Assembly (NCBI GenBank): GCA_022842935.1
Contig: JALHOP010000010.1
Location: 106,144-170,143, forward strand
From: Myxococcota bacterium
GTDB lineage: Bacteria > Myxococcota > XYA12-FULL-58-9 > JALHOP01
DNA length: 64,000 nt
Direction of reading: 5' to 3'
In this document: one piece after another, positions 1 through 64,000 of the stretch
Layout of the letters: each line of letters starts with the position of its first letter
How positions within the stretch are numbered: position 1 is the first letter of the stretch
Made by a program: the position numbers and the translations under genes
Notes under the pieces: generated by a model
The model's input: the letters and a program-made list of their open reading frames with translations, nothing else
What the model was told of the DNA's origin: nothing
The model's database searches: none

Positions 1-663
1 CGCTTCTGTCTCGAGGTGCTCGACGGCTCGCATGCAGCCATGTTGGGCAAGCTCAGCGACCGAGAAGTGTCCCGTCGCGACCGCCAGGCACTGCGCGCCA
101 ATCGCGTGGGCCGCCGCGATGTCTTTTGGAGTGTCGCCAATCACCACCACACGACACCGCGATAGCGGGAGGCCAAGCCGTTCGGCTCCGCGCTCGGCCC
201 CATGGCGAATCAAGGTTGGGCGGTCTTCAGCGTCCGAGCCGAAGCCGCCAAAGTCGAAGCGCTCATAGAGATCGACGCGCGAGAGTTTGATCTTCGCCCC
301 AGGCACGATGTTGCCAGTACCTAGGCCCACAGCGTGGCCAGCCGCGTGGGCGCGGTCGATGGTCGCCCGAACCCCGGGATGAACGCGATACCGCTCGAGC
401 GGAATGTTCGCGACGTGGTGCTCGAGGCGAGCCAGATAGGCGTCGAGGACCTTGGTGATGGCGGCGTCGCTGACATCGGCGCCGATGACCTGCAAGCCTT
501 GGCGGACAATGGCTGGGTCGGTCATGCCGTCGAGACGAAAGCTCGAGATCGCGTCCCGCCGTGCGTAGAGAGCCTCGAAAGCATCCTCCAGGGCGACGCG
601 GCCTGTCCCGGTGCTGTCTATGAGAGTGCCGTCGACATCGAAGAGTAAAATCGTGGGTTGCAC
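1..663 (-). CDS. HAD-IA family hydrolase. The gene's 3' end runs off the window start; GTG start at 663.
   Basis: My translation of the minus strand is open from 663 to 1. The N-terminus carries the HAD motif I (LLFDVDGTLIDSTG) and the protein ends ...VVIGDTPKDIAAAHAIGA. This ORF is absent from the supplied track; I assume that is because it has no in-window stop. Confidence 0.75.
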   Translation of the reverse strand, partial: MQPTILLFDVDGTLIDSTGTGRVALEDAFEALYARRDAISSFRLDGMTDPAIVRQGLQVIGADVSDAAITKVLDAYLARLEHHVANIPLERYRVHPGVRATIDRAHAAGHAVGLGTGNIVPGAKIKLSRVDLYERFDFGGFGSDAEDRPTLIRHGAERGAERLGLPLSRCRVVVIGDTPKDIAAAHAIGAQCLAVATGHFSVAELAQHGCMRAVEHLETEA

Positions 664-729
664 GAAAGATGCATTAACAAACCGTGCCGCCCTTGCGCTA
701 CCGCCCACTCGATTGGCAGCATTTGGTCG

Positions 730-2325
730 ATGCCCTCGAGCACCCAAGCGAAGGTCGTGACGCTTCCGTCCGCGAAGCTCCCCTTGCCCATCGTGCTCGG
801 TGCAGTGGGCCTGACCCTCATCACGGTGATGATGCTCTTGGTGAGCGACGGCAACCTCGTCGTCGCACTCGTGCCGACCATACTCCTTGGCGTGGTCTGG
901 TACATGACCGTCAAACCGGTAGCGCACTCACTCATCGTCCTGTTTGGCGTGTGCCTGCTCATGCACAACCCCGGTATGCGCCCCCACGATGGCAACTGGG
1001 ACGGTCCGCTCCAGCCGGTTGGCCGGCTGCTGTATGACAACCTGCGCAACATCGTTGGCGTCGACGCGCTGCGCTTCAACGCGATCGAGGCGGTGCTCTT
1101 CTTTCTTGCACTCCTCATTCTCTTACGCTGGCTCGTTGGCAGTCGCATCGACAATCCCGAAGGCACGAGCGCCGCGCGGCCTTTGAAGCTCGCTCTCGGG
1201 CTGTGCTTGGTGACGCTCTTCGCATGGATCGCTTGGGGCATCGCGCGCGGCGGTAACTCGCAGCAGATGCTGTGGCAGACCCGTCAGATCATGTGGGCCC
1301 CGCTCATGAGCGCTATGTTCATCCACGCATTCCGAACGCCCAAGTGGCACCGTGCGCTGGGTTTCATCATCATCGGTGTGGCCATCGTCCGCTGTCTCGA
1401 CGGCATTTACTTCTTCTACGGGATGGTGAAGCCGAGGGCGTTGTTCGTTGAATACAGCATCACCCACGAAGACTCGATGCTACTCATCACCACGGTGGTG
1501 ATGCTCGCGGCGATGATGCTCGAGCGTCCGACAAAGCGGACGCTGCTGACGGTCATGTCCATCTTCCCGATCATCGCTGTCGGACTGGTCGTGAACCACC
1601 GGCGGCTCGCCTACGTGTCGCTCGCGATGTCGCTCATCGCAGTCTTCCTTCTCATCAACGTGAATCTGCGTAGACGCATCATCCGATGGATGCTCATCGG
1701 CGCGCCGGTGCTCATCCTCTACGTTGGCGCGGGCGTTGCTGCGAAGGGTGAGTCGATCATTTTCTTCCCGATCCGCAGCCTGGTCTCGGTCGCCGACACC
1801 AAAAACGCGTCGAACCAGACGCGCGATATCGAGAATTACAATCTGCTCTACACCTATCGGGACGCGCCCCTGCTCGGACTCGGATTCGGGCACGAGTACA
1901 ACGAGGTCAGCGTCGCCTACGATATCTCGCACGCCATGCCGAACTACCGATACATCGCCCACAACAGCGTGTTGTGGCTCCTCATGTTGTGCGGAGGCAT
2001 TGGCTTTGCTGGCATGTGGCTCTACTACGTCGTTTCCATCTTCCTCGGCGCACGCGTCTACCGGCTCACGACCGACCCGGACATCGCCGTAGGTGCTCTC
2101 ACCTCGGTAGCCGCGGTGATCTGTTTCATCTTCCAGGCCTTCGGCGACATGGGCATGATCGGCTGGATGGGAGTCCTGCTCCTGTCAGCCGCAAACGCAG
2201 TGGTCGCGACCTCGGCGACGCGTGTCGGCGCTTGGAGCGATGTCGGCACCCCCGCACCGAAGGCGCAGGCCCACTCGAGCGGCGTGGAGTCGGAAGAGCC
2301 TCTACGCGCCGAGCAAATCGCCTAG
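730..2325 (+). CDS. Polytopic membrane protein of the O-antigen ligase / Wzy_C-like family (exopolysaccharide or O-antigen polymerase/ligase). The start is uncertain: the ORF opens at a TTG at 658, the first ATG is at 730.
   Basis: More than 10 predicted TM helices. A Wzy_C-type signature (IAHNSVLWLLMLCGGIGFAGMWLYYV) follows a large loop. Confidence 0.55.
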   Translation: MPSSTQAKVVTLPSAKLPLPIVLGAVGLTLITVMMLLVSDGNLVVALVPTILLGVVWYMTVKPVAHSLIVLFGVCLLMHNPGMRPHDGNWDGPLQPVGRLLYDNLRNIVGVDALRFNAIEAVLFFLALLILLRWLVGSRIDNPEGTSAARPLKLALGLCLVTLFAWIAWGIARGGNSQQMLWQTRQIMWAPLMSAMFIHAFRTPKWHRALGFIIIGVAIVRCLDGIYFFYGMVKPRALFVEYSITHEDSMLLITTVVMLAAMMLERPTKRTLLTVMSIFPIIAVGLVVNHRRLAYVSLAMSLIAVFLLINVNLRRRIIRWMLIGAPVLILYVGAGVAAKGESIIFFPIRSLVSVADTKNASNQTRDIENYNLLYTYRDAPLLGLGFGHEYNEVSVAYDISHAMPNYRYIAHNSVLWLLMLCGGIGFAGMWLYYVVSIFLGARVYRLTTDPDIAVGALTSVAAVICFIFQAFGDMGMIGWMGVLLLSAANAVVATSATRVGAWSDVGTPAPKAQAHSSGVESEEPLRAEQIA

Positions 2326-3719
2326 GCCGCAAGGACCTTGCGCACCAACCGCAGGTCTTCCACCAGGAGCTCGAACATCGCGTCGCGTGCGTCGTCGTCG
2401 GGAGCGCGCAAGATGGCCGCCGGGTGATAGCTCACGATCACATCGCCCGAAGGCGATGCAAGGCGTTGTCCGCGATCACGTGCAACGGTCACCGTCTTGC
2501 CGAGTAAGCTCTGGGCAGCAGAGGCACCGAGAGCAACGATGAGGTCGGGTTTGACCAAGCGAAGCTCGGCAAAGAGCCACGGCTTGCACGCCTCGATCTC
2601 GCCGCCGTCGGGCTTTTGATGCAGACGGCGCTTGCCCATGGGGCGCCACTTGAAGTGTTTGACCGCGTTGGTGACGTACACCTCGCTGCGCGCGATGCCG
2701 GCGGCAGCGAGCGCTTTGTCGAGCATCTTGCCAGCGGGGCCCACGAAGGGGTGCCCCTGTTTGTCTTCTTCGTCACCCGGTTGCTCGCCAACCAGCACGA
2801 CACGCGCGCCCCCGAGGCCCTCTCCAAACACTGTCTGGGTTGCGCTCTCGTGCAGCGGACAGGCGCGACATCGCTTCGAGGCCTCGCGCAGGACCTCGAG
2901 CGACGCGCCCTCGGGAACGAACGCGGCGGCCGAGCCGTTCGACGTGCTCTTCTTCACCATCTCCGCGGCCCTCCCCGACGCCTCGTGAACGAGCGTGGGG
3001 ATTAGGGCAGCCTCGGGCAAGGTCGCCCAGTGTTTCTTGGGCATCTCGCCGCGCATGTGGCCGACCTTCAAGCGGGCCGGATTGAAGATGGAGGCGTAGT
3101 AGGTGCGCCAGAGCTCCTCGAGCTCATCACCGCTGGGCGCGGCGGACCGTGGCACACCGTCGGTGAAGCGAGCCGTGACTCCATCCCAGCTCACCGAGCG
3201 ATCAGGCGTGAGGATCGCCCAACGCATGCTCGCGAAGCGCCCAACGAAGAACGGGGTCACGAGCGGGACGATGAGATGGTCGGGTCGGTGCCAGGCGATG
3301 TAGTGCGCCTCGGCATCGTCATCGCCACCAACGCGGCGAAACCGCACGAAGGCATGCATCTTGTGGGCGTCGCGATGCACTTCTTTGGAGAGAGCGCGCA
3401 AGCGATGCACGTCGGGGTCGAGCCCGTTGGCGAGCAACTCCGCCTCGCCGTGGGTGAGCCTGTGAAGCACCCGATAGAGCAGCCCCCACCGCGTGGCGCT
3501 TCGATGGTGCGCAACGTAGCGCGCTTCATCGAGAAAGCGTCGCGGGACCTTGAGAACCCCGGTCGGCGCCGGAACTGGCAAAGGAGGTCCGGAGAACAGA
3601 TCGCCCGACGCGGTCGGATCGCAGAACACCACGTCGCCGGGAAGCGCGCCCTCTGCCAAAAGACCGCGCGCCGCATCACGCCAACTCTCCCAGCTACCGT
3701 CGATAGCGACCGCGCGCAT
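2322..3719 (-). CDS. Fusion protein: an N-terminal DUF4130 domain ('probable DNA metabolism protein', TIGR03915-like) and a C-terminal uracil-DNA glycosylase family 4 domain (TIGR03914-like).
   Basis: C-terminal half: CRACPLHESATQTVFGEG...VLVGEQPGDEED...FVGPAGKMLD...VYVTNAVKH...SYHPAAILR, the motifs of UDG family 4. N-terminal half: WRTYYASIFNPARL-type DUF4130. The gene starts 2 nt after the radical SAM stop. Confidence 0.8.
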   Translation of the reverse strand: MRAVAIDGSWESWRDAARGLLAEGALPGDVVFCDPTASGDLFSGPPLPVPAPTGVLKVPRRFLDEARYVAHHRSATRWGLLYRVLHRLTHGEAELLANGLDPDVHRLRALSKEVHRDAHKMHAFVRFRRVGGDDDAEAHYIAWHRPDHLIVPLVTPFFVGRFASMRWAILTPDRSVSWDGVTARFTDGVPRSAAPSGDELEELWRTYYASIFNPARLKVGHMRGEMPKKHWATLPEAALIPTLVHEASGRAAEMVKKSTSNGSAAAFVPEGASLEVLREASKRCRACPLHESATQTVFGEGLGGARVVLVGEQPGDEEDKQGHPFVGPAGKMLDKALAAAGIARSEVYVTNAVKHFKWRPMGKRRLHQKPDGGEIEACKPWLFAELRLVKPDLIVALGASAAQSLLGKTVTVARDRGQRLASPSGDVIVSYHPAAILRAPDDDARDAMFELLVEDLRLVRKVLAA

Positions 3720-3721
3720 GC

Positions 3722-5035
3722 TCAGAGCTCACCGGTCAAGGCGCTAACCTTGGGAGCAAAAAGAGGCAGCTGTTCGGACTTCGCGCTCACCATGAGTCGC
3801 AGCCTGTCGCTATCGATAAAGCGCGTCGCGGCGTTGTGATCGGCGGTGACGACGAACGGCAATGTCCGCGTCAGCGGAACCCGCAAGCGTCGCAGATCGG
3901 CGGTCGTGATGCCGCGAAACCTACGCGCCGCGACAATACGCTCGACGTTGCGCGCGCCGAGGCCCGGGACGCGCAAGAGCAGCTCGCGCGATGCCCGGTT
4001 GATATCGAGGGGGAACATGGCGCGGTGGCGCAGCGCCCAGGCGAGCTTCGGGTCGATTGCGAGGTCGAGGTTGGGCTCCTCAGGGGTTGTGATCTCAGCC
4101 GCGCTGAATCCGTAAAAGCGGATGAGCCAATCGGCCTGATAGAGTCGATGCTCGCGCACCAAGGGCGGCGCTTGTCCCGGAAGCCCCGGAGATGCGTCGG
4201 GGATCGGGCTAAAGGCTGAATAGTAGACGCGACGAAGCTTGTAGCCGGTGTAGAGCGAGGTGGCGGTCTCCAAAATGGTCGCGTCGGTGCTCGCAGTGGC
4301 TCCGACGATCATCTGCGTGCTCTGCCCCGCCGGCGCAAACCGCCGCGCCTTGTGGGCGAGCCGCGTCACGCGCGGGTTCTTGCGACTCTCGGCGCGCTCG
4401 GCTTTCACTGCGTCGCAGCCATCCCGGATCTCGCGCATGGCGGTGGTCACGTCACTCACCCGCTTGGCTGGAGCGAGGGCGTCGAGGTCGCCTTGGGTTG
4501 GCAGCTCGATGTTGGCGCTCAGGCGGTCGGCCCACGTGCCTGCCGCGCGAAGAGACTCCGCCGAGGCCCCTGGCACCGCCTTGAGATGGATGTAACCGTT
4601 GAAACGGTGCTGCTCACGCAGGCAGCGCGCGACAGCGGTGAGCTGCTCCATGGTGTAGTCGACGTCGCGAATGATGCCCGACGAAAGAAACAGGCCCTCG
4701 ATGTAGTTGCGTCGGTAAAACGCGAGGGTGAGGTTCACGACCTCGTCGATGGCAAAACGCGCACGCTCGACGTTACTCGAGACACGATTCACGCAGTATT
4801 TGCAGTCGTAGATGCAGTAGTTCGTGAGCAGCAGCTTGAGCAAAGAAATGCATCGGCCGTCGGGCGTGTAGCTGTGGCAAATCCCCACCCCGGTGGTGCT
4901 GCCGAGCCCGTCGCGCGTCCCGGACCGCCGTGCGCCACTGCTCGCACATGATGCGTCGTACTTTGCCGCATCTGCGAGGATTTTTAGCTTCTGTTGGACT
5001 TGCACAGCGAACGCCCTTGCGAGCCCATACTGCAC
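3722..5035 (-). CDS. Putative DNA modification/repair radical SAM protein (TIGR03916-like, partner of UDG-family/DUF4130 proteins).
   Basis: CxxxCxxC cluster (NYCIYDCKYC). N-terminal KLKILADAAKYDASCASSG is typical of this family. The ORF opens with GTG at 5035; an in-frame GTG at 5005 would give a family-typical N-terminus. Confidence 0.8.
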   Translation of the reverse strand: MQYGLARAFAVQVQQKLKILADAAKYDASCASSGARRSGTRDGLGSTTGVGICHSYTPDGRCISLLKLLLTNYCIYDCKYCVNRVSSNVERARFAIDEVVNLTLAFYRRNYIEGLFLSSGIIRDVDYTMEQLTAVARCLREQHRFNGYIHLKAVPGASAESLRAAGTWADRLSANIELPTQGDLDALAPAKRVSDVTTAMREIRDGCDAVKAERAESRKNPRVTRLAHKARRFAPAGQSTQMIVGATASTDATILETATSLYTGYKLRRVYYSAFSPIPDASPGLPGQAPPLVREHRLYQADWLIRFYGFSAAEITTPEEPNLDLAIDPKLAWALRHRAMFPLDINRASRELLLRVPGLGARNVERIVAARRFRGITTADLRRLRVPLTRTLPFVVTADHNAATRFIDSDRLRLMVSAKSEQLPLFAPKVSALTGEL

Positions 5036-5285
5036 AGACTTTCAGTGCTCGGCAAGATCGCAGCAGTGGGGCAATTCGCCGCAGAAATCGGTGAGTGGCG
5101 AAAAAAGGGACCACCTCGGTGTCGGATCGCCATCAAAACGCACGTTCTTGCGCTGTCGCGATTGGCACGTCCCCTGCAATCTTTGGGGGCACTGTTCGAT
5201 GGAACGTCCTGGGGGGTGATGCTCGGCGCGTCCCTGCGAAGCATGGGGGGCTGAACGGGGACGCGCTTCCGCGTCACACGCCAGA

Positions 5286-5319
5286 AGAAAAAGCGACTCG
5301 GGGGGGTCGCTTTTTTTTG
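5286..5319. terminator. Bidirectional rho-independent terminator: stem AGCGAC/GTCGCT, flanked by an A6 run and a T8 run.
   Basis: AAAAAGCGAC-TCGGGGGG-GTCGCTTTTTTTT lies about 90 bp downstream of the gnd stop codon. The flanking A and T tracts let it work on both strands. Confidence 0.6.
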
Positions 5320-5410
5320 CCCCTATCGTCCGCTATCGCGGACAATCTGACACAAGGCATTCGGGTGGCGGCCTCTTTGAGCCACTCCACCCGGCGAGGC
5401 CCTGCGCCTG

Positions 5411-6826
5411 TTACTTCAACCACTCAGAGTGGACTGGGCCGGCCTTTACGTTGTCACGGCGAACGTACGTATGAGCGCCAAACGCGTCACGCTGCGCCTG
5501 GGTGAGGTTCTGCGGCAGGTCGGCGCTTCGCACCCCATCGAACCAGGTCAGCGAAGCCGCGAAAGCCGGCATCGCAATGCCCTCCGCCATCGACCGGCCG
5601 ACGAGTGCGCGCCACTGCGGAGCGGCTTTCCGCACATCACCGCCGAGGCTTGCGTCCGCGACGAGGTTGCGCATCTCTTTCTGCTTACCGAAAGCCTGCA
5701 TGATCGTGTCGAGCAGCTTCGCTCTGATGATGCAGCCTCCTTTCCAAATGCGCGCGATCTCACGCCGATCGATATCCCACGTGTAAGCCTGGGACGCCGC
5801 GTGGATGAGCTCCATCCCCTGAGCGTAGGCGCAGACCTTCGCGGCGAGGAGGCCGTCGTGGACCTCGGCAATACGCGCTTCGCGCTCGCCAGCCGGAACC
5901 TTGCCGCGCGGCGGATCCTCGAAGGATCTCGCCATCGCCACCCTGCTGTCTTTTTGGGACGAAATCACACGCGCATCGAGCGCCGCCGCGATGCTCGGGA
6001 TCGCGACCCCCAGCTCGAGCGCTGCTTCCACCGTCCAGCGACCGGTCCCTTTCTGGCCTGCTTGATCGAGGACGAGGTCCACGAGGTGCTTTTGGGTGTC
6101 GCGGTCGCGCACGCGAAAGATCTTCGCCGTGATCTCGATGAGGAACGACTGCAGCGGACCTTGGTTCCAGCGATCGAAAACATCGGCAATCGCGTCGTTG
6201 TCGAGCCCGATGCCGCGACGCAAAACGTCGTAGGCCTCGGCGATGAGCTGCATATCGGCGTATTCGATGCCGTTGTGGACCATCTTGGTGAAGTGGCCGG
6301 CACCGTCAGGGCCGCAATACGTGACACAGGGGCCCGACTCGGTCTTGGCGGCGACGCCCTCGAGCAGCGGCTTCAAGTGCTCGTACGCCTCGCGCGCTCC
6401 TCCCGGCATGAGGGAGGGCCCGCGCCGCGCACCTTCCTCGCCGCCCGACACACCCATCCCCACGAAGCGAAGCCCCTTCTCGGCGAGCGCTCGCTCGCGA
6501 CGCCGCGTGTCGGTGTAGAGCGAGTTGCCACCGTCGATGATGACATCGCCCTTGTCGAGATGAGCCGAGAGCTGCTCGGCTACGGAGTCGACCGCCTTGC
6601 CAGCCGTCACCATGACGAGAATGCGCCGCGGCTTCTCGAGCGCTGCGACCAGCCCCGCGATGTCTTTTGCGTCGACAAAGCCGGGGTGCTCGGCGAGGAA
6701 CTTCTCCTGCTTGTCGCGCTCGAGGTTCCATACCGCGACCCGTGCCCCATGGTCGGCGAAGTTCAGTGCGAGATTGGCGCCCATGACGCCGAGACCAACG
6801 ACTCCAAAGTTTGCCTGAGCTGGCAT
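5411..6826 (-). CDS. gnd: 6-phosphogluconate dehydrogenase (decarboxylating), NADP-dependent.
   Basis: MPAQANFGVVGLGVMGANLALN... is a full-length Gnd. ATG at 6826, 2 nt after the pgl stop. Confidence 0.95.
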   Translation of the reverse strand: MPAQANFGVVGLGVMGANLALNFADHGARVAVWNLERDKQEKFLAEHPGFVDAKDIAGLVAALEKPRRILVMVTAGKAVDSVAEQLSAHLDKGDVIIDGGNSLYTDTRRRERALAEKGLRFVGMGVSGGEEGARRGPSLMPGGAREAYEHLKPLLEGVAAKTESGPCVTYCGPDGAGHFTKMVHNGIEYADMQLIAEAYDVLRRGIGLDNDAIADVFDRWNQGPLQSFLIEITAKIFRVRDRDTQKHLVDLVLDQAGQKGTGRWTVEAALELGVAIPSIAAALDARVISSQKDSRVAMARSFEDPPRGKVPAGEREARIAEVHDGLLAAKVCAYAQGMELIHAASQAYTWDIDRREIARIWKGGCIIRAKLLDTIMQAFGKQKEMRNLVADASLGGDVRKAAPQWRALVGRSMAEGIAMPAFAASLTWFDGVRSADLPQNLTQAQRDAFGAHTYVRRDNVKAGPVHSEWLK

Positions 6827-6828
6827 GG

Positions 6829-7506
6829 CTAATCTCCCTTCGTTGCTGCTTCGTCCACGAACCAAACGCCGCGACGCGCGAGCCGCGCCGGCACATCCTC
6901 GACCTCTGTCGCTTCATCGCGCGCGCGCGCGAGCATCTGCGCCTTGTCGGCACCTGTCACCAGCATCACGATGCGGTCGGCCGCCTTCACGACTTCGGGA
7001 CCCAAGGTGAGTCGCTCGGGTGGAGGCTTCGGGCTGTCATTGACAAAAAGCACGCGCCTGCTCGAACGCAGAGCCGCCTTGTGAGGGAACAGCGACGCCG
7101 TGTGGCCGTCGGGTCCCATGCCCAAAAGAACGATGTCGAACCTCTTCGGCAGCAGCTCTTCGTAGTCGCGCGCAGCGGACTCCCGGTCTTTGCGCTCGCC
7201 CTCCATGCGCACGACGTTCACGTGCGGCCCAAGCGCGGCGCGAACCATGCGGTAGTTGCTGTCGTCGTGCGTGGGCGCGACACAGCGCTCGTCGGCAAAA
7301 AAAACGTCGACGCTCGGCCAGTGGATGCGCGTGGATGCGGCGAGGCGCGCATACGTTGGGCGCGGCGTCGACCCACCGGATACAGCGATCGTCGCGCGGC
7401 CATGGCGTCCAACGACATCGGCGAGGGCGTTCTCGAGAAACGCCGCGCAAGCCTCCTGCGCATCGCTCGGTGTCTTGCCAACCCGCAGCTCGCCCAGATC
7501 CCTCAC
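6829..7506 (-). CDS. pgl: 6-phosphogluconolactonase.
   Basis: ATIAVSGGSTP and GMGPDGHTASLFP motifs. The likely GTG start at 7506 overlaps the zwf TGA (GTGA); the ORF could extend to 7635. Confidence 0.8.
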   Translation of the reverse strand: MRDLGELRVGKTPSDAQEACAAFLENALADVVGRHGRATIAVSGGSTPRPTYARLAASTRIHWPSVDVFFADERCVAPTHDDSNYRMVRAALGPHVNVVRMEGERKDRESAARDYEELLPKRFDIVLLGMGPDGHTASLFPHKAALRSSRRVLFVNDSPKPPPERLTLGPEVVKAADRIVMLVTGADKAQMLARARDEATEVEDVPARLARRGVWFVDEAATKGD

Positions 7507-9011
7507 AGCGGATACCACTCGCGCCCGTCGACATCCATGAGCTCGCGAGCAGCGTCGGGGCCATCCGAGCCCTTGGCATACGAATGCACCTGCAACTCCT
7601 GCGACGGCCGCAAGAGCGGATCGATGAAGCGCCACGCTGTTTCGATCTCGTCACGGCGAGGAAACAAGGTGGCGTCGCCACGCATGGCATCGAGCAACAG
7701 TCGCTCGTACGCCTCGGCCGGTTTCTTCGAGAAAACTTCGGCGTAACGCATCTGCATGTCGACATTGGCGAGCGCGAACTCGACGCCCGGCACTTTCGAC
7801 ATGAACCCGAGACCGATGCCTTCGCCAGGCTGGATACGTAGCGTCAGCACGTTGTTTCGGATGGCGTCAGTGGCGCGACCAAACAGTGACAACGGGATAC
7901 CTGTGAAGCAGATCTTCACCTCGGTGAGACGCGATTTGAGCCCCTTGCCAGCGCGCAAGTAGAACGGCACCCCCTGCCAACGCCAGTTGTCGATGAAGAG
8001 CTTGAGGGCCGCGTAGGTCGGCGTTCGCGAGTCACGCGCAACGTCTTTCTCGTTGCGGTAGCCCTCGTATTGTCCGAGCACCGCTTGATGCGCCACCCGT
8101 TTAGCATCGAACGGACGAAGGGCGCGCAAAACTTGCGCCTTCTCGCTACGGATTTCGTCGGCGTTCAAGGTGTTTGGCGGCTCCATGGCAAATAGCGCGA
8201 GCACCTGCAGCAAGTGGTTCTGCACGACGTCGCGAAGGATGCCGGTTTCCTCGTAGAAGCGCCCGCGGCCCTCGATGTCGATCTGCTCTGCAGCGGTGAT
8301 CTGGACGTGGTCGATGAACTTGCGGTTCCAGAGCGGCTCGAAGATGCCGTTGGCGAAGCGGAAGACCAGCAAATTTTGCACGGTCTCCTTCCCCAAGTAG
8401 TGGTCAATGCGAAAAATTTGCGCCTCATCGAGCGTTTTCGCCGACAGCTCGTTGAGGCGACGTGCCGACTCGAGATCCTGGCCGAAGGGCTTCTCGACGA
8501 TCACCCGTGTCCAACGGTCAGTGGCTGCCTTCGGTCCGATGAGCTGGGCAGACTGCAAGCGCGGAAGGATCTCGGGGAAGACGGACGCGGGGACCGAAAG
8601 ATAGAACAACACGCTCTTGCCGGTCCCATGCACCTTCTCGCCGTTGTCGATGACGCGACGGAGCTCCTCGTACGTCCGCATGTCATCCACATCGCCGCGC
8701 ACCATGTAGAGACAGCTCTCGAGCCGCTTCCAGGCGGTCGGGTCGACCTCGTTGTCGCCCGTGAATTTGTCGAGCGCTTCGAGCACCGTGGCGCGCAGAG
8801 CCTTGTCATCCGCGATGCTACGCGCGACGCCGATGACCATGAACTTCTCGGGGAGGTCGCCGCCGCGGGCGAGCTTGTAGAGCGCGGGGAACAGCTTGCG
8901 CTTGGCTAGGTCGCCAGAGGCTCCGAAGATGACGACGCTGCAAGGTCCTGGGCGGCGTTCGACCATCCCTTCGATGGCCGAGGCCTCGCCCGGCTGGAAG
9001 ACTGGCTGCAT
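7503..9011 (-). CDS. zwf: Glucose-6-phosphate 1-dehydrogenase.
   Basis: VIFGASGDLAKRKLFPALY, RIDHYLGKE and the rest of the protein match G6PD. It is the first gene of the zwf-pgl-gnd operon. Confidence 0.95.
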   Translation of the reverse strand: MQPVFQPGEASAIEGMVERRPGPCSVVIFGASGDLAKRKLFPALYKLARGGDLPEKFMVIGVARSIADDKALRATVLEALDKFTGDNEVDPTAWKRLESCLYMVRGDVDDMRTYEELRRVIDNGEKVHGTGKSVLFYLSVPASVFPEILPRLQSAQLIGPKAATDRWTRVIVEKPFGQDLESARRLNELSAKTLDEAQIFRIDHYLGKETVQNLLVFRFANGIFEPLWNRKFIDHVQITAAEQIDIEGRGRFYEETGILRDVVQNHLLQVLALFAMEPPNTLNADEIRSEKAQVLRALRPFDAKRVAHQAVLGQYEGYRNEKDVARDSRTPTYAALKLFIDNWRWQGVPFYLRAGKGLKSRLTEVKICFTGIPLSLFGRATDAIRNNVLTLRIQPGEGIGLGFMSKVPGVEFALANVDMQMRYAEVFSKKPAEAYERLLLDAMRGDATLFPRRDEIETAWRFIDPLLRPSQELQVHSYAKGSDGPDAARELMDVDGREWYPL

Positions 9012-9365
9012 TGGGGCTCCGGTGGCGTGACTAACGCTGAGATAGACGTGACCCTGGGAGGCGGGTCAAGCCACTGCCGGAGCTACTTGGGCAAAAGATC
9101 GGCGGGAAACGTCGCGAGAGCCCGGCCGTAACGGCCGGGCCGCGACTTTGAAACAACTTGGTCGGGGGCTCGTAAGGCGGGTGCTCGGGCACAGATACTC
9201 ACGCCAGCGCGGTCGGTTGGAGATCCTTCGGTTCTCCGGGTGTGTACTCACGCGCAATGAACGTGCTGTCCTTTGACGCACCTAGCGGGCCTCGTCGACC
9301 TTGCGACGATTGAGGCACGTTGGACCCACCGGTCTGCTCGAGCAGCCACGGTGGAAGAAACGCGA

Positions 9366-9638
9366 TTAGCGCTTCTTGCTTTTCTTCTTCGCGCCGCCAC
9401 TCTTGGCGCCGCCACCACTCCCATCGGAGCGGAGCAACTGCCAGGGCTCCATCTTGAGCACCTCGGCGATTTTGTCGATCCAGTCGACGGACGCGCCCTT
9501 CTTGCTGCCGAGCACGTCATACAACTGGGAACGCGACACCCCGGCGAAGTCGGCGAGCTTGTTTACGCCCAAGCCCTGCTTCTCCGTGGCGCGACGAACA
9601 TTATGGGCCAACGTGTTGCGAATTCCACGAGATTTCAC
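9366..9638 (-). CDS. XRE-family helix-turn-helix transcriptional regulator (90 aa) with a lysine-rich C-terminal tail.
   Basis: IRNTLAHNVRRATEKQGLGVNKLADFAGVSRSQLYDVL is a classic HTH_XRE. GTG start. Confidence 0.8.
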   Translation of the reverse strand: MKSRGIRNTLAHNVRRATEKQGLGVNKLADFAGVSRSQLYDVLGSKKGASVDWIDKIAEVLKMEPWQLLRSDGSGGGAKSGGAKKKSKKR

Positions 9639-10079
9639 GCCGCGAAAGCTATGCGATCCCCAGCCCGCCGTGAACCGCTATCGCGGATCCAGTGCTTTTT
9701 TTTGCGATTTTTGTGTCGTTTTTCGTGCCCGCGTACGCGGACACGCCCCCCCGGGCCGACTGCAATCGCAGACTACAAACGCGAACAGCCCGCCTGGTTG
9801 GGTAACCCGAATGAGCGGCAAACTCGCGTCGTTCTTGAATTAACCGTCTACGTCCGCTAACGCAAGCAGGAAAAGTTCGCATTCGTGGGCAAACCACTCT
9901 GAGGAGCGGCTCAACCGCACCGCCGAGGCGGACAACGCATGCACAACCAGCAGACACTCTGTCAGGCGAGGCCTAGAACACATCGCATAGCCTGAGATGT
10001 GTTCTGTCTGCCGCAGGCAGCGAACAGCTGCGCGAAACAACAAGGCCCGTCAGGGGCTTGAGAGCGTGTCTGATACGCT

Positions 10080-12269
10080 CTAGTCGCGACCGGTGCGTTG
10101 ACGCACCAGCAGCGATAGTTTCTGGAGCTCTGCAGTCCCGCGCAGTGCGGCGAAGTCGGGGTCGGTCTCGAAGCTGGTGTTGGGAAAGCCCAGCTCGACC
10201 GAGCGGGAGAGATAAACGAGCGCAAGCTTACTGTCGCCCGCTATCGCGTAGTAGCAGGCGAGATTGTACGTGCCCCAGGTACTGTCCGTCGCCTTGGTGG
10301 CGCGCTCTGCTGCGGCGCGCGCCTCGTCTTTCTTCCCGGCGTGCTCGAGAGCGACGGCTTCGAGCGCGCAAGCGAACTGCGCGCTGCTACTCTTGCACCC
10401 AGTCGCGAAAGCCTGTCCCGCTTCCGCGTAACGTGACAGGCGCATGAACGAGAGACCGAGTGTCACATAGTTGCGCCACGAAAGCGGATTGAGTGCCACG
10501 GCTTGCTGAGCACGTTCGAGCGCATCATGCGGCCGGTCGAGCTCGCCAAGGCTCTCGGACAGCGACGCAACCGTCCAAGCGTTGGCCGGGTCGATGGACA
10601 GCGCCTCTTCGAGGACCGCGAGGCTTCGTGCCTTATCGCCGGTAACCCCTAGCGCAAGTGCGCGATAGCGCATCACCCACGCGCGTGCTGCGGGGGACAG
10701 GTCATCACGCTCGACGATGGAGGCGAAGAGGTCGAGCGCCGTCTTCATGTCACCGCGGCCATAAGCAAGGTAGGCACGGTAGAACGCCGAATACGGGTTT
10801 TTGGCGTCGATGGTCTCGAGCGCAGACATTGCCTCGCGTAGCTGCGCGGCATGTTCCGTCGAGGGGTCAGCGTCCCAGGCAAGCAGCAGCGCCTGCGTCC
10901 GTAGCGCGTGTGCCGCCATCTCTTGCGGAAAGGCGTTGACCAACCGAGCCGTCGATTCGAGAGCGCGGGCAGCGTCGCCCGTGCGAATGGCGCCCAGAGC
11001 GATGCTCGTGTCGGGCGAACGCGCCATGGCCGGGCCACCGGTCACATTACCGATATAGTCGTAGAGCCGCGGCAAGTCGGCGCCCATCTGCGTGGCGACC
11101 CCGCGTGACAGCTCGAGCGCAAGGCTCGAGAGGTCGTTGCTCGGACTGCTCGCTTGCGTACCCCAGACGATGCGGTTCTCTACGGCGTCGATGAGGTTGA
11201 GGTTGGCCTGCAGTTGCTCGCCGTTGCGGGTCACGGCGCCCGTGAGCATACGCCCCGCGCCGTGCTCGCGCGCGACCTGCGAGCGGTCCATGGCACCGGT
11301 GCCGAGCTCCGTCGCGTCGGGCACCGGCAGGACCTTCAGGCCCGCCAGGGCGAGATTGACCGCTATGGCTTCGGCGAAGGCGCGGCCGAGATACGCCGAG
11401 CCCTCGTTCTGACCACGCACCTCCATGGGCACGATAAGCACGGTGTGACCATCGATTTGGGGTGCCTTCTGGCGCTCGACGATTGTGACCGCGATTGCGG
11501 TCACGACACCAACGACCACGAGGGCCGCGAGCCAGCCCAGGCTACGACCGCGCCGCTGGACCTTGCTCGTCGGGCGCGGCACAGGCTTGGGGGCCGGCTG
11601 TACGTCGGGGGTCTCGGGGCCACGCTCGCGCTCGAGGTCGGCAGCTAGCGTGGCCGCCGACGCGTAACGCTGCTCGCGCTGCGGAGCCATCGCCTTCACG
11701 AGGATGCGCTCGACGCCAGCGGGCACCTGACCCGTGAGTGGCTTTGGCTTCGCGGAGATGATCTGCCGGGTAAGGTCTGAGCGGGAGCTACCCGGGAAAG
11801 CCCGTTGCCCGCTGAGCATTTCATAGAGAATGGCGCCAAGCGCGAAGATGTCGTCAGCGGCTTCGGCACGCCCGCCCTGCACCTGATCAGGGCTCTTGTA
11901 GGCGAGTGCGCCCAAGATGACGTCGGCCTTGCGGACGTGTGGTCGGCTTTGCGCCAGCTCCTCGAGCGCCGCGAACGTACGATTGCCATCCGCTGATAGC
12001 TCTTGGGTGATTCGCCTGCCCCGCGGCATGTCGTGAACATGGACGCGACCGTCAGCGCCGAGCTGGATGCTCGCCGGGCTCAGATCTCCATGCACCACGC
12101 CCCGCTCGTGGGCCTCACGCAGCTCGCGCGCGATTGCCAGCGCCACACGAAGGGCTTCAGGCGACCGCATGGCCCCGCGGCTTAGGCGGGCGTCCAGGGT
12201 TTCGTCGGCATGCGCGAGCATTTCCCCAACATACCGATGCGCGAATGGCCCCAGCAAGCAGGTAGACAC
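10080..12269 (-). CDS. Membrane-anchored Ser/Thr-kinase-like pseudokinase (C-lobe only, catalytic motifs degenerate) fused through one TM helix to a large TPR-repeat extracytoplasmic domain.
   Basis: HGDLSPASIQL replaces HRDLKPxN and HDM replaces DFG, but subdomain IX (DIFALGAILYEMLSG) is retained. TM helix LGWLAALVVVGVVTAIAVTIV. More than 8 TPR-like repeats C-terminally. Only 38 nt separate this gene from the next, so there is no room for an N-lobe. Confidence 0.7.
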   Translation of the reverse strand: MSTCLLGPFAHRYVGEMLAHADETLDARLSRGAMRSPEALRVALAIARELREAHERGVVHGDLSPASIQLGADGRVHVHDMPRGRRITQELSADGNRTFAALEELAQSRPHVRKADVILGALAYKSPDQVQGGRAEAADDIFALGAILYEMLSGQRAFPGSSRSDLTRQIISAKPKPLTGQVPAGVERILVKAMAPQREQRYASAATLAADLERERGPETPDVQPAPKPVPRPTSKVQRRGRSLGWLAALVVVGVVTAIAVTIVERQKAPQIDGHTVLIVPMEVRGQNEGSAYLGRAFAEAIAVNLALAGLKVLPVPDATELGTGAMDRSQVAREHGAGRMLTGAVTRNGEQLQANLNLIDAVENRIVWGTQASSPSNDLSSLALELSRGVATQMGADLPRLYDYIGNVTGGPAMARSPDTSIALGAIRTGDAARALESTARLVNAFPQEMAAHALRTQALLLAWDADPSTEHAAQLREAMSALETIDAKNPYSAFYRAYLAYGRGDMKTALDLFASIVERDDLSPAARAWVMRYRALALGVTGDKARSLAVLEEALSIDPANAWTVASLSESLGELDRPHDALERAQQAVALNPLSWRNYVTLGLSFMRLSRYAEAGQAFATGCKSSSAQFACALEAVALEHAGKKDEARAAAERATKATDSTWGTYNLACYYAIAGDSKLALVYLSRSVELGFPNTSFETDPDFAALRGTAELQKLSLLVRQRTGRD

Positions 12270-12307
12270 GCGGCGGCGTCACCGCCGCGATCTATCCTGT
12301 TATCGGC

Positions 12308-14393
12308 CTAGTAGAACCAAATCGGGTCAATATTGCCCGGGAGGGGCAGCGAGGCGGTAAGAACCAGGTCTCCCAGGTGGGTCGCCGTGATGCCCCGGTC
12401 GCTCACCGCCACGACATAGTCGCCCATGAAGATGCTGCGGCGAATGCCAGGGTTCGACCACCAGCGCGTCGGGTCATTGAAGAAGCCCGTGTGGTCGATG
12501 GCGCCAGCGCGAGCCAGGCCGTCCGCCGAAACGGAGATGAGCTCGAGGCTACTGTAGTAGCGATACCCGGAGGAGTAGTAGCCATAGCTCGAGAGCGGCA
12601 CCGCGAGAGTCTGCTTGGGCTCCCAGTAGGTGAAGGCTTTGTGCTCGTATTGCGCCTCGCTGTACGACCAGGAGTCTTTGTTCGGCAGACCCAGCTGCAG
12701 TGACGCTGCAAGCGCTGGCTCGGTTGGCACCGATACGTCAAATAGCGAGACCTGGGTCGTGCCCCAGTCGAGCCCGGTGTTGCTGCCAGCGATACCAATC
12801 GACAACAAGCGGCCCCCCGAGAGCGGGTGCACGTAGGTCGATACGCCCGGCACCTCGAGCTCGGACACCATCACGAGCTTTGCCGGATCGGAGAGATCGA
12901 CCGTCCAGAGCGGGTCGATGTTGAGGAAGGTGACGAGATACGCGGTATCGCCAACGAAGCGCGTGGCCCAGAGCGTCTCGCCAGGCGAGATGCCGCGGAG
13001 CTCACCGAGCACCGAGAGATGAAAGTCGCCCGAGAGCGTGAACACATTGCTGCTCACCGGTGGGGGGGTTTCGACCCACCAGCGACCCCAGCGATTCGAG
13101 GTCGTCGAGACCCGCACGACGCCGTCCTTCTCGGACAGGTTGAACTGGTTGCTGACGGCGCCGGGGACGCGGCCGCTACCCTGATAGGTCGAGACCCCAG
13201 GCGTCGCGATGTCGAAGCGGTGCAGGTTCGTCGCGTCGTCGAAGGTGTCGTCTTGCCCGTAGAACCACCACCAGTTCCACGACGGCTCGGCGATCACCAA
13301 AGTGTCCGCCGAAGCGTACACGACGCTCGTGTTCGAGACGACGTGGTCCGCCTCGTAGCCCTCCTTGGTGGTATCGAAGCTGACGATTGACGTTACACCG
13401 CGACCCAAGCTGTCCTCGGCGATGCCGAAGCCCGCACACTCGGCATCGGCGAAGTTGCGCGGGGCAATCGCGGCGCCGCGGCGCTCATAGACATTGGGGA
13501 TGAAGTCCGAGAGCGGCTTCTTGTCGATGATGGCATCGTTCTTGGCGATGGCGTCTTGCACTGCGCGCTCGCGGATCGCGCGCGCCTCGGCGCTCTTCCA
13601 GTCGAGCTGCCAATAGCGCTCGGGAAACTCAGGGTAGAACAACACGTCCCAGAGGTTGATTTGACCGTACGATACGAGGCGGATCGACGTCTCGATCTTG
13701 CGCGACGTCTGGTAGTAGCCCTCGACATAGAGCTCGCGTTTGTTCGTCGGGCGAGCGCGGTCGCTGATGTCGACGAAGGTGAGCTTCACCAGCTCGTTGG
13801 TGCGCCAGGTGCGGCCATCCGCGAAGACGGCATCGGCGAAGAGCGGGTGGTCGTAGCCAAAGTAATTCGGATAGATTTGCGAGAAGACCACCAAGGTGTC
13901 TCCCGCGATGAGCATCTCCTGCGGGTAGCCCTCGATATCGAGCGTCGCGACTTGGTCGAGCTGACCGAACTCGGGGACGGCGACGATGACCAGCGTGCGG
14001 CCATTGAGCACGTAGATGAAGTCACCATCGGTCTTGACGAAGTCGCCCTCGTCGACGCCGGTCTCCTGATTGTTGGTGCCAGAGTAGTCGACGCCTTCCT
14101 CACGACCTGCGCTGTCCGCTGCGGCGCTGGGCGCCCCATCGAACGAGGCGCTGTCTTCGGCGATGCCCCTGCCCCAGCCCCAGCCGTTCGACTCGTCGAG
14201 GTACTGCAGCAACATGGTGCGCGACTCTTCGCGGAGGTTGTCTTTGAGCTTACGCGCCAGCTCCTCGCAGCTATCGAAGCGCTTGAGGGCTGCGCTACTC
14301 GCAACCCGGGGCCCAATGTCGGGGCCATCGTTGTCCGAGCAGGCGGCGACCAGGGTCGCAGCAAGGATGAAGGTCGCAAGGCGCTTGAGCATG
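12308..14393 (-). CDS. Secreted lipoprotein, probably of the beta-propeller-domain family (PF09826-like); function unknown.
   Basis: Lipobox signal MLKRLATFILAATLVAAC. About 690 aa, repetitive beta-rich segments. The ORF opens further upstream, but the RBS and signal peptide favour 14393. Confidence 0.45.
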
Positions 14394-14564
14394 GGCCGAT
14401 CTCCTGAGACCGTTGGGTACTGCAGGAGACACGCCAAGTTCATGGGCATGATTTTGCTTACATTTTCTGTTCGCCGCGCAGTAAGACATGTCAACCGGCG
14501 TTGACATCGTCCACGTTCGGCGTCAGGCCAAGAAGGTTCCTGGTCGATTCCGCACGCCGGCTGG

Positions 14565-16241
<1,677 letters not shown>

Positions 16242-16358
16242 CGCGCCTTCCCGTACACGCGCCCCCCCCAGCTAATCAAGAACTTGCGTTGACCTACCTG
16301 TCCGGTGTCAAAAAGGCACCGCTCGGCATTCCGCTGAGGTCCATGGAGAGTCCACGAG

Positions 16359-16706
16359 ATGCAGTTCGCCCGTGCTTTGTTGATGGTTCTTGGTTTGAGC
16401 ACCTTCGCCGCTTGTGGTGGCGACAGCTTCGCTGACGAGTGCGCGAGCGGCTGCGAAGAAGCGGACTGCGATGGCAACGAGCCAAGCGCGGCAGAAGTCA
16501 CCTCGTGCCAGAACGCCTGTGACGACGCTGTTGCGTTGAACGAGAAGGCGGGCTGCAACGACCAGGCCGACGAGCTCGCGAGCTGCGGCGGCGACGCTTG
16601 CAGCGACGAAGCCAACGCCGAGTGTCAGTCGGCAAGCTCGGCTTACGTTTCCTGCATCGTAGCGTTCTGCACCCAAAATCCTAACGATACAGACTGCGCG
16701 CTCTAG
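16359..16706 (+). CDS. Small acidic cysteine-rich secreted lipoprotein, paralog 1 of 3 (12 Cys).
   Basis: Signal with lipobox (LSTFAAC). Mature part is about 95 aa with a conserved 12-Cys framework (CxxxC pairs) and ends in NPNxxxC. Confidence 0.7.
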   Translation: MQFARALLMVLGLSTFAACGGDSFADECASGCEEADCDGNEPSAAEVTSCQNACDDAVALNEKAGCNDQADELASCGGDACSDEANAECQSASSAYVSCIVAFCTQNPNDTDCAL

Positions 16707-16771
16707 ATTTATTTCGTTCGCTAGGTCGGCGGGGCACCTGGCCCCGCCGACCTCGTCACGATGGCACCGTT

Positions 16772-17119
16772 ATGATGACCTCTCTCTTCAGATGTCTTGC
16801 GCTGCTCGCTTGCATTGCCGTCGCCGCCTGCAGCAGCGACAACGCTGGCGACAAGTGTAAGGACAACTGCCGCATCGCTTGCGAAGGCGAACAAGCGCCC
16901 ACCGGTCCTGCGCTCATCAACTGCGACACCGAGTGCGACGCCATCCAGGCTCGCGTCGAGAAGCGCGGTTGTGACGACGACCTCGCGGCGCTCTACGACT
17001 GTGCGGAAGAAAACCAGTGCAAGGCGACCTTCGCCGCTGACTGCCGCGTCCAGACCGACGACCTCGCGGCCTGCGAGCTCGCGTATTGCCGCGCCAACAC
17101 GTCCGACCCCGACTGCTGA
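16772..17119 (+). CDS. Small acidic cysteine-rich secreted lipoprotein, paralog 2 of 3.
   Basis: Lipobox LLACIAVAAC. Same Cys spacing as paralog 1. Confidence 0.7.
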   Translation: MMTSLFRCLALLACIAVAACSSDNAGDKCKDNCRIACEGEQAPTGPALINCDTECDAIQARVEKRGCDDDLAALYDCAEENQCKATFAADCRVQTDDLAACELAYCRANTSDPDC

Positions 17120-17141
17120 AACCGTTCCAAGGAGAAACCCC

Positions 17142-17489
17142 ATGAAACTCGCCCACGTCCTCTGTTTGTCCCTCGGCTTGTTTGCTATCGCGGCCTGCGG
17201 CGGCAGCAGTGTCCAGGAAACCTGCGAAGAAGGCTGCGATCGCACCTGCGCTGGCGATGAGCCGCTCACCGCCGACGAGGTTGCCGAGTGCAAGGCCGAC
17301 TGCAAGCGCTTGGCCGACCGCGTCGACACGACGGACTGCGGCGATCAAGCCGAGGCGCTGAGCAGCTGCGGCGAAGACTACGTTTGCGACCCAGCAGTCA
17401 CCTCGGAGTGCGCTGACGAGTCGGCCGCGCTTCAGCGGTGCTTTGCGGACTTCTGCTTCGACAATCCCAACAACTCAGCTTGTAGCTAG
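17142..17489 (+). CDS. Small acidic cysteine-rich secreted lipoprotein, paralog 3 of 3.
   Basis: GGAGAAACCCC-ATG ribosome-binding site. Lipobox LFAIAAC. Same 12-Cys framework. Its stop TAG overlaps the OsmC GTG by 1 nt. Confidence 0.7.
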   Translation: MKLAHVLCLSLGLFAIAACGGSSVQETCEEGCDRTCAGDEPLTADEVAECKADCKRLADRVDTTDCGDQAEALSSCGEDYVCDPAVTSECADESAALQRCFADFCFDNPNNSACS

Positions 17490-17899
17490 TGGGTGTCCGC
17501 GTCGAGATCGACTACGAGGGCAAGCTGCACTGTCGGTGTGTGCACGCGCCCTCGGGCTCGGTGCTGCCGACGGACGCGCCGCGTGACAACCAGGGTTTGG
17601 GCGAGTCGTTTTCGCCCACCGACCTCGTCGGCACCGCGCTCGGCAGCTGCATGCTCACCACGATGGCCATCGCCGCCAGGAAGAGCGGTGTCGATCTCGG
17701 CCCCATGAGCGCGTCCGTTGACAAAGAGATGGTCGCCGACCCCAAGCGCCGCGTCGCAAAGCTCACGGTCGCCATCACCATGCCCGCCTCGGTCGACCCG
17801 GCGATGCGCGCACAGCTCGAGGACGTCGCTCACACGTGCCCCGTAGCCCTGACGCTCTCCGAGCGCACCGAGGTCGCGCTGTCGTTCACTTACGCCTGA
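17489..17899 (+). CDS. OsmC/Ohr-family peroxiredoxin.
   Basis: The two conserved Cys (GSCMLTTM and HTCPVA) and the ~136-aa length match OsmC/Ohr. Confidence 0.85.
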   Translation: MGVRVEIDYEGKLHCRCVHAPSGSVLPTDAPRDNQGLGESFSPTDLVGTALGSCMLTTMAIAARKSGVDLGPMSASVDKEMVADPKRRVAKLTVAITMPASVDPAMRAQLEDVAHTCPVALTLSERTEVALSFTYA

Positions 17900-17921
17900 G
17901 CGGACGGCGCGCACTCACGAG

Positions 17922-18341
17922 CTATTCGTCATCCCCATAGAGACCCGGTGGCGAGCGCATCACCCGGCGAATGATCTCCCCCAGGCGCATCGCGGCCGGG
18001 ACATCGCTAACGCGCAGGCGCCCCGTCAGGACCGCGAGCTCGGGGGTCAGCGAGCGATCCATCAAGCGTTTGAGCGTCTCTTCCGAGAGCGCAAAGGTGC
18101 AGTCGGCATTCGGCGCCGGACCTTCGGTGATACGGCCGCCGCGCACCGTGGTGTCGATGGTGACGGTGCCGTGCCCGTAGACGGTGACTTCGTAAACCGC
18201 GTTGGCCTTGGCCACGGCGTCAGGATTGGCGCGCATGGTGCGCGCCAGCTCATCGAGCAGCTGCGGAATGGTCGATCCGCTGATGTACGCTGGGCCGGTG
18301 GCAAAACACTGGTCGGCGCGAACGGCGTAGCAGGTCGACAT
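17922..18341 (-). CDS. SCP2 sterol-binding domain protein.
   Basis: C-terminal LTPELAVLTGRLRVSDVPAAMRLGEII is SCP2-like. Good RBS (GGAGGACTCAACC-ATG). Confidence 0.55.
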   Translation of the reverse strand: MSTCYAVRADQCFATGPAYISGSTIPQLLDELARTMRANPDAVAKANAVYEVTVYGHGTVTIDTTVRGGRITEGPAPNADCTFALSEETLKRLMDRSLTPELAVLTGRLRVSDVPAAMRLGEIIRRVMRSPPGLYGDDE

Positions 18342-18425
18342 GGTTGAGTCCTCCTTCGGAGGCCGTGTATCGGTGCGCCGGTCTTGCGGTTGCGTCGCGC
18401 GGCGGTGCCGAGCGGACACCGGGGC

Positions 18426-19667
18426 TCAGCGCCAGCGCGACCAGACGTCGGCGAGCGACATTTCGAGACGCTCGGCGCTGGTGTCGGGCACGTTTGGCTT
18501 CGCGCCGCGCAAGACGTCGGTTGCCTCGCCCAACCCATCCAGGGTGAGCTCGAACATGGGGAAGATGTCGCGGATCATGCGCACACTATCGGCGTTCCAG
18601 ATGCGCTTGGGCTCGGGGTTGAGCCACACCGAGCTCGGCGCCTTTTCGCGCAAGCGTTTTAGCCAGGTGAGGCCAGTCGTTCGCTGGTTGTCTGCGAGGT
18701 CGATGACCCCACCGATGTCCGTAAGCTCGTAGGGGCTCATCCAGGCATCGCCGACCATGACCAGCGACCAGGTCTGGTCGACCTCTTTGAGCACGTCGGT
18801 TGTTTGTGTTCCGCTGAAGCGGAACATATCGGTGTAGAGGCGTCGGTAGACGCAGTTGTGGAAGAAGTAGTGTTTGAAGGCCTTGAAGTGCTTTGCCGCA
18901 TGCGCCGCCGAGAAGAGGCGCTCGCAGAGCTCTGCGTGTGGATCCATCGAGCCGCCGACGTCGACGAGCAGCAGGAGCTTGACGCGATTCGCACGTGGGG
19001 GTGCGAAAACGAGGTCGATGTCACCGCCATCGCGAGCGCTCTTGTCGATGGTGGCGTCGATATCGAGCTCGAGCTGGTTGTCCGTTTTGGCGAGCTTACG
19101 TAGACGTTTGAGCGCCGCGCCCATTTCGCGTGTGCCGAGAACACGATCGCTACGGAGGTTTGCGAAGCGCCGTGATTCCGCGATCTGCACGGCCGAGCGC
19201 CCGCCCCCGGCCCCGCCGACACGCACCCCCGTGGGGTTCTGCCCACCGTGACCAAAGGGCGACGTCCCGCCCGTACCGATCCAGCGGTTACCGCCGTCGT
19301 GGCGCTCTTTTTGCTCGCGGCGACGTTTCTCGAGCTCGTCTTTGAGACGGTCGAGGTCCCACGCCGCAAGCATGGCGCGCTCCTCGTCGCTGAGGTCGCG
19401 CGGTAGCACCGGATTTTCGAGCCATTTCATGAGCTCGTCGTCGACCGCGAAGGTCATCGGAACGTTCTTGAAGACGCTCGCGAAGACCTGGTCGTAAGTA
19501 TCGTATTGCGCCTCGCGTTTGACCAATAGGGCCCGCGCGAGCTCGTAGAAGGTCTCGAGGCTCGAGCGCGCATGCCCCGCCGCGAGCGCCTGCATGAGCG
19601 CAAGCCACTCGGTGGTCCCCACCTTGATCCCGGCCGCGCGGAGGCCGAAAAAAAGGCTCGCGAACAT
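18426..19667 (-). CDS. VWA-domain protein (CoxE-like, partner of the MoxR ATPase).
   Basis: C-terminal vWA fold; about 414 aa. Its start overlaps the MoxR stop (TGATG). Confidence 0.8.
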   Translation of the reverse strand: MFASLFFGLRAAGIKVGTTEWLALMQALAAGHARSSLETFYELARALLVKREAQYDTYDQVFASVFKNVPMTFAVDDELMKWLENPVLPRDLSDEERAMLAAWDLDRLKDELEKRRREQKERHDGGNRWIGTGGTSPFGHGGQNPTGVRVGGAGGGRSAVQIAESRRFANLRSDRVLGTREMGAALKRLRKLAKTDNQLELDIDATIDKSARDGGDIDLVFAPPRANRVKLLLLVDVGGSMDPHAELCERLFSAAHAAKHFKAFKHYFFHNCVYRRLYTDMFRFSGTQTTDVLKEVDQTWSLVMVGDAWMSPYELTDIGGVIDLADNQRTTGLTWLKRLREKAPSSVWLNPEPKRIWNADSVRMIRDIFPMFELTLDGLGEATDVLRGAKPNVPDTSAERLEMSLADVWSRWR

Positions 19668-20494
19668 CACGAGGCACGCACCCCTTTCTTCTCGAGCGCC
19701 CGCACCGCCGCCTCGACGTCTTGCTCGCGCTTCAAGAGAACACCCAGGAACGGCAGCTCCTTTTCGATCGACTCGGCGCTCATACCGCCAGCGCGCAAGG
19801 CAGCGATCCAATCGATGAGCTCACTCGTCGATGGACGCTTACGAATATCCGACTGCTTGCGTAGCCAGTAGAAGCTCGCCATGGCCTGCGACAGGAGCTT
19901 CTCCTCGAGCTGCGGGTGATGAACCGCGACGATGTCGCGCATCAAGGACTCGTCCGGGAAAGCGATGTAGTGAAAGACGCAGCGTCGCAGGAAGGCGTCG
20001 GGCAGCTCCTTCTCGTTGTTGCTCGTGACGACGACGATTGGTCGGTGCTTGGCCGTGATGGTGGCGCCGGTCTCGTCGATGGTGAAGCTCATGCGGTCGA
20101 GCTCGTGCAAGAGATCATTCGGGAACTCGAGGTCGGCCTTGTCGATCTCATCGACCAAGAGCACCACGCGCTCGCTCGCGGCGAGTGCGCGGCCAAGGCT
20201 TCCGAGCTTGATGTACTTGCCGATGTCCCGAATATCGCGGTCGTTGAAGCGCGCGTCGTTGAGGCGCGCCACCGTGTCGTAAACGTACAAGCCATCGCGT
20301 GCCTTGGTGGTCGATTTGACGTTCCAGGCGATGAGCGGCAATCCCAACCCTTCCGCGATGGCGGACGCGAGCTGCGTTTTTCCCGTGCCGGGCTCCCCTT
20401 TGACGAGCAGTGGGCGGCCCAACGAGACCGCGACGTTAACGACGTCCCGCAACGCGGGGGATACCAGATAACCCTTGGTGCCCGAAAACTGCAT
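19667..20494 (-). CDS. MoxR-family AAA+ ATPase (CoxD-like).
   Basis: Walker A LVKGEPGTGKTQLA, Walker B VVLLVDEIDKA, sensor motifs. Confidence 0.85.
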   Translation of the reverse strand: MQFSGTKGYLVSPALRDVVNVAVSLGRPLLVKGEPGTGKTQLASAIAEGLGLPLIAWNVKSTTKARDGLYVYDTVARLNDARFNDRDIRDIGKYIKLGSLGRALAASERVVLLVDEIDKADLEFPNDLLHELDRMSFTIDETGATITAKHRPIVVVTSNNEKELPDAFLRRCVFHYIAFPDESLMRDIVAVHHPQLEEKLLSQAMASFYWLRKQSDIRKRPSTSELIDWIAALRAGGMSAESIEKELPFLGVLLKREQDVEAAVRALEKKGVRAS

Positions 20495-20597
20495 GCCGCT
20501 ACGGTCACACGCACACCACGAAATGGCAACGCACCAAACCCGCCTCGATCGCGCATGGCCGTTGACGGCCGCCCCATGGGCGAGGGAGACCGGAGCC

Positions 20598-21377
20598 GTG
20601 CGCCACGCTCTCATGCTCGCCCTTTCGACGACCATCGCTTGCGCGCCCGAGAAGCCTCCCGCGCTTTCCCTGACCGTGGGAAAGCTTCAGCTCGACTATC
20701 AGGCGCTCACGGACATCGTGAAACCGGTCGACGTAAACACCGATGACCCGGTCTACGGACGCTTCAAGCACTATCGCGCCTTTCCCTTGCTCCCCATCCT
20801 CGAGCGCGCCTTCGGCGACAGGGCTTCCCTAAAGGACCGCCAGCTCATCATCCACGCAACCGATGGCTACGCGGTCCCAGTGACCGGGGACATCCTCACC
20901 GAAGACGGTGCGTATCTCGCGTTCCGCGATCGCGAACATGCCGGTTGGGAGCCGATTGGGCCGCGCAAACAAGACCCCGGCCCCCTCTACCTCGTTTGGA
21001 CGGGTAGCGACCACCGCGACACCACGACCTACCCATGGCCCTACAACGTCGCGCGCATCGAGGTCGTCGAGTCGCTCGCCGTCCTCTACCCGCGCACCGT
21101 GCCCCGAGACGAGACCGCCAGGCGCGGCCACGAAATCTTCCTGCACAAGTGCGTGAAGTGCCACGCCGTGAACCGCCAGGGAGGAAGTGTGGGACCCGAG
21201 CTCAACGTGCCGATGAACGTGACCGAATATTGGACCGTCGATCAAATCAAGGCTTACGTGAAGAACCCGGCGACGTTTCGCTACGGCGCCATGCCGGCCA
21301 ACCCTGATCTCACGGACGTCGATCTGAACGCTTTAGCGTACTACCTCCTGGCGATGAAAGCGCAAAAACAAGAATGA
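20598..21377 (+). CDS. Lipoprotein with a C-terminal class-I c-type cytochrome domain.
   Basis: CVKCH haem-binding motif and downstream Met ligand (GAMPAN). N-terminal signal/lipobox TIAC. The start could be GTG 20598 or ATG 20613. Confidence 0.7.
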   Translation: MRHALMLALSTTIACAPEKPPALSLTVGKLQLDYQALTDIVKPVDVNTDDPVYGRFKHYRAFPLLPILERAFGDRASLKDRQLIIHATDGYAVPVTGDILTEDGAYLAFRDREHAGWEPIGPRKQDPGPLYLVWTGSDHRDTTTYPWPYNVARIEVVESLAVLYPRTVPRDETARRGHEIFLHKCVKCHAVNRQGGSVGPELNVPMNVTEYWTVDQIKAYVKNPATFRYGAMPANPDLTDVDLNALAYYLLAMKAQKQE

Positions 21378-22675
21378 TCCAGACATCCAAGCGGGCGCTA
21401 TGGTCGTGGGCGCTCTTCGATTGGGCGAACTCGCCCTACACCACGCTCATCATCACCTTCGTCTTCTCGACCTATTTCACCAAGGCGGTCGCCCAGGACG
21501 AAAGCCAGCTTTGGGGCACGACGCAGGTGATCTCATCGGTTCTCATCGTCGCGTTGAGCCCCATCTTCGGCGCCATCGCCGACGTCATGGGCAACCGCAA
21601 GCCGTGGCTCATGGCCTTCAACGCTCTCACCATCCTGGGCTCGGCGATGTTGTGGTTCGCCGTGCCCGACAAATCCGCCGTCGTGCCGGCGATGATCTGG
21701 GTCATCGTGTCGAACATCGGCTTCGAGTTCGGCTCGACCTTCAACAGCGCGATGTTGCCCGACCTCGTGCCCGACAATCGCATCGGCCGCTGGTCGGGTT
21801 GGGCCTGGGGGCTCGGCTACGCTGGCGGGCTCGTGGCGATGCTGCTTGCGCTCTTCGGCTTCGTACAGGCGGAGACGCCACTCTTCGGAATCAGTAAAGA
21901 AGCGGCCGCCAACGTGCGCGTCGTTGGTCCCATCTGCGCCATCTGGCTGGTGTTGTTCTCGTGGCCGCTCTTCGTATTCACGCCCGACAAGCCACGGACC
22001 GGCGTCTCCATCAGCACCGCGGTGCGTGGCGGCTTCGCCACGCTATTCAAGACGCTTCGAGAGGTCCGCAAGTACCAGAACGTCGCGCGCTTCATGCTGG
22101 CGCGTATGTTCTACAACGACGCCCTCACGACCATCTTCATCTTCGGCGGCACGTACGCCGCCATCCAGTTCGGCATGTCGTTCGACGAGGTCATCATCTT
22201 CGGCATCCTCCTGAACGTCACCGCGGGACTCGGCGCGGCAGGCTTTGCGTTCATCGACGACAAGCTGGGGTCGCGCACCACCATCATGATCTCGATCGTC
22301 GGACTCATCATCATGTCCGTTGCGGCGGTCATGGTCACCGACGCCAAGTTCTTCTGGGCGGCTGGCGCTTTGCTGGGCATCTTCGTGGGTCCGGCACAGG
22401 CAGCGAGCCGCACCATGCTCGCGCGGCTCGCCCCGCCAGCGCTCGCCACCGAGTTCTTCGGGTTGTTTGCTTTCACGGGCAAGGCGATCTCGTTTCTGGG
22501 ACCGCTAGTCTTCACCACCCTCACCCAAACCTTCCACAGCCAGCGGGCCGGCATGGTCGGCGTCGTTGTCTTCCTGGTCCTCGGCCTCCTGATGATGTTC
22601 ACCGTCAAAGAGGCCGCTGGACGGGGGGAAGAGACCTCACTTCCTAGTCAGGCGCCGCCCCCCCCTGCCCAGTGA
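21374..22675 (+). CDS. MFS transporter of the Atg22-like / UMF1 family.
   Basis: N-terminus ALWSWALFDWANSPYTT; 12 TM helices. ATGA overlap with the cytochrome c gene. Confidence 0.8.
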   Translation: MIQTSKRALWSWALFDWANSPYTTLIITFVFSTYFTKAVAQDESQLWGTTQVISSVLIVALSPIFGAIADVMGNRKPWLMAFNALTILGSAMLWFAVPDKSAVVPAMIWVIVSNIGFEFGSTFNSAMLPDLVPDNRIGRWSGWAWGLGYAGGLVAMLLALFGFVQAETPLFGISKEAAANVRVVGPICAIWLVLFSWPLFVFTPDKPRTGVSISTAVRGGFATLFKTLREVRKYQNVARFMLARMFYNDALTTIFIFGGTYAAIQFGMSFDEVIIFGILLNVTAGLGAAGFAFIDDKLGSRTTIMISIVGLIIMSVAAVMVTDAKFFWAAGALLGIFVGPAQAASRTMLARLAPPALATEFFGLFAFTGKAISFLGPLVFTTLTQTFHSQRAGMVGVVVFLVLGLLMMFTVKEAAGRGEETSLPSQAPPPPAQ

Positions 22676-22720
22676 TTTCAATCACTTAGCGATGGCACAA
22701 GGAGTGCTTGGTGGGTTCGT

Positions 22721-24469
22721 ATGGGCAGACCCACCACAGCCGCCCCATTGCTCTTTATGCTCTTTACGGCGTGCGGCGGCAGTGTCGCTGGCAACCCCGG
22801 CGGCGGCGTTCCGCCGAGTAGCGCGGAGCCCAAAACCGCGCGCCCGGTGCTCACCGGCGTCCTCGCAGGTAGCGCGGCCGGCATCCACTTCCGCACCCAA
22901 ATGCTCGAGGGTCTCACCGACGACGCGGGCACCTTCAGCTACTACGCTGGCGAGACCGTGAGCTTCCATCTCGGCGACATCGTGCTCGGCTCGGCGGCCG
23001 CGGCGCCCAAGCTCGACTTGTTCCAGATCGCAGGCGCCATCCCCCCCGCCAGCGAGGCGGCCCTGGTTGCGGCCGTGCTCGACACCGACACGGTGACTGG
23101 CTTTGACCGCGCCACCAACGCCGCGATGGTGCTCCTCGCCTTCGATCGTGACGACGACGCGACCAACGGAATCGAGCTGCGCGGCATTGACCTGCCCCTG
23201 ACCGGGAAGCGTCTCGAACTGAATCGCGAGCACAGTATCTTCCAGGCCGACCTCGCCGCTTACGCGCAGCGGGCCGCCATGACGTGGAACGCCGTCGAAC
23301 CCGCGGACGCGGTAGCCTACATCTATGCGTCACTCGACTTGCGCATCGCCGCGCACGCCCGTCGCGTCATCTTCCGCGACGACCATCCCGCGGACGCGGC
23401 CTACGACGTCACCACCACCGTCACCTACGACGAAGTTGGGCGGGTCGCGTCGAGCTCCGACGTCGTCACCGATCCAACGCTCCCCGACACCCAAACCGTC
23501 TACGTGCGCGACCGCCACGGGCGCGAGACGCGGCGTGAGACCATTAGCACTGTGAGCACCTCGCAAGGTCAGACGACCACGACGTCGGTCATTCTGACCA
23601 ACCGCGACGGGCGCGGACACGCGGTGCTCAGCAACGAGACGACGCTCGAGGGCGCTGCGCTGCGCTTTTCGCGCACAGACGAACGCGCGCTCGACATGCA
23701 AGGCCGTGTCACGTCGACCGAGACGCTCACCGACCGGAACGGAGATGCGACAGCCGACGAGCACCAGAGCCGCACCTACGACTACGACCGAGCCACCGTC
23801 CGCTATGACGAGACCTTTAGCAGCGACATGAGCGCAGGCTACCTCGCTACCTCGCTCTCTGAGTTCGGCGCGGATGGCCTCGTCGCCAAGCGCCGCGACA
23901 CCACCGACCAGGACGCAGATGGCGTCATCGAATTCGACTACGAAGCCGTCTACCAACGCGACGCCAGCGGCGCGCTCTCCGTCGCGACCGAGCGCTACCG
24001 CAGCGGGGTCGGCGGTCAAACCACGGGCGTCATCACGACGTATACGCGCGACGACGAAGGACGAAATACGCGCACATCTTCGACCTACGAAGGCTCGCCA
24101 CAGACGTCCGTTCAGGAGGTCTTCTACGACGCCGCCCGTCGATTCATCGGTTCCCTCGCTACGCAGGATCATGACGGCAACGGCATCGCGGACTACCACA
24201 GCATCGTCGAGGTCGAGCGCGACGCCGACGGCAACGTCGTGTCGCGCGAGAGTCGGTCGATGAGCTTGGTCGACGGCGCCATGCGACTATCGTTCCGCTC
24301 CCTTTTCACGCAAACGTTCGAGGGCGGCGTTCCCGTGAGTCAGTTCGTAGGCGAAGACTACAACGGCGACGGCGTGTTCGAGACCGAGCGAATGAGTCGC
24401 TTCGAGTACACGCTCATTGCAAACGGCGCGCGGCACATCGTGGCCAACGCAAGGCAGTGGATGGAGTGA
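22721..24469 (+). CDS. Secreted lipoprotein with degenerate YD/Rhs-like repeats; hypothetical.
   Basis: Lipobox LFTACGG. Recurrent TxTYDYDRxT / TYTRDDEGR / DHDGNGIADY motifs. Confidence 0.45.
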   Translation: MGRPTTAAPLLFMLFTACGGSVAGNPGGGVPPSSAEPKTARPVLTGVLAGSAAGIHFRTQMLEGLTDDAGTFSYYAGETVSFHLGDIVLGSAAAAPKLDLFQIAGAIPPASEAALVAAVLDTDTVTGFDRATNAAMVLLAFDRDDDATNGIELRGIDLPLTGKRLELNREHSIFQADLAAYAQRAAMTWNAVEPADAVAYIYASLDLRIAAHARRVIFRDDHPADAAYDVTTTVTYDEVGRVASSSDVVTDPTLPDTQTVYVRDRHGRETRRETISTVSTSQGQTTTTSVILTNRDGRGHAVLSNETTLEGAALRFSRTDERALDMQGRVTSTETLTDRNGDATADEHQSRTYDYDRATVRYDETFSSDMSAGYLATSLSEFGADGLVAKRRDTTDQDADGVIEFDYEAVYQRDASGALSVATERYRSGVGGQTTGVITTYTRDDEGRNTRTSSTYEGSPQTSVQEVFYDAARRFIGSLATQDHDGNGIADYHSIVEVERDADGNVVSRESRSMSLVDGAMRLSFRSLFTQTFEGGVPVSQFVGEDYNGDGVFETERMSRFEYTLIANGARHIVANARQWME

Positions 24470-24474
24470 CCTAC

Positions 24475-24500
24475 GGCGCTCATCGCTTGCGATGGGCGCC
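24475..24500. terminator. GC-rich hairpin between convergent genes; candidate bidirectional terminator with no U-tract.
   Basis: GGCGCTCATCGC-TT-GCGATGGGCGCC: 11-12 bp stem with one G-U pair, sitting in the 55-bp gap between two converging stop codons. Confidence 0.4.
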
Positions 24501-24524
24501 AAACACGACAGCGCTACGCGAGCG

Positions 24525-26666
24525 CTATGAGCGCCGCGAAAGCACGAAACACTGGTGAATTCGAGAGTTGCGCTCGAAATCCTTGGGGATGGTGCTCTTG
24601 GTGATGTCGCGCGCGACAAGCCCGTGAAAATCGAGTTCCGCCTCGGCGAGCTTGAAGCGACGGAAGTTGTTCGAGAACACGATCTGCCCGCCAGCATTCA
24701 ACAGCTTGGCACACCCCACCAAAAGCTCGACATGGTCGCGCTGGACGTCGAAGTCGCGCGCCCGATCCTTCGAGTTCGAGAAGGTTGGGGGGTCGACGAA
24801 GATGAGATCGAAGCGTTCACTGGTCTCGGTGACCCAGGACATGACGTCGTCTTGCACCAACCGATTGCTACGCTCCGAGAGCGAGTTCAAGCGGAAGTTC
24901 TTTTCAGCCCAGGCAAGATAGGTGCGGCTCGTGTCGACGCTGACGGTCGAGGTCGCGCCGCCGCGCGCGGCGTAGACGCTCACGGTGCAGGTATAGGCGA
25001 ACAGGTTGAGGAAGCTCTTGCCGCGCACCATATCGCCGATCATTTTTCGCGTGAGGCGATGGTCTAGAAACAGCCCCGTATCGAGGTAGTCCGACAAGTT
25101 CACGAAGAAACTGTGTCCGCCTTCGCGGATCGTCACGAGCTTTCCCTCGCTGTCCTGCCGCTCGTATTGCGCGTCACCCTTCTGCTGCTTGCGTACCTTC
25201 ACGAAGACGTCGTCTTCGGTGACACCAAGGGCGTCGGGCAGAGCGTGCAAAGCCTCACGCAAGCGACGCTGCGCCATGCGAGGGTCGACGGTCTTTGGGG
25301 GTGCGTACTCCTGGACGTGCACGAGCTTGCCGTAACGATCGACCGCCAACGCGTACTCGGGAATATCACCGTCGTAGAGGCGATAACATTCGATTCCAGC
25401 GCTTTTCGCCCACTTGCCGAGCTTGTCGAGGTTCTTCTTGAGGCGGTTCGCGAAAGCGGTCTCACCTTCGGAGATACGCGAGGTGCGTGGCGTTTCGGCC
25501 AGCGTGTAAACGAAGAGCCAACACGGGATCGAGCCGTTGAAGAAGCTGTAGCGCTTGTCAGCGCGCAGGCGCATGGCGCCCGCGATCTCGTCTTTGGCGG
25601 TGAGCGCCGCGGCCCGCCAACCCGGAAACTTGGTTTTGAGAACGTTGCCGAGCTCCTCGTAGAGGCTCGCCAAGGTGCGCCCCTCGTCATCGCCGAGACG
25701 AACACCGTAGGGAGGATTCACCACGACGAGGCCCGGGGGTAGCTCGTGCGCGAGCGTCGCCAAGGTGGCCCGCTCGATGCGGATGTGTTTGCCGAGCCCC
25801 GCCGCGTGCGCTCCTTGCGCCGCGAGCCTTGCGCTCCGCGGGTCAGGCTCGAAGCCGACGATAGGGGGAAGTTTGGGGACGCCTTCGGCGCGGCGTGCCT
25901 TCGCTTCCTCGACGAGACGCTTCCATGCGTCGGCTTCGTGACCGCGCCAGCGGACAAAGCCGAAGTATTCGCGCAAGAGGCCGGGGGCGACGTCGCCCAG
26001 CAGCATACCGCCTTCGATGAGCAGTGTGCCCGAGCCACACATCGGATCGACCAATGGCGCTTCGATGCTGGGGCTAGCTCGCAGCAGAACGGCCGCCGCG
26101 AGGTTCTCCTTGATGGGCGCGGGGACATTGCCATCGCGGTAGCCGCGTCGATGCAAGCTCTCGCCCGATAGATCGATACCGACGCTCGCCCGTCCAGCCT
26201 CGAGATAGACATTGACGCGCACATCCGGGCGCCCCACCTCGACGGAGGGTCGCATTCCGGTGTCGTCACGTAGGCGATCGACAACCGCGTCCTTCACCCG
26301 TTGCGCGCCGAATCGGGTATGCACCCCTTCGGCAGCGTGCGCCGTGAAGTCGACGGCCATGGTGCCACCCGAGTCGATATGATCGCTCCAGCGGATGCCG
26401 CGAACCCCTTCGTACAACGCGTCTGAAGAGTGAGCATCGACCTCGGCGATGCGCATGATGATGCGGCTCGCGAGGCGCGACCACAGACAAGCGCGGTAAG
26501 CGACGCCAAGTCCGCCACCGAAGGAGACCCCGGCGCGCGTCTGCTGCACGTTGGTCGCCCCGAGCGCGGTCAGCTCGTCGGCGAGGAGGGGCTCGAGGCC
26601 CTTGGCTGCCGTCGCGAAAAACACGGGTTTGTTCCCCTCATGGCGCCGAGAAGCGCCTTGTGACAC
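24525..26666 (-). CDS. rlmL: Bifunctional 23S rRNA (guanine2445-N2)/(guanine2069-N7)-methyltransferase RlmKL.
   Basis: 713 aa; THUMP domain plus two SAM methyltransferase domains, collinear with E. coli RlmL (YcbY). Confidence 0.9.
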   Translation of the reverse strand: MSQGASRRHEGNKPVFFATAAKGLEPLLADELTALGATNVQQTRAGVSFGGGLGVAYRACLWSRLASRIIMRIAEVDAHSSDALYEGVRGIRWSDHIDSGGTMAVDFTAHAAEGVHTRFGAQRVKDAVVDRLRDDTGMRPSVEVGRPDVRVNVYLEAGRASVGIDLSGESLHRRGYRDGNVPAPIKENLAAAVLLRASPSIEAPLVDPMCGSGTLLIEGGMLLGDVAPGLLREYFGFVRWRGHEADAWKRLVEEAKARRAEGVPKLPPIVGFEPDPRSARLAAQGAHAAGLGKHIRIERATLATLAHELPPGLVVVNPPYGVRLGDDEGRTLASLYEELGNVLKTKFPGWRAAALTAKDEIAGAMRLRADKRYSFFNGSIPCWLFVYTLAETPRTSRISEGETAFANRLKKNLDKLGKWAKSAGIECYRLYDGDIPEYALAVDRYGKLVHVQEYAPPKTVDPRMAQRRLREALHALPDALGVTEDDVFVKVRKQQKGDAQYERQDSEGKLVTIREGGHSFFVNLSDYLDTGLFLDHRLTRKMIGDMVRGKSFLNLFAYTCTVSVYAARGGATSTVSVDTSRTYLAWAEKNFRLNSLSERSNRLVQDDVMSWVTETSERFDLIFVDPPTFSNSKDRARDFDVQRDHVELLVGCAKLLNAGGQIVFSNNFRRFKLAEAELDFHGLVARDITKSTIPKDFERNSRIHQCFVLSRRS

Positions 26667-26672
26667 ATTCTT

Positions 26673-27335
26673 TTGCCCCCCATGAGCGTGACGAGCCGTC
26701 AGCCCCGAGTGGACACCCGCCTCCCCGTCGTCGAGACCGGAAGCGGCGGGGCCACGTACTACACGAAGAACCTCAGTATGGGAGGTCTCTTCTTACTCAC
26801 CGAGAAGCGATGGGCGGTCGGCAGTGAGGTGAACCTCACCATCACCTTCGGCCGAGCCCGCCTGCCTATCCTCGCCCGGGTGACGCACCTCCAGCGGGAT
26901 GGGGTCGGTATGTGCTTCACCGAGCCCAGCGACGCGGTACGTGAAGCGCTTCGCTTGCTCATCGCCTCGCAGATCCCCGTGAGCACGCCCTCGCGACTCG
27001 AGGCATCCTCGCGAGCCATTGGCGTTGGCGCCGGACCATCGGTCGTGCTTGCTTGGAGCGACGGCAAGCTCCGCCACGAGGCGACCGTTCGCGGCCTCAG
27101 CATGCAAGGCGGATTCTTCGAAACCCCCGATCGACCGGTGATCGGCTCGAGCATCATGGTCTACATCCCGTCCAAGATTGAAACCGAGGACGCTTCGATC
27201 GAACACGAGCTGCGGGGCTGCAGCGCCGAGGTCACGACGCACTCATTGGAGGGCTTCGACGCCCGCTTCACCGTGCCGAGCGCCGAGTTTCGTATGGCGC
27301 TCGAGCGACTCTTGCGAGAGCTGCCGACGGCGTGA
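26673..27335 (+). CDS. PilZ-domain protein (tandem PilZ-like, c-di-GMP-binding type).
   Basis: RQPRV...NLSMGGLFLL matches the PilZ RxxxR / DxSxGG motifs. Confidence 0.65.
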   Translation: MPPMSVTSRQPRVDTRLPVVETGSGGATYYTKNLSMGGLFLLTEKRWAVGSEVNLTITFGRARLPILARVTHLQRDGVGMCFTEPSDAVREALRLLIASQIPVSTPSRLEASSRAIGVGAGPSVVLAWSDGKLRHEATVRGLSMQGGFFETPDRPVIGSSIMVYIPSKIETEDASIEHELRGCSAEVTTHSLEGFDARFTVPSAEFRMALERLLRELPTA

Positions 27336-28264
27336 GCAAGTCGTCCTCACCTGACCCCGAACCTCCACCCGCGGCTGACCTGCCCGACCACGCGAGGGCC
27401 AGGCGAGAGGGCGCCGCACGCCTGACTCTCGCCGTCGCCGCCCTCCTGTTTTCGACCGGCGGCGCCGCCATCAAGATGTCCGTGCTCTCTTCGTGGCAGG
27501 TCGCGTGTTTGCGCAGCGGCATCGCGACGCTAGTGCTCGTCGCTGTATGGCCCGTGGGCCGACGCGGCTGGACGCATCGCACGGTCCTCGTTGCCATAGC
27601 GTACGCGGCTTGCGTCGTGTCGTTCGTGTCGGCAACGAAGCTCACAACCGCAGCGAACGCCATCTACATCCAGTCGACGGCCCCCCTGTATATCTTGCTC
27701 ATGGCCCCCGCGTTTCTTGGGGAGCGCTTTGAACGCCGTGACCTGGGCATCGCCGTGCTCATCGGCATGGGCCTGTTGTGCTTCTTCGTGTCAGCGGACA
27801 AACCGCAAGCGAGCGCCCCCAACCCGCTTCTTGGTAACGGCTTAGCGATGATCTCGGGCGTCACCTACGCCGGCATGCTGGTGGGCTTTCGCTGGATGCA
27901 ACGCCCCGGGCGCGGTCAAAGCGATCCCGCGAGCGTCATCGTCGCGGGAAACCTCCTCGCTGCTCTCGTGTGTGCGCCGATGGCGTTTCCCTTGCCGGCG
28001 ATGCGCGGCGTCGACTGGTCAGTGGTCGGTTTTCTCGGGGTGGTCCAGATTGGCATCGCCTACGTCCTGGTGACACGCGGAGTGAAACACGTTCCCGCCT
28101 TCGAGGCCTCGCTCATCTTGCTGCTCGAGCCGACACTCAATCCGGTGTGGACGTGGTTAACCGTCGGCGAGGCGCCGACCGCCGCTGCGATTATTGGCGG
28201 AGTGCTCATCCTCACCGCGACGGTCGCCAAGAGCTGGAGCGCCGTTCTTCGCAAGCCTGCCTAG
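27332..28264 (+). CDS. EamA/DMT-family transporter.
   Basis: 10 TM helices in two EamA repeats. GTG start overlapping the PilZ stop (GTGA). Confidence 0.8.
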   Translation: MSKSSSPDPEPPPAADLPDHARARREGAARLTLAVAALLFSTGGAAIKMSVLSSWQVACLRSGIATLVLVAVWPVGRRGWTHRTVLVAIAYAACVVSFVSATKLTTAANAIYIQSTAPLYILLMAPAFLGERFERRDLGIAVLIGMGLLCFFVSADKPQASAPNPLLGNGLAMISGVTYAGMLVGFRWMQRPGRGQSDPASVIVAGNLLAALVCAPMAFPLPAMRGVDWSVVGFLGVVQIGIAYVLVTRGVKHVPAFEASLILLLEPTLNPVWTWLTVGEAPTAAAIIGGVLILTATVAKSWSAVLRKPA

Positions 28265-28372
28265 CTGCCCGAGCTTGGCCATGAAACGCGCCGCGCGTCT
28301 GACGCGCCGATACGGTTGCGCCCACCGATCTGATCTTACGCAAGGCACCTGAAACTGCTAAGGAGCCGCGCC

Positions 28373-29341
28373 ATGGGCGCAATCAAAGACTTCATCAGGC
28401 ACAACTACCGGCACTTCAACGCGGCAGCAGTCGTCGACGCGGCTGAAGGTTGGGTGAAGCATCTCGAGGGTGGCGGCAAGATGCTGCTCACCATGGGCGG
28501 GGCCATGAGTACCGCCGAGATGGGCATTTCGATCGCCGAGCTCATCCGCAAAGACAAGGTGCATGCCATCTCGTGCACTGGCGCCAACCTCGAAGAAGAC
28601 ATTTTCAACCTGGTCGCCAACAAAGAATACCGCCGCGTCCCCCACTGGCGTGCGCTCTCGGCCGAAGATGAGCAAGAGCTGTATGACGGCGGCTACAACC
28701 GCGTCACCGACACCTGCATCCCCGAAGACGAAGCGATGCGTAAGGTCGAGAAGCCCCTCATCGAGCTTTGGCAGGAGTGCGACAGAAACAAAGAGCGCTT
28801 GTTCCCGTACGAGTTCTTCTATCGCTTGCTCAAGCGCGGGATGCTCAAGAGCGAATACCAAATCGATCCCAAAAATTCGTGGCTACTCGCCGCTGCGGAA
28901 AAGAACCTCCCGATCATCACCCCCGGCTGGGAAGACTCGACCTGCGCCAACTTTTTCGTGGCGCGCTACATCGAGAAGAAGTTCAGCTCGTTGCTCACCA
29001 TGAAGAGCGGCGTCGAACAGATGGAGTTCTTCTACCGCTGGTACATGGAGACCAACGCTTCGGCGTCGATTGGGTTCTTCCAGATCGGCGGCGGCATCTC
29101 CGGTGACTTCCCGATCTGCGTGGTCCCGATGATCCGCCAAGACTTGAAGCACGACGCCAAGTTGTGGGGCTACTTCTGCCAGATTAGCGAAGCCGCGACG
29201 TCCTACGGCAGCTACAGCGGAGCAACGCCCAACGAGAAGATCACCTGGGGCAAGCTTGCGGTGGACACGCCGAAATTCGTCATCGAGAGTGACGCCACCA
29301 TCGTCTTCCCGCTGATCGCCCAGTACCTGCTCGACGGCTAG
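28373..29341 (+). CDS. Deoxyhypusine synthase-like protein (homospermidine synthase-like, NAD-dependent aminobutyl transferase family).
   Basis: TMGGAMSTAEMG...SCTGANLEEDIFN and the overall length match the DHS fold. Confidence 0.8.
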   Translation: MGAIKDFIRHNYRHFNAAAVVDAAEGWVKHLEGGGKMLLTMGGAMSTAEMGISIAELIRKDKVHAISCTGANLEEDIFNLVANKEYRRVPHWRALSAEDEQELYDGGYNRVTDTCIPEDEAMRKVEKPLIELWQECDRNKERLFPYEFFYRLLKRGMLKSEYQIDPKNSWLLAAAEKNLPIITPGWEDSTCANFFVARYIEKKFSSLLTMKSGVEQMEFFYRWYMETNASASIGFFQIGGGISGDFPICVVPMIRQDLKHDAKLWGYFCQISEAATSYGSYSGATPNEKITWGKLAVDTPKFVIESDATIVFPLIAQYLLDG

Positions 29342-29345
29342 CGCC

Positions 29346-30296
29346 GTGCAACCGGCGCGGCCGTTCTTTGTGCTCACGGCCAATTGGTGCGCGGTCGCGC
29401 TCGTCTGCGCGGTCGCCTATGTTGTCTGCTATAGCATTCCGCTTGCAGAGATCACGGCGGACCCGGGTCTTGCCCGCTTCCACGTCATCGCTCGAAGCAT
29501 CGCCATGTTGCTGTTGACGCTGTCGACGCTGTCGGCGGTGCTGGCGGTGGTCGGTGTCATCGGCTGCCTAAGAGACCCTACGGTACCAGGGGGCTACGTC
29601 GTCTGGGTTGGGTTCGCCAGCATGGCGCCGTTCTTTGCCTACGTGGCCATTCACATGGTGACCTGGCCGCTCCACCGTCACGCCCTAGAGCGCGTCGCGT
29701 CCCGCGCCGCCAAAGTCATCACCGACATCGAACGATACACCGTCGAGCACGGTGCTCCGCCGGAGCGAATAGACGACACCGCGACCTCGCTCGCCGCCTA
29801 TCCAACGTTTTCCTACACGCGCTTCGCCCGCAGGGACGCCCGCCGCACGTTGTGGTGGTACGACATGGGGCCGCGTTACGGGCGCACAGGCACCTCGACG
29901 TGGCGGTATCCCGACGGCAACATCGCTCACGCGATCCTCGCCATCGAGCTCGACGGTGACGACCGCGTCGCATCCGCTCAGGGAGATCGAACGAGTCTCG
30001 ACATCAACACCGCGGTGTTCGACGACGACCAGTGGCGCGAGAAAACCGGCGCGAGGCAGGCCATGGTCGCCGCGGTCGTGCGCGCAATCGAACACGCGAG
30101 CGCCGCCGATGTGCGCGCGCTGCTCGGGGCGCCAGACGGAGAGCGCCTGCTGGTTGACGCTCCCTGGGAGCTATCGGTCCACACGTGGCCTGGCGGGCTC
30201 GACTTGTTCTTCTACTGGCCGACCAGACACTACCCGCCAGTGCTCGACAAACGGTCCGTGATAGCAGTTGGAGACTGGGCCTATGCACATGACTAA
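29346..30296 (+). CDS. Hypothetical membrane protein (3 N-terminal TM helices plus a soluble domain).
   Basis: ORF with coding-like composition, translationally coupled to its neighbours. I see no recognisable family. Confidence 0.45.
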   Translation: MQPARPFFVLTANWCAVALVCAVAYVVCYSIPLAEITADPGLARFHVIARSIAMLLLTLSTLSAVLAVVGVIGCLRDPTVPGGYVVWVGFASMAPFFAYVAIHMVTWPLHRHALERVASRAAKVITDIERYTVEHGAPPERIDDTATSLAAYPTFSYTRFARRDARRTLWWYDMGPRYGRTGTSTWRYPDGNIAHAILAIELDGDDRVASAQGDRTSLDINTAVFDDDQWREKTGARQAMVAAVVRAIEHASAADVRALLGAPDGERLLVDAPWELSVHTWPGGLDLFFYWPTRHYPPVLDKRSVIAVGDWAYAHD

Positions 30297-31434
30297 GGGC
30301 AAAAAAGTCTACGACGTCATCGTCGCTGGCGTCGGCGCCATGGGGGCTGCCACCTGCTGGCAACTCGCCAAGCGCGGCAAGCGCGTTCTCGGGCTCGAGC
30401 GCTTCGACATCCCGCATGCAATGGGCTCGTCGCACGGGATGAATCGCATCATCAGGCTCGCTTACTTCGAGCATTCCTCATATGTGCCGTTGTTGCGCCG
30501 CGCCTACGAGCTCTGGCGCGAAGCGGAAACGCTCTGGGGCGAGCAGCTGTTGTTCATTACTGGCGGCGTCGACGCCGGGCCGGAAGACGGACGCGTGGTA
30601 CGTGGAGCGCTGGCGTCCTGCCGCGAACACGGCTTGGCGCACGAGGTGGTGAGCGCGGAAGAACTGGCGCGGCGCCACCCGGGCTGGCGCTTGCCGACGT
30701 CGCACGTAGCCGTGTTACAGCCCGATGGCGGCTTCGTCGCTTCGGAGAGGGCCATCAGCGCCCACGCTGCCATGGCAATCGCCGCCGGAGCGGATATCCA
30801 CGGACGTGAGGCGGTCATCGCGTGGGAGCCAACCCCGAGTGGGGTACGCGTTCGCACCGAGCGCGGCACCTACGAAGCCGAGCGCTTGGTGCTCGCGACC
30901 GGGGCATGGATCGGCGACCACGTTCCAGAGCTTGCGGGCAAGGCGGTCCCAGAGCGCCAAGTTCTGGGGTGGTTTCGGCCACTCACCCCGGCGAGCTTCG
31001 CGCTCGGCAACTTCCCGGTGGGAATCATCGACGATGCAAAGCTCGTCTACGTGTTCCCACAATGGGGTGTCCCTGGTTTCAAGCTCGGGGTCTACAACCA
31101 CCTCCGCGAAAGCGGGCATGGTGATGCGTTGTCGCGCGAGCCCAACGCTCGCGACGAGAGCCTGCTGCGCGAAGCGGTGCGCCGCTACTTCCCGGACGCC
31201 GACGGGTCGGTACTCGCACTTCGGGCATGCTTGTTCACCAACGTCGCGGACGAACACTTCGTGGTCGACACCCTCCCCGGCGCACCTCAGGTCGTCGTCG
31301 CATCGCCGTGCTCTGGTCACGGTTTCAAGTTCGCGAGCGTCATGGGCGAAGTGCTGGCAGATCTCGCGGTGGGAGCGTCGCCAGCGTTCGACCTCGAGCT
31401 GTTTCGCCTCGCGCGACTGGGCGCGCGCCGCTGA
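30283..31434 (+). CDS. FAD-dependent sarcosine / N-methyl-L-tryptophan oxidase (MSOX/MTOX family).
   Basis: VYDVIVAGVGAMGAATCWQLAKRG dinucleotide fold; C-terminal GHGFKF covalent-FAD region. Confidence 0.8.
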   Translation: MHMTKGKKVYDVIVAGVGAMGAATCWQLAKRGKRVLGLERFDIPHAMGSSHGMNRIIRLAYFEHSSYVPLLRRAYELWREAETLWGEQLLFITGGVDAGPEDGRVVRGALASCREHGLAHEVVSAEELARRHPGWRLPTSHVAVLQPDGGFVASERAISAHAAMAIAAGADIHGREAVIAWEPTPSGVRVRTERGTYEAERLVLATGAWIGDHVPELAGKAVPERQVLGWFRPLTPASFALGNFPVGIIDDAKLVYVFPQWGVPGFKLGVYNHLRESGHGDALSREPNARDESLLREAVRRYFPDADGSVLALRACLFTNVADEHFVVDTLPGAPQVVVASPCSGHGFKFASVMGEVLADLAVGASPAFDLELFRLARLGARR

Positions 31435-31529
31435 AGACCCGACGAGCACTTCGGCAACGACGATGCCAGGAAACGTGGGCCGCTCGACCTCGCTTGACGC
31501 AGCCCAGCCGATGACGCAGGTCATGTTTC

Positions 31530-32318
31530 GTGGCTCAGCGACTGGTTCACGACACGCGCGGAAGCGGCGGGCACACCGTGTTCATGCTGCACGGCTTCTT
31601 GGGCTCGGGCCGTAACCTTCAGTCCCTCGCCCGTCGCTGGTCGGAGCGCGAGCCCCGTCTGCGACTGGTGCTTCCCGACCTCACCGGGCACGGGATGTCG
31701 CCACCACCCGTCGACCCGCCGAGCATCGCCCAAGTGGCGGGCGACGTGTTTGCTTTGGCGGACGCAGTGAAGTCCGACGAACCGCTCACGATCGTCGGCC
31801 ACTCGTTCGGGGGTCGCACTGCGCTTGCCATGCGCCTCCTCGACCCAGCGCGCATCGGTCACGTCGTGCTCCTCGACATCACTCCCAACGCGCTGCGAGG
31901 CGATGTTGGTGGGCTTGACCGCGTTCTCGAGCACGTGCTCGCGGCTCCAGCACACGTCACATCCCGTGAGGAGCTCCGCAACCTCTTCCTGGGCCGCGGC
32001 GTGAGCGCGAGCCTCACCGACTGGGTGCTCCTGAATCTGACGCAAGACGGCGACCTGCTGCGCTGGCGCTTCGATCGCGACAAACTCAAGGCGTTGCACC
32101 TCGAGGCCTCCGGGCAAGACCTTTGGGGGGCCGTCGAGGCGCCCGGGGTAAAGACCACGCTCATCTATGGCACGCGCTCGAGGTTCGTCAGGCAGGACGA
32201 TGTCGACCGTCTCCACGCGGCCGGGGCGGACATCATCGCCATCGAGAACGCCGGGCATTTCCTGCATGTCGACGCACAACCGGCCCTGCTGGACCACCTG
32301 GTGACGCTCGCGCTATGA
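31530..32318 (+). CDS. Alpha/beta-fold hydrolase.
   Basis: HGFLGSG oxyanion region and GHSFGG nucleophile elbow. Confidence 0.8.
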   Translation: MAQRLVHDTRGSGGHTVFMLHGFLGSGRNLQSLARRWSEREPRLRLVLPDLTGHGMSPPPVDPPSIAQVAGDVFALADAVKSDEPLTIVGHSFGGRTALAMRLLDPARIGHVVLLDITPNALRGDVGGLDRVLEHVLAAPAHVTSREELRNLFLGRGVSASLTDWVLLNLTQDGDLLRWRFDRDKLKALHLEASGQDLWGAVEAPGVKTTLIYGTRSRFVRQDDVDRLHAAGADIIAIENAGHFLHVDAQPALLDHLVTLAL

Positions 32319-32327
32319 GGCGCGCCC

Positions 32328-33836
32328 ATGCGTAATCACCACGTCCGCGTTTACCCATCGAAAGAACATCTCCCGAAGGAAAAGCAGCTGGCCTGGGCCA
32401 TGGCCGAGGTCGCCACCGACCCGGTCGCAATCGACCCGGCGACCAGCGAGATGATCGTCAACCGCGTCATCGACAACGCTTCGGTGGCCATCGCCGCGGC
32501 CAATCGCACCCCAGTCGCGAACGCCCGCTCGCAGGCCCTCACGCATCCAACCCCTGATGGCGCAACTCTCTTCGGCCTTCCCGCGAGCGTGCGCGTTTCG
32601 CCTGAGTGGGCCGCCTGGGCCAACGGCACGGCGGTGCGCGAGCTCGACTTTCACGACACCTTCCTGGCCGCTGACTACTCGCACCCGGGCGACAACCTGC
32701 CGCCAATCCTCGCGGTCGCACAACGCCTCGGCAAGAGCGGCGCGGACGTCATCCGCGGCGCTGCGACCGCCTACGAGCTGCACGTGAACCTCGTGAAGGC
32801 CATCTGTTTGCACAAGCACAAGATCGATCACATCGCGCACCTGGCACCGTCCGCCGCAGCGGGTATCGGTACGATGCTGAACCTATCGACGGACGTCATT
32901 TACCAGGCCATCCAGCAGGCCGTGCACGTGTCATTCTCGACGCGCCAGTCGCGCAAGGGCGAGATCTCCTCATGGAAGGCGCACGCGCCTTCGTGGGCCG
33001 GTAAAATCGCTATCGAGGCGGTCGACCGCGCCATGCGCGGTGAGAAGTCGCCGTCGCCGATCTACGAGGGCGAAGACAGCGTCATCGCCTGGATGCTCGA
33101 CGGTCCCAAAGCAGAGTACAGCGTGCCGCTCCCCGCGAAGGGTGAGGCGAAGCGCGCGATCCTCGAGACCTACACTAAGGAGCACAGCGCCGAGTATCAG
33201 GCGCAAGCGCTCATCGACCTCGCTTTCCGTCTCGGCGAGAAGGTGGGCGACGGCTCGAAGGTCGCGAGCATCGTGCTGCACACCTCGCATCACACACACT
33301 ACGTCATCGGCACTGGTGCCAACGACCCGCAGAAGATGGATCCGAAGGCCTCGCGCGAGACCCTCGATCACAGCATCATGTACATCTTCGCGGTGGCGCT
33401 CCAGGACCGCACCTGGCACCACGTAAAGTCCTACGCGCCCGAGCGCGCCCAGCGCCCCGACACGGTGGCGCTCTGGCACAAGATCTCGACTGTCGAGGAC
33501 GCCGAATGGACGCGTCGCTACCACGCGACCGACCCCAAGGAGAAAGCTTTCGGCGCCAAGGTCGTCGTGACCATGAACGACGGCACCACCATCACGGACG
33601 AGCTCGCGCTCGCAAACGCGAACCCGGCCGGAGCAAAGCCCTTCAAGCGCCCGGACTACATCCGTAAGTTCGAAACGCTCACCGAGGGCGTGCTCGACAA
33701 CGCCGAGATCAAGCGAGTCGTCGAGCTAGCCCAGCGCCTGCCACAGCTCTCGGCGGGCGAGCTGTTGCAGCTGCACCCCGTGTTCCCCTCGGGCAAGCTC
33801 ACGCACGCGACCCGCGACACCCGGGGCATCTTCTGA
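32328..33836 (+). CDS. prpD: 2-methylcitrate dehydratase (MmgE/PrpD family).
   Basis: Full-length MmgE/PrpD, 502 aa. Confidence 0.9.
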
Positions 33837-34744
33837 TGTTGTTCGCGAGCGGCGATCCGAAGTCCAAGCGCGCAGCCTTCCGCGCGAAGCTGCGCGCTCC
33901 GGGGCTCCTTCGCTTTCCTGGCGCCTTCTCGCCGCTGGTCGCGATGATGGTCGAGCGGCTGGGCTTCGAGGGCGTTTACATCAGCGGAGCGGTGCTCTCG
34001 AACGACCTTGGCTATCCCGATGTCGGCCTGACGACGCTCTCCGAGGTCGCGCAGCGTGGCCGCATGATCGCGCGCGTGACGGAACTGCCGGCGATCATCG
34101 ACATGGACACCGGCTTCGGCGAGCCGCTCAACGCCGCGCGCACCGTGCAGGAGCTCGAGGAGCTCGGGCTCGCTGGCGCCCATCTCGAGGACCAGGTCAA
34201 TCCGAAGCGCTGCGGACACCTCGAAGGCAAGGGACTCGTCGAGGTCGACGCCATGGTCAAGAAGATCGTCGCGGCCGCCAAAGCGAAACGCGACCCGAAC
34301 TTCTTGCTCATCGCACGCACCGACGCACGCGCGAGCGAAGGCTTGGACAAGGCCATCGAGCGCGCCAAGGCCTACGTCGACGCTGGCGCCGAGATGATTT
34401 TTCCCGAGGCGATGCAAGACGAACGCGAGTTCGCGGCGATGCGCAAGGCAGTACAGGTGCCGCTCCTCGCCAACATGACCGAGTTCGGCAAATCGAAGCT
34501 CCTCGACGCAAAGCAGCTCGCCGAGCTCGGCTACAATATCGTCATCTATCCCGTGACGACGCTGCGCCTCGCCATGAAGGCAGTGGAAGACGGATTGAAG
34601 CAAATCGCGGCCGACGGCACGCAGGAAGGTCTTCTATCGCGGATGCAGCACCGCAAGGAGCTTTACGACCTCATCCGCTACGACGCTTACACCGCCTTCG
34701 ACGGTCAGGTCGCGGGCTTCCGAGGTAAAGCAACCGAATCCTGA
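33836..34744 (+). CDS. prpB: 2-methylisocitrate lyase.
   Basis: PEP-mutase/ICL fold with the KRCGH catalytic motif. 1-nt overlap with prpD. Confidence 0.9.
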   Translation: MLFASGDPKSKRAAFRAKLRAPGLLRFPGAFSPLVAMMVERLGFEGVYISGAVLSNDLGYPDVGLTTLSEVAQRGRMIARVTELPAIIDMDTGFGEPLNAARTVQELEELGLAGAHLEDQVNPKRCGHLEGKGLVEVDAMVKKIVAAAKAKRDPNFLLIARTDARASEGLDKAIERAKAYVDAGAEMIFPEAMQDEREFAAMRKAVQVPLLANMTEFGKSKLLDAKQLAELGYNIVIYPVTTLRLAMKAVEDGLKQIAADGTQEGLLSRMQHRKELYDLIRYDAYTAFDGQVAGFRGKATES

Positions 34745-34767
34745 GCTCGAGCATCGGGGCCGCAATC

Positions 34768-37626
34768 GTGCTACGAGGCGCCATGCGTTTTGCTCTGTCG
34801 CTTACCTGTTTGACCCTCCTCATTTCCTGCTCGAAGTCGTCGAAGACACCCGCCGCCGACGAGGGCACCGCAAGCAAGGCGGCGCCCGCAGCCCCGGCCG
34901 ACGCGAGCGACGATGTCCCGCGCCTCGAGCTCGCCAAATACGAAGCCGTTGTCGACGACCGGGGCACGCAGCAGGTCACCATCAACGCTGTCCTGCGCGA
35001 TGCCAACGCAGTCTATCTGCGTGGCCGCACCAACGACGCGTGGGGCTCCGAGAACGTGCGCTTCAAGGTCTTGGGCGACGTGTACGGGCTCGTCAACACC
35101 GGCGATGTCAGCGAAGACAACTTCTACGCTCGTTTCCCTGGCAAGAACGCTCCGGCGGAGTTCGACGTCGCGTGGGAGGCCGTGCAGGGCTACGGCGTCG
35201 TCGGCGTCAAAGGCGTCGCCCACGTCGTCGTGCCCAAATCGGTCAAGAGCGTGAAGAGCCTTCGCGACGAGTTCTTCGCGGGACTCGCGGCCTCGTTCCA
35301 AGCCGAGTCCCGGAGCGTCCCTGGCGCGGACTCCTTCTACACCTTCGCCTCCGAGAGAGCCCGATTCACGAGCCGCCCGAGCCAACGCCACAACGACGCC
35401 TTCAGTAGTGATATCGACGAAGCGATGGCGCTCTACACCGGCGCCGCGTCGTTACGTGACGCCATGCAGACCCAGCGCGCCTTGCGCATCCGCCGCGCGG
35501 GCAAGCGAACGGTGCCGGTCGCGCAAGTCGAGCCGCTCGCCCTCCCCGCGCACCCGTGGGAGCGTCTTTCACGCGAGCTTGCTTTGAAGCCGGTCATGGA
35601 GCCGCTCGCCGCCGCCGTGCCCGCAGGCATGCTGTACATGCACGCGAGCAGCGCAAAAGCGTTGCACGCGACCGTCGACACGCTCACAGACCGCTTGCTA
35701 GGAGTCGTACAAGCAAGCGGTATCGACAGCGGAGGTGGCGACGTCGTAAAGCGCTACGCCGACCAGCTAGGCCTCGAGAGCTCACCGGCCATGAGCGTGC
35801 TCGCCGATGCCGCGATCGACGGTATCGCTGTGACCTCAAGCGACCCCTTCTTTCGTGAGGGCACCGACGTCACGGTGGCGTTCCATGTCACGAACGCCGC
35901 CCTGCTCAAGACGGGTCTCGCCAAGAAGCTCGACGACCTCAAGGCGCGATTCAACACCACCAGCTCGACGTATAAGGTCGGTGCACACGAGGTGGCCTTG
36001 ACTGCTTCAGCGGACGGCGCCGTGAACCGTCATCAGGTGGAGCTTGGTGATGTCATCCTCGTCTCGAACAGCCGTGCCGCGCTCGAGCGTTTCGTTGCTG
36101 TGCGCGATCGCGCCGCGCCATCGATCGCGGCGGGCGGCGACTTCGCGTACATGCGCGCGCTCTACCCGTACGATCGTAAGGGCGAAGACGCCTTCGCCTT
36201 CATCGGTGACGCCTTCGTCGCGCACGTGACGAGCCCAGCGTTCAAGATTGCGTCGGCGCGCCGGGTTCAAGCCGCTGCCGACGTGCGTGCCGTGGGCTAC
36301 ACGGCTTTGCTGTACGCTTGGCTCGAGGGCCACCCCCCGGCTTCGACCGACGACCTCATCAGGAGCAAGCTCCTGGTCAAGAGCGACCTCGTCCACGACA
36401 GCGGTGAGCCCATCACCTTCGACCCCACGAACGGCGCGCGCTCGCGGCCCACCACGGGCTTTGCTACGCCAATCATCGAGACCGTCGTCGACAAGGTAAC
36501 GCCAGAAGAGCGCGATGCGTACGCGAGCTTCCGCGGCGAGTACGAGATGGTGTGGAGCAAGTACATCGACCCAGCGGCGCTGCGGGTCACCTCGCGAGGC
36601 AAAGCACTGACCCTCGATGTGCGGATGCTCCCCATCACGAGCCGCGGTGACTACGCCGATATCGAGTCGCTAGCGGGCCCTGCCCGCGTGGCGGCTCCAG
36701 CGGTGCGTGGCGGCGTTGCCTGGACCAGCGCCGTCGGCCCCGACGCATCCCTGCGGCATCAGCTCGAGGGCACCGGCAAAAGCATCATGGGCAATGACTT
36801 CTCGCTCGGTTGGCTCGGAACCTGGGTCACGGCCGGTGCGATGGACCGTGCGGGCCTTTACGACCTTGTGGTCGCGAGCGGGGCGCTGGGCGAGGTCGCG
36901 CGCAACGAGGACGCCGAGCAAGTGGGCTTCGTGCCGCCAGTTTGGCGCACGGCACTGCAACGCGCGCCGCTCTTCGTGGGCGCTGAGGTGAAGAACCCCG
37001 TCGCGCTCGCGGCGCTCCTCACGGGGGCGCGGCGTATGGTCGAACAAGCCGCGCCGGGTCTCGTTGAGTGGACAACCGAAGATGCCATCGACGGACAGCC
37101 GGTCTCGGTGATCCGCGAAGGCGGAGCGACCCCCGCCGACCAGCGCATCGCCATCCGCTACACGACTGCCTACGGCGCCTTCATAGCGAGCCTATCGCGC
37201 GAGACGCTGGTGGCGCAGCTTTCCGCCCTCAAGGATGGCCGGGGTCCAAAAGCCGCGGCGAGCGAGACCAAGCCGGTGCCAAACACAAAGGGGCTCGACG
37301 CAAGCACCCAGTCAGCCGTCGACTACGCTCCAGCGGAGGGCAAGTGGCTCACCAAGATCGTCGCTGGCTTGCTCGAGCAGGCTCAGAAGGCGAATGCTCG
37401 CCGCGACGAGCTCGCCGACCGCGCGGTCGCGCCCTACCTACGCGCCAACCCCGACCCCGAGGAGCGAGCGCGGATCAGCGCGGCGCTTCTAGGCTACTCG
37501 ACGCAGCGCTCGGACGTGTCGGCCATCGCCAGCGTGGCACGCTTGCGTCAGATCGGCGCGCGCCTGTCGGTCGAGGGCGGGGGCGACCACCGCGGCTTGC
37601 ACGCGGCGGTGACCCTGGGCGAGTAG
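34768..37626 (+). CDS. Large secreted lipoprotein (about 950 aa); hypothetical.
   Basis: Signal plus lipobox (LTLLISCSKS). No recognisable catalytic motifs. Confidence 0.5.
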   Translation: MLRGAMRFALSLTCLTLLISCSKSSKTPAADEGTASKAAPAAPADASDDVPRLELAKYEAVVDDRGTQQVTINAVLRDANAVYLRGRTNDAWGSENVRFKVLGDVYGLVNTGDVSEDNFYARFPGKNAPAEFDVAWEAVQGYGVVGVKGVAHVVVPKSVKSVKSLRDEFFAGLAASFQAESRSVPGADSFYTFASERARFTSRPSQRHNDAFSSDIDEAMALYTGAASLRDAMQTQRALRIRRAGKRTVPVAQVEPLALPAHPWERLSRELALKPVMEPLAAAVPAGMLYMHASSAKALHATVDTLTDRLLGVVQASGIDSGGGDVVKRYADQLGLESSPAMSVLADAAIDGIAVTSSDPFFREGTDVTVAFHVTNAALLKTGLAKKLDDLKARFNTTSSTYKVGAHEVALTASADGAVNRHQVELGDVILVSNSRAALERFVAVRDRAAPSIAAGGDFAYMRALYPYDRKGEDAFAFIGDAFVAHVTSPAFKIASARRVQAAADVRAVGYTALLYAWLEGHPPASTDDLIRSKLLVKSDLVHDSGEPITFDPTNGARSRPTTGFATPIIETVVDKVTPEERDAYASFRGEYEMVWSKYIDPAALRVTSRGKALTLDVRMLPITSRGDYADIESLAGPARVAAPAVRGGVAWTSAVGPDASLRHQLEGTGKSIMGNDFSLGWLGTWVTAGAMDRAGLYDLVVASGALGEVARNEDAEQVGFVPPVWRTALQRAPLFVGAEVKNPVALAALLTGARRMVEQAAPGLVEWTTEDAIDGQPVSVIREGGATPADQRIAIRYTTAYGAFIASLSRETLVAQLSALKDGRGPKAAASETKPVPNTKGLDASTQSAVDYAPAEGKWLTKIVAGLLEQAQKANARRDELADRAVAPYLRANPDPEERARISAALLGYSTQRSDVSAIASVARLRQIGARLSVEGGGDHRGLHAAVTLGE

Positions 37627-37648
37627 TCGCGCCTCTTCGAACGGCGGG

Positions 37649-38122
37649 CTACGCCGCCTGACTGTCGTCACTCGGATGGCGACGGCGTACGTTTGCGGCA
37701 TCGACGGGTTTCAGCACTGCCATCGAGATCTCGCGGGGCTTCCCGTCGACCGTCACCGTCACCACGCACGGGACGGTGGCTCGCTCGGGTGTCTTGCGAA
37801 CGTCAGCCTCGAGACCCGCCCGGCGCAACATGCGGACGAACAAGCGAGCTGCTGCGAAAGGGTTCGATCGCATACCCATACGCTTTGCGTTGGGTGACTT
37901 TTTTGTTTCGGAAGCGTTCTCGAGCATGCGCCAGGCAACCAGCGCCGCACTGAAGCGCTCGCCGTCGCTGCGGTGGCCCGCGGCAGTCGTTTCATCGGCG
38001 CCAAAGAGCGCCAGATCGACGCAAGAGTCAGCCCCGAAGCGGACGGGACGGTGGCTAGAAGCTGAGCTTTTTTGAGGGTTTCGCGCCGAAAAAGGCCACA
38101 TGTTGTTGAGCACGAAACGCAT
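37649..38122 (-). CDS. Hypothetical protein. Weak call; the real product may be shorter, starting at an internal Met.
   Basis: Open reading frame only; divergent from apaG. Confidence 0.25.
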   Translation of the reverse strand: MRFVLNNMWPFSARNPQKSSASSHRPVRFGADSCVDLALFGADETTAAGHRSDGERFSAALVAWRMLENASETKKSPNAKRMGMRSNPFAAARLFVRMLRRAGLEADVRKTPERATVPCVVTVTVDGKPREISMAVLKPVDAANVRRRHPSDDSQAA

Positions 38123-38218
38123 AGCACCCTCACGTCGACGTACACGTTGTCCCTCATCATCGGCTGACGGCCTTTGTCAGTTGCTCGCGCGAACGCAAAA
38201 GGGCTAGCTGACGTGATG

Positions 38219-38587
38219 GCGAAAGAAATCCAGGTGGAGGTCGAGTCTTTTTATGTGCCCGAGCGCTCGCAGCCGCAGCGCGGTTACTATTTCTTCGCCT
38301 ACCACATCACCATCACCAACCGCGGCGACGTCGCGGCGCAGTTGCTTACCCGACACTGGGTGATCACTGACGGCAACGGTCAGGTCCAGGAAGTGCGAGG
38401 CGATGGTGTCGTCGGCGAGCAGCCGCACCTCGCTCCCGGCGAGAGCTTCGACTACACGAGCGCCTGTCCGCTGCAGACACCTTTTGGCACCATGGAGGGT
38501 AGCTACAACTTCGTCGCGGACACCGGCGAGGAGTTCGACGCGGCGATTCCCCTCTTCATGTTGGCGATGCCCTCCGCGTTGAACTGA
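38219..38587 (+). CDS. apaG: ApaG (DUF525) protein.
   Basis: YFFAYHITITNRGDVAAQLLTRHWVITDGNGQVQEVRGDGVVGEQPHLAPGESFDYTS is near-identical in pattern to ApaG. The ORF opens at 38174. Confidence 0.85.
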   Translation, partial: AKEIQVEVESFYVPERSQPQRGYYFFAYHITITNRGDVAAQLLTRHWVITDGNGQVQEVRGDGVVGEQPHLAPGESFDYTSACPLQTPFGTMEGSYNFVADTGEEFDAAIPLFMLAMPSALN

Positions 38588-38612
38588 AGCGCGGCCCTCG
38601 ACCGGGTCGAGT

Positions 38613-41132
38613 CTAGGTGCCGATCCGCACAAGCGACATCAGCGGTGACTCGGGATCGCTCGCCTCGTCGAGATCGATCATTGCCTCAATCATCCACTCG
38701 TCGGTGCCCTCGGGGTCGACAAGCGTCTGGCGAACGCGGTACTGGCGGGGCCCCTCGGCGGTGAGCTGCGTCCGTGTCGGCAGGCGCGCTTCGTGGTCGA
38801 AGCGAAGCTTGGCATGCTGCGCCCAGTATGGCGCCATTGCGTCGGCGATGGCCTTGTCGTTCCACTGTTCACTTTGGCGTACGACATCGAGCACGGCTGC
38901 GTAGTGACGCGAGGCCAGCGCTTTCACGACCTGATGCATCTCGCCGCGCACACGCGCCGCAAAGCCACGCATATCCTGGCGCGGGTCGAAGACGTGTCGT
39001 CGAGGTGCTTGGGGCGCTTCGACAGTCGATTGCGCGGCCGGGTTCACGAGCTGCTCCCACTCGCGCACCAGCGAGTCGTCGACGCGCTCGAGCAAGCCGC
39101 GGAAGTAAACGGCAATCTCGAAAAGCGCCTCGTCCTTCAACGAATCGGGCACAGTCTGAGCCAGCGTGCGGTAGAAGTCGGACAAGTAGCGCAAGAGCAC
39201 GCCTTCGCTTCGTTCTAAACCGTAGTCGCGGACGTACTCGTGGAAGGTCGCAATCTTCTCGTACATCTCGCGGGCGATGGACTTCGGACGAACGTTGTCT
39301 TCACCTGCCCACGGGTGCTTGACGCGAAAAGCGTTGAACGTCTCGTAGAGAAACTCAGCGAGCGGCTTGGGATAGTCGACCTTCTCGAGCTCCTCCATAC
39401 GCTCGTTGTACTCCATGCCCTGTGCCTTGAGCTCAGCGATGCGTTCACCCTTGGCGCGGTCGAGTTGCTTCATGACGATGATGCGTGGCGTCTCGAGGAT
39501 GGATTCGACGAGGGAGACCACGTCCAACGCGTAGGTCGGAGACGCGGGGTCGAGTAGCTTCAGCGCGTCGAGCAAATACAGCGAGAGCGTCTGGTTGAGC
39601 GAGAAGTTGCGCTGGAGCTCCTCGTTGATCACGACGCGCGCCGCCTTGACGCGATTGCGGACAATGCTGACGATGCCACCAGCGACGAGCGAGCGAAAGA
39701 GCTCGCGGGCGCGACGGCGATGGCGCGTGCGCATCCCAGGTCGCTCGTGCGAGCGCGCAATGATGCGCATGAGACGACCGTATCCGCCGCCCCGCTCTTC
39801 CGTGGCTTGCTGCAAGAGCTGGAGCAACATGGCGTGACTCACCACGAAGCGTGACTCGAGCGGCTCCGGCTCGCGCTCGATGAGCTGGTTGAAGGTCTTG
39901 TCGTCCCACGGGACAAACCCGTCAGGGGGCTTCTTCTTGACCGCCTTCTTGCCCGCCCCCGCCTTCGCCTCGAGTTTACGATTTTCGATGACGTGCTCGG
40001 GCGCCTGACACACGACCGTGCCCTGCGTATCGAAGCCGCGTCTACCGGCGCGGCCGGCCACCTGTTTGAAATCGCGGACAGTGAGGAGACCGGTCTTCTG
40101 GCCGTCGTATTTGGCCAACGCCGAGAACAGCACCGTGCGGATCGGCACGTTGACGCCAACGCCCAGAGTGTCCGTGCCCGAAATGACCTTCAACGCGCCC
40201 TGCTGCGCGAGCTGTTCGACGAGGAGCCGATACTTCGGCAAGAGGCCTGCGTGATGGAGACCAACACCGTGGCGTATGAAGCGCTGGATGTCCTTGCCGT
40301 AAGGCGTATCGAAGCGAAAGCCGCGCACGATCTCGGCGATGCGTTGCTTCTCTTCGCGAGACGAGAAGTCGACCGACAGCAGGTTCTGCGCCTGCTCGGC
40401 GGCGTCGCGCTGGGTAAAGCTCACTAAGTAGACCGGAGCCTTGCCACGCTCGACCAATTTCTTGATGGCTTCATGCAACGCGTCTTCGCTGTAAACGAAC
40501 TCGAGGGGCACCGGGCGGTCGTTGCTTTTGACGACGGCAACCTCTCGCCCGGTGAGCTCGGCGAGCGATTTCTCGACCACGCTCGTGTCGCCGAGCGTCG
40601 CCGACATCAATAGGAATTGCGCCTGCGGCAACGTCAAGAGCGGAACCTGCCATGCGACTCCGCGATCGCGGTCACCATAGTAGTGAAACTCATCCATGAT
40701 GACGTAAGCGACGTCCGCTTTGTCGGCTTCACGCAACGCAAGGTTGGCGAGAATCTCGGCGGTGCAGCAAACCACCGGCGCCTGCGCGTTGATACTCGCG
40801 TCACCCGTGACCATGCCGACGTTTTCGGCCCCGAGCTCTCGGCACAACGCGAAGAACTTCTCGGAGACCAGCGCCTTGATCGGGCAGGTGTAGTAAGCGC
40901 GCCGGCGCTCAGCGAGCGCCTTGAATTCGAGAGCCAGGGCCACCAGGGATTTACCCGAGCCGGTCGGCGTCGCGAGCACGACGTGTTTGCCGTCCATCAA
41001 CTCGAGCACGGCCTGCTCTTGGGCCGGGTACAGCTCGAGACTCTGGCCCCCGACCCAGTCGACGAAGGCAGCGAGAATATTATCGACAGTCGGCGGTGTC
41101 GGGACACGTTCGCGCAGCATCGCGGCGCTCAT
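38613..41132 (-). CDS. Ski2-like DEAD/DEAH-box (DEFH) helicase with a C-terminal DUF3516-type domain.
   Basis: Walker A ATPTGSGKS, DEFH box (IMDEFHY), helicase C motifs (QVAGRAGRRG). Long C-terminal extension of 839 aa total. Confidence 0.85.
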   Translation of the reverse strand: MSAAMLRERVPTPPTVDNILAAFVDWVGGQSLELYPAQEQAVLELMDGKHVVLATPTGSGKSLVALALEFKALAERRRAYYTCPIKALVSEKFFALCRELGAENVGMVTGDASINAQAPVVCCTAEILANLALREADKADVAYVIMDEFHYYGDRDRGVAWQVPLLTLPQAQFLLMSATLGDTSVVEKSLAELTGREVAVVKSNDRPVPLEFVYSEDALHEAIKKLVERGKAPVYLVSFTQRDAAEQAQNLLSVDFSSREEKQRIAEIVRGFRFDTPYGKDIQRFIRHGVGLHHAGLLPKYRLLVEQLAQQGALKVISGTDTLGVGVNVPIRTVLFSALAKYDGQKTGLLTVRDFKQVAGRAGRRGFDTQGTVVCQAPEHVIENRKLEAKAGAGKKAVKKKPPDGFVPWDDKTFNQLIEREPEPLESRFVVSHAMLLQLLQQATEERGGGYGRLMRIIARSHERPGMRTRHRRRARELFRSLVAGGIVSIVRNRVKAARVVINEELQRNFSLNQTLSLYLLDALKLLDPASPTYALDVVSLVESILETPRIIVMKQLDRAKGERIAELKAQGMEYNERMEELEKVDYPKPLAEFLYETFNAFRVKHPWAGEDNVRPKSIAREMYEKIATFHEYVRDYGLERSEGVLLRYLSDFYRTLAQTVPDSLKDEALFEIAVYFRGLLERVDDSLVREWEQLVNPAAQSTVEAPQAPRRHVFDPRQDMRGFAARVRGEMHQVVKALASRHYAAVLDVVRQSEQWNDKAIADAMAPYWAQHAKLRFDHEARLPTRTQLTAEGPRQYRVRQTLVDPEGTDEWMIEAMIDLDEASDPESPLMSLVRIGT

Positions 41133-41341
41133 GGGGCCCGATGTACCACCAGCTCGGTAGACGGCGAAGCCCTTACGGCCCGTTGGGACCCCGCATGCAG
41201 TGTTTCATTAGGGTTCACTCACCCCCGGGTCGGTCAAACCCCAGGTATTCGACGCCGCGTTCCTCCTTGAAACAGGGAGTTACGAGCGATCTGAAGCTGG
41301 CACCCGCCTTGCTCAATGGGTGTCTCGTGGAGGACGCGACC

Positions 41342-42151
41342 ATGAGCGCTTTGACCATCGAGCTCAACGAACCGACCCCAGGCGCCGTTTCCAGAAGGAC
41401 CAGCCGGTCGCGCCGAGCCCTGAACCCCCAGGCTGCCACGACCCATACGCTGACCCCGCCCGCCCGAAGCCCCCAGACTGTGGAAACGACGCGCGCCGTC
41501 GAGCGTGCTTGTACGGACCTGCAATGGCTCGTCATGCGTGAAGCACGTCGCGTCGCGCGTCGCGTTCCTTACTTCACCGAAATCGATGATCTCATCGGCG
41601 CCGGGTCGGTCGGACTCGTGACGGCGGTCCAACGGCACATCGACCGCCCAATGCCCATTCTGCAGCGCTTCGCCCAGCTGCGCATCCGCGGCGCCATCCT
41701 CGACCACCTGCGCATGAACGACCACCTCACGCGCCGTCAGCGTGCAGCGGTGGGTCAGCTTCGCAAACAAACGGAAAAGATGACCCGCGAAGGCAAGGTG
41801 GTCGACACCGACAGCCTCGCTGCGGCCATGGGAATGGGCCGGGCCCGCGTCGAGCGCATCCGCTACCAGCTGTCCGCGGTCCACGTCACCCACCTCGGAG
41901 ACGACGAGCGCATGCCGGCCGGGGATGACGACCCGAGCGCATCGACCATGAAGAACGAGCTGCAAAAGCACTTGGTTGCCGCGCTTGCGACCCTGCCGGA
42001 TAAGGTGCAGACCCTCCTAAGCCTCTATTACTACGAAGGTTTATCGTATCGGGAGATTGGCACCGTCCTAGGCGTGACAGACTCCCGTGTGTGCCAGCTG
42101 CATACCCAAGCGATGCTCACATTGCGCCGCCGGCTCGCCCACTTGCGCTAG
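41342..42151 (+). CDS. fliA: RNA polymerase sigma factor of the FliA/WhiG (sigma-28) family.
   Basis: Region 2 (DDLIGAGSVGLVTAVQRH...AQLRIRGAILDHLR) and region 4 (LPDKVQTLLSLYYYEGLSYREIGTVLGVTDSRVCQLHTQAMLTLRRRL) align closely with E. coli FliA. Confidence 0.8.
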   Translation: MSALTIELNEPTPGAVSRRTSRSRRALNPQAATTHTLTPPARSPQTVETTRAVERACTDLQWLVMREARRVARRVPYFTEIDDLIGAGSVGLVTAVQRHIDRPMPILQRFAQLRIRGAILDHLRMNDHLTRRQRAAVGQLRKQTEKMTREGKVVDTDSLAAAMGMGRARVERIRYQLSAVHVTHLGDDERMPAGDDDPSASTMKNELQKHLVAALATLPDKVQTLLSLYYYEGLSYREIGTVLGVTDSRVCQLHTQAMLTLRRRLAHLR

Positions 42152-42227
42152 TTCGGCCGATCCCTGTGACGGCACGACGATCGGGAGTCGCTAAAGTTTT
42201 TGCGAGCAAGCGCCGTTCTTGTTCTCG

Positions 42228-42467
42228 ATGGCTACCAAGCTCGCGAGAAAAGACGATCCAGCCTTGTGGAGCACGTATCCATCCGCCGGTACTGCAACCG
42301 CGCCGTTAAGCGCCCGGCGTGATGCCTGCGAGCGGCAGCGACGCATTGCCCACCTCCGCGAGCTCGTCTCCTCTGGCACCTACAAGGTCAACCTCGAGCG
42401 CCTGGCGGGCGCCCTCATTCGCCGGGGTGGACTGGCGCGTGCGGTCTACCCCCGCGCGCTCAACTAG
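42228..42467 (+). CDS. flgM: Anti-sigma-28 factor FlgM-like protein.
   Basis: C-terminal RIAHLRELVSSGTYKVNLERLAGALI matches the FlgM sigma-binding helix pair. It lies immediately downstream of the fliA-like gene. Confidence 0.65.
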   Translation: MATKLARKDDPALWSTYPSAGTATAPLSARRDACERQRRIAHLRELVSSGTYKVNLERLAGALIRRGGLARAVYPRALN

Positions 42468-42477
42468 ACGGTTGCGG

Positions 42478-43422
42478 TCAGGGAACGAGGACGTCGCGCG
42501 GGATGACGTAGATCTCCGTAGGCTTATCGACGATCACGTTGCTGTTGTCCGTCGACAGCAACACGTCGCCGTTCTTCGTCCAGGCGATGCCCTCGAAGTT
42601 CGGCAACGGCTGGACGAGAGGCAGGAGGTCGAGCGCGACGACGGCGGTGATCTCCTGTAACTCGCCGTCCGCAGGTACGTCGAAGCGGACAATCCGGCCG
42701 ACGCCAAAGTGGCGCTCGATAGCTAGCACCTGGATGCCGTTGTCATCGCGGGCGCGGCACTCGAACGACGCGATCTTGCCTGCGTTACTCGTGAGCCAAA
42801 GCTTCCCGTAGCTCCACGCGTGCGTACCGAAGTCATAACGTGCGATGGGCGCGTAGCGACGACCTCTCTCGGAGACAACCACTTCGGTGCCAACGACGAT
42901 CGAGCCCAAAGCCGCGCAAATCGCTTCGATACCGTGGTTGATTCCGGCGCGCTGCCCCCACGCGTTATAGTCGAGCTTGATTTCGTCGGTAACGTGCGCC
43001 TCGTTCTCGTTCACTTCGACGAGCAGCAGCGCGTCCTCACGACGACTGTGATGGGTCTCGGTGCCGACGGCGAAATGGCCCGGAGACAAAAAGGCGATTG
43101 CCTCTGTATCGAGCCCTTCGCGCACGCCGGCGAGCGGGATTGTCTTCTCGACTCGGAAGACACCGCCCTCATCGCGAAAGCGGACGATTCTACGCTGGCG
43201 CTCCGGAATCGCGACATAGGCTCCGTCGTGGTCAACGGCGAGGCCCGACAGACCATCGCTCGTCGAACCCGCAAGAGTGCTACGCTGAATACCCTGGGTC
43301 GCTGCCGCCTTGTTGACCTCGAGCACCTTGGCGTCGGCATTGTCTGGTTCGCGCGAGCAGGCTACGGCGTAAGCAAAGAGCACCACTGCCAAGTGGCGGC
43401 TGAGGGAGGCGCGGAAAACCAC
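42478..43422 (-). CDS. Secreted beta-propeller lipoprotein (phytase-like esterase / SdiA-regulated family); tentative.
   Basis: Signal plus lipobox AVAC; NFEGIAW-type motif. Confidence 0.4.
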   Translation of the reverse strand: MVFRASLSRHLAVVLFAYAVACSREPDNADAKVLEVNKAAATQGIQRSTLAGSTSDGLSGLAVDHDGAYVAIPERQRRIVRFRDEGGVFRVEKTIPLAGVREGLDTEAIAFLSPGHFAVGTETHHSRREDALLLVEVNENEAHVTDEIKLDYNAWGQRAGINHGIEAICAALGSIVVGTEVVVSERGRRYAPIARYDFGTHAWSYGKLWLTSNAGKIASFECRARDDNGIQVLAIERHFGVGRIVRFDVPADGELQEITAVVALDLLPLVQPLPNFEGIAWTKNGDVLLSTDNSNVIVDKPTEIYVIPRDVLVP

Positions 43423-43441
43423 GTCCTCAGGTAGGAGAGCC

Positions 43442-44437
43442 GTGACGGAGCGTCAAGTGTTGGTTTCCGTGCTCATGCCGGCTCGCAACGCCGAGGCTAC
43501 CATCGAGGCCGCCGTCGCGAGCATCTCGGCTCAAACGCTCACCGACCTGGAGCTCGTCGTCGTCGACGATGGCAGCAGTGATCGGACCGCCAGAATCGTG
43601 GCTCGCATTGCGACCACCGACAGGAGGATCCGGCTCATCAATGGCGCGTCGCTGGGTCTCGTGCCCGCTCTGAATCGCGCGCTCGACGCGGCACGCGCAC
43701 CCTGGCTCGCCCGCATGGACGCCGATGACATCGCTCACCCCGAGCGTCTTGAGCGCCAAATGCGGCTGACCGACAACGCGGACATTATCGGCTGCGGCGT
43801 GCGCATCGTCGGAGCCGGCGAAGGCTACGCACGCTACGCCACCTGGCTCAATAGCCTCGTTACGCACGAGGCGATGATGCGCGAGCGCTTCATCGAGAGT
43901 CCGCTTGCCCACCCCTCTGTGCTCATGCGGCGAGCCACCGTCCTCGCGCTCGGTGGTTACAGAGACATGGGCTGGGCCGAAGACTACGACTTGTGGCTGC
44001 GCGCCGCGAACGAGGGCGCAAGGTTCGCTAAGGAGCCGCAAGTGCTACTCGACTGGATCGATCGCAGCGATCGCACGTCGCGCGTCGATGACCGCTATGG
44101 CGAAGAAGCATTCCAGGCATGCAAGGCTCACCACCTCGTCCTTGGTCCGCTCGCGGCGAAGCGCTGCAGCATCTGGGGCGCGGGCCCCACTGGAGCTCGC
44201 CTTGGCCGCGCCCTGCGGAAGCTCGGCGTCGTGGTCACACGATACATCGACGTCGATCCCAAGAAGATCGGAAGCACGCGGGGAGGCTCACCCGTGATCG
44301 CCGCAACGGATATCGACCGCGAGCGCGACGTCCCACTGCTCGCCGCCGTTGGCGCCCGCGGAGCGCGCGAGCTGGTGCGCGCGGAGCTCGTCTCACGTGG
44401 GTACGTGGAGGCCACCGATTTCTGGTGTGTCGCCTAG
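43442..44437 (+). CDS. Family 2 glycosyltransferase.
   Basis: VSVLMPARNAE...VVDDGSSD...DADD (DxD) architecture. Confidence 0.85.
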   Translation: MTERQVLVSVLMPARNAEATIEAAVASISAQTLTDLELVVVDDGSSDRTARIVARIATTDRRIRLINGASLGLVPALNRALDAARAPWLARMDADDIAHPERLERQMRLTDNADIIGCGVRIVGAGEGYARYATWLNSLVTHEAMMRERFIESPLAHPSVLMRRATVLALGGYRDMGWAEDYDLWLRAANEGARFAKEPQVLLDWIDRSDRTSRVDDRYGEEAFQACKAHHLVLGPLAAKRCSIWGAGPTGARLGRALRKLGVVVTRYIDVDPKKIGSTRGGSPVIAATDIDRERDVPLLAAVGARGARELVRAELVSRGYVEATDFWCVA

Positions 44438-45619
44438 GGCGCGCGCCAGTGCCTCGTAGTCCGCGCGATCGTTGTAGAGCTGCGCAGAGACACGGAACCA
44501 GCGGTGCGGCGACGACGGCCAGGCGAACACCGGTACCTCGATTGCGTGTGTATCAAAGAGCGTGCGTGCGAGCGGGTCGATCGGAGCGGTAGGCTGCGTG
44601 CCACGCCATGCGAGATGGGCGGGCAACGGCAGTGTGACCAAGGCGCCAAGCATGCTCTCTGGCACCGGCGGCGCGAGGCCAAACGTCGAACACAGATGGT
44701 CACGCGCTGCCCGCGCCATGGCGCGATTGCGGGCGCGCAGCTCTGGCCAGCCCCCTGGGAGAAGCCCCGCCATCACTTCGATGGCCCTCGGGATGCAAAG
44801 AAAGCCGGTGCAGTCGTAGGTGCCAGGCCAGTCGTGATCGCGACGAAATCCCTCCGTGCCCCCAGCACCGCGCGCGACGACGAGTGGACGAAACCCCTTC
44901 TGTCGGTCCCGGCGGACGTGGACGAACGCCGTCCCCTTTGGACTGCATAACCACTTATGTAAGTTACCCACGTAGTAGGCCGCGCCAATCGCGCTGACGT
45001 CGAGCTCGAGCATGCCGGTGGCGTGCGCACCGTCGACGAGGACATCGATGCCACGGGCCTCGAGCTTGGCGACGAGTTTCTCGACTGGCATGACCACGCC
45101 GGTCGGACTGGTGACGTGATCGATGAGCACGAGGCGTGTTTGCGAGCTCGTGGCCGCGAGCACGGCCTCAATCACCGAGTCGCCATCACGGAGCGGCAAG
45201 GGAATCTCGACGACCACGAGACGGAGGTCGCGGCGCCGGGCGAGGGCCTGCATAGCCATGCGACAGGACAGGTAGTCGTGATTGGTGGTGACGATCTCGT
45301 CGCCCGCTTCGAGCTCGAGATTCTCGAGCACGAGGTTCACGCCGGTGGTTGCATTGGTGACGAAAATGAAGTCGTCAGCGTCTGCGTTAACGAACACACC
45401 CAAGGCATGACGCGCACGTGCGAGCTCCGGGCCGACATAGTGCGCGAAGAACTGCGCCGGCTCCCGCTCCATGCGGGCGCGAAGCTCGCTTTGGTGCTCG
45501 AGCACCGCGCGGGGTGTCGCACCGAAGGCGCCGTGGTTGAGGTAACGAACCTTCGGATCGAGCATCCAGAAGTCGCGCGATTTGGGCATTGACACAGGCC
45601 AAACTGGCTCAGACGTCAT
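44393..45619 (-). CDS. Class V aminotransferase / isopenicillin-N-epimerase-like PLP enzyme.
   Basis: PLP-lysine motif NLHKWL; fold type I pattern. Confidence 0.8.
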   Translation of the reverse strand: MTSEPVWPVSMPKSRDFWMLDPKVRYLNHGAFGATPRAVLEHQSELRARMEREPAQFFAHYVGPELARARHALGVFVNADADDFIFVTNATTGVNLVLENLELEAGDEIVTTNHDYLSCRMAMQALARRRDLRLVVVEIPLPLRDGDSVIEAVLAATSSQTRLVLIDHVTSPTGVVMPVEKLVAKLEARGIDVLVDGAHATGMLELDVSAIGAAYYVGNLHKWLCSPKGTAFVHVRRDRQKGFRPLVVARGAGGTEGFRRDHDWPGTYDCTGFLCIPRAIEVMAGLLPGGWPELRARNRAMARAARDHLCSTFGLAPPVPESMLGALVTLPLPAHLAWRGTQPTAPIDPLARTLFDTHAIEVPVFAWPSSPHRWFRVSAQLYNDRADYEALARALGDTPEIGGLHVPT

Positions 45620-45705
45620 TTTCGTCTCCGCGCGAATCGCTCTTGCGCTCCGGCCGTCAATGCCTAGAATCGCCCGCGCTGTACCACTTTCAGGAGATTT
45701 GAACG

Positions 45706-45900
45706 ATGGCCGAGCAGAAGAAAGAGCGTGAAGTCGTGGTCGTGGGCTCGAAGCTCAAGGACGCCGTGAAGGCGGCTGGTTGCCAGAGCTCGGGCGACCT
45801 GGTCGAAGCAGTCTCGGAGAAGGTCCACGACATGCTCATCGCGGCGGTCGAGCGCGCCAAGCAAAACGGCCGCGCTACGGTTCGTCCTTACGACCTCTAA
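45706..45900 (+). CDS. Small histone-fold-like protein (DUF1931-like), 64 aa.
   Basis: VVVVGSKLKDAVKAAG...VEAVSEKVHDMLIAAVERAKQNGRATVRPYDL. Strong RBS (CAGGAGATTTGAACG-ATG). Confidence 0.5.
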   Translation: MAEQKKEREVVVVGSKLKDAVKAAGCQSSGDLVEAVSEKVHDMLIAAVERAKQNGRATVRPYDL

Positions 45901-45973
45901 TTCGTTTCGGCCTCGTCGGGCGTCTCTCCGCGAGGAGAGGCGCCGACGAACGTCGGACCCAACGAACGTCGAG

Positions 45974-45997
45974 AAGGCCTCCCCCGAGGCCTTTTTT
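45974..45997 (+). terminator. Rho-independent terminator (AAGGCCTC-CCCC-GAGGCCTT followed by T6).
   Basis: The hairpin plus U-tract follows the small DUF1931-like gene and abuts the qor stop. Confidence 0.6.
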
Positions 45998-46976
45998 ACG
46001 TTTTTGTCCAATCGATGACGAGCTTACCGAAGGTATCGTTCCGTTCGAGGCGTTGATGCGCTTCGCGGATGGCGCTTGGTGCGACGAGACTGTCGACGAC
46101 TGGTCGCAAGCGACCGGTGGCGAGATCAGGAACGACGTGCTGCTCGACCGCTCGAGCGAGCAAGATTTTTTCGGCGACTGGGCGCGTCCTCAGAACCGTG
46201 CCGCGCAGGATGAGCCGTTTGCTGAGGAGCCGGCCGAGGTCGAGCTCGGCCGTAGAACCGGCAGTGAGGCCAATGAGAACGTGACGTCCGCGATCGCGTA
46301 GCAGGGCCAGCGACGGTCGCACCATCGCCCCCCCGACGAGGTCAATGACGACGTCGACTCCTTCTGGGGCGAGCTGCTTCACGGCGTTCGGCCATTGCGC
46401 GTCACTCACGACACCGTCGACGTCACCGAGAAGCTTTGCGCGCGAGAGCTTGTCTGCGCTGCGCGATGTACCAATGACTCGCGCCCCCGCGCGGTTTGCG
46501 AGTTGCAGAGCCGCGGTGCCGACACCGCTACCCACGGCGTGGATGAGAACGAGCTCGCCACGCTCGAGGGCGCCCTCGGTGAACAACCCGTCGTAGGCTG
46601 TCATGAATGCCTCCGGCACTGCGGCGGCATGCTGCAAGGACATGCCCGCGGGGGCGCGCATGACTTCGTCGGCGGGCACGATGATTTGCTCGGCGTAGGC
46701 GCCACCACCGACGATCCCCATCACGCTCTCGCCGACCGTCAGACCGGTGTTGCCGCCCACTTCATCGATGACCCCGGCGTACTCGACGCCGAGAACATCG
46801 GTCGGTGACCCCTTGGGTGGGGGATAGAGTCCGCGGCGTTGGAGCAGGTCGACCCGGTTCAGCCCGCTGCCATGGACGCGAACGCGAACCTCGCCACGGC
46901 CGGGCGCGGGAGTTGGCCGCTCCTCGAGTCGCAACACGTCAACGTCGCCGGGCCTGTCGAAGACGATGGCGCGCAT
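45996..46976 (-). CDS. NADPH:quinone oxidoreductase (zinc-free MDR family).
   Basis: MRAIVFDRPGDVDVLRLEE...; C-terminal GxGxxG Rossmann fold. Confidence 0.85.
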   Translation of the reverse strand: MRAIVFDRPGDVDVLRLEERPTPAPGRGEVRVRVHGSGLNRVDLLQRRGLYPPPKGSPTDVLGVEYAGVIDEVGGNTGLTVGESVMGIVGGGAYAEQIIVPADEVMRAPAGMSLQHAAAVPEAFMTAYDGLFTEGALERGELVLIHAVGSGVGTAALQLANRAGARVIGTSRSADKLSRAKLLGDVDGVVSDAQWPNAVKQLAPEGVDVVIDLVGGAMVRPSLALLRDRGRHVLIGLTAGSTAELDLGRLLSKRLILRGTVLRTRPVAEKILLARAVEQHVVPDLATGRLRPVVDSLVAPSAIREAHQRLERNDTFGKLVIDWTKT

Positions 46977-46979
46977 GCG

Positions 46980-47801
46980 TTACAGACCTGTCCGCGCGAG
47001 GACACCTTGCAGCTCGCCGAAGCCCCGCAGTCGGTAGCCATAACGAGGGTTCTCCGGCCAAGCACCGCCGCCTCCGAGCAACAACGTCACGCCATGCTTC
47101 TCGCAGGCTGCGCCAACGCTTTCGACTTGCCGCTCCAAGTGCGACGCATCCGCAGAGATCGGGGAGGCCGAGAGCGCCACCATGCGAACGCTGCCCCCAG
47201 AGACAAAGCGTGTGAGCTCGGTGGTGGGGGTGTTGCGTCCTGCCCACCGGGGGAGCCAACCAGCCTCGCGCAGGCAAAGCTCGAGCAACGACAACCCGAA
47301 CGTATGCTGGTCACCCTCGGCTGTCGCGAGGAGACAGCGCGGGGCGTCGTCGCCGACCGGGAGAGATTCCGCAAGCATCGTCAGGCCGCGCTGCAGCACT
47401 TCACTCGCGAGATGCTCCTCGACAATCGTCATGCGGCCTTCCGTCCAGCGCTGACCCGCGGCATGGAGTACCGGACCGATCGCGTCGGCTACGCGCCACC
47501 AGCAGCCGCGCGCGGCGCGCTCGGTGAGTAACGCCGCTTGGACTTCGTAAGCGACGGCGTCGCTCGTGAGCAGGTCGAGCCAACGGTCGACATGCTCGGC
47601 GTGCGTCGGCATGCCCTTGTCGAGCCCGTTGCGGCGAGCGAACGCAGTCACTGTCGAGCGTGCGAAGCGCCGGTGCCCGCCAAGCGTCTTCACGCACTCG
47701 AGCTCGCCACTCTCGGTCCAGCGCTTTACCGTCGACGGTCCCACCCCGAGGGTGCTCGCGACCTCGCCGCTGGTAAGGAGCTCCGCAGAGTCGTCACCCA
47801 T
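46980..47801 (-). CDS. CarH/LitR-type light-responsive MerR-family regulator with a C-terminal adenosylcobalamin-binding domain.
   Basis: MerR HTH (LTSGEVASTLGVGPSTVKRWTESGEL). W-x9-EH photochemistry motif (WTEGRMTIVEEH). B12 DxHxxG (GDQHTFG), SxL (VALSAS) and GG (LLLGGGG) motifs. Confidence 0.8.
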   Translation of the reverse strand: MGDDSAELLTSGEVASTLGVGPSTVKRWTESGELECVKTLGGHRRFARSTVTAFARRNGLDKGMPTHAEHVDRWLDLLTSDAVAYEVQAALLTERAARGCWWRVADAIGPVLHAAGQRWTEGRMTIVEEHLASEVLQRGLTMLAESLPVGDDAPRCLLATAEGDQHTFGLSLLELCLREAGWLPRWAGRNTPTTELTRFVSGGSVRMVALSASPISADASHLERQVESVGAACEKHGVTLLLGGGGAWPENPRYGYRLRGFGELQGVLARTGL

Positions 47802-47832
47802 GTTGCTTAAAGCTGGCCGTTTTGGGCGATTC

Positions 47833-47853
47833 TGTCAATCTTGGACGTTGACA
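47833..47853. promoter_or_regulatory. Inverted repeat TGTCAA-N9-TTGACA in the divergent promoter region between the carH-like gene and the epimerase gene.
   Basis: Perfect 6-bp arms, lying about 30-50 bp upstream of both start codons. It contains a TTGACA -35-like hexamer on each strand. Confidence 0.3.
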
Positions 47854-47882
47854 AAGCGGCCGAAACGCCTAGTTTTGGCCTC

Positions 47883-49367
47883 ATGCGCGTCGTCATCAGC
47901 GGTGCCACTGGTTTTGTTGGCCGAGCCCTCGTTCTGCGCCTCTTGCGCGATGGCCACAAGCTCACCGCCCTCGCCCGCTCGCCGGCTGCGGCGATCTCGC
48001 GACTCGGAGCTGACCTGCGGGTCGTCGACCTTGCAGACGACGCGGCGGTGCAAGAGGCGATGCGCGAGGCAGAAGCCATCATCAATCTCGCTGGCGAGTC
48101 GGTTGCACAGCGCTGGACCGCCAAGCGAAAAAGGGAGCTGCGTACGAGTCGGGTGGATAGCACGCGCAGGCTCGTCGACGCCGCCCAGAAGGCGGGCGCT
48201 AGGCCGCGTGTCTTCGTCTGCGCAAGCGCCATCGGCATCTACGGCGATACAGGCGACCGCACTGTCGACGAAACATCCGCTCCCGCGCACGACTTTCTTG
48301 CCGAGCTTTGCCGCGATTGGGAGGCCGAGGCGCGCAGCGCCGAGAATCTCGGTGCACGCGTCGCGCTCGTGCGCTTCGGTGTCGTCTTGGGTGACGGCGG
48401 TGGAGCCCTCGCCACCCTGTTACCGATGTTCAAGAGTGGGGTTGGGGGTAAGCTCGGTGACGGACGCCAGTGGTTTTCTTGGGTGCACTTGCAGGACGCG
48501 TGCGAAGTCGTCGCACAGGCATTGGTCGACGACCGCTATCGCGGCCCAATCAACGCGACCTCACCCAACCCCGTCACGAATGCTGAATTCACACGCACGC
48601 TAGGCCGCGTCCTCGGGCGCCCCACGGTCATCACGACGCCCAAGTTCGCGATACGCCTCGCGCTCGGTGAGGCCGCGACCGCCGTGCTTTCGTCGCAGCG
48701 CGTCCTGCCATCACGACTCGCCGAGCTCGGCTTCACGTTCGCGTATCCAGAGCTCGACGGTGCTCTGCGCGACCTGACCCACGCAGCTCCCACCGTCATG
48801 GTGCGTCCTATAGGACGCGAGCTGCCGAACCACCCGTACATTACTGCCAGACCTCCGACACACGTTCTGTCGCAGCGCACGGTCATTGACGCTCCCCTCG
48901 ACGAGGTCTTTCCATTCTTTGCCAAGGCGGAGAATCTGGGGGCGATCACACCGCCGAACATGGCGTTCACGATCACCACAGCGGGGCCGCTGACGATGGA
49001 GAAGAACCTCGTCATCGACTACCGCATTCGCATCGGGGGGCTGCCGCTACGATGGCGCACGGTCATCGAGGAGTGGCTGCCCGGCGAAGTGTTTACCGAC
49101 GCGCAGCATCGAGGCCCCTATCGGTCGTGGTTCCATGAGCACCGATTCCGCGCTGACGGGAACCGAACCATCATGGAAGACCAGGTTTGGTACGCCCTGC
49201 CCTTCGGTCCGCTGGGTCGCATCGTCAACGCGATTCAAGTGCGAGGAATGTTGCGGCGCATCTTCGAATACCGCGCCGGGCGCATCGCCTTACGTTTCGG
49301 CAAGAATCAGGCAAAGCAGACCCGCGCAACCGCGACGACGCTCTCCGCGAGCGCCGGCGTGTCGTAG
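47883..49367 (+). CDS. Fusion protein: NAD-dependent epimerase/dehydratase of the TIGR01777 (YfcH/DUF1731) type, plus a C-terminal SRPBCC (polyketide-cyclase/START-like) domain.
   Basis: N-terminal [12 protein letters not shown] Rossmann fold and a DUF1731-type tail ([14 protein letters not shown]). C-terminal ~150 aa resemble cyclase/dehydrase SRPBCC. Confidence 0.7.
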
Positions 49368-50215
49368 CCGCCCTCGAGGACGAACGCGACTGGAACGCGC
49401 CCGGCGCGGCGTAGAATACGATCCGCCATTGCGGCGAAGCCCTGCGTCGTGACCTCGCAACTCGCGAGCGGGTCGCGAGCGTGGGCATCGAAGCCGGCGC
49501 TGACGATGATGAGCTCAGGAGCGATGCGCTCGTAGAAGTCACCGAGCGCTTCATCGATAGCGGCCAGGAACTCGGCATCACCGCTGCCCGCGCGCACCGG
49601 ATGATTGAGCGTCGCACCGAGGCCCTCCTCCGCACCCCGCTCTTCACGCGCGCCGGTACCGGGGTAGAGGGGCCACTCGTGCACCGAGAAGTAGCCGACA
49701 GTCGGGTCGCGATAGAAGATGTCCTGCGTGCCGTTGCCGTGATGAACATCCCAGTCGATGATGAGCGTACGCTTCGCGGCCGCTCGAGCCGCGATGGCCA
49801 CGTTGTTGAACAGACAAAACCCCATCGGTGTGTTGGCAGTCGCGTGGTGTCCGGGGGGGCGCACCAGCACGAGTCCCCTCTGGGCTTCGCCATGCACAAG
49901 CCGCGTCGTGAGCTCGACAGTGGTACCGGCAGCGCGTCGGGCAATTTCGTACGAATCGCGCGTGACATAGGTGTCCGCGTCGATCGAGCCGCCACCGGCT
50001 AGCGCCATGCCTCGCACCATCTCGATATGCCTAGACGTGTGTACGGCGGCGAGCTCGGTGTCAGTCGCCGAGCGCGCCGCGACGTCCGTGAGATCGAGAC
50101 TGGCACGAGCCAGCGCCTCGTCGATGGCCACGACACGCTCAGGTCTCTCGGGATGGCCAAGCGGTCCGCGATGCCGGACATGACCAGGGTCGCGGGCCAA
50201 CAGAACAGGCGTCAC
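49307..50215 (-). CDS. Histone deacetylase-family (AcuC/AphA-like) deacetylase.
   Basis: [11 protein letters not shown] plus a zinc-ligand pattern. Confidence 0.85.
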
Positions 50216-50559
50216 GCCTTACCGCCGATGTTCAGACGGTCGAGCTCACGTCCGAGGCGCCCCGTGAGAGCCAAAAACAGCATTTTCCAATCCCCCAAGA
50301 AGGACCAGACGGGATAGGTGAAGGTCGCTGGTCGATTCTTCTCGATGGCAAAGTGCGACAGCCAGGCAAGGCCGTACGAGGCGACGAGCGCCGCCGGTAT
50401 CAGCGCCCAGCGTCGCGTAAGGAGCGCAAAGAGAAAGAGGGCGGCGCCGACCACCGTCCCGACGAAGTGGAAAACCCGCGTCGAGCCACGCGCGTGCTCA
50501 CCCAGGTAATACGGCCAAAACTCGCCAAAGCTCCCATAGCGCTTGCCCGACATGGACAT
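50212..50559 (-). CDS. DUF962 (Mpo1-like) membrane protein.
   Basis: [27 protein letters not shown] is typical of DUF962. Its stop overlaps the HDAC start. Confidence 0.7.
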
Positions 50560-50683
50560 GAGCCTAACCCCGTCCCTCGATGGTGTCGATCCAACCCCTA
50601 TCCCTGCGGGCAACGAACCCAATCCCGCGAGCATATCGCGTTGATCCGTTTGGCAATTGCTGCCGCAGCGCTATGTTGAAGTC

Positions 50684-51475
50684 ATGGGATTTCTGGAAGA
50701 AGCGATTCTCGAGCCTAGCAAGAAGCTCCCGGTCCTCGTCGATTTTTGGGCGCCATGGTGCGGTCCGTGTCGGACCCTCGGCCCTGTTCTCGACCGCGTC
50801 GCCGCAACCAATCGAGAGCGCTTCACGCTGCTCAAGGTCAACACGGACGAACACCAGGATATTGCCGCCCGCTTCCGGGTCCAGAGCATACCGGCGGTGA
50901 AGCTCTTCGATCAGGGGAAGGTCATCGCCGAGTTCGTTGGCGCACTGCCGGAGCGCCAAGTGCTAGCTTGGCTCGACCAAGTGCTGCCGAGTGACGAAGG
51001 TCGCGCGCTCACGGCCGCCAAGGAAGCGCTGCAGAAGGGAGACCGCCCCGCCGCTCTCGCCGCCCTGCATGGTCGGGTGCACGAAGACGCGAAGTCCGCG
51101 GAGGCGCGCGCCCTTTATGCTGCACTCGCCTACTTCGAGCACCACGACCATGCGCTCAAGCTCGCCGCCACGGTCCGTGAAGGCGACCTCGGGTTCGACA
51201 TCGCAAGCGCGGTGGTCGAGCTCGATGCGCTCGTCGGGGATGCGAGCGCCGAGGGCAAACCCGACGCGGTCAGCGCCTATCAGCGCGGTATCGCGAGCTT
51301 CAAGGTCGGCGACTTCGCCGCTGCGGCCGCCGCCTGGATCGAGTCCATGAAGCTCTCGCGCAAGGTGGCCAATGATGGCGCTAAGCGCGCTCTCATCGCC
51401 TTGTTCAAGCTACTCGGCGAACAAGATCCGGTGACCCTCGAGTACCGACGCGCCTTCGCTTCTGCGCTGTACTAA
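50684..51475 (+). CDS. Thioredoxin-domain co-chaperone (YbbN/CnoX-like) with a TPR-like C-terminus.
   Basis: WAPWCGPCR thioredoxin motif plus a helical C-terminal domain. Confidence 0.8.
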   Translation: MGFLEEAILEPSKKLPVLVDFWAPWCGPCRTLGPVLDRVAATNRERFTLLKVNTDEHQDIAARFRVQSIPAVKLFDQGKVIAEFVGALPERQVLAWLDQVLPSDEGRALTAAKEALQKGDRPAALAALHGRVHEDAKSAEARALYAALAYFEHHDHALKLAATVREGDLGFDIASAVVELDALVGDASAEGKPDAVSAYQRGIASFKVGDFAAAAAAWIESMKLSRKVANDGAKRALIALFKLLGEQDPVTLEYRRAFASALY

Positions 51476-51509
51476 AGGCACCATCGGCCAGCGCGCGCAT
51501 CGGGGAGGA

Positions 51510-52154
51510 TCAGGGCTCGACAGGCGCCAGGTCGCTGACCAAGACCGCGCGCACCGGCGAAGCGTCGCCCTCCGCAATGCGCAGCGGCAGCGCGATGAGG
51601 GTGTAGAGGCCTGCAGGCACGTGGTCGAGCACGATGGACTCGAGCACTGCCATGTCGTGGCGTGCGATGGCGTTGTGAGCGGTCAAAGCGCGGTCGGCGA
51701 AGGGGTCGACCGAGGGAGTGTCGATACCGACGAGGCGGACGCCGCGGGCGGCAAGCTCGTCGACGAGCTCCGGCGACAGACTCGCGAAATCGGTGTTGAA
51801 CGTGTCGGGGTGAGGGAATGTTCCAGTCCGCAATAGAACACGCGGGGCGTGGATGCGTGCACCCTCGAGATGGGCGGGTGTGATGCGCTCGCCGCGACCG
51901 ATGTCGACGTGCACCACACTGCACGGTCCATAGTAGAGCGCGAGATCCCGCTCACCGATCGAGGCGCCGTCGCGCGCATAGTGGCTAGGCGCGTCCGCGT
52001 GAGCGCCAACGTGCAACGTCGACGTGACCGCCGAGAGCGTCAGGTTGTCTCCGCGGCGCATGTCCAGCGACACAACGCGAGCGAACTGGACATCACCCGG
52101 CCACACCGCAGTAGCGGACGAGAGCACGGGAGAGATGTCGATGATTGCGCTCAC
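51510..52154 (-). CDS. kynB: Kynurenine formamidase (cyclase-family arylformamidase).
   Basis: HVGAHADAPSH metal motif; RVLLRT, GVRLVGIDTPS, IALPLR and DASPVRAVL are collinear with bacterial KynB. GTG start overlaps the upstream stop (GTGA). Confidence 0.8.
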   Translation of the reverse strand: MSAIIDISPVLSSATAVWPGDVQFARVVSLDMRRGDNLTLSAVTSTLHVGAHADAPSHYARDGASIGERDLALYYGPCSVVHVDIGRGERITPAHLEGARIHAPRVLLRTGTFPHPDTFNTDFASLSPELVDELAARGVRLVGIDTPSVDPFADRALTAHNAIARHDMAVLESIVLDHVPAGLYTLIALPLRIAEGDASPVRAVLVSDLAPVEP

Positions 52155-53050
52155 CGGTCGAGGACGTTGCGATCGCCGCGATAGACTTCGACGTCGTCCT
52201 CGTCGAACTCGACGTTGGTCGCGCCCCGCTCCATCGGATTGAGCGAAACGACGGTCGCGCCGGTGCCCCAAATGGGTTCATAGGCCAGCACCCTCCCCTC
52301 GTAGTCGTTGTTCTGACCCATGAGAGCGGCGAGCCACCAGATGGCTTTGAAGCGTTGATCTGCGTTCGCCTCGCGGAAGAACTGGCGCGCGAGCTGCGAG
52401 ACGTCCTCCAGGCGACCGTTACCCAAGAACTCGAGAACCTTGCGGTTCCACTCGTCGTCCTTGAGAGAAGAGATCCGATCGGTCTTCGGGTCGATGAACT
52501 CGGTGACCATGCGATTCGACAGCTGCGTGACCGCGACCGCGATCACCTTCTTGCCGAGCTGCTCCGCCGCGTCGCGCGCCGCCTTGCCAAGTACGATGGT
52601 CTCAGCGCGATCCGCATACATGTTGCAGGACACCACGCATGCCGGGATGCGGTTCTCCGGGTTCAAGAGTTTGAGGGCCGTGATGGTGCCGGTGTCGATC
52701 GGGAAGCCGCGATACGCCACGGTGCGCGCAGTCAACCCGCGCTTCTTGGCGGCGGCCTCATAAGCCGCGGCGTATTCGGAGTCGATGACGAAGCTATAAG
52801 GAATTTCGCCCAGGTCGTGCCACTCCGGGTCGACGTGCACCCACGTGGGCTTTGGGTCCGCTTGGATCTGGTGGCCAATGACGGACAACCATTTGGTGCT
52901 GTAGATCATGATGAGATCGGCTTCCGAGGCCGCGATCTCTTCGCGCACCATTCCGAACGCATCCGCGAGCTTGCGATAGCCAGGGGCTGCGTCGGGCGTA
53001 AGCAAAGGCTGTGGCTTCCCGGGAACGATGTAACCACGCACGACGCTCAT
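52151..53050 (-). CDS. LigB-family class III extradiol dioxygenase, non-catalytic (AmnA-like alpha) subunit.
   Basis: LigB fold in which the iron-ligand histidines are replaced (PGKP and STKW instead of PHPP and SPHW). Confidence 0.6.
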   Translation of the reverse strand: MSVVRGYIVPGKPQPLLTPDAAPGYRKLADAFGMVREEIAASEADLIMIYSTKWLSVIGHQIQADPKPTWVHVDPEWHDLGEIPYSFVIDSEYAAAYEAAAKKRGLTARTVAYRGFPIDTGTITALKLLNPENRIPACVVSCNMYADRAETIVLGKAARDAAEQLGKKVIAVAVTQLSNRMVTEFIDPKTDRISSLKDDEWNRKVLEFLGNGRLEDVSQLARQFFREANADQRFKAIWWLAALMGQNNDYEGRVLAYEPIWGTGATVVSLNPMERGATNVEFDEDDVEVYRGDRNVLDR

Positions 53051-53931
53051 GCCGCCTCCATGTCCCAGCTCACGACTGCGTTGCCAGTCCCGATGACCGT
53101 CCCATAGGCGTGGACCTCGGCCGGTTGCGTTGGAAACCCCAGCGCCGACAACAAGAACGTGAGCGAGCCGGCACGAGCCTCACTTACCGATTGGTCGATG
53201 AAGTCTGGCATCTCGTCGAGGAGCTCGCGTGCTTTCCCGGTCTTCAGGAGCTTCACCACGTGCATGTCCCAGAGATATTGGTTGTGGTTGTAGATGCGCT
53301 CGTACGACATGTCTTCGGGAACACCGGGCTCGGTCGTGAAGTGGCGATGTGACAACGAGCACGACGAGATCACCAAGGCGCGGCGACCCAACTTCTCGAC
53401 GGCCCGTCGCGCGGCCTGCCCCAGGGCGATCATCTGCCTGTCGCCGACGTCATTGCCGAAGTAGTCATAGGCCGCGTTGGCGGACACGCCGACGATAGGT
53501 TTGTCCCAGTCAGGGTTCACCATATGGCAAGCAGTGATGGTGCCGTAGTCCACGCGAAACTTCTCGTTCCGCATCATCTTGGTCACGAGACCTTGCGCAG
53601 CCGCCTCGGCACACATTGCCTCCGCCAATGGCACGTCGACCTTCAAGTCGTAGTGATAGCGAAACAGATTCGGGAAAATGGGGTCGACGGACAGTGACTT
53701 GAAGTGGGGAACTCCGAGGAAGTGGTGCCCCACGACGGTTCGCCAGTGGGGCGAGTGGACGATGATGACGTCGTAGTCCTTCTTCTTGAGCTTCGCCCGC
53801 AATGCTTCGTATCCCCAGCGCAGTACGTCCCAACCGCCTTCGGCGCGCGGCTCGTTCTGCTTGGGATTGTCGGCATAAACCAAGTGCGGTGGGTGCGGGG
53901 CGAGCGCCCCCATCACGATACGTCCACTCAT
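53047..53931 (-). CDS. LigB-family class III extradiol dioxygenase, catalytic (AmnB-like beta) subunit of the 2-aminophenol-1,6-dioxygenase type.
   Basis: LAPHPPHLVY, IIVHSPHW and SHRHF retain the LigB iron-ligand and catalytic histidines. Confidence 0.7.
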   Translation of the reverse strand: MSGRIVMGALAPHPPHLVYADNPKQNEPRAEGGWDVLRWGYEALRAKLKKKDYDVIIVHSPHWRTVVGHHFLGVPHFKSLSVDPIFPNLFRYHYDLKVDVPLAEAMCAEAAAQGLVTKMMRNEKFRVDYGTITACHMVNPDWDKPIVGVSANAAYDYFGNDVGDRQMIALGQAARRAVEKLGRRALVISSCSLSHRHFTTEPGVPEDMSYERIYNHNQYLWDMHVVKLLKTGKARELLDEMPDFIDQSVSEARAGSLTFLLSALGFPTQPAEVHAYGTVIGTGNAVVSWDMEAA

Positions 53932-54052
53932 GAGCTAGCCCTCTCGGTTGGTGCGTTCACCGGAGATGCACAAACGAGCCAAACACGAAGCACCGTACGC
54001 GCGTGACGGACGTGAGACGGGCTATGCGCTCGCTTCGGCTCGCGGAACCAAC

Positions 54053-55492
54053 TCATAGCGCCACACAGACGTTACGCGCTTCGCTGAAGGTCTCGAGCGA
54101 ATACACTCCGCCTTCGCGGCCAAGGCCACTGTCTTTCATGCCACCGAAAGGCACGCGCAGGTCGCGCATCATCCAGGTGTTGACCCAAACCATGCCGCTG
54201 TCGATGGCAGCGGCGACGCGATGAGCGCGAGAGAGATCGCGCGTCCACACCGAGGCAGCCAGACCGTAGCGAACTTCGTTGGCCATGCTGATGGCGCGGG
54301 CATCGTCATCGAATGGATGCACGGTCACGACCGGACCGAAGATCTCTTCGGTCGCGGCACGCGCTTTGGACGATAGACCGGTAATGATGGTTGGCTCGAG
54401 GAAAAACCCATTCGCGAGCGGCCCCGGCAGCCTTGGTCGCCCTCCACCGTGAGCGATCTTGCCACCCTCCTCCAAGGCTAGCTTGATGTAGCCCTCGACC
54501 TTCTCGCGATGCGCAGCCGACACCAGGGCGCCGAGCTGCGTCGAGGGGTCCTTGGGATCACCGATGCGCATCTTGGCGAGGCGTCGGGTCATGCCCTCCA
54601 CGACCTCGTCGTGGATCGACTGCTCGACCAATACGCGTGAGCCACACAAACAGATCTGACCTTGGTTGGTGAACCCTGCCCGTACCGCGCCCTCGATTGC
54701 CTTAGCGCGGTCGGCGTCCGCGAAAACGATCGTGGGGTTCTTGCCACCAAGCTCGAGCGATGTCTTGCGAAAGGACGCAGCCGTCGCTTCGGCGACTTTT
54801 GCGCCAGTTTGTGTGCCGCCAGTGAAGGATACGAGCTTCACATCGCGATGGCGGACCAACGCGTCGCCAGCCTCGGCGCCGTAACCGTGCACGACATTGA
54901 AGACGCCTGGAGGCAACCCCACATCGCGCACGATGTCGGCCAGTGCATGCGCGGTCAAAGGCGTAAGCTCGCTAGGCTTACAGACGACCGTGTTGCCCAT
55001 GGCCAGCGCCGGTGCGGCTTTCCACGACAGCAAGTAGAGAGGAAGATTCCAAGGCGTGATGAGCGCACAGACGCCAACCGGCTTACGTAGCGTGTAGTTG
55101 ATAGCGGACTGATCGACAGGATGACACCCTGGGCTATCGTGCAATACCGCATTCGCGAAGAAGCGAAAGTTCGCGATGGCACGGGGGATGTCCATGCTCG
55201 CGGCCAGTGCTACGGGTTTTCCCGTATCGAGCGACTCCAGATTCGTGAGCTCTTCAGCACGCGCCTCGAGCCTCTCGGCAATGCGCAAGAGGTAGCGTGA
55301 GCGCTCTTGCGTCGATAGGCGCGACCAACCGGGCTGGGCTTCGCGCGCGGCCGCAACGGCAGCATCGACCTCGGCTTGCCCCGACCGCGGTACCCAAGCG
55401 ACGACCTCGCCAGTGGCGGGGGAGACGTCGTCGATACTCGACGCGGTACTCTTCCACTCGCCAGCGATGAAGTTTCGAATCTCACGCATCAT
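54053..55492 (-). CDS. NAD-dependent aldehyde dehydrogenase of the 2-hydroxy/2-aminomuconic-semialdehyde dehydrogenase type.
   Basis: ELGGKNP and CLCGSR catalytic motifs; 479 aa. Confidence 0.85.
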   Translation of the reverse strand: MMREIRNFIAGEWKSTASSIDDVSPATGEVVAWVPRSGQAEVDAAVAAAREAQPGWSRLSTQERSRYLLRIAERLEARAEELTNLESLDTGKPVALAASMDIPRAIANFRFFANAVLHDSPGCHPVDQSAINYTLRKPVGVCALITPWNLPLYLLSWKAAPALAMGNTVVCKPSELTPLTAHALADIVRDVGLPPGVFNVVHGYGAEAGDALVRHRDVKLVSFTGGTQTGAKVAEATAASFRKTSLELGGKNPTIVFADADRAKAIEGAVRAGFTNQGQICLCGSRVLVEQSIHDEVVEGMTRRLAKMRIGDPKDPSTQLGALVSAAHREKVEGYIKLALEEGGKIAHGGGRPRLPGPLANGFFLEPTIITGLSSKARAATEEIFGPVVTVHPFDDDARAISMANEVRYGLAASVWTRDLSRAHRVAAAIDSGMVWVNTWMMRDLRVPFGGMKDSGLGREGGVYSLETFSEARNVCVAL

Positions 55493-55498
55493 GCGACC

Positions 55499-56674
55499 TC
55501 ACAGCGCGTTACCGCCGCCTTTCATCGCGTCCCAAGACGAGGAGCCGAAGCCTTCGCCTGGACCGCTCATGCCGAACTGCTCGGCCTGTGCTTGCCAGTC
55601 GTAGTACCAGCGGTCGCGGTCCGGATCCCATTCGTCCCACGTCGGGATCTTGTCGAGCGTGGAGACACGGTCCTTGGGCACGACGCCGGGCACGATGAAG
55701 GCCTTCTGCTTGTAGAGCGGATACGGGTTGCGTAGCTCGAAGCCAAGCACGCCGAGCACCGCCCGGGCGATGTACCAGGTCGCCTGCGGGTTCCAACCGT
55801 GAGCGATCTTGATCATGACGCCCAAGCCGTCCGGGAAGTCGTCGTGGATGATCGAGAGGGCGAGCAGACCGTCGGCACCCTCTTTCGCGATGACCTTGCC
55901 GCCACAGGCCTTCATCACCGTGCTGTCGAGACGATTGAAGCCGCCGACGAGATCGGGGTGCTCGATCATCGAAGCCCAGATCCAGTCTTCGTCGCGCGTC
56001 GCCGCGAGTCCAGCGAAGACCTTGGCAAGCTCGCCGACAGTCATCGACACGGTGGGAAAACCATCGCCGTCGCGCGCGACCCGCAGCGGCTGCCATTCGG
56101 CACCGAGAAAGCGCCGCACCTGCTGCATGTAAGCCTGGAAGAATGGGTGGCGTGGCAGCGTATACCCAACACGGCTCCAGTTCTTGAGGCGACATCCCTT
56201 CAAGATGGCGGCGTGTTGACCCGAGCTGTTGTTGTACCAACGTCGCGGCCGGCGCACCTGGCGCCCGAACTGCACGAGCGGGACGTCGAGAGGAGTCTGC
56301 ATGAGGCCCCACTCGGACGGGTCGAGCAGCGATTGGGCGGCTGCCACATGTTCGGCCGTTCCATTGTGCGAAGCGACCGCGATCGCGCGTTGCTTGGAGT
56401 TGGTGACGGGCTCGAGGTCCTTGGCGAAGACCTTGAGCATCACCGGCTTCATGCAGCTGCGGCCATAACAAAGCACGTTGCCGCCAAACGAGTGGATGAT
56501 GCGGTCGCCCGACGCCCACGCAACCGCGCCGTGAATCGTCGTCTCGGAGACCCCGTTGCGTCGGTAGTCGACGAGCGGCTGCCACTCGACATCGCGGCCG
56601 GTGGGAATGCGCGCGTCTGAGTCGCCCAGAGGTGAAACGGGATAAACGTCCCGGCCTACGGTTGGCATGGTCAT
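55499..56674 (-). CDS. Asparaginase-II-family (PF06089-like) amidohydrolase with a C-terminal extension; tentative assignment.
   Basis: GRSCMKPVML and GGKVIAKEGADG patterns. ATGA overlap with the LLM gene. Confidence 0.4.
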   Translation of the reverse strand: MTMPTVGRDVYPVSPLGDSDARIPTGRDVEWQPLVDYRRNGVSETTIHGAVAWASGDRIIHSFGGNVLCYGRSCMKPVMLKVFAKDLEPVTNSKQRAIAVASHNGTAEHVAAAQSLLDPSEWGLMQTPLDVPLVQFGRQVRRPRRWYNNSSGQHAAILKGCRLKNWSRVGYTLPRHPFFQAYMQQVRRFLGAEWQPLRVARDGDGFPTVSMTVGELAKVFAGLAATRDEDWIWASMIEHPDLVGGFNRLDSTVMKACGGKVIAKEGADGLLALSIIHDDFPDGLGVMIKIAHGWNPQATWYIARAVLGVLGFELRNPYPLYKQKAFIVPGVVPKDRVSTLDKIPTWDEWDPDRDRWYYDWQAQAEQFGMSGPGEGFGSSSWDAMKGGGNAL

Positions 56675-57876
56675 GAGCGCGAGACCCTCGGGATCACTGC
56701 TTCGACGAAGTGCTTCATGTTGTCGATGACACGCGCGTTGTCGTGATTGAAGAAGTCGAACCAGAGCATCAACCGGTCGTCCGCGTGAAAGCGCGTCTTC
56801 ATCTGCTCTGCGATGGTCTCGGGGTCGCCGATCAAGGCGTTGTCGGCGGCGTTCGCGACCTTCTTGGGGTCGAGCGTGCCCTCGAGCGCGGTCCAGTAGG
56901 CGCCCAGCGCCTTGCGCGCCGCCTCCTGTGCCTTGCCTTTGTCCTTGTCGATGAACACGAACGTGGTGCGCGGCATGTACCAGCGCTTCCAGCCGCCGCC
57001 GTCCGGATGAAACGCCTTCTGGAGACGCGTGTGCGTCTGCTCGATGACCTCGGGCGCCGTAATCGAGAGGTTGAAGACGTGCGCCGGCATGAACTTGTTG
57101 GCGAGCTCCTGCGACGCCGCATCGTGCGAACCGACCACCAGCTGCAAGAGCCTGCGATCGAAGTCCTGCGGGATGATCTTGAGCTGCTCGAAGGTCCAGC
57201 GCCGCGGCAACACGAATGCGTCGCCCTTCTCGACGAACCCTTCGGCGCGCGCCGCAGCAACCACCTTCTGCCAGTCTTCGTCGTTGCGAAACAGCGAGCG
57301 CGTCAGCAGCGGCTGGGTGACCTCGTCGCTCGACAACACGTCACCGCGCAGCAAGCGGCAAAAAATCTCCACCGCTTCAGCAAACACGAGACCTTTGACT
57401 ACGGGCCAGGCGGCTCTTTCCGTCGCGTTGCGCGGCATCACGCCGTAGGCGCGGTTCATGAAGTCGAACCGGCCAGCCGAGAAGCCGACGTTCAAACGCC
57501 GCTTCTCGCCGCTGCGAAGGCCGTGCAGCGCCGCGAAGTACGCGATACGTTCCGCGGCCGCGACCGGACCGCCATTGCAGACGATGTTCATGACCGCGCT
57601 ACCAACTTCGATCGTCTTGGTGCGTGCGAACACCTGGTGGGCGAGCTGTGTGATGTCGCAGTTCAGCCCGACCTCGCCGCGCCAGTGCGGGATGACCGGC
57701 TCGCGGTTCCTCTTTTGTACCTCGCTCGACAGGTGCGACTCGGCGACCCACGCCGTCCCGAAGCCCAAGGCGTCGGCTGCCTCGACCTGCGCAAAGAAGC
57801 TCTTGAACATCTCGGCTTCGCTCGGGACCGCGCCATCGACGGGGGTTTGGCTGATGGAGAAGAAAACGTCGTAGCG
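56671..57876 (-). CDS. Luciferase-like (LLM-class) flavin-dependent monooxygenase.
   Basis: TIM-barrel LLM signature (AWVAESHL). The start is set at MRYDVFF (ATG 57876); the longer ORF upstream has non-coding-like composition. Confidence 0.75.
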   Translation of the reverse strand, partial: RYDVFFSISQTPVDGAVPSEAEMFKSFFAQVEAADALGFGTAWVAESHLSSEVQKRNREPVIPHWRGEVGLNCDITQLAHQVFARTKTIEVGSAVMNIVCNGGPVAAAERIAYFAALHGLRSGEKRRLNVGFSAGRFDFMNRAYGVMPRNATERAAWPVVKGLVFAEAVEIFCRLLRGDVLSSDEVTQPLLTRSLFRNDEDWQKVVAAARAEGFVEKGDAFVLPRRWTFEQLKIIPQDFDRRLLQLVVGSHDAASQELANKFMPAHVFNLSITAPEVIEQTHTRLQKAFHPDGGGWKRWYMPRTTFVFIDKDKGKAQEAARKALGAYWTALEGTLDPKKVANAADNALIGDPETIAEQMKTRFHADDRLMLWFDFFNHDNARVIDNMKHFVEAVIPRVSRS

Positions 57877-57889
57877 CATGCCAAGACCC

Positions 57890-58672
57890 CTAGATGCTCT
57901 GGAGGCGGCCACCATCGGCCGCGAGACTGACACCACGGATAAACGAGGCGAGCGGTGAGGCGAGGAAGACGATGGCGGCCGCGATCTCGTCCGCCGTGCC
58001 GAGGCGCTTTTCGGGCACCGCGGAGAGCCACTCGGCGAGCACAGCGTCGCCCGAAATGCCGCGACGCTTGCCTGCCCCTTCGCGCAGCTCGAGCATGCGC
58101 TCCGTGTCAGTGTAGCCCGGCAAGACGTTGTTGATGGTGACGCCCGGCGGCAGCTCACGCGACAGTGTCTTCGCCCAACCAGCCACTGCGGCGCGGCAGA
58201 TGTTCGAGACGCCGAGGCCCGCGATCGGCTCCTTCACCGAGGTCGACACGACGTTGATGATGCGTCCATAGCCGGCGCTCACCATGGCTGGGACGACGAG
58301 CTTGGTGATGGCGTGCGGCGTAAGCACCAGCCGCCCCATCGCCTTGAGGATCGCGCCTTCGTCAGCTTCGAGCAGCGGACCACCGGGTGGACCACCGGTG
58401 TTGTTCACCAAGACGTGGACCGGCGCACGCGCAACGACCTCTCTGACCTTGGCGACCGTTGCATCACGCTCGTCGAGGTCGGCAGCCAGAGTCTCGACAC
58501 CCGCGGCTCCTGCCTTCGTCAGCTCGCCAGCGAGGAGGTCAAGCGCGTCCTGGCGTCGGGCGACGATGGTAAGCCTCGCCCGGGCCGAGGCAAAGCCAAA
58601 CGCGGCGGCTCGACCGATGCCGCGGCTCGCGCCGAAGAGCAAAACGTGTTTGCCGCCGAGGTCCATCTGCAT
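57890..58672 (-). CDS. Short-chain dehydrogenase/reductase (SDR).
   Basis: GASRGIG cofactor motif and Y-x3-K active site. Confidence 0.85.
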   Translation of the reverse strand: MQMDLGGKHVLLFGASRGIGRAAAFGFASARARLTIVARRQDALDLLAGELTKAGAAGVETLAADLDERDATVAKVREVVARAPVHVLVNNTGGPPGGPLLEADEGAILKAMGRLVLTPHAITKLVVPAMVSAGYGRIINVVSTSVKEPIAGLGVSNICRAAVAGWAKTLSRELPPGVTINNVLPGYTDTERMLELREGAGKRRGISGDAVLAEWLSAVPEKRLGTADEIAAAIVFLASPLASFIRGVSLAADGGRLQSI

Positions 58673-58684
58673 GCGGACCGCGGT

Positions 58685-59320
58685 CTATCCCGTCAGGATG
58701 GTCTCGGCAATCTCTCGCGGATGGCCGACCAGATGGTCGGCGCCGGCCCTTTCGAGCTCATCGCGGCCTCGGATCCCGTAGGTGCATCCAATCGTGCGCG
58801 CGCCATAGGCCTTACCCGTCAGGACGTCGACCGCGCTGTCACCGACCATCCAGACCTGGGCGAACCTGCGCGCGCCAACCAGCTGCGCGATGACCTCGCG
58901 CGATGGCTTCTTGAACGCCCAGGTATCGCCGCCGCCGACTGCCTCGAAGCGCCGCAGCATGCCGAAGTGCTCGAGCATCTGAAGCACGAACCGCTCCGAC
59001 TTGTTGCTCGCGACCGCGAGCCGACAGCCTCGAAGGGCGTCGAGCATGCTTTCGACCCCGTCGTAGGGCGCGGAGGTGGCGAACATGAGCCTCTCGTAGT
59101 GTGCCCTGTAGCAGCGCTTGAGCTCCTCGTGCGCGACACCCGTCGGCAGCGCCTCGGCGATGAGATGATCGAGGCCTTCGCCGATCCATGTACGGACGGT
59201 GTGAGGATCGACAGCGGAGCCGCCCAGCTCGACGCGCGCGGCCGACAGCGCAGCGGCAATATCACCCAGCGTGTCCACCAGGGTGCCGTCGAAGTCGAAA
59301 ACCACGAGCGCTTCTGTCAT
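58685..59320 (-). CDS. HAD-family hydrolase (phosphoglycolate-phosphatase-like).
   Basis: VVFDFDGTLVDT motif I; C-terminal GDS motif. Confidence 0.8.
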   Translation of the reverse strand: MTEALVVFDFDGTLVDTLGDIAAALSAARVELGGSAVDPHTVRTWIGEGLDHLIAEALPTGVAHEELKRCYRAHYERLMFATSAPYDGVESMLDALRGCRLAVASNKSERFVLQMLEHFGMLRRFEAVGGGDTWAFKKPSREVIAQLVGARRFAQVWMVGDSAVDVLTGKAYGARTIGCTYGIRGRDELERAGADHLVGHPREIAETILTG

Positions 59321-59340
59321 CACGTCTCCAGAACGCAACA

Positions 59341-59377
59341 AAGCCCCCGTTCACTTCACTCGTGTGAACGGGGGCTT
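59341..59377 (-). terminator. Perfect 14-bp hairpin (AAGCCCCCGTTCAC / GTGAACGGGGGCTT, 9-nt loop) downstream of the TonB-dependent receptor gene and about 20 bp upstream of the HAD start.
   Basis: Perfect inverted repeat. A T/G-rich tract follows it on the minus strand. Confidence 0.55.
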
Positions 59378-59408
59378 CGTTAAGTGTGGTCGGAGAGCTA
59401 ACCGAAAG

Positions 59409-62400
59409 CTAGAAGCTGTAGCGAAGCGCGAACTGCACGGTCAGGGGCGCTTGATACTGCGTTGGCTGCCGGTAGTTCGGGTTGACGCGCACCGGCCGGC
59501 CGTCGACCGTTCGCACGTGCCGCAGATCGCTACGACGACCGTTGACGATGGGGTCAGCGTCCTCGAACGTGTACGTGTCGTCGACGCGCGTCGCGCCCTG
59601 ATTGTTGGTGACATTGTAGATGTCAGTGCGGAAGTCGAGGTACTGCAACGGCTCGATCTGATAGCGAATCGTCGCGCTGACGTCCGCGCTCCAGATCCAC
59701 GGCGTACGACCACCCTCACCCCGCTTGATCAGGAAGGCCTCGTCGGTGCCATAGGCAGGATCTGAGCCCAGCGCGTCGTACGGTCGCCCGCTGCTCGCAT
59801 TGATACCGGCGCCGGGGATGATGATGATCGGGAGCGAGCTGCCGAGCTTGCGCAGGTCACCCTGATAGAAGCCGAAAAACTTGAGCCGATGACGCTGATC
59901 TTGCGGCAGGTAACCGCTGCGATTCACCAGCAGGGTCGGAAGATCGTAGGTCGTCGTAATGTTGGGGTCGAGCTGACCGTTGTTCTCGGAGAACAACCCC
60001 GGGAAGTTACCGCGCGTCCACGACAACAGGTACGACGCCTGAATCTGGAAGTCGTTCCGGAAGCGCTTGTCGAGGTTGAACTGAATCGCAAGATAGCGAC
60101 GCACGGGTTTCGGGAAGTTGTTGATCGCAGCCAAGCGGTTGCGCAGCTGCTGCAGTCGTCCGCGCTTTAGTGGGTCCGTCTCGCGGGCGATATCTTGGTC
60201 AACGTCCTCAAGTCGGTTGACGTCGAACTCACCCGGGTTTGCGACGAGATACGTCGAGCCGCCGTCGGTCGACACGTCTTCGATACCGCGACCGAGGTTA
60301 CGGTGAATGGCCGTAATGGCACCAACCCAGCTCGGCAGGAACTCAACCTGCGCGCCCAGCTGGACTTCCTCGGTGTACTGGCCCTTGAGCCCGGGTGCGA
60401 CCAAGCCCGAGGTCTGGCCAAACGCAAGCCGCCGATAGAACTGCGCACATTGCTGCACGACATCCGTGACCAGGTTCGGATCGCCTGCGCAGCGTCCCGT
60501 GCCCACCGTGCCGGGCGCGCCAGCCCCAGCGCCCGTTGGATTCAGTCGGTAGTCGGTGATGCCGATACCTTCACCGCCGAACTGACGGTCGGTGATGTCG
60601 AGCGGGATCTGCTGGTAGAAGCGGCCCCAATTGGCGAAAATCTTCGAACGGCCGCCACCGAGGAAGTCCCAGGTACCGCCGAAACGCGGAGCCCAGTTGT
60701 CCCAAATCGCCAGGCTCTCAACGCGGTCGCCGGTCGCCCCGGTGTAGTCGAGACCAAACAGCTGTTGTCCTTCCCAGCGGACACCAGCGTTGATGGTGAT
60801 GTTCGACGTTGGGTTCCACGAGTCCTGAAGGAAGGCCGCCCAGGTGCGTCCAGCGGTATCGCCGACGACGCCGCGCGGGTCGGGTCTGCCGCTGATGTCC
60901 TCGTTCGGGCGGAAGTACGATTGCTCGCGAATGCGGTCGTCGCCGTTGGCGTAGAAATCCGCAGTCACCGTCTTGAAACCGCCTCCGCCGTAGCGGCGGC
61001 GGTTGTAGTAGGCGTTCTGTTCGAAATCGATACCGTACTTGAGCTGATGGAGACCGGCGAAGTTGCCGATGTGGGTGATCGAGAGTCGCTCGGCGAACCG
61101 GTCCGCGACGGTGGTCTTGACGTTGCCGAGACCGTAGCCGTTCACACCGTAGCCTTGCACGACGCAGCGGCTCTGGCCGTTCGCAAAGTCGGCACCGGCC
61201 TGGCATTCGGGAGCATCGACACCTGGCGTTGCGGACGCACCCCACTGAGCCGCGACATCGCGATAGTTACGCGCGTAGTTGTAGCTGTAGAGCGCCGAGC
61301 CAGGTCCGTCACCGGCCACCGGCTTGATGATGCTCTCGTTATGGAACCAGCCGAACGAGCCATCGAGCTGCAGCTTGTTGTCGAAGAACTTACCGGTAAT
61401 TCGGTAGAGCGCCGACATGTTGCCCGCATTTTCTTTGTAGCGAGCTGAGTTCGGCGCGTTGTTCAGATCGATGATATCCGGGTTACTGGCGAAGGGATTC
61501 TGGCGAATACCCTTGAAATACGTCGGCGCGCCGGTGACCGAAAGCGAGTGACGCAGGTTGCTGTTGATGAGGTGGGTCAGCTTGCCGGTGAATTGGTGCG
61601 ACAAGACGTTCGAGTCGAAACGATCGCTCGCGACGTCTTCGGTGACGAACGCACCATCGGCGTCGAGGAGCGCGTTGCCGTCCGCGCCTGGGACGCGTGC
61701 ACGCAGGGTCCGTGTCCAGCGGTCCTGCTGGAACTCGGGCGCGTAGCCCGCGTGGAACCACAGCTTGTCCTTGATGATCGGACCGCCGATCTCAAAACCA
61801 GCATTGAGATAGTGACCAAGCTTCTGGCTCTCGGCAATCGACTCGCCAGCGCGATTGATGCGCTTCGACGTGCGCGACAAGAAGCCCGGCCGCCAGTAGG
61901 TGAAGACCGTCCCGTGAAACTCGTTGCCACCGCTCTTGGTGATCGCTTCGACGTATCCACCGGTCGCGCGACCGAACTCGGGCTGATACCCACCTTCCTT
62001 GATGTTTACTTGCTCGACGAACTCGAGCACCAAGCGTTGGCCCTGCAAGCCGTACCCGATGTCATTGGTCGACAAGCCGTCGATCATGAATTGGTTTTCG
62101 GGCGAGGTGGTGCCACCAATCGAGGTACCAAATCGGTCGTTGCTCGCAGACGGCAACACGTTGATGGCGCTGGAGATGTCGCGGGTCCGACCCAACGGCA
62201 CGCTCTCGATGAACTCGCGCGTCACCGTCGTTCCCACGGTCGTCGACGAAACGTCGACCGAAGGGGCCGGAGCCTCGACGGTCAAAACCTCACCCTGCGC
62301 CTGTGAGGTCGCAAGACGGATGTCGACGGTCACTGTTTGGCCCGCCAGGACGCGAACGCCTGTGCGCTCGACGGCAACCCCAGCAAACGAGTAGTTGATG

Positions 62401-62639
62401 CGGTACTCGCCGCTTGGCAGATTGGTGATGACGTAGCGACCATTTTCGTCGCTCAAGGCCACTTCTTCGCCTTGCAGTGCGGTGGATGTCGCAACGATCG
62501 TCGCACCCGAGAGCGGTGCATTGTTGTTGTCAGGATCCGTGACGGTGCCGCGGAGGGCGCCGGTCACGGATTGCGCGTGGGCCGTCGTCGCCGACAAACC
62601 GACGAGGGCGATGGCAGCTACAAGAAGACGCATTTTCAT
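59409..62639 (-). CDS. Oar-like TonB-dependent outer-membrane receptor with an N-terminal carboxypeptidase-regulatory-like domain.
   Basis: Signal peptide (MKMRLLVAAIALVGLSATTAHAQ), CarboxypepD_reg-like N-terminus, plug and barrel. C-terminal ...FALRYSF with a terminal aromatic residue. Confidence 0.85.
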   Translation of the reverse strand: MKMRLLVAAIALVGLSATTAHAQSVTGALRGTVTDPDNNNAPLSGATIVATSTALQGEEVALSDENGRYVITNLPSGEYRINYSFAGVAVERTGVRVLAGQTVTVDIRLATSQAQGEVLTVEAPAPSVDVSSTTVGTTVTREFIESVPLGRTRDISSAINVLPSASNDRFGTSIGGTTSPENQFMIDGLSTNDIGYGLQGQRLVLEFVEQVNIKEGGYQPEFGRATGGYVEAITKSGGNEFHGTVFTYWRPGFLSRTSKRINRAGESIAESQKLGHYLNAGFEIGGPIIKDKLWFHAGYAPEFQQDRWTRTLRARVPGADGNALLDADGAFVTEDVASDRFDSNVLSHQFTGKLTHLINSNLRHSLSVTGAPTYFKGIRQNPFASNPDIIDLNNAPNSARYKENAGNMSALYRITGKFFDNKLQLDGSFGWFHNESIIKPVAGDGPGSALYSYNYARNYRDVAAQWGASATPGVDAPECQAGADFANGQSRCVVQGYGVNGYGLGNVKTTVADRFAERLSITHIGNFAGLHQLKYGIDFEQNAYYNRRRYGGGGFKTVTADFYANGDDRIREQSYFRPNEDISGRPDPRGVVGDTAGRTWAAFLQDSWNPTSNITINAGVRWEGQQLFGLDYTGATGDRVESLAIWDNWAPRFGGTWDFLGGGRSKIFANWGRFYQQIPLDITDRQFGGEGIGITDYRLNPTGAGAGAPGTVGTGRCAGDPNLVTDVVQQCAQFYRRLAFGQTSGLVAPGLKGQYTEEVQLGAQVEFLPSWVGAITAIHRNLGRGIEDVSTDGGSTYLVANPGEFDVNRLEDVDQDIARETDPLKRGRLQQLRNRLAAINNFPKPVRRYLAIQFNLDKRFRNDFQIQASYLLSWTRGNFPGLFSENNGQLDPNITTTYDLPTLLVNRSGYLPQDQRHRLKFFGFYQGDLRKLGSSLPIIIIPGAGINASSGRPYDALGSDPAYGTDEAFLIKRGEGGRTPWIWSADVSATIRYQIEPLQYLDFRTDIYNVTNNQGATRVDDTYTFEDADPIVNGRRSDLRHVRTVDGRPVRVNPNYRQPTQYQAPLTVQFALRYSF

Positions 62640-62686
62640 GTCAGCAAGTCCTCGAAGTGTGCTTTTGCGGGCAGGCATTGTCGGCG

Positions 62687-63811
62687 CTACTCGACGGTGA
62701 GCGGAACGATTTGGATGTCGCTTGCCGACGTGTTGCCGAAGGCATCGGCGAACGACGGGTCGATGCGAAGCTCGTAGTCTCCAGCGGCAAGAGGCACCGC
62801 GGGAACGACCTGCAACGCGTTGAGATGAGGTTCTGGATCGAGGCTGTCGCCGCTTTCCTCGTCGACCAGCGGACCGCTCTGGAAGGCGGTCACGGTAACG
62901 GCGAGGGGTGTGAGCGGATCGTCGAGAGAGACCAGCGTGAAGGCAGTCGCCGAGTCGGCAACCGACACGTCGGTATTGAACTCAACAAGAATGGCGGACT
63001 CGTCTTCATAGGTTGTGGGATCGTCCTCGACAACCAAGCTGGCATCGGACGGAAGAGCTGGTGCCGTCACCGAGGTGACCGCGATCGCGTCGGTGAGGAA
63101 CACAACGACGGCGGCTATACCCCGACCGGCAGCATCGGCGACCTTGCCGATGACCTCCTCTCGTCCACCGCCAGCCGGAATCTCGGTGCGATCGGCCGCA
63201 AGAATGCGGTTGCCATCGAGGTCTTCAATGACTCCAGCGTAGACGCGTACCTGGAATTCTTCCCCAGAGGGCAAGGTCGCGGATGGGGCGAGCGAGATAC
63301 CAACATCGCGAAACACCACGGACTCGATGGCCCGGATGTTGTTCAAGTAGGTCGCAACGGCCGGGATGACCTCTCCGGTCGCAACGCGAACGATGTCGAC
63401 AAGACCCTCCCGGCCGGTGATGTCGATGACGCCTGGATTATTCTCGGTCTGGCGATTGTTGGGATCACCCTCAGGGTCGACCGGCTCGTCCACGTTAATG
63501 GTCAAGTCTTGCAAGACATCGCGGTTCAACGGTTCGTTGAACAACACCTGGATGTCCGTAACGCTCGTTGGCAGGGAGGCTTCGGCGCCATACGCGACGG
63601 GAGCGCCCGTTCGATCGATGACCTCTTGAGGCGCGGGCACGTCCAGCGTCGTGACCACGGTCTCGTCGCCGTCATACCATTGAGCGCCGATGACTCCGGG
63701 GGATGACAAGTCATCGTTCTCGCAGGCGGCCAGGCTTGAGAGAGCGACGGCAGCCAACGCCGCGCAACGGATCAGACTGACATTGGAGATCGGCCTCAAT
63801 GTCCACTTCAT
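62687..63811 (-). CDS. Lipoprotein, hypothetical, co-transcribed between exbD and the TonB-dependent receptor.
   Basis: Lipobox LSSLAAC. Acidic, Pro/Asp-rich. ATGA overlap with the upstream ExbD gene. Confidence 0.55.
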   Translation of the reverse strand: MKWTLRPISNVSLIRCAALAAVALSSLAACENDDLSSPGVIGAQWYDGDETVVTTLDVPAPQEVIDRTGAPVAYGAEASLPTSVTDIQVLFNEPLNRDVLQDLTINVDEPVDPEGDPNNRQTENNPGVIDITGREGLVDIVRVATGEVIPAVATYLNNIRAIESVVFRDVGISLAPSATLPSGEEFQVRVYAGVIEDLDGNRILAADRTEIPAGGGREEVIGKVADAAGRGIAAVVVFLTDAIAVTSVTAPALPSDASLVVEDDPTTYEDESAILVEFNTDVSVADSATAFTLVSLDDPLTPLAVTVTAFQSGPLVDEESGDSLDPEPHLNALQVVPAVPLAAGDYELRIDPSFADAFGNTSASDIQIVPLTVE

Positions 63812-64000
63812 GGAGTAGCTCCAGTTCCAGGTTCGGTCCGTACCGGTGGCTTAACTTGCAGCGCGACGGTCGTTGCACCCTCGCGTTTTGCGACAGCCAT
63901 CCAGCGAACAACGCTTCCGTAGTCAACTTCGTCACCAGCAACAAAAAACACCGTTCGATCGAGACGGTCTTCCAGCTCAGCACGCAGCTGCTGAGGCAAG
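63808..64000 (-). CDS. exbD: ExbD/TolR biopolymer-transport protein (C-terminal part only; the 5' end lies beyond the window).
   Basis: RTVFFVAGDEVDYGSVVRWMAVAKREGATTVAL is the ExbD/TolR periplasmic-domain signature. Confidence 0.7.
   Translation of the reverse strand, partial: LPQQLRAELEDRLDRTVFFVAGDEVDYGSVVRWMAVAKREGATTVALQVKPPVRTEPGTGATP

What the first reader, a model, noticed from the sequence alone, without database searches (positions are those of the whole stretch)
16359..17899. Three tandem paralogous acidic 12-cysteine lipoproteins translationally coupled to an OsmC/Ohr peroxiredoxin
Three consecutive ~115-aa ORFs each encode a lipobox signal peptide followed by about 95 very acidic residues. 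They share a conserved 12-Cys framework (C-x3-C-x3-C ... C-x3-C ... C-x4/5-C ... C-x4-C ... NPNxxxC) but are otherwise divergent. The third ends TAG-overlapping the GTG of an OsmC/Ohr peroxiredoxin. I know no family with this Cys pattern. Candidate roles: disulfide-rich periplasmic redox buffers or thiol-peroxide sensors linked to OsmC, metal (Cu/Zn) chaperones, or secreted inhibitor or bacteriocin-like peptides. A tandem triplication suggests dosage or diversifying selection.
Basis: seen in the sequence. Interest (0 to 1): 0.6.

Follow-up and report, generated by a model that had tools for sequence, protein, structure and literature searches.

The report
Undescribed six-disulfide acidic lipoprotein trio
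Three neighbouring genes encode small, very acidic membrane-anchored proteins built on a rigid 12-cysteine helical scaffold that belongs to a real but so far undescribed bacterial protein family; their tie to the adjacent OsmC-like stress gene is confined to one narrow lineage and their function is still unknown.

Summary
cys1 (16359-16706), cys2 (16772-17119) and cys3 (17142-17489) each encode a 115-aa lipobox precursor with 12 invariant mature cysteines and net charge -12 to -20. cys3's TAG overlaps the GTG of an OsmC-like gene (17489-17899).

They belong to a larger unnamed family. It has 178 cluster representatives, its Cys positions are at least 99% conserved, and most members have a lipobox. 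There is no Pfam, NCBIfam, PADLOC, PHROG or PDB match.

AlphaFold2 gives a confident all-helical domain (pLDDT 91.5 and 86.2) with no Foldseek neighbour in PDB. Motif geometry and paired Cys losses suggest six disulfides: a twin-CX3C hairpin, a twin-CX9C hairpin and two staples.

The triplication is ancient. Each paralog has its own orthologs, and dN/dS is 0.15-0.5. This does not support recent duplication for dosage or diversification.

The four-gene cassette is kept in six or more related Myxococcota-like MAGs. Outside that clade, family members lack OsmC and OsmC-like homologs lack them, so the redox-partner idea is weak. The partner is a 2pn2-type OsmC-superfamily protein, not an OsmC or Ohr subfamily member.

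One distant subfamily sits directly after tolB, in the usual pal slot. My best guess, at low confidence, is rigid acidic outer-membrane envelope proteins made within a stress operon.

The parts
16242..16358 (.). Divergent intergenic region between ettA (minus strand, start at 16241) and cys1. It presumably holds the promoter and operator. It contains the invariant blocks AATCAAGAACTTGC, a TTGAC-N13-GTCAA palindrome and CGCTCGGCA, plus a GGAGAG ribosome-binding site at 16345-16350.
   Evidence: Mean column identity is 87% across four loci, although synonymous divergence of the flanking genes is 0.43-1.5. The same blocks are present in L018 and L019. The consensus sigma-70 scan found nothing and Rfam found nothing.
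16359..16706 (+). cys1: 115-aa lipoprotein precursor (lipid Cys19) with 12 Cys in the mature part and net charge -20.5. It is the most acidic paralog.
   Evidence: Orthologs are P0010, P0011, P0014, P0013 and P0017. The AF2 model has pLDDT 86.2. dN/dS is 0.15-0.45.
16714..16761 (+). GC-rich stem-loop in the cys1-cys2 spacer (core stem 16723-16735 pairing with 16741-16753). It is probably a partial terminator or a transcript-stabilising hairpin that sets cys1 expression apart from cys2, cys3 and the OsmC-like gene.
   Evidence: Folding energy is -35.4 kcal/mol, z = -4.1, and 0 of 200 shuffles fold as well. A perfect hairpin of different sequence sits at the same place in L001, L004, L005, L018 and L019; in L019 it is followed by TTTT. 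The terminator scan missed it because the window copy has no T-run.
16772..17119 (+). cys2: 115-aa lipoprotein precursor (lipid Cys20) with 12 Cys and net charge -12.5. It has the best-conserved orthogroup, with an invariant C-terminal YCR-x2-TSDPDC.
   Evidence: dN/dS is 0.24-0.49.
17142..17489 (+). cys3: 115-aa lipoprotein precursor (lipid Cys19) with 12 Cys and net charge -17.5. An AGGAG ribosome-binding site lies at 17130-17134.
   Evidence: The AF2 model has pLDDT 91.5 and pTM 0.76, with helices at residues 2-14, 26-46, 49-61, 68-71 and 73-89 of the mature protein. dN/dS is 0.19-0.52.
17489..17899 (+). OsmC-superfamily protein of 136 aa with no signal peptide. Both family cysteines are present (C54 in GSCMLTT, C117 in HTCPVA). 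Its GTG start shares one base with the cys3 stop codon.
   Evidence: Pfam OsmC E = 3.2e-12. It is below the OsmC and Ohr subfamily cutoffs. Closest PDB entry is 2pn2, E = 6.6e-26. The junction with cys3 stays within -1 to +1 nt in L001, L004, L005 and L018.

Best explanation
SHOWN. The locus is a four-gene operon.
- Three anciently diverged paralogs of an undescribed, largely Myxococcota-associated family of small lipoproteins come first.
- A cytoplasmic OsmC-like protein follows, coupled to the last one by a one-base stop/start overlap.
- Each lipoprotein has a Sec-type lipobox signal peptide, a short tether of about 8 residues, and one all-helical domain of about 90 residues with 12 near-invariant Cys.

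INFERRED (structure). The 12 Cys form six disulfides.
- A twin-CX3C hairpin pairs c1-c5 and c2-c4.
- A twin-CX9C hairpin pairs c6-c10 and c7-c9.
- Two staples pair c3-c8 and c11-c12.
- The result is a rigid, oxidation- and protease-resistant bundle whose exposed surface is strongly anionic and evolves quickly.

INFERRED (function, my committed guess).
- With Gly or Ser at position +2, the proteins go to the outer membrane.
- There they act as non-redundant structural or adaptor modules of the cell envelope. They bind basic partners or divalent cations at the membrane surface rather than doing redox chemistry.
- The operon co-produces them with a cytoplasmic OsmC-like thiol protein as one stress or stationary-phase unit. 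This resembles in logic the E. coli RpoS set osmB/osmE/osmY plus osmC.
- The hairpin after cys1 tunes cys1 relative to cys2, cys3 and the OsmC-like gene. The stop/start overlap ties OsmC-like output to cys3 translation.
For: - Family reality and Cys framework. All 13 Cys columns, including the lipid Cys, are at least 99% conserved in 149 sequences.
- Lipoprotein signals: the rule is matched by cys1-3 and by 113 of 136 family members. The +2 residue is G in 71 and S in 22.
- Confident helical models with helix boundaries that put CX3C/CX3C and CX9C/CX9C on paired helices.
- Paired Cys losses: P0182 lacks c2 and c4, and P0099 lacks c3 and c8.
- His and Met are absent (median 0) and there is no twin-arginine signal (and the sequences).
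- The acidity is specific to these proteins and typical of the family: median net charge -13, and only 2.7% of members are non-acidic.
- The three orthogroups are ancient and under purifying selection.
- The cassette, the hairpin and the junction are conserved in L001-L007, L013/L014, L018 and L019, even where the downstream neighbours change through insertion of an 803-aa gene or a Neprosin gene.
- An envelope role for the fold: a distant subfamily is encoded 3 nt after tolB in tolQ-tolR-tolA-tolB operons at four loci.
Against: - No experiment, no expression data, and no characterised homolog exist.
- The disulfide map is inferred.
- Outer-membrane sorting rests on rules from other organisms.
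- Everything upstream of the cassette (ettA, the beta-propeller gene, the kinase) is also syntenic. Conservation of the cys-OsmC adjacency is therefore partly just phylogenetic closeness.
- The stress-operon analogy rests only on the OsmC-like neighbour.
- The Tol-linked members are distant relatives (21-24% identity to cys3 in BLASTP) and less acidic, so their context may not transfer.
- Nothing shows a binding partner or cation binding.
Confidence: 0.4

Rival explanations
1. Periplasmic redox buffer or thiol-peroxide sensor that works with the OsmC-like protein. The many cysteines would cycle between thiol and disulfide states to absorb or signal oxidants.
For: Cys makes up 13% of the mature chain. 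The operon and translational coupling to an OsmC-superfamily protein with both catalytic-type Cys are conserved in every cassette.
Against: - The OsmC-like protein has no signal peptide, so the two sit in different compartments.
- The association does not hold outside one narrow clade. None of 80 loci with OsmC-like homologs has a family member. None of the distant family members has an OsmC gene nearby.
- The twin-CX3C and twin-CX9C spacing on paired helices, and the pairwise Cys losses, fit structural disulfides.
- No CxxC redox motif is present.
Confidence: 0.1
2. Metal storage or chaperone protein. Cysteine thiolates lining a helical bundle would bind Cu(I) or other soft metals, as in the Csp1/Csp3 copper storage proteins.
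For: The domain is a helical bundle with many Cys pointing to helix interfaces. It is an exported protein. The first part of the motif (C-x3-C-x3-C) looks superficially like Cys-rich metal motifs.
Against: - None of 149 members hits Pfam DUF326/Csp at E <= 0.1.
- No Csp chain appears in the PDB profile search at E <= 1 or in the Foldseek lists at E <= 10.
- The signal peptides are Sec lipoprotein signals without a twin-arginine motif. The proteins therefore fold in the oxidising periplasm (from the sequences).
- The Cys count is even and Cys are lost in pairs.
- His and Met are essentially absent.
- No copper or zinc resistance genes lie nearby.
Confidence: 0.1
3. Membrane-anchored inhibitor or immunity proteins. 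They would neutralise basic periplasm-acting enzymes or peptides such as lysozymes, bacteriocins, secreted effectors or cationic antimicrobial peptides. Three specificities would be encoded side by side.
For: They are small, acidic lipoproteins with fast-evolving surfaces on a fixed scaffold. dN/dS is 0.15-0.5 against 0.05-0.11 for ettA. Divergent paralogs sit in tandem. Anchored lysozyme inhibitors and periplasmic immunity lipoproteins are established precedents (my own knowledge, not tested here).
Against: - No toxin, effector or secretion gene lies adjacent.
- Copy number is fixed at three with 1:1:1 orthology, with none of the gain and loss typical of immunity arrays.
- All genes are under purifying selection, with no sign of positive selection at the level tested.
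- PADLOC is negative.
- Some relatives sit in a housekeeping tol operon.
Confidence: 0.15
4. The link with the OsmC-like gene is a lineage-specific operon accident with no functional meaning. The three lipoproteins would be ordinary envelope proteins that happen to share a transcript with an unrelated housekeeping gene.
For: The two families occur independently everywhere else sampled. The whole neighbourhood is syntenic in the cassette clade, so conservation is not independent evidence.
Against: The cys3/OsmC-like junction stays within one nucleotide across loci whose cys genes are only about 50% identical and whose downstream neighbours were rearranged. This suggests selection on the coupling itself.
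Confidence: 0.2

Closest known systems
Eukaryotic twin-CX9C (CHCH) proteins of the mitochondrial intermembrane space (Cox17, Mia40 core, NDUFA8, NDUFS5, Cmc1; Pfam CHCH, Cmc1 and CX9C families)
   Same: The second half of the domain carries C-x9-C ... C-x9-C on two consecutive predicted helices. The only sequence resemblances found anywhere are weak hits to these families. The PDB profile hits at E = 0.04-0.8 are mostly CHCH proteins. 29 of the sub-threshold per-member Pfam hits are to Cmc1, CHCH or CX9C. Both kinds of protein fold by oxidation in a compartment outside the cytoplasm.
   Different: No hit reaches a Pfam cutoff; the window's cys3 scores 14.6 bits against 27.2. No CHCH structure appears in the Foldseek lists. 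This domain is bacterial, lipid-anchored and about twice as long, and it has four further disulfides. The similarity may be no more than convergence on a simple hairpin motif.
Small Tim proteins (Tim9/Tim10, twin-CX3C)
   Same: The first half of the domain has C-x3-C on helix 1 and C-x3-C on helix 2. The joint loss of c2 and c4 in P0182 fits the nested pairing known for twin-CX3C hairpins (the Tim pairing itself is from my own knowledge).
   Different: No member gives a Pfam hit to the Tim10 family at E <= 0.1. The location, size and lipid anchor all differ.
Csp1/Csp3 copper storage proteins (Pfam DUF326)
   Same: Both are small Cys-rich helical bundles, and Csp1 is also exported.
   Different: There is no sequence or fold match. 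The signal is a Sec lipobox and not a Tat signal. The Cys count is even with paired losses, which points to disulfides rather than thiolate clusters.
E. coli osmotically inducible and stationary-phase set: the lipoproteins OsmB and OsmE plus cytoplasmic OsmC
   Same: Small envelope lipoproteins of unknown role are produced together with an OsmC-superfamily protein. This is an analogy of logic only, drawn from my own knowledge.
   Different: There is no homology between cys1-3 and OsmB or OsmE (no NCBIfam or Pfam hits). In E. coli the genes are a regulon rather than one operon. The partner here is a 2pn2-type protein and not OsmC proper.
Pal, the peptidoglycan-associated lipoprotein of the Tol-Pal system
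   Same: A distant subfamily of the 12-Cys lipoproteins occupies the exact operon position of pal, starting 3 nt after tolB, at four loci.
   Different: It has no OmpA-like peptidoglycan-binding domain (no Pfam hit on record, same calls). The window's three genes are not next to tol genes. Whether those genomes have a normal pal elsewhere is unknown.

Membership tests
Bacterial lipoproteins (signal peptidase II substrates) | N-terminal signal with a basic n-region, an uncharged h-region and a lipobox ending in Cys (PROSITE PS51257-type rule) | tested here: met
   cys1, cys2 and cys3 match with Cys at residues 19, 20 and 19, and each has K or R in the first 7 residues. 113 of 136 family members match. 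The lipid-Cys column is 100% conserved.
Bacterial lipoproteins (signal peptidase II substrates) | Actual lipidation and membrane localisation | not testable with these tools
   This needs globomycin sensitivity, palmitate labelling or fractionation.
CHCH / twin-CX9C (Pfam PF06747 and clan relatives) | Score above the Pfam gathering threshold | tested here: not met
   cys3 scores 14.6 bits against 27.2, and cys1 and cys2 give no hit. The best E-value across 149 members is 3.6e-4.
CHCH / twin-CX9C (Pfam PF06747 and clan relatives) | Two C-x9-C motifs on the two helices of a helix-turn-helix | tested here: met
   The spacing ...C-x9-C...C-x9-C... is invariant in nearly all members. The motifs fall on helices 49-61 and 73-89 of the cys3 model.
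Small Tim / twin-CX3C (Pfam zf-Tim10_DDP) | Pfam match | tested here: not met
   It is not among the families hit by any of 149 members at E <= 0.1. The twin C-x3-C motif itself is present.
Csp copper storage proteins (Pfam DUF326) | Pfam match or fold match to solved Csp structures | tested here: not met
   There is no DUF326 hit. No Csp chain appears in the PDB profile search or in the Foldseek PDB searches of two models.
Csp copper storage proteins (Pfam DUF326) | Cu(I) binding by Cys thiolates | not testable with these tools
   This needs metal analysis of purified protein.
OsmC superfamily (the partner gene, 17489-17899) | Pfam PF02566 above cutoff and both conserved cysteines | tested here: met
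   It scores 47.2 bits against 27.5. C54 and C117 align with the Cys of 2pn2.
OsmC subfamily / Ohr subfamily peroxiredoxins | Score above the NCBIfam subfamily cutoffs (TIGR03562, TIGR03561) | tested here: not met
   It scores 17.1 against 85.8 and 17.0 against 88.85 bits.
OsmC subfamily / Ohr subfamily peroxiredoxins | Hydroperoxide reductase activity | not testable with these tools
   No characterised close relative exists. The nearest structure, 2pn2, is annotated as uncharacterized.
Pal (considered for the Tol-linked relatives only) | OmpA-like peptidoglycan-binding domain | tested here: not met
   No Pfam family is on record for the genes after tolB in L009, L010, L015 and L017. They match the 12-Cys family HMM at E = 1e-22.

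The most novel reading that the evidence does not exclude
The 12-Cys domain could be a new class of outer-membrane envelope-tethering lipoprotein. In some Myxococcota a family member would have taken the place of Pal as the lipoprotein partner encoded after tolB. The window's conserved trio would then form a related heteromeric, disulfide-locked, anionic layer or adaptor at the outer membrane, deployed under stress.

A still bolder reading is also not excluded. The domain could be a true bacterial relative of the twin-CX3C and twin-CX9C proteins that fold by oxidation in the mitochondrial intermembrane space.
Probability: 0.12. Interest if true: 0.75.

Novelty: new variant of a known kind. Interest (0 to 1): 0.45.

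Why it matters
This gives a concrete description of a protein family that no library names. It has at least 178 sequence clusters, a fixed 12-Cys framework, a confident helical model and no structural neighbour found so far.

It is the first case I could find, in the libraries and papers searched, of one bacterial envelope domain that combines the twin-CX3C and twin-CX9C disulfide-hairpin motifs. Those motifs are otherwise known from mitochondrial intermembrane-space proteins.

The Tol-operon subfamily offers a testable entry point into how some Myxococcota organise the outer-membrane end of the Tol system.

For the window itself the pay-off is more modest. It holds a conserved but lineage-restricted operon in uncultured bacteria, and its function is still a guess.

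Tried and rejected
- Family libraries. Pfam, NCBIfam, PADLOC and PHROGs gave no family for cys1-3.
- PDB sequence profile search. Only sub-threshold hits, mostly to CHCH proteins.
- Locus search with the broad family alignment. It failed for lack of a conserved stretch.
- GTDB scan with the cys2 group. Only two species were found.
- Second word-index search with 136 sequences. It gave only 26 hits and almost no names. The cluster look-up gave no organism names.
- Neighbour-joining tree of the 93-column domain. It could not resolve whether the three paralogs form one clade; their common ancestor spans 129 of 149 tips. I therefore claim only that each is closer to its orthologs than to its neighbours.
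- Regulatory scans. The sigma-70 and terminator consensus scans and Rfam found nothing in 16000-18500. The post-cys1 hairpin was found by eye and by folding.
- RNAalifold on the six hairpins. The spacers barely align, so it gave a poor consensus. Each hairpin is clear on its own.
- Literature. Four searches found no description of such a protein or of DUF6438.
- Recent duplication or diversifying selection: rejected.
- General acidity of the proteome: rejected.
- Antisense ORFs as the real genes: rejected.
- Phage or defence origin: rejected.
Full report
**1. The observation**

The + strand between 16359 and 17899 holds four tightly packed ORFs.
- cys1 is 16359-16706, cys2 is 16772-17119 and cys3 is 17142-17489.
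- cys3 starts at the ATG at 17142, seven bases after an AGGAG. The ORF listing shows it inside a longer TTG ORF.
- Each encodes 115 aa.
- Each begins with a basic n-region, an uncharged h-region and a lipobox. The lipid Cys is at residue 19, 20 and 19 by a PROSITE-type rule.
- Twelve further Cys align as invariant columns, although the proteins are only 29-40% identical.
- The mature chains contain 13% Cys and no His. Net charge is -20.5, -12.5 and -17.5.
- The window's other ORFs have a median pI of 6.9, so the acidity is specific to these proteins.
- The cys3 stop (TAG, 17487-17489) shares its last base with the GTG of a 136-aa ORF (17489-17899). That ORF hits Pfam OsmC at 47.2 bits against a cutoff of 27.5.
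- GC3 favours these frames (0.74-0.80) over most antisense ORFs (0.56-0.68; one is 0.72).

The finding's description is correct.

**2. A real, larger, unnamed family**

Pfam, NCBIfam, PADLOC and PHROGs give no family for cys1-3. The only hit is CHCH at 14.6 bits, below the 27.2 cutoff.

An exhaustive HMMER search with the three-sequence profile against 1.84 billion cluster representatives found 178 proteins at E <= 1e-3 and 11 at E <= 1e-10.
- Nearly all are 105-130 aa.
- Nearly all share the spacing C-x3-C-x(3-7)-C-x(4-16)-C-x3-C-x11-C-x9-C-x(4-9)-C-x(3-10)-C-x9-C-x4-C-x8-C.

In a 149-sequence alignment, every one of the 12 Cys columns and the lipid-Cys column is at least 99% conserved.
- 113 of 136 members match the lipoprotein rule, mostly with G or S at position +2.
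- The family is typically acidic, with median net charge -13 and only 2.7% of members non-acidic. Median His and Met counts are zero.

Variants exist.
- Two-domain proteins: P0030 and P0112.
- Proteins with an extra C-terminal Cys module: P0050, P0063, P0113, P0132 and P0150.

Every source calls these 'hypothetical protein'. The only organism labels seen are 'Myxococcota bacterium', 'Polyangiaceae bacterium' and one MAG labelled 'uncultured Bdellovibrionales bacterium'. Four literature searches found nothing on such a protein.

**3. Structure**

AlphaFold2 with the family alignment gives a confident all-helical domain.
- Mature cys3: pLDDT 91.5, pTM 0.76, helices 2-14, 26-46, 49-61, 68-71 and 73-89.
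- Mature cys1: pLDDT 86.2, the same layout.

Foldseek finds no neighbour.
- In PDB the best hits are E = 3.2 with TM <= 0.43 for cys3, and E = 9 for cys1.
- None is found in the viral structure set.

Mapping the Cys onto the helices gives this layout.
- c1 and c2 (C-x3-C) lie on helix 1.
- c4 and c5 (C-x3-C) lie on helix 2.
- c6 and c7 (C-x9-C) lie on helix 3.
- c9 and c10 (C-x9-C) lie on the last long helix.
- c3 and c8 are in loops, c11 is at the end of the last helix and c12 is in the tail.

This is a twin-CX3C hairpin followed by a twin-CX9C hairpin.

The only sequence echoes anywhere are sub-threshold hits to eukaryotic twin-CX9C proteins.
- In the PDB profile search these include Mia40, NDUFA8, NDUFS5 and p8-MTCP1, at E = 0.04-0.8.
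- In per-member Pfam scans, Cmc1, CHCH and CX9C are hit by 14, 9 and 6 of 149 members.

Two natural experiments support specific pairs.
- P0182 has lost c2 and c4 together relative to its close relative P0174.
- P0099 lacks c3 and c8.

By elimination I infer c1-c5, c2-c4, c3-c8, c6-c10, c7-c9 and c11-c12. This is inference; I had no coordinates.

**4. The triplication is old and the set is kept intact**

The 19 closest homologs fall into three groups, one matching each paralog. BLOSUM distances are 0.2-0.4 to orthologs and about 0.6 or more to the other two paralogs.

The complete cys1-cys2-cys3-OsmC-like unit is present in the loci where the contig reaches far enough.
- L001-L003, L004 (the same contig as L013), L005, L007, L014 and L018 carry it. 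L006 shows the same layout but is cut off within the OsmC-like gene.
- In L018, cys1 is only about 50% identical to the window's copy.
- L019 shows the start of the same layout.

Pairwise dN/dS values are:

| Gene | dN/dS |
|---|---|
| cys1 | 0.15-0.45 |
| cys2 | 0.24-0.49 |
| cys3 | 0.19-0.52 |
| OsmC-like | 0.08-0.29 |
| ettA | 0.05-0.11 |

dS is near saturation, so these values are rough. The three genes are real, non-redundant and under purifying selection, but their non-Cys surfaces evolve fast. This contradicts a recent duplication for dosage or diversification.

The clade is narrow. Only two of 185,579 GTDB species representatives carry a cys2-type gene.

**5. Operon anatomy**

- ettA (ABC-F) is divergent upstream.
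- The 117-nt spacer is 87% identical across four loci, despite near-saturated synonymous sites in the flanking genes. It has invariant blocks and a TTGAC-N13-GTCAA palindrome. No consensus promoter or Rfam family was detected.
- After cys1 there is a strong GC-rich hairpin (16714-16761; -35.4 kcal/mol, z = -4.1). A hairpin of different sequence sits at the same spot in all five other loci examined. In L019 it is followed by TTTT. I read this as a partial terminator or a stabiliser that sets cys1 apart from the rest. That is inference.
- The cys3/OsmC-like junction is -1, -1, +1, 0 and -1 nt in the window, L001, L004, L005 and L018. It stays fixed while the downstream neighbours change through insertions of an 803-aa gene or a Neprosin gene.

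**6. The OsmC link**

The partner protein:
- It has no signal peptide.
- It keeps both family Cys.
- It is closest to PDB 2pn2, an uncharacterized structural-genomics protein (E = 6.6e-26).
- It falls far below the OsmC and Ohr subfamily cutoffs.

The subfamily is common. At least 347 relatives were found in metagenomes at the top of the list, with identities of 47-59%.

None of the 80 fetched loci (333 kb) has a 12-Cys gene at E <= 10.

Conversely, distant 12-Cys genes have no OsmC neighbour.

The pairing is therefore confined to one clade. It is conserved there, but that conservation is confounded with general synteny.

**7. Context elsewhere**

In four loci (L009, L010 together with L011, L015 and L017), a 118-121-aa family member starts 3 nt after tolB in a tolQ-tolR-tolA-tolB operon.
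- An SD-like GGAAGG lies inside the end of tolB.
- The next gene is often a DUF6438 lipoprotein.
- No OmpA-domain gene lies within 5 kb.

In most Gracilicute taxa analysed in a 2025 survey, pal is an OmpA-like lipoprotein and tol-pal gene order is similar (PMC12204202). This arrangement is therefore unusual. These four loci are themselves syntenic, so they count as one lineage.

Other members are solitary or sit among small unannotated genes (L008, L012, L016).

**8. Interpretation**

Shown:
- The family, its lipoprotein signals and its Cys framework.
- The helical model.
- The ancient trio under purifying selection.
- The conserved operon features.

Inferred:
- Six structural disulfides.
- Outer-membrane location.
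- A structural or adaptor envelope role with an anionic surface.
- A stress-operon logic.

I give this 0.4. Rivals are a redox buffer or sensor working with OsmC (0.1), Cu or other metal storage (0.1), inhibitor or immunity proteins (0.15) and a functionally meaningless operon link (0.2, which overlaps with the main view).

**9. Novelty**

The protein family is undescribed and has no detectable structural neighbour. Its building blocks are known kinds, however: lipoprotein anchoring and twin-CX3C/CX9C disulfide hairpins. Its function is unknown. I rate it a new variant of a known kind, of moderate interest. The Tol-operon subfamily is the most promising lead.

Noticed in passing
L009 5001-5366; L010 5001-5357 (same arrangement in L011 1441-1797); L015 5001-5357; L017 2754-3110: A distant subfamily of the 12-Cys lipoprotein is encoded 3 nt after tolB in tolQ-tolR-tolA-tolB operons, which is the slot normally held by pal. 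No OmpA-domain gene lies within 5 kb. The next gene is a DUF6438 lipoprotein (L015, L017) or a 231-aa lipoprotein (L010).
   Followed up: partly
window 16714-16761: A strong GC-rich hairpin lies between cys1 and cys2 (-35.4 kcal/mol, z = -4.1). It is conserved as a structure but not as a sequence in five other loci, and in L019 it is followed by TTTT. It is probably an internal attenuator or a transcript stabiliser.
   Followed up: partly
window 16242-16358: The ettA/cys1 divergent spacer is 87% identical across four loci whose coding synonymous sites are near saturation. It has the invariant blocks AATCAAGAACTTGC, TTGAC-N13-GTCAA and CGCTCGGCA. No promoter consensus or Rfam match was found, and the bound factor is unknown.
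   Followed up: partly
window 17489-17899; L020-L099: The OsmC-like protein belongs to a widespread, uncharacterised 2pn2-type subfamily. At least 347 metagenomic relatives were found, with identities of 47-59% among the 80 kept, and none of the 80 fetched loci has a 12-Cys neighbour.
   Followed up: yes
proteins P0030, P0112; P0050, P0063, P0113, P0132, P0150: The family has architectural variants. Some are tandem two-domain proteins with 24 Cys. Others carry an extra C-terminal module of about 8 Cys with its own conserved spacing (4-10-5-9-4-1-16-14).
   Followed up: no
L008 3679-4044 and 5001-5387: Two family members flank an oppositely oriented DUF2807 gene near clpB in an unrelated MAG. 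This is another small multi-copy arrangement, and it has no OsmC gene.
   Followed up: no
window 17922-20635 (minus strand): A conserved SCP2, VWA (CoxE-like) and MoxR-type AAA ATPase gene trio lies convergent to the cassette, and it is syntenic in L001, L004 and L007. The listed VWA ORF (TTG at 19811) overlaps the AAA gene by 145 nt. Orthologs are 414-415 aa, so the true start is probably further downstream.
   Followed up: no
window 12308-14494 (minus strand): A 728-aa acidic (pI 4.65) lipoprotein with a PF09826 beta-propeller domain lies beyond ettA, and in relatives a Ser/Thr kinase with TPR repeats lies next to it. Both are conserved upstream of ettA in all long syntenic loci.
   Followed up: no

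Follow-up and report, generated by a model that had tools for sequence, protein, structure and literature searches.

The window analysed here, a stretch of 64,000 nucleotides (64 kb), contains a three-gene locus in which a regulator with a B12-binding domain lies between a quinone oxidoreductase (QOR) gene and a divergent gene for an SDR-SRPBCC fusion protein. The genes, and the domains of the regulator, are placed as follows:

45996–46976, minus strand: PIG3-family NAD(P)H quinone oxidoreductase (QOR), 326 aa (TIGR02824; ADH_N and ADH_zinc_N domains)
46980–47801, minus strand: regulator, 273 aa, with a BldC-like wHTH and a CarH-like AdoCbl-binding domain (CtMerR type)
47052–47339, minus strand: Rossmann B12-binding module of the regulator (G163xxH166, G188xxxP192, S211-A-S213, G243-G244)
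47364–47603, minus strand: four-helix-bundle module of the regulator with G116xxW119 and E129-H130 (from alignment, the AF2 model and the signature in PMC11796333)
47628–47780, minus strand: DNA-binding domain of the regulator, residues 8–58, HTH_17/BldC type
47883–49367, plus strand: SDR-SRPBCC fusion gene (TIGR01777/DUF1731 SDR and a C-terminal SRPBCC-like domain)

The stop codon of the regulator is separated from the start of the QOR gene by only 3 nt on the same strand, a gap that fits co-transcription, and the two genes probably form one transcription unit; the SDR-SRPBCC gene faces them across an 81-bp intergenic region. We most likely have the start of the latter gene at ATG 47883, rather than at TTG 47841, because all homologues begin MR(V/I) there. 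This arrangement is as the initial annotation described it, and the absence of carotenoid genes that it reported also holds: neither Pfam searches of ~50 ORFs nor tblastn across the 64-kb window found a carotenoid or photolyase gene. The QOR scores 322.8 bits against TIGR02824, above the curated cut-off of 296.8, and the domains assigned to the regulator (Pfam/NCBIfam) are HTH_17/MerR_1, B12-binding_2 and B12-binding.

To judge from its sequence, the regulator has all of the hallmarks of an AdoCbl photoreceptor. Its W119-x9-E129-H130 aligns to the corresponding motif of TtCarH and of CtMerR, a MerR-family B12 photoreceptor from Chloracidobacterium thermophilum (PDB 8JBS/8JBT; PMC11796333), and is invariant in 20 homologues; D164-x-H166-x-x-G169, in which H166 is the lower axial His of the Rossmann module, and G243-G244 hardly vary, if at all, among these homologues, and they too align to the same residues of TtCarH and CtMerR. 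The order of D164-Q-H166-T-F-G169, 41 residues, S211-A-S213, 29 residues and G243-G244 follows the classic B12 motif of CarH/LitR class I, D/ExHx2G/P-x41-SxT/V-x22-27-GG (PMC9304148), with two deviations: S stands in place of T/V at the third position of the middle element, and the final gap exceeds the published range by 2 residues. Thus, W-x9-EH, DxHxxG and GG stand as first annotated, but the proposed SxL is actually S211-A-S213, which is invariant across the regulator family. Bearing in mind that the published light-response signatures GxxW, EH, GxxH and GxxxP tell photoreceptor cobalamin-binding domains (CBDs) from other CBDs, and that a CBD without them bound no AdoCbl (PMC11796333), it is instructive that all four occur here (G116-QR-W119, E129-H130, G163-DQ-H166 and G188-RNT-P192), and that the family keeps them with little or no variation. 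The second His of the bis-His light-state adduct is not present: T120 aligns to H132 of TtCarH. We view this as a difference and not a refutation, because CtMerR has Arg at that position and still responds to light (PMC11796333).

A PDB sequence search returned CtMerR (8jbs) as the best solved relative, with a match that spans DBD and CBD (E 3e-25), as compared with 1.6e-9 for TtCarH. The AF2 model of the regulator (pLDDT 92) has TtCarH and CtMerR as its top folds, and AerR is also among its structural neighbours.

The DNA-binding domain (DBD), on the other hand, departs from the CarH/LitR-type MerR assignment of the initial annotation, which holds for the sensor domain: it is of the BldC/excisionase type. 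Searched alone, its best PDB match is BldC 6ama (E 1.1e-10); it also aligns to residues 18–69 of CtMerR (E 1.3e-9), and the DBD of TtCarH was not recovered from the PDB with this query at E<=0.01. In canonical CarH, the recognition helix of a MerR-type DBD carries RxWERRY (PMC9304148); the regulator instead reads V-K-R-W-T-E-S-G. HTH_17 and BldC are its best-matching models. Three profile scores fall below their cut-offs: 28.0 against 28.2 for PF00376 MerR, 55 bits against 400 for the NCBIfam CarH equivalog, and 60.3 bits against 77 for NCBIfam HTH_BldC. The invariant K26-R27-W28 lies in a VKRW that aligns to VTRW of Streptomyces BldC (PDB 6AMA/6AMK), such that R27, which is invariant among homologues, corresponds to the BldC Arg30 that reads a C-G pair; the sites of BldC are direct repeats of 9 bp (AATTXXXXC), which it binds in head-to-tail order (PMC5859096). 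Unlike BldC, which is a stand-alone protein of 68 aa with no sensor, the 273-aa regulator has its DBD fused to a B12 photosensor, the presumed oligomeriser.

Because the DBD is BldC-type and without RxWERRY, and because the CarH equivalog score is 55 bits against 400, we do not class the regulator as canonical CarH/LitR class I; it is CarH-like in its predicted working, and we group it with CtMerR. The two share their DBD type (…SVKRW…C(I/V)(K/R)TxGGHRRF), the four light signatures and the CBD fold (TM 0.71–0.73), and neither has His where TtCarH has H132, CtMerR carrying Arg and our regulator Thr; identity is only ~27–30%, and CtMerR has 327 aa. The CBD of CtMerR is an AdoCbl-binding domain that undergoes photolysis in green light and passes from tetramer to monomer; CtMerR has no reported DNA target or regulon (PMC11796333). 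A relative with 82% identity to the CBD of CtMerR neighbours polyprenyl synthase genes and not QOR/SDR-SRPBCC. With the class I proteins of Thermus thermophilus, Myxococcus xanthus and Bacillus megaterium, the regulator shares the two-module AdoCbl domain, Wx9EH, D/ExHxxG, a full-length fold match, a predicted tandem direct-repeat operator overlapping the promoter and, by analogy, an expected logic of dark repression and light induction; it differs in its BldC-like DBD, in lacking an H132 equivalent, in repeats of 9 bp rather than 11 bp, and in targets that are not carotenoid genes.

The following elements can be placed in the 81-bp intergenic region:

47813–47833, plus strand: left tandem pair, 9 bp apart, CTGGCCGTTTTG (6.5 bits) and TTGGGCGATTCT (12.6 bits), from a PWM scan
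47833–47838, minus strand: TTGACA, 37 nt upstream of the regulator's ATG and a candidate −35 box for the regulator-QOR promoter
47833–47853, no strand: inverted repeat TGTCAA-N9-TTGACA (TGTCAATCTTGGACGTTGACA), read as two divergent −35 hexamers
47841–47852, plus strand: weak central motif match TTGGACGTTGAC (6.3 bits), from a PWM scan
47848–47853, plus strand: TTGACA, 35 nt upstream of ATG 47883 and a candidate −35 box for the SDR-SRPBCC promoter
47852–47872, minus strand: right tandem pair, 9 bp apart, TCGGCCGCTTTG (5.5 bits) and CTAGGCGTTTCG (4.9 bits)
47870–47875, plus strand: TAGTTT, a weak −10-like hexamer, separated by 16 nt from the upstream TTGACA and by 7 nt from the ATG

The upstream regions of 80 related loci share a motif, TTGGaCGATTTA, most often in tandem at a spacing of exactly 9 bp: 58 same-strand pairs have this spacing, and every other spacing accounts for at most 8. 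GACGATT is found in 37/81 upstream regions compared with 16/800 control windows. The relative with 82% identity to the CBD of CtMerR also carries these 9-bp tandem sites upstream; in planctomycete loci the sites are spaced by 21–22 or 31 bp, and not as 9-bp pairs. In the intergenic region studied here, 5 sites that score 4.9 bits or more fall within 60 bp, a length for which the background is 0.15 sites, and nowhere else in the 64 kb are there as many as 4; these PWM scores are not fully independent, because the window's own region was among the family upstream regions on which the PWM was trained. Four of the five sites are weak (4.9–6.5 bits), and the equivalent of the right pair in the related locus L088 is far stronger (14.3 and 17.6 bits). 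The left and right pairs, ~39 bp apart, sit within the spacers of the putative regulator-QOR and SDR promoters, respectively. The central match TTGGACGTTGAC is probably not functional, being conserved in neither L090 nor L092. Taken together, the 9-bp repeats that flank the hexamers look like the real binding sites, with a predicted unit, GATT-N4-C, that resembles the (A/G)ATT-N4-C head-to-tail repeats of BldC; the period of 9 bp differs from that of a CarH-type operator, whose 11-bp repeats overlap the −35 region, although the repeats here do overlap the promoter spacer.

As regards the promoters themselves, TTGACA is the sigma-70 −35 consensus. It is enriched 19-fold upstream of family members, often with two repeats directly after it, and L088 carries a pair-TGTCAA|TTGACA-pair design with strong sites and N0 between the hexamers. 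The −35/−10 spacers would be 16–18 nt. TAGTTT is conserved as TAGTTT/TAGGTT in L001, L089 and L090, and, so close to the ATG, it would leave the mRNA with little or no leader; the −10 candidates, TAGTTT and AGCTTT, are poor and a strict sigma-70 scan found no promoter (TAGTTT fails it too), so the predicted transcription starts and leaderless messages draw only on conserved spacing.

The divergent gene encodes a TIGR01777-type epimerase fused to an SRPBCC-like domain, as annotated. Its SDR domain (residues 1–298, a full match) scores 345.5 bits against TIGR01777 (cut-off 207.35) and 70.2 bits against DUF1731; Y120 has no Lys at +4 (YGDTG), which makes this an atypical SDR. In the AF2 model (pLDDT 90, pTM 0.89), which has a TM of 0.89 to human SDR39U1 with NADPH (4b4o), the C-terminal domain is a run of beta-strands followed by a long C-terminal helix, as expected for SRPBCC. 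That domain (~residues 325–472) scores 20.6 bits with Polyketide_cyc2, under the 27.4 cut-off, and a homologue bears the source name 'ligand-binding SRPBCC domain-containing protein'. In 3OH8 from C. glutamicum, the TIGR01777 match spans residues 149–436, behind an N-terminal extension that is probably SRPBCC, which would make 3OH8 a fusion of these two domains in reverse order; in contrast, the SRPBCC-like domain is C-terminal here. The fusion, thought uncommon at first, is widespread: >120 full-length matches at ~50% identity are among the matches listed of 3449 with E<=1e-10. The title of PMC11711299 links Anabaena ThyD, of the same TIGR01777/SDR39U1 family, to high-light acclimation.

The fusion is a recurrent neighbour of photolyase, RudS, carotenoid genes and furan-fatty-acid-type operons, as well as of this regulator family; it also occurs within a carotenoid cluster, and after FolE beside another B12 regulator. 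Among the 80 loci, the neighbours of the regulator family include the SDR fusion (22), RudS (17) and photolyase (15), and CMAS/amine-oxidase/DUF1365 operons adjoin it in 36–38. These are the kinds of non-carotenoid gene that are light-induced via LitR in Pseudomonas; the class II/III LitR stimulon of Pseudomonas/Burkholderia comprises photolyase, RudS, UfaM (a furan-fatty-acid synthase), an FAD oxidoreductase, SDR and FolE, so that LitR-family regulons without crt genes were already known (PMC9758184, PMC11417400). The class II/III proteins differ from our regulator in having canonical MerR DBDs and no complete B12-binding domain, light being sensed otherwise, e.g., by a LOV partner. Every relative of this clade has QOR next to the SDR fusion, whether or not the regulator is present, and the pairing of the two is specific to this clade.

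We favour, with reasonable though not high confidence, a process in which an AdoCbl-dependent, CtMerR-type photoreceptor represses two back-to-back promoters from the 9-bp repeats within them. In the dark, the AdoCbl-bound regulator would oligomerise, as a tetramer if CtMerR and TtCarH are a guide, and place its DBDs head-to-tail on the tandem repeats, which would fill the −35/−10 spacers at 47813–47833 (regulator-QOR) and 47852–47872 (SDR-SRPBCC); TGTCAA and TTGACA would serve as the two −35 boxes. Light would break the Co-C bond and take the oligomer apart, whereupon both promoters would fire, probably giving leaderless mRNAs. The products would be two NAD(P)H-type oxidoreductases, one with a hydrophobic-ligand pocket, and their substrates are probably photo-oxidised lipids, quinones or isoprenoids. 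The locus would then be a minimal non-carotenoid light regulon of a variant CarH kind: the CarH-like photoreceptor with targets other than crt genes that had been proposed keeps its photoreceptor hallmarks and its non-carotenoid genes, but is not a canonical CarH.

We are aware of other ways to read the locus. The initial annotation took TGTCAA-N9-TTGACA for the operator, which would have a symmetric MerR/CarH-type dimer binding between the start codons. The element is indeed there: its 6+6 match is perfect, its arms extend to 18 nt at 72% complementarity, it is the sole match in 64 kb, and 100 shuffles produced none. The four loci that keep the DBD (the window, L001, L090 and L092) have both hexamers conserved, the entire intergenic region is under constraint, and the left arm, TGTCAA, disappears together with the left repeats and the regulator, an outcome that both models predict. 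What leads us to doubt the palindrome as operator is that its right arm behaves as a promoter element would: TTGACA (as TTGACAA) is invariant in six aligned loci and keeps 34–36 nt to the SDR ATG (window, L088, L089, L090, L091 and L092), including L089 and L091, from which the regulator has been lost. The arms are separated by 0, 9, 10 or 29 nt among relatives, with no conservation of the spacer sequence, variation that a rigid dimer site could not tolerate; the palindrome is absent from 76/80 family loci, which have the other, 9-bp-phased motif in common; and a BldC-type DBD binds direct repeats, not palindromes. The palindrome is probably two back-to-back −35 boxes, and we rate its role as recognition element as quite improbable.

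It is unlikely, if slightly less so, that the regulator binds cobalamin without being a light switch, whether as a B12/redox reporter that follows AerR/CrtJ logic, or as an activator that remodels the spacer in the manner of MerR. BldC can activate as well as repress, the sites lie in the −35/−10 spacer where MerR activators bind, and T120 in place of TtCarH H132 and AerR among the structural neighbours both speak for such a reading; yet the complete light-response signature marks photoreceptor CBDs (PMC11796333), the Wx9EH motif that caps the adenosyl group is complete and does not vary among homologues, the family's neighbours are photolyase and other light-stimulon genes rather than B12 metabolism, and spacers of 16–18 nt are near optimal, as opposed to the 19–20 nt of MerR-activated promoters. 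We give very little weight to a decaying remnant, in which the regulator is dispensable and the three genes no longer work as a light regulon, even though L089 and L091 lack the regulator and L090 has its CBD deleted. L091 is without any repeats; L089 retains operator-like repeats with no adjacent regulator, for which the favoured reading requires that the loss be recent or that a regulator be encoded at another place, and the left pair, kept in L001, L090 and L092, is missing from both regulator-less loci. The regulator gene of the window, however, is intact, with every invariant family residue present, and the intergenic region is 90% identical to that of L001, as compared with only 49–53% at third codon positions. 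The regulator itself shares 79% of its residues with the L001 protein, far above the 49% identity at third positions, which points to purifying selection.

Three genes make up the locus, in which 3 nt separate the regulator's stop codon from the start of the quinone oxidoreductase gene (QOR):

45996-46976, minus strand: QOR, a PIG3-family NAD(P)H quinone oxidoreductase (TIGR02824, 322.8 bits against a cut-off of 296.8)
46980-47801, minus strand: the regulator, 273 aa
47883-49367, plus strand: the SDR fusion, a TIGR01777/DUF1731 atypical SDR (345.5 bits) with a C-terminal SRPBCC-like domain

The listed start of the SDR gene (TTG 47841) was rejected in favor of ATG 47883, at which the homologues all begin (MRV/I...). 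The inverted repeat described in the initial annotation is indeed present in the 81-bp intergenic region (TGTCAATCTTGGACGTTGACA, 47833-47853): it is the sole match in 64 kb, 0 of 100 shuffles gave one, and it extends to 18-nt arms with 72% complementarity. Between the window and the related locus L001, identity is 90% in the intergenic region, 76-78% in coding sequence and 49-53% at third codon positions.

Most of the B12 hallmarks previously ascribed to the regulator are in place (W119-x9-E129-H130, D164xH166xxG169 and G243-G244), and the supposed 'SxL' proves to be S211-A-S213; all four elements show little or no variation across 20 homologues (45-79% identity). The closest solved relative by sequence is CtMerR from Chloracidobacterium thermophilum (8jbs, E 3e-25), followed by TtCarH (1.6e-9), both of them B12 photoreceptors. 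The B12-binding domain (CBD) of CtMerR binds AdoCbl, undergoes green-light photolysis and converts from tetramer to monomer; the authors of that study defined a light-response signature of GxxW, EH, GxxH and GxxxP (PMC11796333), each part of which is found in the regulator (G116-W119, E129-H130, G163-H166 and G188-P192). The position equivalent to TtCarH H132 differs: it is Thr (T120) in the regulator and Arg in CtMerR. An AlphaFold model of the regulator (pLDDT 92) has full-length TtCarH and the CtMerR CBD as its top retrievals. Domain identities, signature residues, motif statistics and synteny are established by the analysis; we infer that the regulator binds the cofactor, responds to light and acts as a repressor.

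The regulator's DNA-binding domain (DBD) is, by its sequence, BldC-type. The best profile models are HTH_17 and NCBIfam HTH_BldC, and the regulator scores 55 bits against the NCBIfam CarH equivalog, for which the cut-off is 400. A search with residues 1-66 alone returned BldC-DNA complexes first (6ama, E 1.1e-10) and the CtMerR DBD second, and did not recover the TtCarH DBD. Whereas the canonical CarH recognition helix is RxWERRY (PMC9304148), the regulator has VKRWTESG. BldC binds head-to-tail on 9-bp direct repeats, AATTXXXXC, in which Arg30 reads a C-G pair (PMC5859096); R27 of the regulator aligns to Arg30 and is invariant in its family. The CtMerR DBD has been described as unlike that of CarH, 'suggesting an alternative DNA-binding site' (PMC11796333). 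Our literature search found no link between BldC-type domains and cobalamin photoreceptors. Among myxobacteria, CarH searches found none in Anaeromyxobacter dehalogenans (PMC9304148); the regulator family is frequent in Anaeromyxobacteraceae MAGs.

By scanning one genome per species we found 296 relatives and retained 80 loci, from MAGs of Myxococcota, Planctomycetota and Acidobacteriota. GACGATT occurs in 37 of 81 upstream regions versus 16 of 800 control windows, and iterative refinement yielded the family motif TTGGaCGATTTA (204 sites). The spacing of these sites is highly structured: 58 same-strand pairs are exactly 9 bp apart, every other spacing accounting for at most 8 pairs, and convergent sites peak at 10, 19, 28-29 and 38 bp, which describes '>> <<' quartets. 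As a 9-bp unit the motif reads GATT-TRGA-C, a repeat form held in common with BldC. The upstream DNA of CtMerR was represented by that of a relative with an 82% identical CBD (L084), where tandem sites of 16.5 and 8.8 bits lie just 5' of the start. A second tandem pair is found there at 6536/6545 (region L084:6530-6730); the gene itself was called without a DBD, at 227 aa, its ORF reaching upstream to take in the DBD, probably from a GTG start, and it has as divergent neighbors the genes of a polyprenyl synthase and of a 189-aa protein without annotation. Operator design is plastic and clade-dependent, since in planctomycete loci the motif occurs as direct repeats 21-22 bp apart (L011, L013, L020-L022) and not as 9-bp tandems, and in L006 the direct repeats are 31 bp apart. 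With regard to the initial classification as a CarH/LitR-type photoreceptor, a CarH-like mode survives as a putative one; it falls outside CarH in its DBD motif, in its repeat period and at the H132 position, and we therefore place the locus with CtMerR.

Five motif sites lie between the regulator and the SDR fusion:

47813, plus strand: 6.5 bits
47822, plus strand: 12.6 bits
47841 (47841-47852), plus strand: 6.3 bits
47852, minus strand: 5.5 bits
47861, minus strand: 4.9 bits

Four of these sites form two tandem pairs with a 9-bp step, oriented as mirror images, and the fifth is a central match; the palindrome is placed exactly between the pairs. This region is the only one in 64 kb with at least 4 sites per 60 bp (background 0.15); no other strong motif cluster was found in the window. 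The central match was rejected as a possible third operator element because neither L090 nor L092 conserves it. Motif matches at 50328 (10.1 bits) and 50507 fall within the coding sequence of an Mpo1-like gene (50212-50634).

The palindrome, TGTCAA-N9-TTGACA, had been read as the operator itself. TTGACA is identical to the sigma-70 -35 consensus. It shows 19-fold enrichment in the DNA upstream of regulator family members and, at many family loci, comes directly before two 9-bp repeats, with a TAnnnT-like hexamer after them. Among the 80 loci the TGTCAA...TTGACA pair is limited to the window's sequence, L001, L078 (N29) and L005 (N5, one mismatch). Relatives of the window's clade, found through the SDR fusion and conserved in wider synteny, include genomes that lack the regulator or its CBD, and so offer a built-in control that tells promoter elements from operator elements.

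Intergenic elements in relatives of the window's clade
L001: regulator present, 79% identical; left repeats and TGTCAA kept; TTGACA kept; right repeats kept; N9 between hexamers, sequence same as window
L092: regulator present, frameshifted in a nanopore contig; left repeats and TGTCAA kept; TTGACA kept; right repeats kept; N10, sequence differs from window
L090: CBD deleted in frame, DBD-QOR fusion; left repeats and TGTCAA kept; TTGACA kept; no right-side site of 4.5 bits or more; N10, sequence differs from window
L089: regulator absent; left repeats and TGTCAA lost; TTGACA kept; right repeats kept, with TAGTTT
L091: regulator absent; left repeats and TGTCAA lost; TTGACA kept; no right repeats

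TTGACA stands 34-36 nt ahead of the SDR ATG in every one of these loci, and TTGACAA is invariant in six aligned sequences of the clade. In a Polyangiaceae MAG (L088) whose regulator is ~5 kb away, this design recurs with strong sites, in the order of a 17.8/8.0-bit pair, TGTCAA abutting TTGACA, a 14.3/17.6-bit pair and then 35 nt to the ATG. From L088 and the kept and lost elements of the relatives, we conclude that the hexamers probably act as promoter elements and that the repeats are the regulator-linked component. The hexamers vary freely in their distance from one another, which would be incompatible with a palindrome bound by a dimer, and we consider the palindrome unlikely to be the operator. 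A strict sigma-70 scan of 47600-48050 returned no promoter, so the promoter reading rests on conserved spacing and not on consensus strength. In the window a putative -35 hexamer is situated at a fixed 34-37 nt before each divergent start codon, and in L005 and L060 one lies at a matching distance from the start codon of the CMAS operon opposite the regulator; neither divergent gene of the window has a Shine-Dalgarno-like sequence (47802-47882). This -35 spacing suggests that the regulator and SDR fusion mRNAs may be leaderless; because the -10 candidates are weak and the strict scan is empty, both this and the transcription starts are predictions.

Also of interest are the rearrangements in the sister genomes. 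In the two without a regulator (L089:2937-4001 and L091:3018-4001), QOR is the immediate divergent neighbor of the SDR fusion, and synteny is otherwise conserved. In L090 (2738-3919, minus strand, locus coordinates) the DBD is joined directly to QOR in a protein of 393 aa, the junction falling between ...AFAARNGLKGGSGA and RAIVFDKPG; its SDR fusion is 72% identical, and L090 still has both hexamers and the tandem repeats upstream. The protein could be an oxidoreductase that binds DNA but is blind to light; because the contig comes from a Logan assembly of a single run, it could also be an artefact of assembly.

Neighbors were counted by tblastn with reference proteins from annotated loci; stop-to-stop ORF clustering, which produced chimeric clusters in high-GC DNA, was dropped for this method.

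Neighbors of the regulator family (loci out of 80)
SDR-SRPBCC fusion, divergent from the regulator, three phyla: 22
CMAS: 36
Amine oxidase: 38
DUF1365: 36
DUF1295: 24
RudS (DUF523+DUF1722): 17
Photolyase: 15

In the typical planctomycete order, the SDR fusion followed by Phr diverges from the regulator followed by RudS, DUF1295, CMAS, amine oxidase and DUF1365; in acidobacteria the SDR fusion diverges from the regulator followed by Phr, and in myxobacteria (a Pfam-annotated example) a CMAS operon diverges from the regulator. Elsewhere, the SDR fusion resides within a carotenoid cluster (CrtC, desaturase, lycopene cyclase), adjoins RudS with spacer repeats, lies 3' of FolE facing another HTH_17/B12 regulator, or faces a CMAS operon. 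QOR accompanies the regulator in only one of the 80 loci (L001) and always adjoins the SDR fusion in the window's clade. In S. coelicolor litQ adjoins litR; LitQ is an oxidoreductase, a point given no weight in our reading. The light-induced LitR regulon of Pseudomonas comprises photolyase, RudS, UfaM, an SDR, an FAD oxidoreductase and FolE (PMC9758184, PMC11417400). As first noted, there are no carotenoid genes here: neither Pfam (~50 ORFs) nor tblastn using light-stimulon proteins as queries detected any in the window, nor any photolyase or CMAS genes, and tblastn likewise found no homologues of photolyase, CMAS, DUF1365, amine oxidase, RudS or DUF1295. An Rfam scan of the whole window gave no match, and hence no cobalamin riboswitch.

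The SDR fusion had been thought uncommon, but it is common: we found >120 full-length matches at ~50% identity among the matches listed, of 3449 with E<=1e-10. In 3oh8 (C. glutamicum) the TIGR01777 match covers residues 149-436, after an N-terminal extension that is presumably SRPBCC. The model of the fusion (pLDDT 90, pTM 0.89; pLDDT <50 for the last 19 residues) has a TM of 0.89 to human SDR39U1 with NADPH, and invariant residues are numerous in its SRPBCC part, among them G411-P-Y413, W416, H418 and H420. To our knowledge, the TIGR01777/SDR39U1 family, human enzyme included, has no known substrate; the chemistry of both the SDR fusion and QOR is putative. The NCBIfam ThyD model scores 303.9 bits, below its cut-off of 400; the title of a paper on Anabaena ThyD ties that protein to high-light acclimation (PMC11711299).

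We consider it nearly an even call, tipping slightly towards doubt, that this locus is a minimal member of a class of B12 photoreceptor transcription factors that spans phyla (Myxococcota, Planctomycetota, Acidobacteriota) and has been overlooked, with BldC-like reading of DNA and a conserved light stimulon that includes the SDR39U1-SRPBCC fusion. Such a regulator would be a light-dissolvable oligomer with its domains head-to-tail on 9-bp repeats within promoter spacers, and would drive photolyase, RudS and a furan-fatty-acid-type operon; the fusion would be a photoprotective enzyme, the most tightly linked and least understood member of the stimulon. The comparative data propose a candidate target site for this type of regulator, the 9-bp BldC-type repeat in promoter spacers, and also a regulon. 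For optogenetics, such a regulator would offer a switch operated by green light whose operator is orthogonal to that of CarH, and a conserved light-damage context narrows the search for the function of the SDR39U1/TIGR01777 family.

Several other genes in the window merit mention. The 3' end of the SDR fusion overlaps that of a convergent histone-deacetylase-family gene (49307-50215, minus strand) by 61 bp (49307-49367), as it does in L089, L090, L091 and L092. Beyond that gene lie an Mpo1-like (DUF962) 2-hydroxy-fatty-acid dioxygenase-family gene and a thioredoxin-TPR gene (50212-51475), syntenic in L089 and L092 (the Mpo1-like gene in L091 too), with a possible tie to lipid or oxidative stress. 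Between an aminotransferase gene and QOR, 45706-45900 (plus strand) encodes a 64-aa histone-fold protein that matches DUF1931 (9qt0, E 5.6e-10) and chains of 8cmp and 8fvx, deposited as CBFD_NFYB_HMF (histone-fold) domain proteins; we regard these matches as bacterial histones of the type of Bd0055 from Bdellovibrio. L089-L091 each have a gene of 63-64 aa at the corresponding position. At 2322-5035 (minus strand), a DUF4130 plus uracil-DNA-glycosylase-superfamily protein adjoins a 437-aa protein with a weak HHH_3 match, in what looks like a DNA repair or modification pair. Finally, this bacterial genome carries a gene of the deoxyhypusine synthase family at 28373-29341 (plus strand; PF01916, E 1.8e-42).

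What the first reader, a model, noticed from the sequence alone, without database searches (positions are those of the whole stretch)
51510..59320. Eight-gene operon combining kynurenine formamidase, an AmnB/AmnA-type aminophenol dioxygenase, semialdehyde dehydrogenase, asparaginase-II-like amidase, LLM monooxygenase, SDR and HAD phosphatase
All eight genes are on the minus strand with 4-nt overlaps or small gaps. The order is HAD, SDR, LLM monooxygenase, Asn-II-like, ALDH, a 120-bp gap, the catalytic LigB subunit (APHPPH and SPHW retained), a non-catalytic LigB paralog (ligand His lost), then KynB. KynB ties the set to tryptophan and kynurenine metabolism. A LigB-type two-subunit dioxygenase acting on an o-aminophenol such as 3-hydroxyanthranilate, plus a HMSD/AMSDH-like dehydrogenase, would replace the usual cupin HAAO route. 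The canonical pathway enzymes TDO, KMO, kynureninase and ACMSD are absent. In their place are an LLM flavin monooxygenase, an asparaginase-II-like amidase, an SDR and a HAD phosphatase. I know no described kynurenine or aminophenol pathway with this composition. It could be a new catabolic branch for a tryptophan-derived or aminophenolic compound, or a tailoring set for an anthranilate-derived secondary metabolite.
Basis: partly seen in the sequence, partly recalled or inferred. Interest (0 to 1): 0.7.

Follow-up and report, generated by a model that had tools for sequence, protein, structure and literature searches.

The report
Undescribed tryptophan breakdown route via 2-aminophenol
This operon is one copy of a gene set conserved from predatory bacteria to marine archaea that appears to break down tryptophan by an undescribed route, cutting kynurenine into aspartate and 2-aminophenol instead of using the textbook enzymes.

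Summary
The eight minus-strand genes are real and tightly packed (51510-59320). Four assignments are solid. The cyclase is a KynB-type kynurenine formamidase. The LigB pair is an AmnB/AmnA-type 2-aminophenol 1,6-dioxygenase (E 3.5e-108 to CnbC-beta; the paralog has lost the His ligands). The ALDH is a 2-aminomuconate-6-semialdehyde dehydrogenase.

The other three are an atypical SDR, a very divergent luciferase-like monooxygenase (LLM) and a class-3-asparaginase-like hydrolase. With those lower-pathway genes they form a cluster conserved at 70-96% identity. It occurs in Myxococcota, Bdellovibrionota, Planctomycetota, Acidobacteriota, Latescibacterota and Marine Group II/III archaea (326 genome hits). 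Related clusters often add tryptophan 2,3-dioxygenase (27 of 85 loci) and a RidA-type deaminase (50 of 85), sometimes fused to AmnA. KMO, kynureninase, cupin HAAO and ACMSD never appear. The HAD phosphatase occurs only in the closest relatives and is not part of the conserved set.

My inferred mechanism is not shown. The LLM performs a Baeyer-Villiger oxygenation of (N-formyl)kynurenine. The asparaginase-like enzyme hydrolyses the resulting beta-aspartyl aryl ester or amide to L-aspartate and 2-aminophenol. The Amn-type enzymes then degrade the 2-aminophenol. Nine full-text literature searches (a tenth failed on syntax) found no description of this pathway.

The parts
58685..59320 (-). HAD-IA phosphatase, phosphoglycolate-phosphatase-like. 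It is the first gene of the operon in this lineage only.
   Evidence: Pfam HAD_2 1e-29. NCBIfam PGP models score far below their cutoffs. Present in only 4 of 85 related loci, all the closest relatives.
57890..58672 (-). Atypical NADP(H)-type SDR in which the catalytic YxxxK is replaced by S156-N-x-x-R160. Candidate role 1: flavin reductase partner of the LLM. Candidate role 2: ene-reductase acting on 2-oxohex-3-enedioate.
   Evidence: Pfam adh_short. S156, N157, R160 and R39 are invariant in 57 orthologs. Nearest structures are uncharacterised Burkholderia SDRs with the same SNxxR motif, and BacG/YwfH. Usually adjacent to the LLM.
56671..57879 (-). Divergent luciferase-like (group C) flavin monooxygenase, 402 aa. 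Proposed (N-formyl)kynurenine Baeyer-Villiger monooxygenase.
   Evidence: Pfam Bac_luciferase 45 bits against a cutoff of 27.9. No PDB sequence match. AF2 model pLDDT 90.6. Foldseek finds the LLM TIM barrel at 14-17% identity to luciferases, RslO1 and 3,6-diketocamphane monooxygenase. Orthologs are 60-66% identical across phyla.
55499..56674 (-). Class-3 (Rhizobium etli type) asparaginase-like serine hydrolase. Proposed beta-aspartyl aryl ester/amide hydrolase releasing L-aspartate and 2-aminophenol.
   Evidence: PF06089 1.6e-45. ReAIV/ReAV 2e-16. S73/K76/S102/K264 are invariant in 84 orthologs, and the Zn ligand positions are S/Q/D here. Orthologs are 70-96% identical in bacteria and archaea.
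54053..55492 (-). 2-Aminomuconate-6-semialdehyde dehydrogenase (AmnC/NbaE type).
   Evidence: PDB AMSDH entries E 1.6e-148. TIGR03216, a 2-hydroxymuconic semialdehyde dehydrogenase model, 608 bits, below its 693 cutoff.
53932..54052 (.). 121-nt intergenic gap inside the operon. No element recognised.
   Evidence: Sequence read. No Rfam match. No promoter-like or terminator-like site in the gap.
53047..53931 (-). Catalytic beta subunit of a 2-aminophenol 1,6-dioxygenase (AmnB/CnbCb type).
   Evidence: 3vsg_B E 3.5e-108, 8ihg_A 2.3e-105, aligned over the full length. PHPPH and SPHW His ligands retained.
52151..53050 (-). Non-catalytic alpha subunit (AmnA/CnbCa type).
   Evidence: 7txy_A 4.6e-54, 3vsg_A 4.5e-50. 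His ligand positions replaced.
51510..52154 (-). KynB-type kynurenine (aryl)formamidase; last gene of the operon.
   Evidence: TIGR03035 219.9 bits against a cutoff of 223.05. PDB kynurenine formamidases 4cog/4cob E ~1e-50. HxGxHxDxPxH metal motif present.
59342..59376 (-). Strong hairpin between the upstream TonB-dependent-receptor-like gene and the operon. Probably the terminator of the upstream gene, marking the 5' boundary of the operon.
   Evidence: Sequence. Folding of 59322-59408 gives -42.1 kcal/mol, z = -5.2 against shuffles. The simple terminator scan did not call it, because the loop is 9 nt and the T tract is weak.

Best explanation
The operon encodes an undescribed aerobic tryptophan/kynurenine catabolic route. 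It joins the first steps of the kynurenine pathway to the 2-aminophenol meta-cleavage pathway.

Proposed sequence:
1. Tryptophan 2,3-dioxygenase makes N-formylkynurenine. This gene is not in the window but sits in many orthologous clusters.
2. KynB removes the formyl group. It may act here or after step 4.
3. The luciferase-like flavin monooxygenase inserts oxygen between the aromatic ring and the side-chain carbonyl of (N-formyl)kynurenine. This is a Baeyer-Villiger reaction with aryl migration. It gives the 2-aminophenyl beta-ester of L-aspartate, which can rearrange to N4-(2-hydroxyphenyl)-L-asparagine. Reduced flavin may come from the atypical NADPH-type SDR.
4. The asparaginase-like serine hydrolase cleaves this beta-aspartyl derivative to L-aspartate and 2-aminophenol, using asparaginase chemistry with a different leaving group.
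5. AmnB/AmnA opens the ring to 2-aminomuconate-6-semialdehyde.
6. The ALDH oxidises that to 2-aminomuconate.
7. A RidA-type deaminase, encoded in most related clusters but not in this window, gives 2-oxohex-3-enedioate.

The family assignments for steps 1, 2 and 5-7 are shown by homology. Steps 3 and 4 and the role of the SDR are inferred. The HAD phosphatase is a lineage-specific passenger.
For: (a) Lower pathway.
- Catalytic LigB against CnbCb/AmnB: E 3.5e-108 and 2.3e-105.
- Paralog against CnbCa/AmnA: 4.6e-54.
- ALDH against 2-aminomuconate-6-semialdehyde dehydrogenases: 1.6e-148.

(b) Tryptophan link.
- Cyclase against KynB structures: about 1e-50. TIGR03035 scores 219.9 bits, just under its 223.05 cutoff.
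- PF03301 tryptophan 2,3-dioxygenase is inside or next to the cluster in 27 of 85 loci.

(c) Conservation.
- The genome scan with the Asn-II-like protein gave 326 loci, and 80 were read: Myxococcota, Bdellovibrionota, Planctomycetota, Holophagae, the isolate Sulfidibacter corallicola and MGII/III archaea.
- Counts over 85 loci: LigBc 69, ALDH 66, LLM 63, LigBn 63, SDR 58, RidA 50.
- 23 of 36 loci with full flanks carry all six core genes.
- Contexts anchored on the LLM instead give the same LLM-AsnII-ALDH-LigB-LigB::RidA-cyclase order.

(d) No KMO, kynureninase, cupin HAAO or ACMSD family appears in the operon, its annotated flanks or the annotated recurrent neighbour families.

(e) Chemical logic (inference).
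- Going from kynurenine to 2-aminophenol requires oxygen insertion at the aryl-carbonyl bond followed by hydrolysis.
- The LLM belongs to the flavoenzyme group that contains type II Baeyer-Villiger monooxygenases and luciferase (fold matches).
- The Baeyer-Villiger product of kynurenine is a beta-aspartyl derivative. That is the bond type class-3 asparaginases cleave.
- The Ser-Lys tandems are invariant. Ser48 is the nucleophile in ReAV (PMC12951835).

(f) When the cluster is split, the SDR mostly stays with the LLM.

(g) Nine completed full-text searches returned no description of such a pathway.
Against: - No enzyme activity is shown. Fold similarity of the LLM to Baeyer-Villiger enzymes (14-17% identity) is no greater than to sulfonate monooxygenases or F420 enzymes.
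- The Zn site that anchors the alpha-amino and alpha-carboxy groups of L-Asn in ReAV is replaced in the window protein by S/Q/D. Recognition of an aspartyl moiety is therefore not demonstrated.
- I know of no classical-type SDR that acts as a flavin reductase for an LLM. The SDR's PDB matches include BacG (YwfH), which I recall as an ene-reductase; that points to a downstream role instead.
- TDO and RidA are absent from this 64-kb window.
- Whether these genomes lack kynU, kmo, HAAO and ACMSD elsewhere could not be checked.
- The literature library excludes most subscription journals.
Confidence: 0.5

Rival explanations
1. Same tryptophan-to-aminomuconate pathway, but with different upper chemistry. 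The LLM hydroxylates kynurenine at C3 and so substitutes for KMO. The AmnBA-type enzyme cleaves the ring of 3-hydroxykynurenine, which is itself an o-aminophenol. The asparaginase-like enzyme then acts as a C-C (retro-Claisen) hydrolase. It releases L-aspartate from the acyl-substituted ring-fission product and leaves 2-aminomuconate semialdehyde or 2-aminomuconate.
For: It uses the same conserved gene set and the same TDO/KynB link. It also explains an aspartate-recognising hydrolase fold. It needs no ACMSD.
Against: I know of no LLM-family enzyme that performs aromatic hydroxylation. The dioxygenase aligns over its full length with enzymes that take small 2-aminophenols. C-C hydrolysis is unprecedented for the PF06089 Ser-Lys hydrolases.
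Confidence: 0.12
2. An ordinary aminophenol or nitroaromatic (amn/nbz/cnb-like) catabolic cluster unrelated to tryptophan. The cyclase, LLM, SDR and amidase would feed some other arylamine or N-acyl-aminophenol into AmnBA.
For: AmnB, AmnA and AmnC homology is strong. The KynB model score is 3 bits below its equivalog cutoff. TDO is not in this window.
Against: Tryptophan 2,3-dioxygenase is clustered in 27 of 85 loci. The hosts are predatory bacteria and protein-degrading marine archaea rather than xenobiotic degraders. The amnEFGH-type lower genes are absent. The very high cross-domain conservation (70% or more) argues for a common natural substrate.
Confidence: 0.1
3. A tailoring cassette for an anthranilate- or aminophenol-derived secondary metabolite.
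For: LLM, SDR and HAD enzymes are common in biosynthetic clusters.
Against: No NRPS, PKS or other core biosynthetic gene lies in the flanks or among the conserved neighbours. The cluster is conserved with catabolic ALDH and RidA genes in small-genome marine archaea.
Confidence: 0.03
4. The genes are adjacent but functionally unrelated. The Asn-II-like protein is a true asparaginase, and the LLM and SDR are general scavenging enzymes.
For: Promoters were not identified. A 121-nt gap splits the operon.
Against: The same genes co-occur across phyla and domains whether the search is anchored on the Asn-II-like protein or on the LLM. There are 4-nt overlaps between genes.
Confidence: 0.03

Closest known systems
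2-Aminophenol / 2-amino-5-chlorophenol meta-cleavage pathway (amn, nbz, cnb clusters of Pseudomonas, Comamonas and Burkholderia)
   Same: A two-subunit LigB-type dioxygenase with an inactive paralogous subunit, a 2-aminomuconate-6-semialdehyde dehydrogenase and, in related loci, a RidA-family 2-aminomuconate deaminase.
   Different: There are no 4-oxalocrotonate decarboxylase, hydratase or aldolase genes. The pathway is fed not by nitroarene reduction but, apparently, by tryptophan (TDO and KynB clustered). It carries three extra conserved enzymes (SDR, LLM, Asn-II-like). It is found in archaea and predatory bacteria.
Bacterial kynurenine pathway (kynA/kynB/kynU, or the nba-type 3-hydroxyanthranilate branch with HAAO, ACMSD, AMSDH and deaminase)
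   Same: TDO (in related loci), KynB formamidase, AMSDH-type dehydrogenase and RidA-type deaminase. The pathway presumably ends at 2-aminomuconate/2-oxohex-3-enedioate.
   Different: KMO, PLP kynureninase, cupin 3-hydroxyanthranilate dioxygenase and ACMSD are all missing from the cluster. Ring cleavage is by an AmnBA-type enzyme. The predicted side-chain product is aspartate rather than alanine.
4-Hydroxyacetophenone pathway of Pseudomonas fluorescens ACB (HAPMO Baeyer-Villiger monooxygenase plus aryl esterase). Recalled from memory, not tested here.
   Same: The same proposed logic: an aryl ketone is converted to an aryl ester, which is hydrolysed to a phenol that then undergoes ring cleavage.
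   Different: HAPMO is a single-component FAD/NADPH type I BVMO, whereas here the candidate is an LLM (type II-like). Here the ester hydrolase would be an asparaginase-fold enzyme and the acid released an amino acid.
Class 3 L-asparaginases ReAIV/ReAV of Rhizobium etli (PF06089)
   Same: The fold family and both Ser-Lys tandems.
   Different: Only E 2e-16 to the structures. The Cys/Lys/Cys zinc site is replaced by S/Q/D, S/H/D or C/E/C. The protein has a conserved C-terminal extension and is always embedded in an aromatic catabolic cluster.

Membership tests
AmnBA/CnbC 2-aminophenol 1,6-dioxygenase | Catalytic beta subunit of the LigB fold with His/His/Glu iron ligands, highly similar to AmnB/CnbCb | tested here: met
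   E 3.5e-108 to 3vsg_B, aligned over residues 1-293. PHPPH, SPHW and SEARAG motifs present.
AmnBA/CnbC 2-aminophenol 1,6-dioxygenase | Paralogous alpha subunit lacking the metal ligands, encoded adjacently | tested here: met
   E 4.6e-54 to 7txy_A. His positions replaced by G/K/Q and K. 4-nt overlap with the beta gene.
AmnBA/CnbC 2-aminophenol 1,6-dioxygenase | Activity on 2-aminophenol (product absorbing near 380 nm) | not testable with these tools
   Needs an enzyme assay.
amn-type 2-aminophenol pathway | 2-Aminomuconate-6-semialdehyde dehydrogenase | tested here: met
   E about 1e-148 to AMSDH structures.
amn-type 2-aminophenol pathway | RidA-family 2-aminomuconate deaminase in the cluster | tested here: inconclusive
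   Not in the window (tblastn). Present in 50 of 85 related loci and fused to the AmnA-like subunit in L085-L087.
amn-type 2-aminophenol pathway | Lower meta-pathway genes (4-oxalocrotonate decarboxylase, hydratase, aldolase) | tested here: not met
   None among the operon genes, the annotated flanks or the annotated recurrent neighbour families.
Canonical kynurenine pathway | KynB-type arylformamidase | tested here: met
   PDB KynB E 1.2e-50. TIGR03035 scores 219.9 bits, marginally below its 223.05 cutoff.
Canonical kynurenine pathway | Tryptophan 2,3-dioxygenase | tested here: inconclusive
   Absent from the 64-kb window. PF03301 genes lie in 27 of 85 orthologous loci.
Canonical kynurenine pathway | KMO, PLP kynureninase, cupin HAAO, ACMSD | tested here: not met
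   No such Pfam family in the operon or its flanks, and none among the annotated conserved neighbours. The rest of the genome could not be searched.
Class 3 L-asparaginase (PF06089) | PF06089 match and two Ser-Lys tandems (ReAV Ser48-Lys51, Ser80-Lys263) | tested here: met
   155.9 bits against a cutoff of 25. S73, K76, S102 and K264 are invariant in 84 sequences.
Class 3 L-asparaginase (PF06089) | Cys-Lys-Cys zinc site that anchors the L-Asn alpha groups | tested here: not met
   The window protein has S150/Q153/D204. Across orthologs the patterns are C-E-C (17), S-Q-D (33) and S-H-D (34). Role of Zn taken from PMC12951835.
Luciferase-like (group C) flavin monooxygenase / type II BVMO | LLM TIM-barrel fold | tested here: met
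   Pfam 45.1 bits against a cutoff of 27.9. AF2 pLDDT 90.6. Foldseek probability 1.0 to many LLM structures.
Luciferase-like (group C) flavin monooxygenase / type II BVMO | Baeyer-Villiger activity and a dedicated flavin reductase | not testable with these tools
   No recognisable Fre/HpaC-type reductase in the cluster. The SDR is only a candidate.
Classical SDR | Catalytic Tyr-x-x-x-Lys | tested here: not met
   Replaced by S156-N-x-x-R160, with S156, N157 and R160 invariant in 57 orthologs. The nearest PDB relatives share this replacement.

The most novel reading that the evidence does not exclude
A widespread, previously unrecognised pathway of aerobic tryptophan catabolism, found in Bdellovibrionota, Myxococcota, Planctomycetota, Acidobacteriota and Marine Group II/III archaea. 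In it, kynurenine is cleaved oxidatively by a Baeyer-Villiger flavoenzyme and an asparaginase-fold hydrolase to aspartate and 2-aminophenol. This bypasses KMO, kynureninase, HAAO and ACMSD. It would also give 2-aminophenol dioxygenases a natural, non-xenobiotic physiological role.
Probability: 0.5. Interest if true: 0.88.

Novelty: new variant of a known kind. Interest (0 to 1): 0.8.

Why it matters
**A third way to break down kynurenine.** Known routes use kynureninase, to anthranilate or 3-hydroxyanthranilate. This route would rest on reaction types not previously linked to tryptophan.

**A natural origin for the 2-aminophenol enzymes.** The 2-aminophenol meta-cleavage enzymes are usually treated as recent adaptations to nitroaromatic pollutants. 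This pathway would explain where they came from.

**Functions for three unassigned subfamilies.** These are a very divergent LLM, a class-3-asparaginase-like hydrolase with orthologs at least 69% identical across bacteria and archaea, and an SDR lacking the catalytic Tyr.

**Reannotation of uncultured lineages.** It would change how amino-acid catabolism is annotated in abundant marine archaea and predatory bacteria.

**Directly testable.** The hypothesis can be tested with four recombinant proteins and commercially available substrates.

Tried and rejected
- **PDB sequence search with the LLM** gave nothing usable (best E 0.23). Fold search confirmed the family but could not separate Baeyer-Villiger from other LLM chemistries.
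- **Exact look-up of the window's own LLM (P0121)** to identify the source contig failed.
- **Non-orthologous replacement of LLM and SDR.** I looked in loci that lack them (Holophagae, Sulfidibacter) for, say, a type I BVMO. The neighbours are riboflavin-synthesis and unrelated genes, so this was uninformative.
- **Presence/absence correlation of the SDR** with the LLM versus the ALDH did not discriminate between its two candidate roles.
- **Promoter and terminator scan** of the operon found nothing above chance. **Rfam** found nothing.
- **Literature:** nine completed searches found no description. One search failed on syntax.
- **NAD (quinolinate) biosynthesis** was considered and rejected. 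The ALDH and RidA point to catabolism, and a 2-aminophenol cleavage product cannot give quinolinate.
- **The Asn-II-like protein as merely an alternative formamidase** was considered and rejected. It co-occurs with KynB in this operon and others.

Full report
**1. The observation**

Exact starts were fixed by homolog alignment and tblastn:

| Gene | Coordinates |
|---|---|
| HAD | 58685-59320 |
| SDR | 57890-58672 |
| LLM | 56671-57879 |
| Asparaginase_II-like ("ASN") | 55499-56674 |
| ALDH | 54053-55492 |
| catalytic LigB | 53047-53931 |
| non-catalytic LigB | 52151-53050 |
| cyclase | 51510-52154 |

- Three junctions are 4-nt overlaps, three are gaps of 6-12 nt, and one is a 121-nt gap (53932-54052).
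- Pfam confirms each family.
- Upstream, a strong hairpin at 59342-59376 follows the stop of a 1089-aa TonB-dependent-receptor-like gene (folding of 59322-59408: -42.1 kcal/mol, z = -5.2).
- Downstream, a convergent thioredoxin-TPR gene ends the unit.
- The flanks encode a histone-deacetylase-family protein, an Mpo1-like protein, an epimerase, a B12-binding MerR regulator and others. None has a kynurenine-pathway function.

**2. What is firmly assigned**

- **Catalytic LigB.** It aligns end to end with the beta subunits of 2-amino-5-chlorophenol and 2-aminophenol 1,6-dioxygenases (E 3.5e-108 and 2.3e-105).
- **Non-catalytic paralog.** It matches their alpha subunits (4.6e-54). It has lost the His ligands (PGKPQP for PHPPH, STKW for SPHW).
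- **ALDH.** Its best structural relatives are 2-aminomuconate-6-semialdehyde dehydrogenases (about 1e-148).
- **Cyclase.** It is KynB-like. PDB kynurenine formamidases score about 1e-50. TIGR03035 scores 219.9 bits against a cutoff of 223.05.
- **HAD.** It is a phosphoglycolate-phosphatase-like HAD-IA protein scoring far below any equivalog cutoff.

**3. The three unusual proteins**

*ASN*
- It is a PF06089 protein (1.6e-45). It is only distantly related to the Rhizobium etli class-3 asparaginases (2e-16).
- Both Ser-Lys tandems are invariant in 84 orthologs (S73/K76 and S102/K264). Ser48 of ReAV, which corresponds to S73, is the accepted nucleophile. The ReAV zinc ion anchors the alpha-amino and alpha-carboxy groups of L-Asn (PMC12951835).
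- At the three zinc-ligand positions the orthologs fall into three covarying states: C-E-C (17), S-Q-D (33, including the window) and S-H-D (34).

*LLM*
- It has no sequence match in the PDB and only 45 bits to Pfam Bac_luciferase.
- An AlphaFold model built from 40 orthologs is confident (pLDDT 90.6). It matches LLM TIM barrels at 14-17% identity. The matches include luciferases, RslO1, MsnO8, a PKS/NRPS monooxygenase (OX) domain and the type II Baeyer-Villiger enzyme 3,6-diketocamphane monooxygenase. They also include sulfonate monooxygenases and F420 enzymes.

*SDR*
- It has a normal GxxxGxG motif and an invariant Arg39, which suggests NADP(H).
- The catalytic YxxxK is replaced by S156-N-x-x-R160, with S156, N157 and R160 invariant in 57 orthologs.
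- Its nearest structures are uncharacterised Burkholderia SDRs with the same motif. Others are 6jh7, which also lacks the Tyr, and BacG/YwfH. I recall BacG as an ene-reductase acting on an olefin conjugated to a 2-oxo acid.

**4. Conservation**

- ASN homologs are 72-96% identical in metagenomic proteins labelled Myxococcota, Planctomycetota, Latescibacterota and Thermoanaerobaculia.
- A scan of one genome per species found 326 loci. The 80 I read are 69-96% identical. They come from Bdellovibrionota (about 34), Marine Group II/III archaea (about 23), Myxococcota, Planctomycetota, Holophagae and the isolate Sulfidibacter corallicola M133.
- I clustered all ORFs of these loci without prior labels, then labelled them against the window proteins. 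Counts over 85 loci, many cut by contig ends:

| Gene | Loci (of 85) |
|---|---|
| ASN | 84 |
| LigBc | 69 |
| ALDH | 66 |
| LLM | 63 |
| LigBn | 63 |
| SDR | 58 |
| RidA | 50 |
| TDO (PF03301) | 27 |
| formyltransferase-like | 18 |
| cyclase | 17 |
| HAD | 4 |

- Of the 36 loci with at least 8 kb on both sides of ASN, 23 have all six core genes. This is a lower bound.
- Typical orders are SDR-LLM-ALDH-LigBc-LigBn-ASN-RidA in Bdellovibrionota (18 loci) and hydrolase< TDO-SDR-LLM-ASN-ALDH-LigBc-LigBn-RidA-formyltransferase-like in archaea (12 loci).
- To avoid circularity I also anchored on the LLM. Three independent long contigs show LLM-ASN-ALDH-LigB-LigB::RidA(fusion)-cyclase. One of them has TDO-SDR directly upstream.
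- The AmnA::RidA fusion ties the deaminase to the dioxygenase.

**5. Interpretation**

The conserved set contains the entry of the kynurenine pathway (TDO, formamidase). It also contains the whole upper part of the 2-aminophenol meta-cleavage pathway (AmnB, AmnA, AmnC-like ALDH, AmnD-like RidA). It contains none of the enzymes that normally lie between them (KMO, kynureninase, HAAO, ACMSD). Three enzymes are left to convert kynurenine into an AmnBA substrate.

No ACMSD is present, and the dioxygenase and dehydrogenase are closest to enzymes that act on 2-aminophenol and 2-aminomuconate semialdehyde. The simplest intermediate is therefore 2-aminophenol.

Getting from kynurenine, Ar-CO-CH2-CH(NH2)-COOH, to Ar-OH requires oxygen insertion at the aryl-carbonyl bond and then hydrolysis. 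A Baeyer-Villiger oxygenation with aryl migration gives the 2-aminophenyl beta-ester of L-aspartate. That ester could undergo an O-to-N acyl shift to N4-(2-hydroxyphenyl)-asparagine. Either compound is a beta-aspartyl derivative. Hydrolysis of the beta-aspartyl bond through a serine acyl-enzyme is what a class-3 asparaginase does.

The LLM family contains flavin-dependent Baeyer-Villiger enzymes. An LLM plus an asparaginase-fold hydrolase is thus a chemically coherent two-step solution that yields aspartate and 2-aminophenol. The formyl group may be removed before or after these steps. All of this is inference; no activity is shown.

**6. The SDR**

Two roles fit.
- **(i) NADPH:flavin reductase for the two-component LLM.** It is usually adjacent to the LLM and mostly stays with it when the cluster splits. 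No other reductase is clustered.
- **(ii) Ene-reductase converting 2-oxohex-3-enedioate (or 2-aminomuconate) to 2-oxoadipate.** It is related to BacG-type SDRs that lack the catalytic Tyr, and the lower meta-pathway genes are absent.

Presence/absence statistics do not decide between them.

**7. The HAD**

It occurs only in the window and its three closest relatives (75-81% identical). I treat it as a lineage-specific addition, or a housekeeping gene sharing the transcript.

**8. Rivals**

- **3-Hydroxykynurenine route.** The LLM acts as a hydroxylase, AmnBA cleaves 3-hydroxykynurenine, and ASN acts as a retro-Claisen hydrolase releasing aspartate. It uses the same genes but needs two unprecedented activities.
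- **Xenobiotic aminophenol cluster.** This is contradicted by the TDO linkage, the host range and the missing lower genes.
- **Secondary-metabolite tailoring** and **chance adjacency.** Both are contradicted by the cross-domain conservation.

**9. Novelty**

Nine completed full-text searches found nothing that describes this gene set or this chemistry. They combined kynurenine, 2-aminophenol, Baeyer-Villiger, luciferase-like monooxygenase, asparaginase, aminophenol dioxygenase, TDO and Marine Group II. The library lacks most subscription journals, so prior description cannot be excluded.

I rate it a new variant of a known kind: a kynurenine-pathway variant that merges with the Amn pathway. 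Interest is high because it is widespread, because it gives three unassigned enzyme subfamilies a testable function, and because it proposes a natural role for 2-aminophenol dioxygenases.

**10. Limits**

- TDO and RidA are not in this window.
- The rest of the source genome could not be searched for canonical kynurenine genes.
- Promoters were not identified.
- Locus counts depend on my ORF labelling, which loses some genes to overlapping spurious ORFs in GC-rich DNA.

Noticed in passing
L085 16161-17759; L086 16600-18045; L087 14707-16122; L016 13382-14953: The non-catalytic AmnA-like LigB subunit is fused to a RidA (Ribonuc_L-PSP) domain, giving proteins of 471-532 aa in several lineages. 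The fusion links the 2-aminomuconate deaminase to the dioxygenase. L016 is inferred only from its 524-aa ORF, which was not scanned against Pfam.
   Followed up: partly
Archaeal loci, e.g. L042 15765-16481 and L015 1492-1980: Marine Group II/III clusters lack a KynB cyclase. Instead they carry a 238-aa formyltransferase-like protein (PF00551) at the 3' end and a small 162-aa alpha/beta hydrolase divergent from TDO. Either could be the N-formylkynurenine deformylating step.
   Followed up: partly
ASN orthologs, window residues 150/153/204 (window 55499-56674): The positions equivalent to the ReAV zinc ligands covary in three states that follow taxonomy only loosely: C-E-C (17), S-Q-D (33) and S-H-D (34). 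This suggests repeated loss or remodelling of the metal anchor for the substrate's amino-acid end.
   Followed up: partly
window 59342-59376 (-): A 13-bp GC-rich hairpin with a weak T tract lies directly after the TonB-dependent-receptor-like gene (59409-62678) and only about 20 nt before the HAD start codon. That leaves almost no room for a separate promoter.
   Followed up: partly
window 46980-47801 (-): A MerR-type HTH fused to B12-binding domains (a CarH-like light-responsive regulator architecture) sits next to a zinc-type alcohol dehydrogenase gene and an epimerase/polyketide-cyclase-domain gene.
   Followed up: no
L025 11153-16436 and L077 11128-16318: In Sulfidibacter corallicola, LigB-LigB-ASN sits beside riboflavin biosynthesis genes (ribBA and a lumazine-binding riboflavin synthase) and lacks the SDR and LLM nearby. 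The Holophagae locus L077 carries the same neighbour ORF families, but I did not annotate it directly.
   Followed up: partly
L085 11242-11874 and 15532-16164: Two roughly 210-aa ORFs with no Pfam match are inserted inside the cluster: one between LLM and ASN, one between the two LigB genes. I did not check whether they are related to each other.
   Followed up: no
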